Part shown: piece after piece, positions 1-32,000 of the stretch
How positions within the stretch are numbered: position 1 is the stretch's first letter
Layout: every line of letters starts with the position of its first letter
Source: Caldimicrobium thiodismutans
GTDB taxonomy: Bacteria; Desulfobacterota; Thermodesulfobacteria; Thermodesulfobacteriales; Thermodesulfobacteriaceae
Direction of reading: 5' to 3'
Length of the DNA stretch: 32,000 bases
Assembly: GCF_001548275.1 (NCBI RefSeq)
Contig: NZ_AP014945.1
Span: 840,001 to 872,000, forward strand
Translations under genes and position numbers: made by a program
Notes under the pieces: generated by a model
What the model saw: the letters and a program-made list of their open reading frames with translations, nothing else
Told to the model about the DNA's origin: nothing
Databases searched by the model: none

Positions 1-2
1 TT

Positions 3-371
3 AATAAACTTTTAAATTATGATCCAGGGCATGTTAAGGCCTTAGAAGCAAGAGCCGCTATTTATCTTCAGAAAGATGAGCTTGACTCCGCAGAAAAGGA
101 CCTAAGAGAAGCAATGGAGAGGGAACCTGAAAATTATAGAATTTACTTTCGTTTAGGTCAGGTCTATTATAAAAAGAAAGATTTGGACTCTGCCCTTGAG
201 CTCTTTACTCGGGCTATTGATCTTAATCCCATGTATCCAGCGGCTTATTTAGCAAGAAGTCAGATTTTAAGAGAAAAGGGGCTTGAAGAGGCAGCTGACC
301 TTGAACTTGATAAGGCAGTTGCTGCTCATAGGGAGCTTGCTAAGGCCCAAAAGATTATAGATTTTGCTTAA
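3..371 (+). CDS. TPR-repeat protein, C-terminal part (reading frame open to the window edge)
   Basis: Frame 3 has no stop from nt 3 to TAA 369-371. TPR-like 34-aa helical repeats are visible (YFRLGQVYYKKKDLDSALELFTRAIDLNP; YPAAYLARSQIL). Confidence 0.6.
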   Translation, partial: NKLLNYDPGHVKALEARAAIYLQKDELDSAEKDLREAMEREPENYRIYFRLGQVYYKKKDLDSALELFTRAIDLNPMYPAAYLARSQILREKGLEEAADLELDKAVAAHRELAKAQKIIDFA

Positions 372-1444
372 AGGCTCTCCTCAAGGATAAGGGTCCACTT
401 AAAAGGGTCTTCAATCTCCCCATACTGGAGACCTGTTAGATAATCAAAAAGCCTTTTGGCAATCTCTCCTGTTTGCCCTTGATTTATTAAATATTCCCTT
501 TCCCGATAAAAAATCTTACCCACTGGGGAAATCACAGCTGCTGTGCCTGTGCCAAAGCACTCTTTTAGTTTTCCCTTTTCAATTCCCTCAATAACCTCAT
601 CAATGGAGATTCTTCTTTCCTCAGCTTTTAGTCCAAGTATACTTGCGAGTTTTAAAACGGAATCTCTGGTTATACCGGGAAGAATTGAACCAGTGAGGGC
701 AGGAGTAATCAGTTCATCCTCAAAAACAAAGAAGATATTCATGGTTCCAACTTCTTCTACATATTTTCTTTCAAGGCCATCAAGCCATAGAATCTGGGTA
801 TAGCCTGCCTTTTTGGCTTCTTCTTGAGCCTTAAGACTTGCAGCATAATTACCCCCCGCCTTAACATCCCCTGTGCCTCCTGGAAAGGCCCTGACATATC
901 TTTCCGTTACATAAATCTTAATGGGATTGAAGCCTTCTTCGTAATAAGCTGAAACCGGGCATAAAATTATTATAAATAAATATTCATGGCTTGGCTTAAC
1001 CCCAAGACTTCCCTCAGTACCAAAGACAAAGGGTCTAATATAAAGTGCTGAGCCCTTTTGCTTGGGGATCCAGTCTTTATCCAGCCAGACTAAGGTCTTT
1101 ATAGCCTTAAGCACAAATTCTGAATTAAGTGTAGGAATACAGAGCCTTTCAGCAGATCTATTTAAGCGGGCCACATTTTCCCAGGGACGAAAGAGTCTAA
1201 TTTTCCCATCCACACCATAATATGCCTTAAGGCCCTCAAAAATGGTCTGGGCATAGTGAAGGACAATAGCTGCTGGATGAATCTCAATGTTTGAAAAGGG
1301 AACTATGCGAGGGGAATGCCAGCCCTGATCACAGTTATACTCCATAATAAACATGTGAGGAGTAAAGACCCGACCAAAAAGCAATTTTTCAAAATTCGGG
1401 GCCATCCTCTTTTCCTCGGGTGCCAGTCTAATCTCAATCTCCAT
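368..1444 (-). CDS. ilvE: branched-chain amino acid aminotransferase (class IV PLP enzyme)
   Basis: LFGRVFTPHMF..YNCDQGWH..RIVPF..HYAQTIFEGLKAY matches the long-form BCAT N-terminus. ATG at 1444 is preceded by GGGAGG; the upstream GTG at 1465 has no RBS. Confidence 0.85.
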   Translation of the reverse strand: MEIEIRLAPEEKRMAPNFEKLLFGRVFTPHMFIMEYNCDQGWHSPRIVPFSNIEIHPAAIVLHYAQTIFEGLKAYYGVDGKIRLFRPWENVARLNRSAERLCIPTLNSEFVLKAIKTLVWLDKDWIPKQKGSALYIRPFVFGTEGSLGVKPSHEYLFIIILCPVSAYYEEGFNPIKIYVTERYVRAFPGGTGDVKAGGNYAASLKAQEEAKKAGYTQILWLDGLERKYVEEVGTMNIFFVFEDELITPALTGSILPGITRDSVLKLASILGLKAEERRISIDEVIEGIEKGKLKECFGTGTAAVISPVGKIFYREREYLINQGQTGEIAKRLFDYLTGLQYGEIEDPFKWTLILEESL

Positions 1445-1503
1445 AACTAAAATTGTGCCTCCCACTCTATTTAAATTTTCATAAATTAAACCCTTTTACC
1501 ATT

Positions 1504-1532
1504 TTGACAAGCACCTAAGGATGTGTTAATTT
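1504..1532 (+). promoter_or_regulatory. sigma70-like promoter: TTGACA (1504-1509), N17, TAATTT (1527-1532)
   Basis: Perfect -35 with 17-nt spacer. The -10 ends 7 nt before ATG 1540 and there is no SD, which suggests a leaderless mRNA. Confidence 0.35.
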
Positions 1533-1539
1533 ATAAAAA

Positions 1540-2151
1540 ATGGCCTTGCGTTTATATCAATCCCCCATCTCACTAAAACTTTTACAGGAAAAAAGTTACT
1601 TCCAAAGACTTGGTGAAATTTTACACTTTTCTATAGAGGCCCTCCTTTTAAAAGAAGATATTTTCACAATTAATGAGGAGACACTAGCAAAGCTTGTGGC
1701 AAAGGCCCTTTTTCTCTATCCAGAGCCTTTACTTGAAAGGGAAAGGTTAAAAGAAGAGGCCTTAAAAATCCTTAAATCTGCCATACAAAGCGAAGATTGG
1801 AGGGCTTTGCAAAATATTTTTAAGGATGCTGAAGCATTTTATCAGGAAATTGAGGGCTACTTTGCAGAGGAAAACAAAATTTTGAGACCAGATTTCTTGA
1901 TTTTTAAGAAAGATATCCTTTATCTCCTTGAGTTTAAACTTCGTAAAGAGGATTTTCAAAAGGAGCAAGTTAGACTTTATCAGAAGTTTTTGAACTCTCT
2001 TTATCCCCAAAGAAGGGTAAAGTTATGCCTTTTGACCTTTCTGCCTTTTAAATTTATTCTTTTTGAAGAAAACCTTAAGGAAAGTTCCAAAGATGCGGAT
2101 CAAAAGCTACTTAATACCACCCAGCTCCCACTTTTTGAAAAGTTTAATTAA
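1540..2151 (+). CDS. small stand-alone RecB-like PD-(D/E)XK nuclease-domain protein
   Basis: C-terminal half carries RPDFLIF, LLEFK and QVRLYQ, arranged like the D / (D/E)xK / QxxxY motifs of RecB/AddA nuclease domains. The N-terminal half is unassigned. Confidence 0.5.
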   Translation: MALRLYQSPISLKLLQEKSYFQRLGEILHFSIEALLLKEDIFTINEETLAKLVAKALFLYPEPLLERERLKEEALKILKSAIQSEDWRALQNIFKDAEAFYQEIEGYFAEENKILRPDFLIFKKDILYLLEFKLRKEDFQKEQVRLYQKFLNSLYPQRRVKLCLLTFLPFKFILFEENLKESSKDADQKLLNTTQLPLFEKFN

Positions 2152-5014
2152 TTTTCTCTCTGGAGACCTCGATTTCAAAAATCCTGAGGTCTCTGGTTTT
2201 TACATCGTCTTTCCAACCAAAAGAGCCTGTTACTACTTCAAACACCTTTTGATTCAAAAATTTAATGGCCAGTCACTTTTCTTTCCAAGAGTATTAGCCT
2301 GGGAGGAATTTTTACAGAAGCTCTATCTTGAAATCTGCGAAACTCCCAAACTTCTCCTGCCAGATAGTGCTAAAATTTTTTTTCTTTTGCAGTCCCTGGA
2401 TAAAGAAAAACTAAGGAAAGATCCTACCCATCTTTTATTCTGGGGAAGCAAGTTTTTAGAGGTCTTTGAGGAATTTGAAAAGGAGGGAAAACTTCCTCCC
2501 AACCTTCTTTATCCACCCGAGGGAATTCCAGATACAGCTCAAGCCCTTTTTGAAGAACTTGCTAAAATCTATGATACCTTCAAGGAGCTTTTAAAGGAAA
2601 AGGGTGTTCTCTTCCCCTTACAACTTCTTTCAGAAATAAGTGAGCTTTTATTAAAGAGAGAAAGTGAGCTTAAAATTAAAGGATTAGTTATGGCAGGGTT
2701 TGCAGCCCTTCGGGAAGCAGAAAAAGAACTCTGGCAAAAACTTTTTGAGGTTCTGAAAAATACCCCTATTTATCTCTTCTTTGAGAGTAACCACCCTCCG
2801 CATCCTATTCTTCAGGAGACCTTTAAGGCCTTAAAGATAGAGGCCTCCCTCTTGCCAGATAATTTTTTAGACAGATTGCCATCTAAACCAGAAATAAAGC
2901 TTTTTTCCTTTCCTGATATAGAATCAGAAGTCTCCAAGGTAATGGAGAACCTCCCTTCAGAGCTAAAGAGGGCTGATCAAGTGGCTATTATTCTACCTCA
3001 ACCCCTGACTCTCCTTCCTCTGCTTCATAGGTTAGAAACAACTGACCTTGAGGTTAACATAACTTTACCTGTTTCTTCCCGCATTCTTCCCATATATCAT
3101 CTTTTCAAACTCCTCATTAAAGCGCAGAGAGAAAGAAGAGGGAATTATTATTTAACTGAGGGTATTTTAAAAATACTCAGATTCCCTCTCTTAAGGCTTT
3201 TGATACAGGAAGAGGGCCTTTGGGAAAAAATCCTTAATGCAATCAAAGAATTTTTAAAAAAAGAAAAACCAAGAGAGATATCCTTTGAGGAGCTACTGAA
3301 AATAGTTCCAGATTTACTTCAACAGGAGTTATTTGAAAAGGTCTGGCAGATCCTATTTAAAAATTTTGAGAATCCTGATAGCCCAGAAAACCTTAAGAAT
3401 GCCCTTTTGAGGGTGCTTGAATTCTTAAGCCCCGCTCTCCAAAAAAAAGAAGAGGTTTTAAATGAGACGCTGGATGCCTTTTTCCTGAGGGGATATCTTG
3501 CCTTTCTGGAAAAAGAGGTCTTACCTCTCTTTGACTACTCACCTCTCTGGAAAGGTCTTGATTTTGAGGACAAGAAGGATTTTTATCTTCGTATTCTTGA
3601 CTTTTTGCTTTCTCAGGGAAAGATTTCCCTTTCTGGAGAACCCTTAGCTGGTGTTCAGATTATGGGACTTCTTGAGGCAAGGCTTCTTTATTTTGATAGG
3701 ATCATCCTTCTGGATGTAAATGAAGGGGCCCTTCCCCCAGCTACCCCCCTAAATCCCCTTTTAACTGATGAAATCAAGACCTATCTTGGCCTTCCCATTT
3801 TTAAAAATGAGCTCTGGGACTATTATTTTGAGCAAATTCTTTTCTCAGCTCCTGAGGTTAACCTCTATTATATCCTGACCTCCAAGGGCAAAGGAGAGCT
3901 AACAGGAGAACCCTCTCGCTTTATCCAAAAATATAAGTGGTTGTCTGAAAAAAACGGAAGTCCCCTTAAAGAAGAGACTTTTAAGCCTGAGCTGAAACCT
4001 TTGACACGCATTGATGGAATTCCCAAGAAAGATGAAGATAAAGAAATCCTTTTAGCTTACCTTAAAAGGGGATCCTTAAGTAGATTTTTCTTTGAGACCT
4101 ATATTACCTGCCCTGTGAGATTTTACTTTAAATATCTTTTGGGTCTTGACTCTCCAGAAGAAATCTCCCTTCAAGACAGGGATATAGGTCTTTTTTTACA
4201 TGCTTTTTTTGAGAAATTATTTGGAGCCTATCAAGGGAGAGCAATCTATTTTTCTGAGATTACCCAAAAGGGTAAATGGGAAGCCCTTTTTGAGGAACTC
4301 TGGAAAGAATTTGGATTTGAAAGAAGTCTTGACCCTCTAAATCTGTGGCTTTCAGAAAAGATCGCCCGAGCCTCAATTGCCAATTATCTCCAGCATCTTT
4401 ATTCCCTTGAAAGGGAAGGAACAATTAAACGCTTCCTTATCCTTGGTGTTGAAAAGGACCTCGAATATAAAACCAATCTTCATTCCTATGATATTAAACT
4501 CTGGGGTAGAGTAGATTTTATTGTCAAAAGAGAAGAGGCTTTCCCCAAGTATTGTATCTTTGACTTTAAGAGCAATCCCTATAAAAAGCCAGCTCCCTCG
4601 GCCTTAAAAAAGCTCTTGAACTTTACACCCCGAGGAGACTTTAGCCTTGAGGAATTATCTAATTTACAAGAATGCTTTGGCAAGGATTTAACCAATTTTC
4701 AACTCATCTTTTATCTCTTTCTCCTACTAAAAAATAAAGAAACTTTACTGAATTTAGAGAGTTATTCCGAAGTTGAAATCAATGCAGGCTATCTAACTCC
4801 CTCTAATTTTAAAGAGCCTGAAAAATTTTTGATAACAAAATCTAATTATAAGGAGAGGTCTAAATTTTTCCAATTTTTGGAAGAGGACTTTGAAAGCCTC
4901 TTGGATTTTGTCTTGACCCATATCTTGGAAAGTCCAGCCTTTTATTTTACCGAAAATGAAGAGGCCTGTAAATTTTGCGATTACAAGTCTCCCTGTTTGA
5001 ATCTACGAACTTAG
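2093..5014 (+). CDS. AddB-like PD-(D/E)XK nuclease with C-terminal Fe-S cysteine cluster; no canonical N-terminal Walker A
   Basis: GRVDFIV, IFDFKSN and QLIFY nuclease motifs. Four Cys arranged as C (TCPVRFYFKY) followed by CKFCDYKSPC (CxxCx5C), as in the AddB iron staple. First ATG at 2093 follows AAGGAAAG; the tracked TTG at 2063 is less likely. Confidence 0.7.
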   Translation: MRIKSYLIPPSSHFLKSLINFLSGDLDFKNPEVSGFYIVFPTKRACYYFKHLLIQKFNGQSLFFPRVLAWEEFLQKLYLEICETPKLLLPDSAKIFFLLQSLDKEKLRKDPTHLLFWGSKFLEVFEEFEKEGKLPPNLLYPPEGIPDTAQALFEELAKIYDTFKELLKEKGVLFPLQLLSEISELLLKRESELKIKGLVMAGFAALREAEKELWQKLFEVLKNTPIYLFFESNHPPHPILQETFKALKIEASLLPDNFLDRLPSKPEIKLFSFPDIESEVSKVMENLPSELKRADQVAIILPQPLTLLPLLHRLETTDLEVNITLPVSSRILPIYHLFKLLIKAQRERRGNYYLTEGILKILRFPLLRLLIQEEGLWEKILNAIKEFLKKEKPREISFEELLKIVPDLLQQELFEKVWQILFKNFENPDSPENLKNALLRVLEFLSPALQKKEEVLNETLDAFFLRGYLAFLEKEVLPLFDYSPLWKGLDFEDKKDFYLRILDFLLSQGKISLSGEPLAGVQIMGLLEARLLYFDRIILLDVNEGALPPATPLNPLLTDEIKTYLGLPIFKNELWDYYFEQILFSAPEVNLYYILTSKGKGELTGEPSRFIQKYKWLSEKNGSPLKEETFKPELKPLTRIDGIPKKDEDKEILLAYLKRGSLSRFFFETYITCPVRFYFKYLLGLDSPEEISLQDRDIGLFLHAFFEKLFGAYQGRAIYFSEITQKGKWEALFEELWKEFGFERSLDPLNLWLSEKIARASIANYLQHLYSLEREGTIKRFLILGVEKDLEYKTNLHSYDIKLWGRVDFIVKREEAFPKYCIFDFKSNPYKKPAPSALKKLLNFTPRGDFSLEELSNLQECFGKDLTNFQLIFYLFLLLKNKETLLNLESYSEVEINAGYLTPSNFKEPEKFLITKSNYKERSKFFQFLEEDFESLLDFVLTHILESPAFYFTENEEACKFCDYKSPCLNLRT

Positions 5015-5023
5015 GAGGAGAAA

Positions 5024-6238
5024 ATGAAGTCACCTCTCAACTTTTCCATAGCACAGATGGAAGTAACCCAAAACTTAGAGAAAAATTTAGAAAAAATTCT
5101 TGAATTCATTAAAAAAGCTAAAGGGGACATAATCCTTTTTCCTGAGCTTGCTTTAACAGGGTATCGGAATTTTCAAGAGCTTTCTCCAGATACGGTTGAA
5201 GTTGCTCTAAGGGAGATTCAGAGGTCAACAGGGGATAAAAAGATCTTTCTTGGATCAGTCTTTTTCAAAAAAGATGGATATGTTAATGCCTACCTTGCCC
5301 TTTCTTCTTCAGGTGTATCTTGTCTTGCAGAGAAGGAACTTCTCTTTCCAGGACTTGACGATCTCTATTATCTTAAACCGGGTCAAAGAAAGGGGTGTCT
5401 CTTTTTAAATTCTACTACCTGGATTATAGCGATTTGCTTTGAATTAAGGAGTCCTGAACTTGTGAGAGGTTTTCTATCTGAAGGGCTGGATGGTTTAATA
5501 GTTCCTGCTCAGTGGCCAAAATTGCGCATAGACCACTTTAAAACCCTTCTTAAGGCAAGAGCCCTTGAAAATCAGATTCATTCCATAGGTATAAATGGTG
5601 TAGGAAAAATCGGAGAGCTTGAGCTTGGCGGAGGTTCTCATGTTTTCTCTCCCTCCGGAGAAGAACTGGGAAGTTGTGGTGATGAAGAGACCCTCCTTGA
5701 GCTAACCCTTGACCTAAAAACTCAACCCCTTCCCTATCCTTTAAGAACCCCCTTTTTAAAAACCTCTAAACTCAAAACCCTGGATGAACTTAAAGAGATT
5801 ATTTCCAAAAGAAGATCCAAAGGACAGGTCATGGTCTTTACAAATGGTTGCTTTGATCTTTTGCATGCGGGGCATGTGGATTACCTACAAAAGGCAAGAC
5901 ATCTGGGAGATTTTCTTGTGGTTGGACTTAATAGTGATGTATCTATCCAGAAAATCAAGGGACCTGAAAGACCTATTAACCATCAGGCTTACAGAGTAGA
6001 GGTTTTATCAGCCTTAGCCTGTGTAGACTACATTATTCTCTTTGATGAGGAAACCCCTGAAAGACTTATTCATACACTAAAACCTGATATTCTTGTAAAA
6101 GGGGAAGACTGGCCAGAGGACAAAATTGTAGGCGGGGCCTTTGTCAAAGGCTATGGAGGAAAGGTAATCAGATTGCCCTTCAATTATAATACTTCTACAA
6201 GCAAACTGATAGAAAAAATCAGAAGTAAAGGGATTTAA
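5024..6238 (+). CDS. fusion protein: N-terminal carbon-nitrogen hydrolase (nitrilase superfamily), C-terminal RfaE-domain-II-type cytidylyltransferase (heptose-1-phosphate adenylyltransferase-like)
   Basis: N-terminal part has FPELALTGY (Glu) and IAICFELR (Cys) triad contexts. C-terminal part VFTNGCFDLLHAGHVDYLQKARHLGDFLVVGLNSD..LKPDILVKGEDW is close to the HldE C-terminal domain. RBS AGGAGGAG lies before the ATG. Confidence 0.75.
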   Translation: MKSPLNFSIAQMEVTQNLEKNLEKILEFIKKAKGDIILFPELALTGYRNFQELSPDTVEVALREIQRSTGDKKIFLGSVFFKKDGYVNAYLALSSSGVSCLAEKELLFPGLDDLYYLKPGQRKGCLFLNSTTWIIAICFELRSPELVRGFLSEGLDGLIVPAQWPKLRIDHFKTLLKARALENQIHSIGINGVGKIGELELGGGSHVFSPSGEELGSCGDEETLLELTLDLKTQPLPYPLRTPFLKTSKLKTLDELKEIISKRRSKGQVMVFTNGCFDLLHAGHVDYLQKARHLGDFLVVGLNSDVSIQKIKGPERPINHQAYRVEVLSALACVDYIILFDEETPERLIHTLKPDILVKGEDWPEDKIVGGAFVKGYGGKVIRLPFNYNTSTSKLIEKIRSKGI

Positions 6239-6528
6239 GCGATTTCCGAGAGAAGAGACCCTACCATAGCCCTTGCAATCTGTTGATTGGAGACTTGATA
6301 ATTTCCAGAGGCAATTTGCTCTTTCAATTGAGAAACCTTTTCTTCTCTAATCTCAGGCAGGGAGGAAGCCTTAGCCTTGGCATTCTCAATTGCAGGTTTA
6401 ATGGAGAGTTGAACCTGATCCTGGGTAATCTTAAGTTGTTCATTTTCTTTTGGTTGTTCCTGAGGTCTTCCCTTTTGGATTTCTCTTTTTATCTCTGTTT
6501 TTTGAGGTGTTAATTCGTTAATTTTCAT
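6235..6528 (-). CDS. flgM: anti-sigma-28 factor FlgM
   Basis: C-terminus IREEKVSQLKEQIASGNYQVSNQQIARAMV is the FlgM signature. I place the start at the internal ATG 6528 (RBS GAGGG) because a FliA-type promoter overlaps the upstream ATG 6567. Confidence 0.8.
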   Translation of the reverse strand: MKINELTPQKTEIKREIQKGRPQEQPKENEQLKITQDQVQLSIKPAIENAKAKASSLPEIREEKVSQLKEQIASGNYQVSNQQIARAMVGSLLSEIA

Positions 6529-6557
6529 ATAAATACCCTCAGGGCTTTTTATATTAT

Positions 6558-6584
6558 TTATCGGCATTTTCTACTCCCTCTTTA
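6558..6584 (-). promoter_or_regulatory. sigma-28 (FliA) promoter TAAA-N15-GCCGATAA
   Basis: The minus strand reads TAAA gagggagtagaaaat GCCGATAA. This matches the flagellar class-3 consensus exactly and lies just upstream of the flgM RBS. Confidence 0.55.
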
Positions 6585-6600
6585 AATTCCTCTTTTAAAG

Positions 6601-6628
6601 ATAATAGACAATCTTTCAAAAAAGTCAA
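6601..6628 (-). promoter_or_regulatory. sigma70-like promoter TTGACT-N16-TATTAT upstream of flgM
   Basis: Read on the minus strand in the 68-nt priA-flgM gap. Confidence 0.3.
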
Positions 6629-6635
6629 GCTATTT

Positions 6636-8978
6636 TCAGAGTAAATCCTCAGGGTCTATATCTAATTCCAGTTTCAGGCCTGAAAATAGTAAATCTTTAA
6701 GATAAATCAACAGGGGTTTAAGGTCAGAATATTTTTCACCTTTTATAAGAATTTGCCAGCGATAAAACCCCCGGAGTTTCCTTAAAGGACAAGGAGAAGG
6801 ACCAAGAATTTCCACAGGCAGACCTTTTTCTTCCTTCAATTTTTCAAGATTGAGCTTAATTTCAAGGGCCTTTTCTTTGAGTTTTTCTTCAGATATTCCT
6901 ATAAAGCGTAGGAGTGCAAGTTTCCTAAAGGGTGGAAAGCCATATTTTTTGCGATTTAAGAGTTCTCCTTGGAAAAAACCTTCATAATCCTGGTTCAAGG
7001 CCTGCTGGATAACATGATGGTCCGGAAGGGCCGTCTGAATTAGTACCTTTCCCTGTTCATCCTTTCTACCAGCTCTACCTTCAGCCTGAAGAAGGAGTTG
7101 AAAGGTCCTTTCATGGGCCTTATAATGGGGTAAAAATAAACCTTCCTCAGCCCTTAAGATAACAACCAGATTTACCTGGGGAAAGTTGTGTCCATGCACC
7201 CCCATCTGAGTTCCCACTATAATTTTTGGGCTGGGCTGATAAATTCGTTCCATAAGGAGATTTAGCTTTTTTTCCGAGTTCACTGCATCCCTGTCAAACC
7301 GCAAGATCTCAGCTTCGGGGAAAAGTTTTTGCATCTCCTCTTCAATCCGTTCTGTTCCAAATCTCAAAAATCTCCATTTACCCCTTTGACACTGAGGACA
7401 AAGAATCCTGGCCTTTAAAGTTAAAGAACAGTAATGACAAAGGAGAAAATCTTCCTCCCTGTGATAGGTTAAGGGAATACCACAATTTGGACAGGTTAGG
7501 ATATAGCCGCAGTCCTCACATTTGACAAGGGGAGCATATCCCCTGCGATTAAGATAAACAAAAACAGACTTTCCTTCTCTCAGACTTCTCTCTATCTCCA
7601 TTTGAACTTGCTGGGTAATCAATTTAAATTTTTTATTTTGAATGAGTTTAACCTCAGGCATTTTTACGAAAGGTCTTTCTTTGAGGGTAAGAAGTTCGTA
7701 TTTTCCAGTTCTGGCATAATAGTAACTTTTAAGGCTCGGTGTAGCAGAACCAAGTAACACTAAGGCTCCTTCCATCTTCCCCCGCACCAAAGCAAGGTCT
7801 CTGGCCTGATATCGGCATGGAAGATTTTCCTCTTTATAGGAGGAGTCATGTTCTTCATCTACTATGATAAGTCCCAAATTCTCAATAGGGGCAAAGATAC
7901 TGGAACGAGTTCCGATAACAAGGCTTGCTCTGCCGTCAAGGATCTTCATCCACTCAGAAAGCCTTTGCTGAGGGGTTAAGGCACTGTGCAAAAGGGCCAT
8001 TTTATCTTTGAAGTGATGAAAAAGAAGCCTCTCAATATAATGAGTAAGAGCAATCTCTGGAAGTAAAAAGAGAACCCTCTTCCCCTGGGCTAAGGCCTCT
8101 TTTACCAGTTCCAAATAAATAAGGGATTTCCCTGAGCCTGTTACACCATAAAGCAAAAAGGGGTGATAGCCTCCCTCCTTTAGTGTTGAGATAAGCCTGC
8201 GTAAAATTCTCTGCTGTGCCGGGGTGAGTTGATAATTTCTCAGAGGCTCCAAAGGAAGGGTAATTTTTCTCATCTTTGGATACTCTACTCTTTCAAGATA
8301 GCCTTCCTCCTGCAGTTTCTTAATTTCTTTTGCTTTCAAGGCCTCCTTGATAACCTTTTCAGGCACCTCATCAGTCTCATTGAAAAGGGGAAGAATCTTT
8401 TTAGCAATCTCAGAAGGAGGAGACTTTACCAACCGGTAAAAGACCTCAACCGGAATCTTTACTCTGGGGATTTCTGTCTTAAGCTCTAAGAGTCCAAGGT
8501 GAGCCCAGTTCTTAATTTTCTTCATCTGGATTTTAGTTTTCTTTAAGAATTGCTTTAGTCCCATCCCTTTTGAAGAGATTTCTTCAAAGGCCCGAGGAAG
8601 ACTTCCCTCTTTCAAGGCCTTCTGCCCTGCCTTGGTAAGATAAATTCTTCTGGCTGGAACTCTAAAAACACCCGATGGAAGAGCCATTTTAAGGACTATT
8701 CCCAGAGGGGACTGATAATAACCTGAAACCCACTCAAGAAAGGGAAAAAGCTTTGGTGGATAGAGAGGCAAAGGATCAAGGACATCTTCTATTTCTTTGT
8801 ATTCAATAGAAGGGTCAAGTAAACCCTGCATTGCAGATTCTATCTTTAAAACAATTCCAACTATTTTCTGTTTACCAAAAGGTGCAACTACCCTGACACC
8901 TGGTAGAATAAAGTTCTCACTTAGATAATGAAAATTTTTAAAAAGAGGAAGTGGTAAGGCAACTTCAAGAAGATACAT
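6636..8978 (-). CDS. priA: primosomal protein N' (replication restart helicase PriA)
   Basis: GVTGSGKS Walker A, DEEH box, and Cys-rich zinc fingers (CEDCGYILTCPNCG..CHYC..CPQC). ATG 8978 overlaps the galU stop as TGATG. Confidence 0.9.
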   Translation of the reverse strand: MYLLEVALPLPLFKNFHYLSENFILPGVRVVAPFGKQKIVGIVLKIESAMQGLLDPSIEYKEIEDVLDPLPLYPPKLFPFLEWVSGYYQSPLGIVLKMALPSGVFRVPARRIYLTKAGQKALKEGSLPRAFEEISSKGMGLKQFLKKTKIQMKKIKNWAHLGLLELKTEIPRVKIPVEVFYRLVKSPPSEIAKKILPLFNETDEVPEKVIKEALKAKEIKKLQEEGYLERVEYPKMRKITLPLEPLRNYQLTPAQQRILRRLISTLKEGGYHPFLLYGVTGSGKSLIYLELVKEALAQGKRVLFLLPEIALTHYIERLLFHHFKDKMALLHSALTPQQRLSEWMKILDGRASLVIGTRSSIFAPIENLGLIIVDEEHDSSYKEENLPCRYQARDLALVRGKMEGALVLLGSATPSLKSYYYARTGKYELLTLKERPFVKMPEVKLIQNKKFKLITQQVQMEIERSLREGKSVFVYLNRRGYAPLVKCEDCGYILTCPNCGIPLTYHREEDFLLCHYCSLTLKARILCPQCQRGKWRFLRFGTERIEEEMQKLFPEAEILRFDRDAVNSEKKLNLLMERIYQPSPKIIVGTQMGVHGHNFPQVNLVVILRAEEGLFLPHYKAHERTFQLLLQAEGRAGRKDEQGKVLIQTALPDHHVIQQALNQDYEGFFQGELLNRKKYGFPPFRKLALLRFIGISEEKLKEKALEIKLNLEKLKEEKGLPVEILGPSPCPLRKLRGFYRWQILIKGEKYSDLKPLLIYLKDLLFSGLKLELDIDPEDLL

Positions 8979-9850
8979 CAAAGATTAGCACAAAAAGACC
9001 TAAGGACCTCTCTTAAAGCTGGATCCTTTAGGGCATAATGTAAGGTAGCCTCAAAAAATCCTTTCGGATTTCCTGTATCAAGCCTTTTTCCCTGAAAGAG
9101 ATAGCCATAAACAGGATAACCGTCCTCAATCATTTTTTGAATAGCATCTGTCAGCTGATATTCTCCAGAGATCTTCGGAATCTCCTTGAGATATTTAAAA
9201 ATTATGGGATCAAAGATATATCTTCCAATGATGGAAAGATTAGATGGAGCCTCCTCTATTGAGGGTTTTTCAACAACTTTTTTTATTAAGATAAGATCAT
9301 CTGAAAGTCTTTCTCCATCAATTATGCCATATTTAGAAACATCTTCTAAAGGAACCTCTTCTAAGGCAATAATACTATGTTCTCTGGTTTTAGAGGAAAG
9401 CTCAAGATAGCGCTCATTCATCTGTCTTAAGCAGGGTATATCGCTATCCACAAGGTCGTCTCCCAGAATAACTGCAAAGGGCTCATCACCAACCAGTCTT
9501 TCTGACATCAGAACAGCATGCCCAAGGCCCTGGGGTATCTTTTGCCGAATGGAACTTAAATATTTAATCTTCTCTTCCACTTCTTCAACCAGCTTTAAAA
9601 GGGCCTCTTTGTTTCTGTCCTTAAGAAATTTTTTTAAACCCAGATCTATATCAAAATAATCAAGTATGGCTTCTTTTCCGTAGGAGATGACAAAAATAAG
9701 GCTATCAAGGCCTGAGGCAATAACTTCATCTACCACATACTCAATGACAGGGCGATTGAGAAGGGGTAGAAGCTCCTTAGGTATGACCTTTGTAACAGGA
9801 AGCATCCGAGTTCCAAACCCAGCAACAGGTAAAACAGCTTTTCTGATCAT
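8978..9850 (-). CDS. galU: UTP-glucose-1-phosphate uridylyltransferase
   Basis: N-terminus KAVLPVAGFGTRMLPVTKVIPKELLP and length are typical of GalU. ATGA overlap with the upstream gene. Confidence 0.85.
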   Translation of the reverse strand: MIRKAVLPVAGFGTRMLPVTKVIPKELLPLLNRPVIEYVVDEVIASGLDSLIFVISYGKEAILDYFDIDLGLKKFLKDRNKEALLKLVEEVEEKIKYLSSIRQKIPQGLGHAVLMSERLVGDEPFAVILGDDLVDSDIPCLRQMNERYLELSSKTREHSIIALEEVPLEDVSKYGIIDGERLSDDLILIKKVVEKPSIEEAPSNLSIIGRYIFDPIIFKYLKEIPKISGEYQLTDAIQKMIEDGYPVYGYLFQGKRLDTGNPKGFFEATLHYALKDPALREVLRSFCANL

Positions 9851-10302
9851 ATAGATCCCTCAAGAAGTTTATTCAGAGTAGTAAAATAGGGTTTGTAAAG
9901 GTGTTCCCAATAAGCTTTGGCTTTTGAAAGGATCTTTTCAAAATCTTTAATATCTTTTTCATTTAAAATGAGATTTACAGAAAATAAAAACATCTCTTTT
10001 ATATCCATTGTATTCAAATTAGGTGAAATAAAGACTATAAAAATATTTCTTCTTTTTTCAATAACTATACCATCTAATATTGTTTTAGCTTCCTTAAGCT
10101 TATCCAGAGTTTTTACACCAACGATGAAGTAACGGACATCAACCATTTTTATCCATTCCAGAAATTCCTCAATAGAAGAAATAGATCTAATCTCAGTTTC
10201 TCCTTGTAGGGCTTGAAAAATAGGATCTGGTTTAGAGTCCAACTCCCAAAGGATTAAGGTTACTGGTTTTTCAAGAAGAAGATCCTTTAATTCCAAGGTC
10301 AT
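9847..10302 (-). CDS. hypothetical 151-aa protein; alternating beta/alpha pattern may indicate a degenerate receiver-like fold
   Basis: ATGA start/stop overlaps on both sides (pilT-like gene upstream, galU downstream) argue for a translated gene. No family motif recognised. Confidence 0.55.
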   Translation of the reverse strand: MTLELKDLLLEKPVTLILWELDSKPDPIFQALQGETEIRSISSIEEFLEWIKMVDVRYFIVGVKTLDKLKEAKTILDGIVIEKRRNIFIVFISPNLNTMDIKEMFLFSVNLILNEKDIKDFEKILSKAKAYWEHLYKPYFTTLNKLLEGSI

Positions 10303-11462
10303 TTCACACCTTTCCCAAGAATTTCCAAATTAGTTGGAGTTTCTTCTCTTCTTTTTTGTTTTTTGATGAGTTCAATCTGTCTGCCTACAATATCCTTTCT
10401 AAGAGCATGATAATAAGCTATATCTTCTTCAATAAGACCTTGATCATAAAGTTCAATAAGATTCTGGTCAAAGGTGCGCATACCAAAGGGACCACCTTGG
10501 GTCATTATATCATAAAAGGTCCTTCCTTCGGATTCGCCTGTCATAATAATTTCTTTGGAACGCAGATTGTTATAAAGAATATCAAAAACAGCAACTCTTC
10601 CGCCTCCGATTTTGGGCAAAAGTTTTTGCCCCACAACCCATCTTAGGGCTGAAGAAAGTCTTTGTCTAATCTGGTTTTCTTCATCTTTATCATAAAAGCC
10701 AATTATTCTATTAATAGTCTGTCCAGCCCCTATAGTATGAAGAGTGGAAAAGACAAGATGTCCTGTTTCAGCAGCGGTTAAAGCGATATCCATGGTCTCG
10801 CGATCACGAATTTCTCCAACAAGGATTACATGAGGAGCTTCTCTTAAAGCAGCTCTCAGGCCCTCTGCATAACTTGAAAAATCTGTTCCAAGCTCACGCT
10901 GATTTATCGTTGCCCTTATGGGCTTGTGAAGATATTCAATAGGATCTTCAAGAGTAAGAATATGCACAGGTTCATTTTTATTTATTTCATTTAATATGGC
11001 AGCCAAAGAGGTAGTTTTACCCTGGCCCGTTGCACCTGTAACAAGGATTATTCCAAACTTTTCATTGGCGATTTTATAAAAAACCTGAGGTAGAGACAGT
11101 TCTTCAATACTTTTCACTTTACTTTCAAGTTTTCTCATAATAATATTATAAGTTTTTTGGCGACTGAAAATGTTGACTCTAAAGCGCGTATCATCATCTA
11201 AGAAGAAAGAAAAATCAGCATAACCATCTTGAAGAAGTTTTTTAAATAGAAAAGGTTTGTCTCTCAACATGACAAAGGCAATTTCTTCCGCTTGAAAGGG
11301 ATTTAAGACCTCCACAGGATAATCCGATAAAAAGGCATTTTTCATTCTTCCGTAAACCATAATCTGAAAGGGATATCCCGAAAGGATAAAAATATCAGAA
11401 ATTCCGGGTTCTAAAAATGCTAAGGATTTAACAATTTTCTTGATCTCAGTTTCGGTTAGCAT
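10299..11462 (-). CDS. PilT/PilU-family type IV pilus retraction ATPase (second paralogue)
   Basis: GATGQGKTT Walker A, LTLEDPIE, ILVGEIRD, FSTLHT motifs. Confidence 0.8.
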   Translation of the reverse strand: MLTETEIKKIVKSLAFLEPGISDIFILSGYPFQIMVYGRMKNAFLSDYPVEVLNPFQAEEIAFVMLRDKPFLFKKLLQDGYADFSFFLDDDTRFRVNIFSRQKTYNIIMRKLESKVKSIEELSLPQVFYKIANEKFGIILVTGATGQGKTTSLAAILNEINKNEPVHILTLEDPIEYLHKPIRATINQRELGTDFSSYAEGLRAALREAPHVILVGEIRDRETMDIALTAAETGHLVFSTLHTIGAGQTINRIIGFYDKDEENQIRQRLSSALRWVVGQKLLPKIGGGRVAVFDILYNNLRSKEIIMTGESEGRTFYDIMTQGGPFGMRTFDQNLIELYDQGLIEEDIAYYHALRKDIVGRQIELIKKQKRREETPTNLEILGKGVK

Positions 11463-11465
11463 AGC

Positions 11466-12557
11466 TTAGCCCGGTAACTCGGTAAAATCAATAGCCTCTT
11501 TGTTTTGGACAAAATTAATAAATCGTGTTTTATCTATAGCCTTAATAAAGGCTTCCTCAGGACTAATAATATTTCGATTTAGATAATCCATAATTACATC
11601 ATCTAAACTCATCATGCCGTATTTTTTTCCAGTTTGAATCATGGAAGGAATCTGGTGAATTTTACCCTCCCGGATAAGGTTCCTTACAGCAGGAGTTGCA
11701 ATAAGGATTTCTGTAGCTACAATTCTTCCTGGACGATCAACTCTCTTAAACATGGTCTGTGAAATCACAGCACGAATAGCTTCTGAGAGGGTAGTTCTAA
11801 TCTGGGCCTGCTCATCCGCAGGAAAGACATCAATGATACGGTTAATGGTCTGAGCAGCTGAGATGGTATGGAGTGTAGAAAAGACCACATGTCCTGTAAG
11901 GGTGGCCTCAATAGCTAAAGCAATCGTCTCTCTATCTCTCATTTCTCCAACAAGGATAATATCTGGATCTTCTCTAAGGGCAGCTCTTAGAGCATTTGCA
12001 AAACTTTTAGTATGAGTTCCAAGTTCCCTCTGGTTAACAAGACAATTTTTGGATTCATGCACAAATTCTATGGGATCTTCAATGGTTATAATATGATCAT
12101 AGCGCATTCTATTAGCATAATCAATTACTGCAGCCAATGTAGTTGATTTTCCAGATCCTGTTGGACCAGTGACGAGAATTAAGCCCTTAGGTAGTAGGGC
12201 AAGTTTGTTCAAAATTTGAGGAAGCCCTAATTCCTCTACAGTTTTCACTTTAGTAGGAATAATTCTGAAGGCTGCAGCTATTCCTCTTCTCTCCTTATAA
12301 TAATTTACCCTGAAGCGGGCAAGACCAGGTAATTCAAGACCAAAATCAACTTCTCCTTCTTCTTCAAAACGCTTTATTATCTCTTCAGGGGCAATTTCAT
12401 AAAGCATCTCTCTTAGTTCATCTTCATTTAAGTTTTTATATTTAATCCTCTGAAGGTCTCCATGGAGCCTGATAAGGGGAGGATTACCAACAGAGAGGTG
12501 AAGGTCTGATGCCCCTGTATCTACCATTAATTTGAAAAAGGGATCCAGCTTGGCCAT
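11466..12557 (-). CDS. pilT: twitching motility ATPase PilT
   Basis: ASDLHL, GPTGSGKSTT, ITIEDPIEF, ILVGEMRD, FSTLHT, AxxRNLIREGK motifs. RBS AGGAGGAGG. Confidence 0.9.
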   Translation of the reverse strand: MAKLDPFFKLMVDTGASDLHLSVGNPPLIRLHGDLQRIKYKNLNEDELREMLYEIAPEEIIKRFEEEGEVDFGLELPGLARFRVNYYKERRGIAAAFRIIPTKVKTVEELGLPQILNKLALLPKGLILVTGPTGSGKSTTLAAVIDYANRMRYDHIITIEDPIEFVHESKNCLVNQRELGTHTKSFANALRAALREDPDIILVGEMRDRETIALAIEATLTGHVVFSTLHTISAAQTINRIIDVFPADEQAQIRTTLSEAIRAVISQTMFKRVDRPGRIVATEILIATPAVRNLIREGKIHQIPSMIQTGKKYGMMSLDDVIMDYLNRNIISPEEAFIKAIDKTRFINFVQNKEAIDFTELPG

Positions 12558-12593
12558 AGCCTCCTCCTAAAGCCCCCTAACCCACTTTTACAA

Positions 12594-12622
12594 AGTTTAG
12601 CCAAATTCTTACCAAAAGTCAA
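12594..12622 (-). promoter_or_regulatory. sigma70-like promoter TTGACT-N17-TAAACT for pilT, abutting the right end of repeat copy C0
   Basis: The minus strand reads CATACAAAATTC TTGACT tttggtaagaatttggc TAAACT. The -35 sits at the same distance from the repeat end as in the other copies. Confidence 0.4.
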
Positions 12623-12627
12623 GAATT

Positions 12628-12749
12628 TTGTATGCCCCCCATATCTTTTGAGAATCTATAGGATTTTTTCTACTACTTCTGTTGTAGGAAAATGAACTTT
12701 TCCCCTTTTTCCACCCTTCCTTTTTCTTTTAAGGATATGAACTTATGTA
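12628..12749 (-). repeat. intergenic repeat family, copy C0 (short form, inverted orientation)
   Basis: 12628-12697 is the reverse complement of the right ends of C1/C3 (gtatgc..catatcttttgaga..ttctactacttctgttgta..aatgaa). 12708-12749 is the reverse complement of the left end (ccacccttcctttttctt.taaggat.tgaacttatg). The central part is absent. Confidence 0.8.
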
Positions 12750-12976
12750 GAATTGTGAGTGTCCTCTATCTTATGGTTAACACTTTTTAGATAGGGCTTT
12801 AGTATCTCTATTGCCTCCTTCAATTTCTTAGAGGCCTCTCTTATAGCTTCAGCAAGAGCTTTACTCTCCTCTTCCTCTTCAGCCCTTTTAGCTAATTCTA
12901 AAAACTCTTGAGCATGTTCCTCAGTATGCTCTACAAAATGTGAGAGAATGTGCAATATTTTGATTAGCTTATCCAT
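12743..12976 (-). CDS. hypothetical 77-aa all-helical protein with an N-terminal His ladder (H-x3-H-x3-H-x3-H)
   Basis: Strong RBS GGAAGGAGG 4 nt before the ATG and a TATAAT box at 13007-13012 (minus strand). Segment HILSHFVEHTEEH. The TAA stop lies inside the terminal bases of repeat C0. Confidence 0.6.
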   Translation of the reverse strand: MDKLIKILHILSHFVEHTEEHAQEFLELAKRAEEEEESKALAEAIREASKKLKEAIEILKPYLKSVNHKIEDTHNST

Positions 12977-13070
12977 AAATCCTCCTTCCAGGAAAATAAA
13001 TACTTAATTATACCCCGAAAAAAAGTTTCTGGAAATTCTAAAATTAGAAAATTGAAATCACAGTCTTTTT

Positions 13071-13095
13071 AAGTTCAGGGCTTTTTGCATAAGTT
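13071..13095 (+). repeat. fragmentary duplications of the repeat left end (aagttcag; tgcataagtt)
   Basis: Short matches to the left terminus lie immediately 5' of copy C1, separated by T-runs. Confidence 0.3.
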
Positions 13096-13111
13096 TTTTT
13101 TTGGTTTTTTT

Positions 13112-13378
13112 TGCATAAGGTCAGATCCTTACAAGAAAAAGGAAGGATGGTAAGAGGTAAGAGGTAAGAGGTGAGAGGTAAGAGGTGAAAATGTGAGAGG
13201 TGAAAGTAGGAGGAGCCCCTTGCGTGCCTGACTAATCCTTACCTGTCTACCCAAGAATATAAAGAACCACATAACAGGCAAACACATAGGATTGTCCCTA
13301 CAAAATACAGGTTCATTTACTTACAACCGAAGTAGGAGAAAAATCTTCTTAAGTCTCAAAAGATATGGACTTATACAA
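13112..13378 (+). repeat. intergenic repeat family, copy C1 (long form)
   Basis: Aligns end to end with 30989-31205 apart from two indels. Left end tgcataaggtcagatccttacaagaaaaaggaagg; right end agtctcaaaagatatggacttatacaa. Confidence 0.85.
13149..13205 (+). repeat. tandem heptamer array (GGTAAGA/GGTGAGA), about 8 units, inside C1
   Basis: Direct reading: ggtaaga ggtaaga ggtaaga ggtgaga ggtaaga ggtgaaa atgtgaga ggtgaaa. Confidence 0.9.
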
Positions 13379-13382
13379 GGGC

Positions 13383-13410
13383 TTGAGTCCTTTAAAAAAA
13401 GTTGTATCTT
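13383..13410 (+). promoter_or_regulatory. promoter TTGAGT-N16-TATCTT carried at the outer edge of C1; probable leaderless queC transcript
   Basis: Homologous to 31210-31237 (TTGATA-N16-TATCTT). The -10 ends 6 nt before ATG 13417 and there is no SD. Confidence 0.4.
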
Positions 13411-13416
13411 TAAAGT

Positions 13417-14082
13417 ATGCAAAAAGAGCTTGCTGTTGTGCTTTTGAGTGCTGGAATGGATAGTGCAGTCTGTGCAAGTGTGGCAAGTCTTAATTTTCGC
13501 CTGGCCCTACTTCATGTTCAATATGGACAAAGAACTGCTTTGAAGGAATTAGAATGTTTTTATAAACTCTGTGCCTATTTTCAGCCTGAGAAAAACTTCG
13601 TTGCCTCTGCTATGTTTCTAAAGGAAATAGGGGCTTCAAGTCTTACAGATGAAAGTAAGCCTATTCCCGAAAAAGAAGAACTCAGTATTCCCTCCACCTA
13701 TGTTCCCTTTAGGAATGGAATATTTCTAAGTATTGCCACAGCCTGGGCTGAAGCAATAGGAGCCACCCGTATTTTTATCGGAGTCAACCAGATTGACTTT
13801 TCTGGATATCCTGATTGTAGGGAATCCTTTCTTAAAGCCTTTAATCAAGCTATTCAGGAAGGCACTAAACCAGAGACCCATATCATCATTGAGGCCCCCC
13901 TTCTTCATCTCAGTAAAAAAGAAATCATACAATTAGGGATACAACTTAAAACCCCCTTTGAACTTACCTGGTCCTGCTATCAAAATACAGAGGTAGCCTG
14001 CGGAAGGTGTAGCTCCTGTAAGTTGAGGCTAAAAGCTTTTGAAGAGGCAAATCTTAAGGACCCCATTCCCTATCAATTATGA
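13417..14082 (+). CDS. queC: 7-cyano-7-deazaguanine synthase
   Basis: N-terminal VVLLSAGMDS PP-loop and C-terminal Zn cysteines (WSCY..CGRCSSCKLR). Confidence 0.9.
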   Translation: MQKELAVVLLSAGMDSAVCASVASLNFRLALLHVQYGQRTALKELECFYKLCAYFQPEKNFVASAMFLKEIGASSLTDESKPIPEKEELSIPSTYVPFRNGIFLSIATAWAEAIGATRIFIGVNQIDFSGYPDCRESFLKAFNQAIQEGTKPETHIIIEAPLLHLSKKEIIQLGIQLKTPFELTWSCYQNTEVACGRCSSCKLRLKAFEEANLKDPIPYQL

Positions 14083-14447
14083 CACGGCTCTTTGAGTGCC
14101 AGAGGTGTGGAGCTTGCTGTCAAGGAGAAAGCACCGTCAGTTTATCTCCGGAAAAGATTGAGGAAATTGCAGAATTTTTAAATCTTTCCAAGGAAGAGCT
14201 TTTTCATAAATATCTAATTAAAAAGGGTAAAAATCGTATAGAAATGAAGACCAAAAATGGGGCTTGCATATTTTATGATAGAAAAAGAAAAAGCTGCCAG
14301 ATTCATCCTGTCAAACCAGAAAAATGTAAAGAATGGCCCTTCCCACCCTCTATCTTTACAGACAAAAAAAACTTTCTTATTATTCAAAATTCTTGTCAAG
14401 GCTTAAAAAAACTTTCTTATGAGGATTTAAAAACTACAAAATCTTGA
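14079..14447 (+). CDS. YkgJ-family cysteine-cluster protein (CxxCxxCC Zn/Fe-chelating domain)
   Basis: FECQRCGACCQGE at the N-terminus plus later Cys residues. ATGA overlap with the queC stop. Confidence 0.7.
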   Translation: MTRLFECQRCGACCQGESTVSLSPEKIEEIAEFLNLSKEELFHKYLIKKGKNRIEMKTKNGACIFYDRKRKSCQIHPVKPEKCKEWPFPPSIFTDKKNFLIIQNSCQGLKKLSYEDLKTTKS

Positions 14448-14460
14448 CAAACTATAAAAT

Positions 14461-14469
14461 TGTTATAAC
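14461..14469 (+). promoter_or_regulatory. possible extended -10 (TGtTATAAC) upstream of the fur-family gene, overlapping an 8-bp palindrome GTTATAAC
   Basis: TTGACA at 14444-14449 is only 14 nt away, so an extended -10 is the better reading. Operator function is speculative. Confidence 0.25.
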
Positions 14470-14504
14470 TTGATATCTAAATTAAAATTAGAAGAGGTGA
14501 TAAA

Positions 14505-14924
14505 ATGAAAGAAATGGCTAAGAAACTCTCTTATTACAAGAGCCTTGGATTAAAGCTTACGCCCCAGAGGCTTGCCATAATTGAATATTTAGAAAAAACG
14601 AAAGCGCATCCCTCAGCAGAGGATATCTATAATGCCCTTAAGGATCGTTTCCCCAGCATGTCCTTTGCAACTGTTTACAATACCCTTGAAGTCCTAATAG
14701 AAAAGGGAATGGTTAAAGAGCTTGGAATAGATAGCTCTAAGAAGAGATTTGACCCCTGTGTTCACAATCATCACCACTTCTTTTGTAAAAAATGTGGTAA
14801 AATTTTAGATGTAGAAAGAAATTTTGACATAGTTATTCCTGAAGAGCTTAAGGAGCATGAAGTAAATGACTTTCAGGTAGTGTTTAGTGGACTTTGTTCT
14901 GAATGTAAAAAAAACATCACTTAA
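14505..14924 (+). CDS. fur: Fur-family metalloregulator (Fur/Zur/PerR not resolvable by eye)
   Basis: TPQRLAIIEYL..HPSAEDIY..ATVYNTLEVL winged helix, HHHFFCKKCGK and CSECK metal sites. RBS AAGAGGTGA. Confidence 0.85.
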   Translation: MKEMAKKLSYYKSLGLKLTPQRLAIIEYLEKTKAHPSAEDIYNALKDRFPSMSFATVYNTLEVLIEKGMVKELGIDSSKKRFDPCVHNHHHFFCKKCGKILDVERNFDIVIPEELKEHEVNDFQVVFSGLCSECKKNIT

Positions 14925-14935
14925 AAGGGGCTTAA

Positions 14936-15787
14936 ATGAAAATAGGTTTTATTGGTCTTGGAAATTTAGGTAAAGAGATTGCTAAGAGGATCTTACAGGC
15001 TGGATTTGAACTTTTGGTTTGGAATAGGACTCCTGATAAGGCAAAAGATCTTAACTGCGAGATTGCCTCTTCTCCCCAAGAGATTGCTGAAAGATGTGAG
15101 AGCATATTTTTAATTGTTTTTGATAGCCCTGCCTCAAAGGAGGTAATTTTTGGGGAAAAGGGATTAAGTTCAGCAAATCTTACTGGAAAGACTATTATTG
15201 ATATGACCACCAATAACCCCTTTTATGTGAATGAGAGTGCACAAAAACTTAAAGAGAAAGGGGCATATTATCTGGATGCCCCTGTGCTTGGAAGTGTAAT
15301 TCCTGCAAGAAAAGGGGAACTAACCCTTCTTGTAGCTGGTGATAAGGGGAAGTTTTCTGCTCATTATGAAATTTTTCAAAGCTTTGCCAAAAATATTTAC
15401 CATTTTGAGGAGCCTGGTCAGGCAAGCAGGCTTAAATTGATAAATAACCTTATTTTAGGAACCTTCATGTCTGCTATTGCTGAGGCAATTGCCCTTGGAG
15501 AAAAATTAGGGTTTAAAAAGGAGCTTCTTATCGAGATCCTTGGTAATGGTGCAGGAAAATCCATGCTTCTTGAAGTAAAAAAGAATAAGCTTCTTGAAGA
15601 AGATTTTTCAACTCACTTTAGTATAGACCTTATGTATAAAGATCTCCATTATTTACAAGCCTTACTTAAGGAGAGCCAAGAAGTCTCATTTGTGACGGCA
15701 ACCATAAAGGAGCTTTACGGTCTGGCCAGAAAAAAAGGCTTGGGTTCCCTTGACTTTTCAGTCATTTACAAGGTCTTTAAAGACTAA
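14936..15787 (+). CDS. NAD(P)-dependent oxidoreductase, 3-hydroxyisobutyrate/6-phosphogluconate dehydrogenase family
   Basis: MKIGFIGLGNLGKEIA Rossmann start, ~283 aa, central LINN..G motif region. Confidence 0.75.
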   Translation: MKIGFIGLGNLGKEIAKRILQAGFELLVWNRTPDKAKDLNCEIASSPQEIAERCESIFLIVFDSPASKEVIFGEKGLSSANLTGKTIIDMTTNNPFYVNESAQKLKEKGAYYLDAPVLGSVIPARKGELTLLVAGDKGKFSAHYEIFQSFAKNIYHFEEPGQASRLKLINNLILGTFMSAIAEAIALGEKLGFKKELLIEILGNGAGKSMLLEVKKNKLLEEDFSTHFSIDLMYKDLHYLQALLKESQEVSFVTATIKELYGLARKKGLGSLDFSVIYKVFKD

Positions 15788-15801
15788 AGCCTCTCCCCTT
15801 G

Positions 15802-15865
15802 GATAAGTTCATATCCTTACAGGAAAAAAGTTGTCTCTTCTAAAAAGGGATTATGTCCAAAAAAA
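15802..15865 (+). repeat. possible degenerate mini-copy of the repeat (C2')
   Basis: gataagttcatatccttacaggaaaaaag matches the left end and shares the catatcc variant with short copy C0. It is followed by gtctcttctaaaaagggattatgtcc, which resembles the right end gtctcaaaagatatggac. Confidence 0.35.
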
Positions 15866-16260
15866 TGCATAAGTTCAGATCCTTACAAGAAAAAGGAAGG
15901 GTGGTAAGAGGGGAATTAGATATCTATACTAGGGAGATTTTACAAGTCTGAAAGTAACACAGGCAATCTTGCCTGTGGAGGTAAATTACACTCCCATGTA
16001 TGAAAGAACACAGACAAGAATGTCTGTGCTACAACAGATCCACAAAAAAATTCAAGGGGTATAAAATTTTAAACCCCTACTTAAGGAAAGATTTTGCAGA
16101 TCTTTTATCCTTTCTTTCCGAAGGGGAACGGGTATGTGGAGAGATTTAATAGGACATTAGAGGAGTTTTATATGGTATTGGGAAGAAGAGTTATTTGAGG
16201 ATTTGTGTTACGCCCAAAGAAAAGAACCTATAAAGTCTCAAAAGATATGGACGCATACAC
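15866..16260 (+). repeat. intergenic repeat family, copy C2 (expanded form with divergent interior)
   Basis: Left end tgcataagttcagatccttacaagaaaaaggaagggtggtaagagg and right end aaagtctcaaaagatatggacgcatacac match C1/C3. The interior holds one heptamer unit and extra hairpins. Confidence 0.8.
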
Positions 16261-16264
16261 TCCC

Positions 16265-16292
16265 TTGACAATTTTTTTATATTAGTTATTTT
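16265..16292 (+). promoter_or_regulatory. promoter TTGACA-N16-TATTTT for tRNA(CAT), 4 nt beyond the C2 right end
   Basis: Perfect -35 at the family-typical distance from CATACAC. AT-rich -10 lies 18 nt before the tRNA 5' end. Confidence 0.35.
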
Positions 16293-16310
16293 AGTATATA
16301 GTTTTAAAAT

Positions 16311-16384
16311 GGGCCCGTAGCTCAGATGGTTAGAGCCACCGGCTCATAACCGGAAGGTCCCAGGTTCGAATCCTGGCGGGCCCA
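16311..16384 (+). tRNA. tRNA with CAT anticodon: elongator Met, or Ile2 if lysidine-modified
   Basis: Cloverleaf by hand: acceptor GGGCCCG/CGGGCCC, D arm GCTC..GAGC, anticodon loop CTCATAA, T arm CCAGG-TTCGAAT-CCTGG. G1-C72 excludes an initiator. C4-G69 and C5-G68 resemble E. coli tRNA-Ile2. No encoded CCA. Confidence 0.9.
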
Positions 16385-16396
16385 TATAAATAGGGC

Positions 16397-17188
16397 ATGC
16401 CACCTAAGGTTAAAGATTTCTATATATTTTTAGAGGAACTTGCCCCTCTCAAACTTGCAGAAAAAGGAGATGTTAACGGCTTACAGATTGGCTCCTTTGA
16501 AGAGGAAGTAAGGGGAATTCTTCTTGCTATCAATCCAACCCTTGAGACCTTTCAAATTGCCTCAGCTAAAAATCTAAACCTTATTATTACCCATCACCCC
16601 CTTTTTTATCGCCCCCTTGCAAGGGTTTGTAAAGAGGAATATCCAGGAAATATCCTTTATTTTGCTATTAAAGAGAAGCTTAATCTCCTTTCCTGGCACA
16701 CTCCTCTGGATAAGGTTTCTTTTGGTGTAAGTGAGGCCTTAGCTCAGACTCTTAAATGGAAGACAGAGGATTTTGTGTTAAAAGAAGAGCAGGGTTATGG
16801 CTATGGAAGGGTGGTAAAATTTAAAAAATATGTTAAGCTTTCTACCCTTGCAAACCAAGTTAAGAGAACCTTAAATACCTGGGTTATGGTAGTGGGAGAT
16901 CCTGAAAGTAAAATCAATAAAATTGCCCTTTGCGGAGGTTCAGGAGGATTTCTGAAGGAACATCTTTTAAAACAGGGCATTCAAACCCTTCTTACCTCAG
17001 ATGTTAAATATCATCAAGCCATAGAGGCAAGGGAATCTGGTTTTAACTATATCCTGATTGATCATGGTATTTCTGAATCTCTACTTCTGGATACCTTAAA
17101 GAAAAAGATAATAGCTTTTCTTAATACTAAGGGACTCCATCTCCCAGTAGAGGTTTTCAGGGAAGAGAGTCCATATATTATCCTATAG
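16397..17188 (+). CDS. Nif3-family dinuclear metal-centre protein (YbgI / GTP cyclohydrolase 1 type 2 homologue)
   Basis: NGLQIG and ITHHPL motifs, C-terminal DHG, ~260 aa. Confidence 0.8.
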   Translation: MPPKVKDFYIFLEELAPLKLAEKGDVNGLQIGSFEEEVRGILLAINPTLETFQIASAKNLNLIITHHPLFYRPLARVCKEEYPGNILYFAIKEKLNLLSWHTPLDKVSFGVSEALAQTLKWKTEDFVLKEEQGYGYGRVVKFKKYVKLSTLANQVKRTLNTWVMVVGDPESKINKIALCGGSGGFLKEHLLKQGIQTLLTSDVKYHQAIEARESGFNYILIDHGISESLLLDTLKKKIIAFLNTKGLHLPVEVFREESPYIIL

Positions 17189-17202
17189 AGGGGAGGAGAA
17201 GA

Positions 17203-17949
17203 ATGCAGGAAGACATCGCCCGATTAATTGAGCTTCAAAAGATAGACCTTGAGATCTTAAAGCTGGAAAAGGCTATAGCAGAAACTCCCCAGAGTTTAAT
17301 TAAAGCAAGGAAAAATAGCGAGATCCTAAATCAAAAACTTTCCCTTTTAAAGCAAGATATTGAAGAAAAAGAAAAACAGAAAAGCCTTTTTGAAGAGGAA
17401 CTTCAGGAGGAACAGAAAAGACTCAAGCAGACCCAAGCAAGACTCACCCAGATTCGTGGATCTCGTGACTATCAGGTTCTTTTGAGAGAAATAGAGGAGA
17501 TGAAGAGAACCATCAGGCAAAAGGAAGAGGAGCTCTTAAAACTTATGGAGGAATTAGAAAATTTACATAAGGATCGGGAAAAGCTTGAGGAAGAGGCTCA
17601 GAGTCTTAAGTCCTTACTGGAAGAGGAAACCCAAAAATTTGATAAATATTGTGAAGAAATTAATATTCAAAAACAGAGCCTTCTTGAAAAAAGGGCCCAG
17701 ATATCTGCAAAGATTTCCTCAGGTATCCTCAAAAAATATGATCTCATTCGCCAGAGAAAAGGAGGCATTGGCATTTCAGCAGTTGAGAATGGGGTTTGTG
17801 AAGGGTGCTTTATGGCTATTCCTCCTCAACTCTTTAACGAACTTCAAAAGGATAACCGTTACTACGAGTGCCCCCACTGTAAAAGACTTATTTACTATAA
17901 GAGGATTTATCATCCAGAGGAAAAAGAGGCTCTTCCTCAAGAGAAATAA
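17203..17949 (+). CDS. coiled-coil protein with C-terminal C4 zinc ribbon (COG1579-type; the usual nif3 neighbour)
   Basis: Long E/K/L-rich coiled coil followed by CEGC..x..CPHC. RBS GGGGAGGAG. Confidence 0.7.
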   Translation: MQEDIARLIELQKIDLEILKLEKAIAETPQSLIKARKNSEILNQKLSLLKQDIEEKEKQKSLFEEELQEEQKRLKQTQARLTQIRGSRDYQVLLREIEEMKRTIRQKEEELLKLMEELENLHKDREKLEEEAQSLKSLLEEETQKFDKYCEEINIQKQSLLEKRAQISAKISSGILKKYDLIRQRKGGIGISAVENGVCEGCFMAIPPQLFNELQKDNRYYECPHCKRLIYYKRIYHPEEKEALPQEK

Positions 17950-17964
17950 TCATATTTTTTATCC

Positions 17965-18603
17965 ATGTATTTTAAGCTTTCAGAGGATTTAGTAAAATCT
18001 AAGGAACAACTTGAACAGATTGCAAGACTTCTTTCTCAGGATAAGGTAGGAGCTATCCCCACAGAGACCTTTTATGGTTTGGCCTGTAATCCCTTCAGTG
18101 AAAAGGCTTTAAAAAGGCTTTTTGAATTAAAAAAGAGAGAACCAGATAAACCCATTCTACTCCTTTTGGGTTGTCTTGAGGATTTAGCCCTTGTAGTTTC
18201 TAAAATTCCCGGGAAAGCCATGAAACTTATTAAAGCTTTTTGGCCAGGGCCTTTGACCTTAGTTCTTCCTGCTAAAAGGGAATTGCCCAAACTTCTAACC
18301 GGAGGGCTAAAAACCATTGGGGTTAGGCTTTCATCCTGTGAAATAACCAGAAAGATTGCCCTTGCCTTTGGAAAACCTGTTACAGGGACAAGTGCCAATC
18401 TTTCCGGGAGACCACCCTGCCAAACCATAGAAGAGGTCATGCAGGAGTTCCCAGAAATAGACTTTGTAGTAAATGGAGGGCCAGCCCCTGGAAAAATACC
18501 TTCAACCGTTGTAGAAATTCAGGAAAAAGAGATTAAATTAATCCGAGAAGGGGTAATACCCTTTGAAGAAATTCTCAAAATTGCGGGAGGGAAGCTATCT
18601 TGA
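17965..18603 (+). CDS. tsaC: L-threonylcarbamoyladenylate synthase (TsaC/YrdC family; t6A tRNA modification)
   Basis: PTETFYGLACNP, KKREPDKPI, WPGPLTLVL, TSANLSG motifs. Confidence 0.85.
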   Translation: MYFKLSEDLVKSKEQLEQIARLLSQDKVGAIPTETFYGLACNPFSEKALKRLFELKKREPDKPILLLLGCLEDLALVVSKIPGKAMKLIKAFWPGPLTLVLPAKRELPKLLTGGLKTIGVRLSSCEITRKIALAFGKPVTGTSANLSGRPPCQTIEEVMQEFPEIDFVVNGGPAPGKIPSTVVEIQEKEIKLIREGVIPFEEILKIAGGKLS

Positions 18604-19358
18604 AAATAGCTTTTTGTGGAAAGGGTGGCGTTGGTAAAAGTTCAATATCAGCCCTTCTTTCTTTAGCTTTTCTGGAAGAGGGTTATCGGGTGCTGGCTAT
18701 TGATGCGGATCCAAGTCCCCATCTGGCACGCCTTCTTGAGATTCCTCAAGAGATCGTTCCCCTGGCTGAGATGACAGAGCTTCTTGCGGAAAGGGCTCAA
18801 AAATCAGGTCCATACTACACTCTCAATCCCAAAATTGATGATTTGCCGGAAAAATTTGCCGTTACCAAAAATGGGCTTCGTCTTATGGTGCTTGGTGCTA
18901 TAAGGACTGCTGGAGGAGGTTGTGCCTGCCCAGAGCAAACTGTTTTGAAACGGCTTCTTACTTATCTTATTCTCTCCTCCCGAGAGATAGTTATTGTTGA
19001 TATGGAAGCTGGAGTAGAACACTTTGGAAGGGCAACTGTAGCTCCCATGGATGTTATCTTAGTTATCACCCAGCCCCTGCGGGGCAGTCTTGAAACCACC
19101 AAACAGATCCTGAAAATGGCAGAAGAACTTAATCTTAAAAAAGTCTTTGTCGTGGGAAATCGGGTAAAAGATCCCTCTCAAGAGGAGTTTCTGAGAAAAG
19201 AATTTGGTGGTCTTTATCTTTTGTCCCTCTCTCCAGATGATGAACTTGAAAGCCGGGAATTTGAAGGAAAAGGTCTCTGGGATTACCGAGGAAAACTCTT
19301 TACCCAGGTTAAAGAATTAAAAAGGAGACTTCAGGAGTTAATTGGTGAAACTTCCTGA
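18600..19358 (+). CDS. CooC/MinD-class P-loop ATPase with CxC metal motif (CooC-like maturation factor)
   Basis: CGKGGVGKSS deviant Walker A and GGGCACPE CxC motif. TTG start overlaps the tsaC stop. Confidence 0.7.
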   Translation: MKIAFCGKGGVGKSSISALLSLAFLEEGYRVLAIDADPSPHLARLLEIPQEIVPLAEMTELLAERAQKSGPYYTLNPKIDDLPEKFAVTKNGLRLMVLGAIRTAGGGCACPEQTVLKRLLTYLILSSREIVIVDMEAGVEHFGRATVAPMDVILVITQPLRGSLETTKQILKMAEELNLKKVFVVGNRVKDPSQEEFLRKEFGGLYLLSLSPDDELESREFEGKGLWDYRGKLFTQVKELKRRLQELIGETS

Positions 19359-20154
19359 TATACAGAGTAGTCCTCCCGAAGAACAGATCCCTATTGATAA
19401 GGTAGGGATTAAAAATCTCCGCTATCCCATTAGGGTTCTGGATAGAGCTAAAGGACTTCAGGCAACGGTTGGAGAATTTAATCTCTATGTAGATCTTCCA
19501 TCTCATTTTAAAGGGACTCACATGAGTAGATTTATTGAGGTCTTAAACGAATTTAAGGATGAGATTCATGTAAGAAATATTGAAGAGATCCTGAGAAAAC
19601 TTAAGAAAAGACTCAATGCCAAATCAGCCCATTTGGAGGTCTATTTTCCCTATTTTCTGGAAAAAAAATCCCCTGTAACAGAGATCTCCTCCCTTATGGA
19701 GTATCAGGCCTTTATGCTTGCAAGCCTAACCGCCAGAAAGATTGATCTTGTTCTTGGAGTAAAGGTTCCAGTAATGACCTTATGTCCTTGTTCAAAGAGT
19801 GTGAGTGAATACGGAGCCCATAATCAGAGAGGAATCATAACAGTAGCTGTGCGTTCCAAAAAATTTATCTGGCTTGAAGAGCTAATTGAGATGGCTGAAA
19901 GTAGCGCCTCCTCACCAGTTTATCCCCTTCTCAAAAGACCTGATGAAAAATATGTAACTGAAAGGGCTTATGAAAATCCTAAGTTTGTAGAGGATGTGGT
20001 AAGAGGCCTTGCCTTTAAACTTTTAGAGAATAAAGAGATTTTTTGGTTTACTGTTGAAGCTGAAAATATGGAATCCATTCACGGACATAATGCCTATGCC
20101 TGTATCCGCTATCCCTTTGAGAATTATTCCTCAGAAAGTTCAATTTCTAAGTAA
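19342..20154 (+). CDS. folE2: GTP cyclohydrolase IB (FolE2/MptA family)
   Basis: GTHMSRF, LCPCSK, HNQR, ESIHGHNAYA motifs. TTG/GTG start overlaps the end of the cooC-like gene. Confidence 0.85.
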   Translation: MVKLPDIQSSPPEEQIPIDKVGIKNLRYPIRVLDRAKGLQATVGEFNLYVDLPSHFKGTHMSRFIEVLNEFKDEIHVRNIEEILRKLKKRLNAKSAHLEVYFPYFLEKKSPVTEISSLMEYQAFMLASLTARKIDLVLGVKVPVMTLCPCSKSVSEYGAHNQRGIITVAVRSKKFIWLEELIEMAESSASSPVYPLLKRPDEKYVTERAYENPKFVEDVVRGLAFKLLENKEIFWFTVEAENMESIHGHNAYACIRYPFENYSSESSISK

Positions 20155-20324
20155 GACTCACCACATTCATAACATTTTACATCTAATACCTTATCTATGA
20201 GGGCTACATAAAGGGTATCTGCCCCACAACTCTTGCATCTATCCCCAATTTGTTGCTCCTCTATGGTCTTAAGAAGATCTTCCTTTAAATCTTCGGGGAT
20301 ATCAGGATCAAATATAACCTTCAT
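20124..20324 (-). CDS. hypothetical 66-aa zinc-ribbon protein (CxxC..x17..CxxC)
   Basis: GGAGG lies 5 nt before the ATG. CKSCG and CYECG pairs. The 3' end overlaps the folE2 3' end by 31 nt, convergently. Confidence 0.55.
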   Translation of the reverse strand: MKVIFDPDIPEDLKEDLLKTIEEQQIGDRCKSCGADTLYVALIDKVLDVKCYECGESYLEIELSEE

Positions 20325-20334
20325 AGGGCCTCCA

Positions 20335-20381
20335 ATTTGTAATTATTTGTAAAAATTCTATCAAAAAAAGTCCATTTGTAA
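20335..20381 (-). promoter_or_regulatory. three TTACAAAT boxes plus an extended -10 (TGaTAGAAT) upstream of the Zn-ribbon gene
   Basis: On the plus strand, ATTTGTAA occurs at 20335-20342, 20345-20352 and 20374-20381, with spacings of 10 and 29 bp. The minus strand reads TTACAA-N15-TAGAAT with TG upstream. Confidence 0.3.
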
Positions 20382-20401
20382 AGGGATTTTTTAAAAATTT
20401 T

Positions 20402-22003
20402 TTAAAATTTTGCAGAGATGAGGGTATCTTTAGCCCATTCCTCAGACTTATGAGGAAAATCAAGAAGATAGTGAGTTCCCCGGGATTCTCTTCTGGATAA
20501 AGCTGATTTAACCATAAGATCTGCAACTATGCAAATATTTTTGAGTTCCATGACATCAAGATCTAAGTATAGGCCTCCCCAGTTATTTTCTATCTCCTCT
20601 TGAATAAAGCTTATTCTTCTCCTGGCAAAATCAAGCATTTTAAGAGATCTTACAATACCTACGAAGTCCCACATGATCTTTCGGATTAGATCCCAGTTAT
20701 GAGAAATAAAAACTTTCTCTTCCCGAATTTCTTTGACCTCAGGGGTTTTAAGTTTGGGAAGATTTGTGGATGCTCCTCTCAATTGGGGAAAAATTTCTCT
20801 AATTTTGAGATAGGCCTGATGGGAAAAAACAAGAGCCTCAAGGAGTGAATTTGAAGCCAACCTGTTTGCTCCATGAAGGCCCGTGCAAGCACACTCTCCA
20901 ATAGCAAAAAGATTAAATATATCTGTCTGGGCATGGGAATTGGTCCGAATTCCTCCACAAAGATAATGAGCCGCTGGGACAACTGGTATGGGCTGAGCGG
21001 TTATATCAATACCAAATTTGAGACAGGTCTCATAGATATAGGGAAAGCGTTTTTTGATATAATCTGAAGGTAAATGGGTCATATCAAGAAAAACGCATTC
21101 TCCTCCTGTGCTCTTAAGCTCCATATCTATGGCACGGGTAACTATGTCTCTTGGTGCAAGTTCCTTTCTCAGGGGATCATACTTTTGCATAAAGGGTTTC
21201 CCCTCAGGATTGAGGAGAATCCCTCCCTCACCTCTTAAGGCCTCACTAATTAAAAAATTTTTAGCCTTGGGATGATAAAGACAAGTGGGATGGAATTGAA
21301 AAAACTCCATATTAGCAAGAGTTACACCTACTCTATATGCCAAAGCTAAACCATCTCCTGTTGCTGTATCTGGATTACTTGTATAAAGATAGACCTTCCC
21401 AGCGCCTCCAGTGCATAAAGCTATAATCGGGGCAAGAAAAATTTTTACCTGAGGTGTGTGGAGATCTAAGACATAAGCCCCAGCTACCTTACAGGCCTGC
21501 GATGAACAATCCCTGTCAAGAATAAGTTCAACTGCAAAGTGATTTTCAAGGATAACTATATTTTGGGCTTCAAGGGCTCTTTCCACAAGGGCCCGTTCAA
21601 TGGCTCTTCCAGTATAATCCCCCACATGCAGGATTCTTTTTCTGGAATGACCTCCCTCCAAAGTTAAATGGAATCTCCCTGGATTTTCTGGATCCCGGTC
21701 AAAGGGAACCCCCCAATTAAGGAGTTCCTGAATGCGCTCTGGTGCTGATTTTATTACAAGCTTAACTACTTCAGGATTACAAAGTCCATCCCCGGCTATA
21801 AGGGTATCTTGAATATGTAGATCAAAATGATTGTCTTCCCTCAGGACGCAGGCAATACCTCCTTGGGCAAGAGCTGTTGCAGTATCAAAAATCCGTTTTT
21901 TGGTAAGGATAGTTACCTCTCCCAGTTCTTTAAGTTTTAAGGCTAAGGAAAGCCCTGCAATCCCTGATCCAATAATGAGAAAATCTGTTTTAATGATTTC
22001 CAT
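20402..22003 (-). CDS. nadB: L-aspartate oxidase
   Basis: DFLIIGSGIAGL FAD fold, HSRKRILH, RGEGG, LHGANRLASNSLLE motifs. Confidence 0.9.
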   Translation of the reverse strand: MEIIKTDFLIIGSGIAGLSLALKLKELGEVTILTKKRIFDTATALAQGGIACVLREDNHFDLHIQDTLIAGDGLCNPEVVKLVIKSAPERIQELLNWGVPFDRDPENPGRFHLTLEGGHSRKRILHVGDYTGRAIERALVERALEAQNIVILENHFAVELILDRDCSSQACKVAGAYVLDLHTPQVKIFLAPIIALCTGGAGKVYLYTSNPDTATGDGLALAYRVGVTLANMEFFQFHPTCLYHPKAKNFLISEALRGEGGILLNPEGKPFMQKYDPLRKELAPRDIVTRAIDMELKSTGGECVFLDMTHLPSDYIKKRFPYIYETCLKFGIDITAQPIPVVPAAHYLCGGIRTNSHAQTDIFNLFAIGECACTGLHGANRLASNSLLEALVFSHQAYLKIREIFPQLRGASTNLPKLKTPEVKEIREEKVFISHNWDLIRKIMWDFVGIVRSLKMLDFARRRISFIQEEIENNWGGLYLDLDVMELKNICIVADLMVKSALSRRESRGTHYLLDFPHKSEEWAKDTLISAKF

Positions 22004-22010
22004 AGGCTTC

Positions 22011-23357
22011 TTAGGTGTTCTCTGTTTCCTTTAAATTGGGTTTTCTTTCAAGAAAATATTCCAGAAGTTCTGGTCCACTTTTTAAAAATTGAGGGCTCTC
22101 ATAGGCAAGCCTTTCACAAAAGTTTCCCTCTCTCTTTTTCTCTTTATCCCTTACAGAATCAAAGATTGTCCAGGGCACAGGCTTTATAGAATGGGTTCGG
22201 ATAGGGATAGGGGTCAGGTGATCACAGCAGACAAGAATCCTGAAATTATTGGTAACTTCAGGAATACGCTCAAGAAGGTATCTAACAACCCTTCGGTCAA
22301 ACTCATCAATAGCCTTAATTTTTAAATCAAGACTTCCTTGATGGCTTACTTCATCAGGGGCCTCAACATGTATCAAAATAAAGTCAAGCTCTTTTAAGGC
22401 CTCTATTGCGTAATCCACTTTACCTTCATAATTGGTGTCCAGATAACCTGTGGCACCAGGAACTTCAATGACCCTTAGTCCCGCAAGGACTCCCAACCCC
22501 TTAATTAAATCAACTGCTGAAATAACCCCGCCTTTAAGTCCCCATTTTTCTTCAAAGGGTTCTAAATCCGGAGTCCTTCCTTGACCCCAAGGCCAGATGG
22601 CATTAGCTGGTCTTTTTGATTCAAGTTTTCTTTTCTGGTTAATGGGGTGTTTTTCAAGAATCTCAATGGATTTAAGAATAAATTCTTTAAGATAGGGCTC
22701 CTCATCATAGCTCTGAAAGGCAAACCAGACATTTTTTCCTATGAGATCATGGGGGGGATAGGTGTGGAGACCCCCTGAACCTCCCCTCCAGATAAGAATG
22801 TGCCGATAGCTTACCCCTGGAAAGATCTCAATCTTATCAGTTGATACCTTATGATTAATGCTGTTTATAAGCTCTGTAGCCTCTTCTGTAGAAATATGTC
22901 CTGCTGAATAATCCTCCATAATGAGTTCTGAGCCTTCAAACCGGAGGGTCACCAAGTTACAACGATAGGCAACATCCTCGGGTTTCAGCTCAATACCACG
23001 GGCTGCTGCCTCAATAGGCCCTCTTCCGGTATATTTCTTCTCCGGGGGATAACCTAAAAGCCCCATTATAGCTACATCTGAACCGGGGTGCATAGAAGGG
23101 GGGACCGTTTGACAGCTACCTATCTCACCATAGCTCGTTAAAAAGTCCATCCCCGGAGTTATAGCCACCTCAAGAGGAGTCTTACCATTGAGTTCCCTTA
23201 GGGGAAAATCTCCCATTCCATCCCCAATAAGCAAAATATACTTTTTAGGACCCAGTATCTCAGGCTCCTCAATAAGTTCCTTTTTTTTCTTTGAAGCAGA
23301 CTTCTTAGTTGAACCCTTAGATGAGCTCTTTTTTTTCTCCTTGGTTTCTTTTTCCAT
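22011..23357 (-). CDS. apgM: cofactor-independent phosphoglycerate mutase, archaeal type (ApgM family), with a Lys/Ser-rich ~38-aa N-terminal extension
   Basis: YILLIGDGMGD..LNGKTPLE..PGMD core. Strong RBS GGGAGGG before ATG 23357 supports the extension. Confidence 0.75.
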   Translation of the reverse strand: MEKETKEKKKSSSKGSTKKSASKKKKELIEEPEILGPKKYILLIGDGMGDFPLRELNGKTPLEVAITPGMDFLTSYGEIGSCQTVPPSMHPGSDVAIMGLLGYPPEKKYTGRGPIEAAARGIELKPEDVAYRCNLVTLRFEGSELIMEDYSAGHISTEEATELINSINHKVSTDKIEIFPGVSYRHILIWRGGSGGLHTYPPHDLIGKNVWFAFQSYDEEPYLKEFILKSIEILEKHPINQKRKLESKRPANAIWPWGQGRTPDLEPFEEKWGLKGGVISAVDLIKGLGVLAGLRVIEVPGATGYLDTNYEGKVDYAIEALKELDFILIHVEAPDEVSHQGSLDLKIKAIDEFDRRVVRYLLERIPEVTNNFRILVCCDHLTPIPIRTHSIKPVPWTIFDSVRDKEKKREGNFCERLAYESPQFLKSGPELLEYFLERKPNLKETENT

Positions 23358-23376
23358 CAGGGTTTCCCTCCCTTAG

Positions 23377-24090
23377 TTACTTTAAGATGCGGGCTATTAT
23401 AAATGATAATTTAAAAAATAAGTAAAAAAAGAGCGTTAACAAGAGCTGACTAAAAAAATCAGCAGGAGAAAAAAGGAGACTAAGCCCATAAAAGCCACCC
23501 CAAAAGTAGAGCCTCCTTCTACGATATAGCTCCTCTGTTATAATGTCTTCCTTAATAAGAAGGGCAAAAAGAAGGGGAATCTGAAAGATAACCATAGAAA
23601 AGAGAACCACTTTCAGGAGAAAAAAAAGAAAACCTGCTATACGAAGATTATTTTCAAAGTTTTTACCAAAATAAAGAAAAATCTTCAGAAAAAAAGGGGT
23701 AAATATAAAATAACCTGTAAATATTCCGGCTATGGCAAGGCCTATAGAAATAAATATGAGACGCTTAAGGAGCCTTTTTTCATAAGCATATATTTCAGAA
23801 GAAAGGGCCCTAAAAAGACGGATAATCAGTAAGGGAAGGGTAAGAGCAAAGGCTATATAAAAGGAGGCTCTTAAAACCACAAAAAGGGCCTCTTCCAAGC
23901 TTATAAAGACAAGACTTTTTTCCTTTAAAAGGTGAAAATAGGGGTAAAGCAGATAGGGAAAGATCCTGGGAAATAAAAAAAAGATAGATATCCAGGCAAG
24001 GAGTAAGAAAAGGGCATAAAAGATGATTTCCCTTCTTATTTTGTTTAAAATCTCAAGATCAAAAAGATTAGGAAGATTTAGTTTGGTCAT
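23377..24090 (-). CDS. tatC: twin-arginine translocase subunit TatC (divergent)
   Basis: About six hydrophobic spans, ~237 aa, directly downstream of and overlapping tatA. Confidence 0.65.
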   Translation of the reverse strand: MTKLNLPNLFDLEILNKIRREIIFYALFLLLAWISIFFLFPRIFPYLLYPYFHLLKEKSLVFISLEEALFVVLRASFYIAFALTLPLLIIRLFRALSSEIYAYEKRLLKRLIFISIGLAIAGIFTGYFIFTPFFLKIFLYFGKNFENNLRIAGFLFFLLKVVLFSMVIFQIPLLFALLIKEDIITEELYRRRRLYFWGGFYGLSLLFSPADFFSQLLLTLFFYLFFKLSFIIARILK

Positions 24091-24352
24091 TTATCTTGGG
24101 ATCAAGTTTATCCAGAAGTTTCATGGGGTCAGTAACTTCCTCTTTCAATTCTTCAATTTCCTTTTTAGCCTCTTTTAAATCCTTTTCCACATCTTCCAGC
24201 TCAAGCTCTCTTTTTAGCTCGTCAATAGCTTTTTTGACTTCCAGGGAAAGTTTGGCGAGAAATCTACCTACCTCGGGTAGTTTTTCCGGTCCAAGCACAA
24301 TAAGGGCAACAAGAAAGATAATTAAGGCCTCACTAAAGCCTATGTTAAACAT
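24068..24352 (-). CDS. tatA: twin-arginine translocase TatA/TatB-family subunit
   Basis: MFNIGFSEALIIFLVALIVLGPEKLPE signature followed by an amphipathic acidic tail. TAATG overlap with the alr stop. Confidence 0.85.
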   Translation of the reverse strand: MFNIGFSEALIIFLVALIVLGPEKLPEVGRFLAKLSLEVKKAIDELKRELELEDVEKDLKEAKKEIEELKEEVTDPMKLLDKLDPKINDQTKSS

Positions 24353-25470
24353 TACTCCTTATATCTCCTGGGAATGATTTTACCAAGATTACAGAAAAGT
24401 TCATAGGATATGGTATCTGCAAGTTGTGCCAGTTCATCAGCAGGGACTTCTTCCCTTTCTCCACCAAGGAGGATCACCTCCTCCCCCAGCTGAGGAGAAG
24501 GAATCTCGGTAAGATCAAGATAAAGGGCTTTCATGGAAATAGTTCCGACAATGGGGACCCTTTGCCCTCTTATCACAGCAAAGCCTTTATTACTTAGAAT
24601 TCTTGGATATCCATCTCCATAACCCACGGGTATAATTCCTAAAAGGGTCTCCCTTTTAGCGGTAAAGGTAGGGCCATAGCCTGCAATCTCGCCTTTTTTA
24701 AGATGTTTTATCTCCACAACCTTTGATTTAAGGGTCATAACTGGTTTAAGTCTAATACGGGCCCTGGCCTTATTACAAGGATACCCTCCATAAAGAGCAA
24801 TCCCTGGTCTTACCAAATTTCCTTTAAAATCTTCAGAAAAGATAATCCCAGCAGAGTTGTAGAGATGCACAAACTTGGGATTAAACCCCTCTGAGGTAAG
24901 AAGAGACAAAGCCTTCTTGAATTCTTTGATTTGAGCATGAAAGATAGGATCTTCAGGTCTTTCAGAACAGGCAAGATGGGTCATAAGACCTGTAAGCTGA
25001 AGCTGGGGGTTTTCCCTTAATCTCTCAATAATCTCTAAAAGCTCATGCATAGGCACACCAAAGCGGTGCATCCCTGTATCCACTTTGAGATGAAACTCAA
25101 ATGTTACGGCCTTTTTGAGGGTAAAATCTATGAGCCACTCAAGAGTAAAGATGCTTGTAACAACTGGCGTGATTCTAAGGACCTTGATGTCAGGGAGCCA
25201 GTCCTTTTCAAAGCCAGAAAGGAGAATCAGGGGATGTATAAACCCTGCCCTTCTTAAAAGATGAGCCTCATAAGGTTCAGAGATACCGAAACCGTAGACC
25301 TTCTCCTCAGTTAAAGCTCTGGCCACCTCAAGCAGTCCGTGTCCATAGGCATCATTTTTTATGACCGGCAATATCTCTACCTCTTCAGGTAAAAGCTTAC
25401 GAAGAGACCTTAAATTCTCTTTAAGATTATAAAGATTTATCTCAAGGAGCCTTGTCCAGAAAATCCCCAT
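24352..25470 (-). CDS. alr: alanine racemase
   Basis: PVIKNDAYGHG (PLP lysine) and C-terminal ISYE..L region. Confidence 0.85.
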   Translation of the reverse strand: MGIFWTRLLEINLYNLKENLRSLRKLLPEEVEILPVIKNDAYGHGLLEVARALTEEKVYGFGISEPYEAHLLRRAGFIHPLILLSGFEKDWLPDIKVLRITPVVTSIFTLEWLIDFTLKKAVTFEFHLKVDTGMHRFGVPMHELLEIIERLRENPQLQLTGLMTHLACSERPEDPIFHAQIKEFKKALSLLTSEGFNPKFVHLYNSAGIIFSEDFKGNLVRPGIALYGGYPCNKARARIRLKPVMTLKSKVVEIKHLKKGEIAGYGPTFTAKRETLLGIIPVGYGDGYPRILSNKGFAVIRGQRVPIVGTISMKALYLDLTEIPSPQLGEEVILLGGEREEVPADELAQLADTISYELFCNLGKIIPRRYKE

Positions 25471-25477
25471 CCCCCTG

Positions 25478-26377
25478 CTAAGTTTCTTTTTTTGATTTTA
25501 GAAAATCAGAAGCGGAAAGCCCTGCAATACAGCCTTCTCCAACTGCTTTGGCAAGTTGAAGAGGGGGGCCAGTTAAATCGCCACAGGCAAAAATACCCTC
25601 CACACTTGTCTGCATCTTTCTATCAACCCTAACATAGCTAAAGGTCTCAGGGTCAAGTTCTACTCCCAGGGGAGCTATAAGCTCAAGAGCACCTTTAGCC
25701 CCAATTTCAATGAAAATCCCATCAACCTCAATGCTTTTATTCCCTTCAAAGACAAGCCCTTTAACCTCCTCTTCCCCAAGGATTTCAAAGGGTTTTTCTT
25801 GAATAATCTCTACAGGGAAATCTTTAAGTTCTTCATCAAGACCCTCAAGCTCTTTTAGGGGGATAAAATAGACTTTCTCAGCAAACTGCGTGAGAGTTTT
25901 AGCTCCATGAATACCAGCAGAACCATCTCCAATCACAGCTACCCTTTTTCCTCTATAAAACCAGGCATCACAATCCACGCAATAGGAAAGTCCTTTACCA
26001 ACATATTGATCTTCTCTTTTAAAAATTTTTTTCTTCCTCTTTACACCAATGGCCAGAATAAGAGCTAAAGCCTTAAATTTTTTACCCCTTTCTGTCTCAA
26101 CAAGAAAAGTCCTATCTTCAAGAAGCTCAAGTTTCACCGCATCCTCATCAAGAATTTCCGCACCAAATTTTTGAGCCTGAGTGATACCTGCATAAAGAAG
26201 CTCTTTTCCATCTATCTTTTCCTTAAAACCAAAATAATTTTCAATATGAGCTGAAAAAAGGGCACTGGCCTCTGGTTTTCCAAGAATAAGGACACTATGT
26301 CTTCTTCTGGCGCTATGAATACCTGCCTGAAGTCCTGCTGGACCTGCACCTATAATAATAATTTCATATTCTTTCAT
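25478..26377 (-). CDS. thioredoxin-reductase-like FAD-dependent pyridine nucleotide-disulfide oxidoreductase
   Basis: IIIGAGPAGLQAG, redox CVDC, VAVIGDGSAG, FACGD motifs. ~300 aa. Confidence 0.7.
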   Translation of the reverse strand: MKEYEIIIIGAGPAGLQAGIHSARRRHSVLILGKPEASALFSAHIENYFGFKEKIDGKELLYAGITQAQKFGAEILDEDAVKLELLEDRTFLVETERGKKFKALALILAIGVKRKKKIFKREDQYVGKGLSYCVDCDAWFYRGKRVAVIGDGSAGIHGAKTLTQFAEKVYFIPLKELEGLDEELKDFPVEIIQEKPFEILGEEEVKGLVFEGNKSIEVDGIFIEIGAKGALELIAPLGVELDPETFSYVRVDRKMQTSVEGIFACGDLTGPPLQLAKAVGEGCIAGLSASDFLKSKKET

Positions 26378-26379
26378 AT

Positions 26380-26571
26380 TTAAGCCTCCTTTCCTGAGCT
26401 TATCTCTTCTATTTCCTCAGGCCTTAATTTTAATCTATACTCCTCACTTAGCCAGCTGTAAAGATCAGCTAATTTGCATTCCTTAGAACAAAAGGGGCGA
26501 TAAGGATTGCCTTCCCAGGTAGTTTTCCTTTTGCAATGGGGACACCGCACTTTTTTCAGGGGACCAGCCAT
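26380..26571 (-). CDS. yacG: DNA gyrase inhibitor YacG (zinc finger)
   Basis: CPHCKR..NPYRPFCSKECKLADL.W matches the YacG pattern. Confidence 0.75.
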   Translation of the reverse strand: MAGPLKKVRCPHCKRKTTWEGNPYRPFCSKECKLADLYSWLSEEYRLKLRPEEIEEISSGKEA

Positions 26572-27470
26572 AATGCCCTATCTTCAAGGGTACTAACAAG
26601 TTTGGTTGCTGTTGAACCAAGGAGAAGCTCAGGAAAGCCCCCTCTTCCTCTTTTGCCAACCACAAGGGTTGTAAACTGCCCTCTTCTGGCCTCTTTAAGA
26701 ATGGCATAGGTTGGACCAAGAAAGGATGTGGTAACCTTTAGCTTTAGCCTTGAGAAATCAAGATGAAAATGCCTCAAAGACTCTTTTATCCTGTGAAAAA
26801 AGTCAATAATCTCAGGATCAAGATCTAAGGGTAAGTTATCCTCAAAGGAGCCTTCCCAGGTCCTTCCAGTTAATGTAACATGCAGGAAGGTTGCTGTATA
26901 ATCTTTAAGAAAACTTAAGACCCTACCGGTATATTCAGCTACCTTAAGCCCCCTTTCGCCCAGATCAAGGGCTACGAGTATTTTTCTGTCAAAGTCTTTT
27001 CCTCTAACAATCCAGAGGGGTTGATGGGTGTAAAGAATAAGCTTCTGGGTAAGAGAGCCTGCCCAGATAGATGCAAGTCTTCCAAGCCCTCTTTTTCCTG
27101 CTATAACTGCATCAAAGTTTTTATCCTTTAAAAATTGTAAAAGGGCTAAGGCTCTATCACTCTCTGCAAACTCTATATAAAAATGGGCCTTTACCTGTAA
27201 ACTTTTTAAAAGATCTTGAATAATCTCCTCAAAACGCTTGCGAACTCTTTCTTGATTTTCTCTACAAAATTTCTCTATCTCTTCCTCTCTTTTAATTTCC
27301 CTTAGATAATCCCTTTGGGGGAGAAGCAGGCTTGTGGGAATGGTAATTACATGCAAAAGACTAAGCTCAATCTCTCTTCCCTCAAAGAGATGCTTCAGGT
27401 AAGTTAATATATTTCTACAGGCAGGGCACTCATCATAACAAAGCAGAAAATGGGGAATTATTTTTTCCAT
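26556..27470 (-). CDS. tandem universal stress protein (two UspA domains)
   Basis: VIAGKRGLGRL and VVGKRGRGGFPELLLGSTATKLV ATP-binding motifs. Confidence 0.75.
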   Translation of the reverse strand: MEKIIPHFLLCYDECPACRNILTYLKHLFEGREIELSLLHVITIPTSLLLPQRDYLREIKREEEIEKFCRENQERVRKRFEEIIQDLLKSLQVKAHFYIEFAESDRALALLQFLKDKNFDAVIAGKRGLGRLASIWAGSLTQKLILYTHQPLWIVRGKDFDRKILVALDLGERGLKVAEYTGRVLSFLKDYTATFLHVTLTGRTWEGSFEDNLPLDLDPEIIDFFHRIKESLRHFHLDFSRLKLKVTTSFLGPTYAILKEARRGQFTTLVVGKRGRGGFPELLLGSTATKLVSTLEDRALWLVP

Positions 27471-28846
27471 TTTAGGATATATTCCCGCAGGGAGTTCAAA
27501 TAGCTTTTCACTGCTTCTCTTCCTGTGCCACCCAAAATCTCTCTTCTTTTAAGGGAGTGTTCAATAGTTAGCCAGGTATAAATCTCCTCAGTAATAAGGG
27601 GGCTAAAGCTCTGAAACTCTGCAAGGCTTAATTCTTCAAGTTTTTTACCCCTTTCTTCAGCAAATCTTACAATCTTTCCTGTAAGGTGATGGGCCTCTCT
27701 GAAGGGGAGCCCCTTGGTAACCAGGTAATCTGCAAGCTCAGTGGCTAAAAGATAGCCCTCTTTAAGAAAACTTTCTATTCTTTTTTGATTTACCTTTAAG
27801 CCCTCTATAAGAAGAGTGGCCATTTTTAAAGAGGCTTGAGTTGTGACGATACCCTGAAAAAGTGGAGGTTTATCCTCTTGCAGATCCCGATTATAGCTCA
27901 AGGGGAGATTCTTTATAAGGGTTAATAATTGGAAGAGATTCCCAAGGACAATAGCTCCCTTTCCTCGGATTAGTTCAGCAGAATCAGGATTTTTCTTTTG
28001 TGGCATGATGGATGAACCTGAGCAAAAGCGGTCTGGAAGATCAATAAAGGCAAATTCTGGGGTCATCCAGAGGATCAATTCTTCACTCAGTCTTGACAAA
28101 TCAAGCATTATAAGGGTTAAGATAAAAAGAAATTCAGCAGAAAAATCGCGGGAGCTAACTGCATAAACGCTATGGGGATGGGGTGCTGAAAATCCAAGCT
28201 CCTTTGCCATAAAGGTTCTATCTAAGGGGAAACCGCACCCTGCAAAGGCTGAGCTCCCAAGGGGTGAGAGCTTGAGCCTTTTTTCCCAATCAAGGAGCCT
28301 CTCAAAATGGAGACGACTTCCCTCTGCATAAGCAGAAATCCAGTGAGAAAAAAGAACGGGTTGAGCATGCTGAAGATGAGTAAAACCCGGCATGACAACA
28401 TCCATATATGCCTCAGCCTTTGTGATCAAGGTCTCAATAAAATTAAGCAAGAGGATCTTAAGCTTTTCTCCTTCATCCATAAGATAGAGTCTCAAATCCG
28501 TGACCACCTGTTCATTGCGAGATCTTCCTGTATGAAGTTTATAGGCAATATCTCCGATCCTTTCAAAAAGGGCCTTTTCAAGATTCATGTGGACATCTTC
28601 CTGTTCCACCTTAAAAACAAAGCAACCCTCTTTGATCTCTTTTTCAATTTCAAGAAGGCCCTTTTCAATCAAAAAGTATTCTTCCCTGGTCAAGATCCCT
28701 GCTTTTAATAGAGCTTTGCCATAAACAAGGCTTGCCTTAATTTCTGCAAAGGCAAGAATTTTATCAAAGGATACAGACTCAGTAAATTCCTCAAAAAACT
28801 TATCTGTTTCTTCTCTGAATCTTCCCCCCCAGGCCTTATCCAGCAT
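27458..28846 (-). CDS. argH: argininosuccinate lyase
   Basis: WGGRF start, GFTHLQHAQP, GSSIMPQKKNPD signature. Confidence 0.92.
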   Translation of the reverse strand: MLDKAWGGRFREETDKFFEEFTESVSFDKILAFAEIKASLVYGKALLKAGILTREEYFLIEKGLLEIEKEIKEGCFVFKVEQEDVHMNLEKALFERIGDIAYKLHTGRSRNEQVVTDLRLYLMDEGEKLKILLLNFIETLITKAEAYMDVVMPGFTHLQHAQPVLFSHWISAYAEGSRLHFERLLDWEKRLKLSPLGSSAFAGCGFPLDRTFMAKELGFSAPHPHSVYAVSSRDFSAEFLFILTLIMLDLSRLSEELILWMTPEFAFIDLPDRFCSGSSIMPQKKNPDSAELIRGKGAIVLGNLFQLLTLIKNLPLSYNRDLQEDKPPLFQGIVTTQASLKMATLLIEGLKVNQKRIESFLKEGYLLATELADYLVTKGLPFREAHHLTGKIVRFAEERGKKLEELSLAEFQSFSPLITEEIYTWLTIEHSLKRREILGGTGREAVKSYLNSLREYILKWKK

Positions 28847-28874
28847 AATTCAATCCTCTCTAAAAATAAATTCT

Positions 28875-28902
28875 ATTCTAACACAAAAATTTTCACTCCC
28901 AA
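28875..28902 (-). promoter_or_regulatory. possible argH promoter TTGGGA-N16-TAGAAT with TG extension
   Basis: Read on the minus strand in the divergent argH/MCP gap. A tandem TAGAATAGAAT is present. Confidence 0.3.
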
Positions 28903-28918
28903 GGGGAAAAATTTGGTA

Positions 28919-28946
28919 TTGACTTTTTATATGAGGTTAATAGAAT
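28919..28946 (+). promoter_or_regulatory. sigma70-like promoter TTGACT-N16-TAGAAT for the chemoreceptor gene
   Basis: Direct reading, 45 nt upstream of ATG 28991. Confidence 0.4.
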
Positions 28947-28990
28947 TTTTCTTTTGAAAAGTGAAATCTACCAGGGAAAAAGGGGGCTTT

Positions 28991-30967
28991 ATGAAGGTTA
29001 AAAAATCTATTTTAAAGCAGATTCAGAGAAACGTCTTTCTGGGGCTGGGGATCTATCTTATCCTGATTTTTGCCGGGATTTATGTGGCTTTTAAATGGAC
29101 CTATCATAAAGAGGTAAAAAGTTCTTTAGAAGGAATAAAAGCTTCTTTAAAAGAGAGTATTTTGCTTCAAGGTGATAGCAATTTCAAAGAAGCCCTTTTA
29201 TTTGCTGAAAATCAAGATGTAAAAAGGATTTATCTATCCCTTAAAAAAGAAGGAGGAGATCTTTCCAGGGTAGAAGAGAAAAATAAGGAAATTTTCCAAA
29301 AGTATGGAAGACTTTTGAGAGACACTACTGAGCCATTAATCAAGGTTCTTGAAAGAGAAACTGGAGTAAGACCTAAGATCCATTTTCATCTTCCTGGTCC
29401 CCGCTCTTTTGTAAGAACCTGGAAGAAACCAGGCGAAGATGTTAAGCTTGATGATCTATCTGGTTTTAGATTTGCTATAACGGAAGCTCAAAAATCCAAA
29501 AAACCTATTCTTGGGCTTGAGCCAGGAAGAGAAGGCCTCGTTTTCAGAACCATAGTTCCTATTATTTCTGAGGGAGAACTTCTTGGCTCTGTGGAATCAG
29601 GGCAAAGTCTTGATACTTATCTTAATAATTTCATAAAAGAGAGAAAAGACATCACCCATTTTGCCATAATTCTTAAAAAGGATCTTGAAAAGATCATGGA
29701 TTTTTATATCAAAGATGGTAAAGCCAAACTCCTTGACCAGGCCATTCTTTATGCCCAATCTAAGGATTTTGATCCTAAACTTTTAAAAGATGTTCTTGAG
29801 CATGCCTTCAAAGAAGAGACCTTTGAGCATGGGAAACTCTACTTTGTGAGAATTCCCCTCAAATCTTTTAAGGGAGAAGAAATTGGATATGTTGTTCTTG
29901 GGCGTGATGTCTCTGAGTTAATAAATCTCTTTAGAGGCATGAGTTTTCTTCTTATTGCTCTTTTTATAGTTTTTGCATTAGTTTACTATTTTGTTTTGAA
30001 TAGGAGCCTTAAGGGCTGTTCAGCAAATCTACTTTCTACAGCTTCTGCTATGGAAGAGCTTGCAAGCGGAAGAGGGGATCTCACCTTCAGACTCAATGTA
30101 AAAACTGAGGACGAAATAGGGCTTCTTGCAGGATATTTTAATCAATTTATGGAGACCTTAAGTAATATAATGAGAAGCTTTGTGGAAAAAGTTAAGGTTC
30201 TTTTTTCAGGGGCAGAAAAGCTTGAAGACGATGTAAAAACCTTAGAATCAGAAAGTATTGCCTTCAAAGAAAGAGCAGAGTTTATCTCTCTTTCCTCTAC
30301 AGAAATTCTTTCAAGTATGGAAGAGGTTTCCAAATCTTTACAAGAATTGTCCTCTGCAATAACGGAGATTTCTCAGAGAGCTCAGGATTCTTCCGGAGTG
30401 GTCAGGGAAACCGTTTCAACAGTTGAATCAACGAAGGATAAGGTTGAGTTTTTAAAACAGGCTTCCTCTGAGATTGGCGAGGTTGTTAATCTTATAAACA
30501 GCATTGCGGAGCAGACAAACCTTCTTGCCCTCAATGCCTCAATTGAAGCAGCTCGTGCAGGAGAAGCTGGAAAAGGCTTTGCAGTGGTAGCCAATGAAGT
30601 GAAAGAGCTTGCAAGACAAACCCAGGAAGCTACTCAAACCATTGCAGAGAAGATTAGACTTCTTCAGGATAGTAGTTCTGAAGTTTCAACCGGGGTTGAA
30701 GAGGTTGTAAATCTAATCAAAAAGGTTGAGGATGCTTCCACTGCTATTGCAGGTGCAGTTGAAGAACAGACCATTGTAGTAAATACTGTTGCTGACCACA
30801 TTCTTGGGGTAAAAGACAAGGTTATGATTAATGAAGAACAGGCCAATCAAATACGCAATTCGGTAGATAATCTTGTGTATCTAGCTGAAAGATTAAAAGA
30901 GGTAAGTTCTCAAGTCAAAGGAGTGGCTAATGAAATAAAGGAAATTACCTCTCAATTTAAAATATAG
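28991..30967 (+). CDS. methyl-accepting chemotaxis protein (periplasmic Cache-like sensor, HAMP, MA domain)
   Basis: N-terminal TM, second [22 protein letters not shown] region, [35 protein letters not shown] signature. ATG 28991 with a purine-rich RBS is preferred over GTG 28961. Confidence 0.85.
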
Positions 30968-30988
30968 GAGGAATAAGAAAAAGCTCTC

Positions 30989-31205
30989 TGTATAAGTTCA
31001 GATCTTTGCAAGAAAATGGAAGGGTAGTAAGAGGTGAGAGGTAAGAGGTGAGAGTAGGGGAAACCCTTGCGTGTCTGCCCAATAATATATAAAACATATA
31101 ACAGGCAAACCCATAGGGTTGCCCCTACAAAATACAGATTCATTTACTTACAACAGAAGTAGTAGAAAAATCCTCTTGAGTCTCAAAAGATATGGACGCA
31201 TACAC
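30989..31205 (+). repeat. intergenic repeat family, copy C3 (long form)
   Basis: Aligns with 13112-13378. It starts 22 nt after the MCP stop codon and ends 4 nt before the tRNA-Val -35 box. Confidence 0.85.
31026..31053 (+). repeat. tandem heptamer array, 4 units (agtaaga ggtgaga ggtaaga ggtgaga), inside C3
   Basis: Direct reading. Confidence 0.85.
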
Positions 31206-31209
31206 TATC

Positions 31210-31237
31210 TTGATAAAATTAGAAATTGATGTATCTT
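31210..31237 (+). promoter_or_regulatory. promoter TTGATA-N16-TATCTT for tRNA-Val/rpsF
   Basis: Homologous to the queC promoter through tgTATCTTTrAAG. The -10 ends 16 nt before the tRNA 5' end. Confidence 0.4.
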
Positions 31238-31253
31238 TGAAGATTGAGGGTAT

Positions 31254-31325
31254 GGGCGGTTAGCTCAGGGGTAGAGCGCCATCCTCACACGGTGGATGTC
31301 GGAGGTTCAAATCCTCCACCGCCCA
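31254..31325 (+). tRNA. tRNA-Val (anticodon CAC)
   Basis: Acceptor GGGCGGT/ACCGCCC, D arm GCTC..GAGC, anticodon stem CCATC/GGTGG with loop CTCACAC, T arm GGAGG-TTCAAAT-CCTCC. No encoded CCA. Confidence 0.9.
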
Positions 31326-31381
31326 TTTCACTCCTTGCTCCTAAAAATTTAGGGGCCAAAAAGACCAGAAGGAGGGTAAAC

Positions 31382-31717
31382 ATGTTTGAGATTCCAAAGG
31401 CTGAGCGTTTTCGTAAGTGGGAAACCCTTTTTATCATTCATCCTGATCGGGTGGATGAAAAGGATTCCCTTCTGGAAAAGTTTAGACAAATTGTTCAAGG
31501 AAAATCTGGAGAGGTGCTTAAACTTGAGGAATGGGGTCTGAGAAAACTTGCTTATCCCATTGCTAAGAAGAGAAAAGGTTATTATGTGCTTGCAGAATTT
31601 TCAGGTAAGGCGGACCTTCCTCAAGAGCTTGAAAATTTCTTTCGCATTGATGAACGGGTTATCCGTTTTATTATCGTTAAATTAGAAGAAAGGTTTAAAC
31701 CTGAGATCCAGAACTAA
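31382..31717 (+). CDS. rpsF: 30S ribosomal protein S6
   Basis: ETLFIIHPD..EEWGLRKLAYPI.K...GYYV matches the S6 pattern. RBS AAGGAGGG 6 nt before ATG 31382. The tracked ORF start at 31244 lies inside tRNA-Val. Confidence 0.9.
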   Translation: MFEIPKAERFRKWETLFIIHPDRVDEKDSLLEKFRQIVQGKSGEVLKLEEWGLRKLAYPIAKKRKGYYVLAEFSGKADLPQELENFFRIDERVIRFIIVKLEERFKPEIQN

Positions 31718-31965
31718 GGAGGAGTCAACAATCAGAAAATAGGGTAAGGTAAAAATGTTAACCATGGCAAATAACCTTGGAATTATTAATCCTTCAATTA
31801 AATTTTTGATGGGAGTAGAATTAAAGTTGTCCCTTACTCCATCCTCCCGTGTGGCGAGAGCTTTTAGCTTAAACCTTCTCATTGGGAGTTGAGGGACAAA
31901 ATTAAACAAAGAAGACATGCTTATATTATAAACAAAAAAATTGCAGGTGGAGGTGGAGGAAAAAA

Positions 31966-32000
31966 ATGGATAATAATGTGACTGTTAAAAAGAGATTTTT
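31966..32000 (+). CDS. rpsR: probable 5' end of 30S ribosomal protein S18 gene (runs off the window)
   Basis: ATG 31966 is preceded by GGTGGAGGTGGAGGA. Only MDNNVTVKKRF is visible, so the call rests on synteny with rpsF. Confidence 0.3.
   Translation, partial: MDNNVTVKKRF

What the first reader, a model, noticed from the sequence alone, without database searches (positions are those of the whole stretch)
13112..13410. Dispersed intergenic repeat family with conserved ends, long and short forms, and a built-in outward promoter
The same sequence recurs at 12628-12749 (minus, short), 13112-13378, 15866-16260 and 30989-31205, with a degenerate mini-copy at 15802-15865. Shared left end: T(G/A)(C/T)ATAAGTTCA(G/T)ATCCTTACAAGAAAAAGGAAGG. 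Shared right end: AGTCTCAAAAGATATGGACGCATACA(C/A). By eye the termini are weak inverted repeats; GCATAAGTTCAGATCCTT versus the reverse complement GTATGCGTCCATATCTTT matches at about two thirds of positions. In every clear copy a -35-like hexamer (TTGACT, TTGAGT, TTGACA, TTGATA) follows 6-7 nt after ATAC, so the unit carries a promoter pointing outward into pilT, queC, tRNA(CAT) or tRNA-Val. The two short forms share a CATATCC variant where the long forms have CAGATC. That suggests the short form spread as its own lineage rather than arising by independent deletions. No transposase gene is in the window. Candidate explanations are a non-autonomous MITE/PATE-like element, a mobile promoter cassette, or a multicopy sRNA gene.
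Basis: seen in the sequence. Interest (0 to 1): 0.7.

Follow-up and report, generated by a model that had tools for sequence, protein, structure and literature searches.

The report
Decayed IS481 transposon copies beside promoters
The repeats are worn-down and internally deleted copies of an IS481-type jumping gene in a hot-spring Caldimicrobium, and nearly every copy sits about 5 bases upstream of a host promoter (especially tRNA promoters); the promoter belongs to the host, not to the repeat.

Summary
The window holds four copies (12629-12749 minus, 13112-13377, 15866-16259, 30989-31204) and a degenerate stub (15800-15865). They share TG...CA imperfect inverted ends.

They are non-autonomous, MITE-like deletion derivatives of an ISKpn28-like IS481-family insertion sequence.
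- Copy 15866 keeps a transposase C-terminal remnant.
- The right end itself encodes the transposase C-terminus, K-I-W-T-H-T.
- An ~850-nt degenerate copy in a sister strain joins the same left end, the HTH region, the DDE core and the same right end.
- No intact transposase was found.

A strain 99.4% identical in the flanking DNA carries an extra copy between the CxxCxxCC gene and fur. It is flanked by a 5-bp duplication (AAATC). The window holds the empty site, AAATC|TTGACA.

So the -35 hexamer belongs to the target. The "built-in outward promoter" reading is wrong.

Of 17 independent right ends, 16 lie 4-6 nt (13 exactly 5) upstream of a TTG-type -35, always in the same orientation. Six of seven tRNA genes sampled are occupied.

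No Rfam match supports an sRNA. The CATATC variant is not a short-form lineage marker.

It is unresolved whether the promoter-adjacent placement reflects targeting or selection.

The parts
12629..12749 (-). Short copy (121 nt). IRL is at 12749 and IRR at 12629. The interior is a deletion derivative of the 13112/30989 type.
   Evidence: The 5-bp direct repeat AATTC lies at 12754-12750 and 12627-12623.
12594..12622 (-). Host promoter of pilT (TTGACT-17-TAAACT), 6 nt beyond the IRR of the short copy.
   Evidence: promoter scan.
13077..13111 (+). Left flank of copy 13112. AGGGC (13077-13081) equals the 5 nt after the right end. A partial extra left end (TGCATAAGTT, 13086-13095) and T-runs follow.
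   Evidence: direct reading. How this arose is unexplained.
13112..13377 (+). Copy of 266 nt: IRL, a (GGTAAGA/GGTGAGA)n heptad array (13149-13186), a hairpin region, and IRR.
   Evidence: The orthologue in the sister strain differs by 14-nt and 27-nt indels and an IRL SNP.
13378..13410 (+). AGGGC spacer plus the host promoter of queC (TTGAGT 13383-13388, 16-nt spacer, TATCTT 13405-13410). The ATG is at 13417.
   Evidence: direct reading.
14439..14449 (+). Unoccupied target site AAATC|TTGACA upstream of fur. It is filled by a 249-nt copy with an AAATC duplication in locus L024 (2190-2438).
   Evidence: The site is also empty in L023 and L025.
15800..15865 (+). Degenerate stub: a left-end-like sequence (TGGATAAGTTCATATCCTTACAGG) preceded by CTCCC, which equals the 5 nt after the right end of copy 15866.
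   Evidence: (I9).
15866..16259 (+). Long copy (394 nt): IRL, a nested two-hairpin module (15939-16056), a hairpin at 16056-16077, a transposase remnant, and IRR.
16115..16259 (+). Remnant of the IS481-family transposase 3' end (FPKGNGYVERFNRTLEE..., then frameshifted ...EEELFEDLCYAQRKEPIKSQKIWTHT running through the IRR).
   Evidence: translation. (only Pfam hit is rve_3, E=0.004). (94% identity to L140 positions 1934-2072). (related fragments hit NF033577 with E from 3e-11 to 1.6e-17).
16260..16292 (+). CTCCC spacer plus the host promoter of tRNA-Met (TTGACA 16265, 16-nt spacer, TATTTT ending at 16292). The tRNA is at 16310-16385.
30989..31204 (+). Copy of 216 nt, same type as 13112. Left flank CTCTC against right flank CTATC (4 of 5).
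31205..31237 (+). CTATC spacer plus the host promoter of tRNA-Val (TTGATA 31210-31215, 16-nt spacer, TATCTT 31232-31237). The tRNA is at 31253-31326.
   Evidence: direct reading.

Best explanation
The repeats are decayed and internally deleted (MITE-like, non-autonomous) copies of an insertion sequence of the IS481 family. Its nearest named relative is ISKpn28. The host is a Caldimicrobium (Thermodesulfobacteriota).

Reconstructed parent element (inferred from the fragments):
- IRL is TGCATAAGTTCAGATCC...
- A ribosome-binding site and ATG lie about 45 nt inside the left end.
- One HTH + DDE(rve) transposase gene follows.
- Its reading frame stays open through IRR. The sequence ...AAG ATA TGG ACG CAT ACA encodes K-I-W-T-H-T.

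The derivatives keep both ends and have lost most or all of the gene. Some acquired unrelated interior modules (hairpin units, heptad repeats).

Shown: insertion creates a 5-bp target duplication.

Shown as a pattern: copies lie with IRR 5 (4-6) bp upstream of a sigma-70-type -35 hexamer (consensus C|TTGACA) of a host gene that reads away from the element. tRNA genes are strongly over-represented. The promoter is host DNA. With the 5-nt spacing, the TGA inside TTGAC is the in-frame stop of the transposase frame.

Inferred, not shown: the placement reflects target choice by the transpososome. This could work, for example, through recognition of a TTGACA-like motif that resembles the TTGAGA / TTACAA motifs about 18-24 nt inside both IRs, or through tethering to RNA polymerase. 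Survival of insertions that leave the core promoter intact would reinforce the pattern.

The family now looks largely or wholly inactive, because no intact transposase was found.
For: Repeat family and ends.

Coding remnant in copy 15866.

Other copies that read through as ORFs:
- P0001 is ...FPKGNGYVERFNRTLEESFIWYWEEELFEELCYAQRKEPIESQKIWTHTST*.
- P0013, P0016 and P0024 add TDNGSEF...GNGYVERFN and ...YNGERP....
- Their best NCBIfam hit is NF033577, IS481 family (E from 3e-11 to 1.6e-17).

L140 positions 1229-2074 form an ~850-nt degenerate copy. It holds the same IRL, an ATG, a frameshifted HTH region, the DDE core and the same IRR.

Nearest intact protein:
- P0017 scores 235 bits against NF033577, above the cutoff of 224.
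- P0017 is the ISKpn28 transposase.
- ISKpn28 ends (TGTGTAAGTTCA... and ...GGACCCATACA) share their tips with this family. Its ORF also ends ...WWTHT at the IRR.

Insertion polymorphism with a 5-bp duplication and an intact pre-existing TTGACA.

Target rule:
- 16 of 17 independent right ends have TTG at offset 4-6 (binomial p about 3e-19).
- At least 11 have TTGA at exactly offset 5 (p about 1e-19).
- A diverged copy in another Caldimicrobium MAG shows ATACA-N6-TTGATG.

tRNA bias: 6 of 7 tRNA genes in the sampled loci are occupied.

Target duplications are perfect or 4 of 5 in 6 of 12 two-ended copies (p about 4e-5).
Against: - No intact transposase of this lineage was found. A search of 5.8 billion clustered proteins and a search of 1.84 billion representatives returned only fragments of 68-144 aa. 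Trans-mobilisation cannot be demonstrated.
- Paralogous copies differ by 6-8%, while the strains that differ by the extra copy are about 0.6% apart in the flanking DNA. The polymorphism may therefore be a precise loss or a recombined allele rather than a recent jump.
- About 5 of 12 copies lack a recognisable duplication. Three have unexplained partial extra left ends.
- Position and orientation bias could come from selection rather than targeting.
- The extra loci were fetched through ORFs called inside copies, so copy density is biased upward. Apart from the sister-strain extra copy, they come from one metagenome population, so they are not phylogenetically independent. The flank rule also holds for copies that were not the handles.
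- Six ISKpn28 loci show no TTGACA next to IRR, so the rule is not a trait of the wider clade.
Confidence: 0.85

Rival explanations
1. Mobile promoter cassette: the unit carries its own outward -35/-10 and installs a promoter in front of pilT, queC and the tRNA genes.
For: A TTGAnn hexamer follows every right end in the window. Copies 13112 and 30989 stay similar past the right end through the -10 (TGTATCTTT[A/G]AAG; family D1, direct reading).
Against: The empty site in the window, L023 and L025 already contains AAATC-TTGACA and its -10. The filled site in L024 duplicates only AAATC. The 5-nt spacer differs in every copy and often matches the left flank. Sequences downstream of the hexamers are unrelated among most copies.
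Confidence: 0.04
2. Exapted promoter-upstream module: the copies began as transposon insertions, but the IRR-proximal 25-30 nt (A-tract AAAAGATATGG at about -60 to -50) is now kept by selection. It would serve as a UP-element substitute or factor-binding site for tRNA and other strong promoters. This adds to the best explanation rather than excluding it.
For: Six of 7 tRNA promoters carry the same sequence at the same distance. Several copies have a well-kept right end with a degenerate or absent left end (L138 8302, L139 17076, L148 14368). Left flanks are often A- or T-runs, as expected if the insertion split a native UP element from the core promoter.
Against: In two-ended copies the left end is at least as conserved as the right (mean pairwise identity 0.89 against 0.80-0.83). 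Solo or partial left ends also exist (L139 15837, window 13086, L137 4314). No expression data are available.
Confidence: 0.25
3. Random insertion plus purifying selection. The element has little target specificity. In a compact 1.8-Mb genome, only insertions just upstream of a core promoter, in the orientation that does not disturb it, have survived.
For: The nearest intact relative, ISKpn28, shows no TTGACA next to IRR in six loci. All observed copies are intergenic, and insertions into genes would be lost.
Against: Selection alone should tolerate many intergenic positions, such as between convergent genes or further upstream. Yet 13 of 17 ends sit at exactly 5 nt and 16 of 17 within 4-6 nt of the hexamer. 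The same register recurs in a diverged subfamily in another MAG. This precision is typical of target recognition.
Confidence: 0.15
4. Multicopy small-RNA gene or cis-regulatory RNA family.
For: The copies fold better than shuffled sequence (z -3.6 and -3.3). Internal hairpins show G-C to A-T differences between paralogous units (direct reading).
Against: There is no Rfam match at gathering threshold or at E<=1. The interiors are non-homologous between subtypes, while only the transposon ends are shared. Protein-coding remnants of a transposase are present. The folding excess is expected from terminal inverted repeats and nested hairpins.
Confidence: 0.03

Closest known systems
ISKpn28 (IS481 family; 1096 bp; Klebsiella/E. 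coli plasmids)
   Same: - The transposase type is the same: HTH plus rve DDE with the motif ...NG.VERFNRTL.E...
- The C-terminus ...W-T-H-T is encoded by the right inverted repeat, and the ORF is open through the end.
- The IR tips are shared: TG(T/C)(G/A)TAAGTTCA at the left and GGAC(C/G)CATACA at the right.
   Different: - The remnant and ISKpn28 share only about 55% identity over a 33-residue stretch.
- Beyond roughly the first 14 nt the ends are unrelated.
- ISKpn28 is intact and active on plasmids. The Caldimicrobium lineage is seen only as fragments.
- Six ISKpn28 loci show no TTGACA 5 nt beyond IRR.
Bacterial MITEs (e.g. Correia/NEMIS elements of Neisseria, RUP, Nezha, Chunjie) - from my own knowledge of the literature
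   Same: They are short non-coding derivatives with terminal inverted repeats and target duplications, present in many intergenic copies. Their interiors are partly unrelated to the parent IS, and their closeness to genes can affect expression.
   Different: - Here the parent family is IS481. In my paper searches I found no description of IS481-derived MITEs with this behaviour.
- Insertion is in a fixed register and orientation next to the -35 hexamer.
- The element does not itself supply the promoter, unlike what is reported for some Correia elements.
IS481/IS1002 of Bordetella (type members of the family) - from my own knowledge
   Same: Same family. They have TG-type ends, short target duplications (6 bp, NCTAGN for IS481), and effects on neighbouring gene expression.
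   Different: Their target is a short palindrome and is not promoter-linked. They affect expression through outward promoters in the IS. Here the promoter is host-encoded.
Ty3 / Dictyostelium TRE5-type retrotransposons and S. pombe Tf1 (functional analogy only; from my own knowledge)
   Same: Integration occurs at a fixed short distance upstream of transcription units, with strong enrichment at tRNA genes or promoters. These are 'safe-haven' sites that spare coding sequence.
   Different: Those are eukaryotic LTR or non-LTR retroelements tethered by Pol III or Pol II factors. This is a bacterial DDE insertion sequence, and tethering is not shown.

Membership tests
IS481-family insertion sequence (derivative of) | Single transposase with an N-terminal HTH and an rve-type DDE core matching the IS481 model (NCBIfam NF033577) | tested here: met
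   Fragments P0013, P0015 and P0016 hit NF033577 best (E 3e-11, 1.6e-17, 1.7e-13), ahead of IS3, IS30 and IS21. They fall below the full-length cutoff because they are fragments. L140 1229-2074 shows HTH-like, TDNGSEF and GNGYVERFNRTL segments in order between the family's two ends. The window remnant alone gives only rve_3, E=0.004.
IS481-family insertion sequence (derivative of) | Imperfect terminal inverted repeats with TG...CA tips | tested here: met
   TGCATAAGTTCAGATCCTT against the reverse complement TGTATGCGTCCATATCTTT matches at 13 of 19 positions (direct reading). The tips are shared with ISKpn28.
IS481-family insertion sequence (derivative of) | Short direct target duplication (4-15 bp according to my memory of ISfinder) | tested here: met
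   A 5-bp AAATC duplication is seen in the filled/empty pair. The duplication is perfect or 4 of 5 in 6 of 12 two-ended copies (p about 4e-5).
IS481-family insertion sequence (derivative of) | An intact autonomous copy exists | tested here: not met
   Three word-indexed searches of 5.8e9 protein clusters and one exhaustive HMMER search of 1.84e9 representatives returned only 68-144-aa fragments of this lineage. The longest DNA copy (L140) is frameshifted and truncated by the contig end.
MITE (non-autonomous miniature inverted-repeat element) | Short (about 100-500 nt), no functional transposase, terminal inverted repeats, target duplication, many dispersed copies | tested here: met
   Copies are 121-456 nt. 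There are 17 independent right ends in about 104 kb, though the sampling is biased. IRs and duplications are as described above.
MITE (non-autonomous miniature inverted-repeat element) | Ends shared with a cognate full-length IS that can mobilise it | tested here: inconclusive
   Both ends are shared with the ~850-nt degenerate copy L140. No intact transposase source was found.
MITE (non-autonomous miniature inverted-repeat element) | Evidence of mobility (presence/absence polymorphism) | tested here: met
   L024 2190-2438 is filled. Window 14439-14449, L023 and L025 are empty. The direction (gain or precise loss) is not resolved.
   The empty site retains TTGACA and the downstream -10.
PATE / IS200-IS605-type element | No terminal inverted repeats or target duplication; subterminal hairpins; insertion 3' of a tetra- or pentanucleotide; TnpA(Y1)/TnpB relatives | tested here: not met
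   IRs and a 5-bp duplication are present, and the coding remnants are rve/DDE.
Known RNA family (Rfam 15) | Match to a covariance model | tested here: not met
   Only the two tRNAs pass the gathering threshold. Nothing in the copies reaches E<=1.

The most novel reading that the evidence does not exclude
This IS481 lineage has, or had, a dedicated promoter-targeting mechanism. The transpososome would recognise the sigma-70 -35 element directly or through RNA polymerase/sigma. It would integrate in one orientation 5 bp upstream of it, with a marked preference for tRNA promoters. That would make it a bacterial DDE-transposon counterpart of Ty3/TRE5 'safe-haven' integration. The inserted right end would then replace the native UP region and tune promoter output across the tRNA gene set.
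Probability: 0.3. Interest if true: 0.8.

Novelty: new variant of a known kind. Interest (0 to 1): 0.55.

Why it matters
Fixed-register, orientation-specific insertion of a single-gene DDE insertion sequence next to promoter -35 elements is not a behaviour I know for IS481-family elements. My paper searches did not turn it up either.

If it reflects targeting, it gives a simple bacterial system for studying how a transposase reads a promoter or RNA polymerase. It would also show how a genome tolerates occupation of nearly all tRNA promoters.

On the practical side, these copies generate spurious ORF calls (P0001-P0012, 'hypothetical proteins') and contig breaks in Caldimicrobium assemblies. 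They could also be mis-annotated as promoter-bearing repeats or sRNAs.

Tried and rejected
- **Genome-contig scan.** I scanned with the right-end pattern TCTCAAAAGATATGGN{3,6}ATAC. It returned 22 single chance hits in unrelated taxa, so the source genome is not represented.
- **Metagenome-contig scan.** I scanned with the left-end pattern. It returned 111 chance hits. Three were plant copia-type coding sequence (GDKNKFISLKEK).
- **Paper search for the assembly or sample identifiers.** Nothing found.
- **Parent transposase by protein search.** Only fragments came back.
- **Exact-protein look-ups.** The window MCP and P0016 are not on record, so I could not compare the 30989 locus across strains or read the C. 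thiodismutans genome directly.
- **sRNA idea.** No Rfam hits. The folding z-scores do not discriminate.
- **Selective retention of the right end only.** Not supported by the comparison of end conservation.
- **Palindromic target, as for IS481's NCTAGN.** Rejected: the left flanks show no GTCAA-like mirror of TTGAC (direct reading).
- **Partial extra left ends as insertions into the IRL pseudo-target ATCC|TTACAA.** The expected leftover of the older copy after the new IRR is not there.
- **Whether ISKpn28 shares the promoter rule.** It does not, in six loci.

Full report
**1. The observation**

- The repeat finder recovered the shared left end at 13112, 15866 and 30989.
- It recovered the shared right end at 13339, 16221 and 31166.
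- It recovered the inverted short copy at 12639-12752 and the stub at 15803-15828.
- A five-way alignment shows the same ends around unrelated or partly related interiors.
- nhmmer profiles built from the ends score every copy at E from 1e-8 to 4e-16 and find no further copy in the window.

Refined limits are 12629-12749 (-, 121 nt), 13112-13377 (266 nt), 15866-16259 (394 nt), 30989-31204 (216 nt), and a degenerate stub at 15800-15865.

The ends are imperfect inverted repeats with TG...CA tips (13 of 19 matches by direct reading). A TTGAnn hexamer follows each right end, and the two tRNA genes lie downstream as stated.

**2. What the units are**

*A transposase remnant in the window.* Six-frame translation of copy 15866 gave FPKGNGYVERFNRTLEEFYMVLGRRVI* at 16115-16198. 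This is the region around the catalytic glutamate of rve-type DDE transposases. The only Pfam hit was rve_3 (E=0.004 on 17-20 residues).

*The source is missing from the big DNA collections.* Pattern scans of both collections gave only chance hits. I therefore used exact-protein look-ups and ORFs that gene callers had placed inside copies as handles.

*Sister contigs.* QueC led to three contigs at 99.4-99.8% identity (in the flanking DNA for L024): L023, L024 and L025.

*Another short copy read as an ORF.* A search with the remnant found P0001. It is a 76-aa 'hypothetical protein' that reads through another short copy...HKFRSLQEKG...FPKGNGYVERFNRTLEESFIWYWEEELFEELCYAQRKEPIESQKIWTHTST*. So the right inverted repeat (AAG ATA TGG ACG CAT ACA) encodes the C-terminus K-I-W-T-H-T of the parent's transposase.

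*Related fragments and the nearest intact protein.* An exhaustive HMMER search with P0001, plus a search with a composite, returned only fragments of 68-144 aa. Several are annotated Caldimicrobium.
- The fragments add TDNGSEFLGEF...GNGYVERFN and ...LIWYNGERPHSGL....
- Their best NCBIfam model is IS481 (NF033577, E from 3e-11 to 1.6e-17).
- The nearest intact protein is P0017. Its 346-aa unit passes NF033577 (235 bits against a cutoff of 224).
- P0017 is the ISKpn28 transposase of Klebsiella plasmids.
- ISKpn28 (1096 bp) has ends TGTGTAAGTTCACACAG... and ...GGTGGACCCATACA. Its ORF ends ...WWTHT at the very tip without a stop codon. It therefore shares the tips and the coding arrangement with this family.

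*A near-complete degenerate copy.* L140 positions 1229-2074 come from the same metagenome assembly as L024. In order, they carry:
- the family's left end, with an RBS-like AAGGAAAGGTGG and an ATG about 45 nt in;
- a frameshifted HTH region (...FEVSRATIYRLRKDFKDSGGRLESL...);
- the DDE core;
- the family's right end, where the contig stops.

This ties both ends of the window repeats to one IS481-type element. The window copies are its internal-deletion derivatives.

*Interiors and host.* The 13112, 30989 and 12629 types, and the long 15866 type, also carry interior modules that L140 lacks: heptad repeats and hairpin units. Unrelated filler of this kind is usual for MITEs. The organism is a Caldimicrobium close to C. 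thiodismutans, because P0005 is identical to THC_1342.

**3. Mobility and the promoter question**

*An extra copy in a sister strain.* L024 carries a 249-nt copy between the CxxCxxCC gene and fur that the window, L023 and L025 lack.
- Filled: ...CTACAAAATC[TGCATAAGTTCACC...GGACGCATACA]AAATCTTGACAAACT...
- Empty (window 14430-14455): ...CTACAAAATCTTGACAAACT...

Only AAATC is duplicated. The TTGACA and its -10 were already there. This refutes the built-in promoter reading and shows a 5-bp target duplication.

*The flank rule.* I collected 17 independent right ends: 4 in the window, 1 new in L024, 2 in L137, 4 in L138, 3 in L139 and 3 in L148.
- 13 have ATACA-N5-TTG.
- 2 have N6.
- 1 has N4-5.
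- 1 is followed by a different repeat.

The chance of 16 of 17 is about 3e-19. In every case the hexamer is followed by a plausible -10 at 16-18 nt and by a gene on the same strand. These genes are pilT, queC, fur, ribBA, a DAHP synthase, serS, bioY, purK, a DUF488 gene and six tRNA genes.

*tRNA genes.* Of the seven tRNA genes in the sampled loci, six have a copy in this position: Met, Val, Pro-GGG, Ser-CGA, Ala-GGC and Pro-UGG. Only tRNA-Phe does not.

*Other support.*
- A diverged copy in another Caldimicrobium MAG shows ATACA-CTACTC-TTGATG.
- With the N5 spacing, the TGA within TTGAC is in frame with the transposase (P0001 ends ...THTST*). The target therefore supplies the stop codon.
- Target duplications are perfect in three copies (AAATC, AATTC, AAGCC) and 4 of 5 in three more, out of 12 two-ended copies (p about 4e-5).

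**4. Limits and open points**

- No intact transposase of this lineage was found.
- Paralogous copies differ by 6-8%, whereas the strains differ by about 0.6% in the flanking DNA. The fur-site polymorphism may be an old segregating allele or a precise loss rather than a recent jump.
- Apart from the sister-strain extra copy, the right ends come from one metagenome population, and the loci were fetched through copies. Density is therefore biased and the sample is not phylogenetically independent.
- Three copies (13112, 15866, L137B) are preceded by partial extra left ends. In two of these, the sequence matching the right-flank pentamer lies upstream of that partial end (AGGGC at 13077-13081, CTCCC before the stub at 15800). 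I could not reconstruct the events.
- Copies 13112 and 30989 stay similar beyond the right end through the -10 (family D1). This is unexplained.
- The locus of the short copy 12629-12749 is structurally different in the sister strain, where other repeats intervene and two contigs break.
- The orthologous 13112 copy differs between strains by two heptads, a 27-nt indel and the CAGATC/CATATC base.
- Targeting versus selection is not settled. Left and right ends are equally conserved, which argues against selective retention of the right end alone. Six ISKpn28 loci lack the rule, so it is not a clade-wide property. The exact register, however, argues for target recognition.

**5. Comparison with what is known, and verdict**

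The family is a derivative of an IS481-family IS. The transposase type, IR tips and duplication all fit, but no autonomous copy was found. It also fits the operational definition of MITEs.

It is not a PATE, not an Rfam RNA and not a promoter-carrying cassette.

The unusual feature is the fixed-register, single-orientation placement next to -35 hexamers, together with near-saturation of tRNA promoters. My paper searches found no description of this for IS481 elements or bacterial MITEs.

I rate it a new variant of a known kind. Interest is moderate (0.55). It would rise to about 0.8 if active promoter targeting were demonstrated.

Noticed in passing
L024 1-440; L139 4457-4720 and 9695-10024 (rc); L140 1144-1223; L138 7187-7234 (none in the window): A second dispersed repeat ('family 2', about 260-330 nt, 74-86% identity between copies). 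It always abuts an end of a family-1 copy. It contains TTGACA-15-TAAAAT and a hairpin GAGGCATTA(A/T)GCCTC. Its nature is unknown: another MITE or a small RNA gene.
   Followed up: partly
L145 1-606; L138 17684-17930: The end of a third repeat or IS ('family 3', 98% identity between the two places). In the sister strain it interrupts the homologue of window copy 12629-12749. It also truncates the copy that encodes P0026 after ...GNGYV.
   Followed up: no
window 15939-16056; L137 2361-2596; L147 1128-1264 and 9997-10105: A nested hairpin module made of two ~50-nt units, AAAGTAACACAG(G/A)CAA-N3-4-TG(C/T)CTGTG, with a G-C to A-T compensatory difference between units. It is tandemly duplicated in L137. 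In another organism's 1.9-Mb contig it occurs without family-1 ends, fused to ORFs that end like restriction-modification methylase C-termini (P0008-P0011). It looks like an independent REP-like repeat captured by the MITE.
   Followed up: partly
window 13149-13186 and 31027-31054: Heptad array (GGTAAGA/GGTGAGA)n just inside the left end, derived from the RBS/start region of the parent IS. The sister strain has two heptads (14 nt) fewer at the orthologous copy.
   Followed up: yes
window 13378-13415 vs 31205-31242: The two promoter regions downstream of copies 13112 and 30989 remain similar beyond the element end (shared TGTATCTTT[A/G]AAG around the -10). This is not explained by the 5-bp duplication model. 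Gene conversion or co-mobilised flank are possibilities.
   Followed up: no
window 13405-13419: The queC start codon lies 6 nt after the predicted -10 (TATCTT), with no Shine-Dalgarno sequence. The mRNA is probably leaderless.
   Followed up: no
window 16040-16077 (minus strand): Terminator-like hairpin GGGGTTTAAAATTTTATACCCC followed by TTGAATTTTTTT on the minus strand, inside the long copy. It is conserved in the other long copies (L024new, L137A, L138c, L139b, L148a).
   Followed up: no
L138 18126-18185 (minus strand): The tRNA-Phe promoter (GCCCCC|TTGACT-17-AAATAT) directly follows the hemerythrin gene stop and carries no copy. It is the one unoccupied tRNA promoter among the seven sampled.
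   Followed up: yes
L138 7225-8235: A 336-aa Transposase_31 (YhgA/Rpn-like, PF04754) gene sits between two family-1 copies that precede tRNA-Ser and tRNA-Ala. Another fragment of that family is at L149 16431-16817. No link to family 1 was established.
   Followed up: no
L147 (GCA_017880035.1, contig JAEDZT010002815.1): The NCBI record that supplied L024, L140 and L145 is a multi-organism metagenome assembly. It also holds a 1.9-Mb contig of a different organism, with MmeI-type RM, Piwi/SIR2 and HEPN-MNT genes near the hairpin module. 'Sister strain' here therefore means a co-assembled population, not an isolate.
   Followed up: partly
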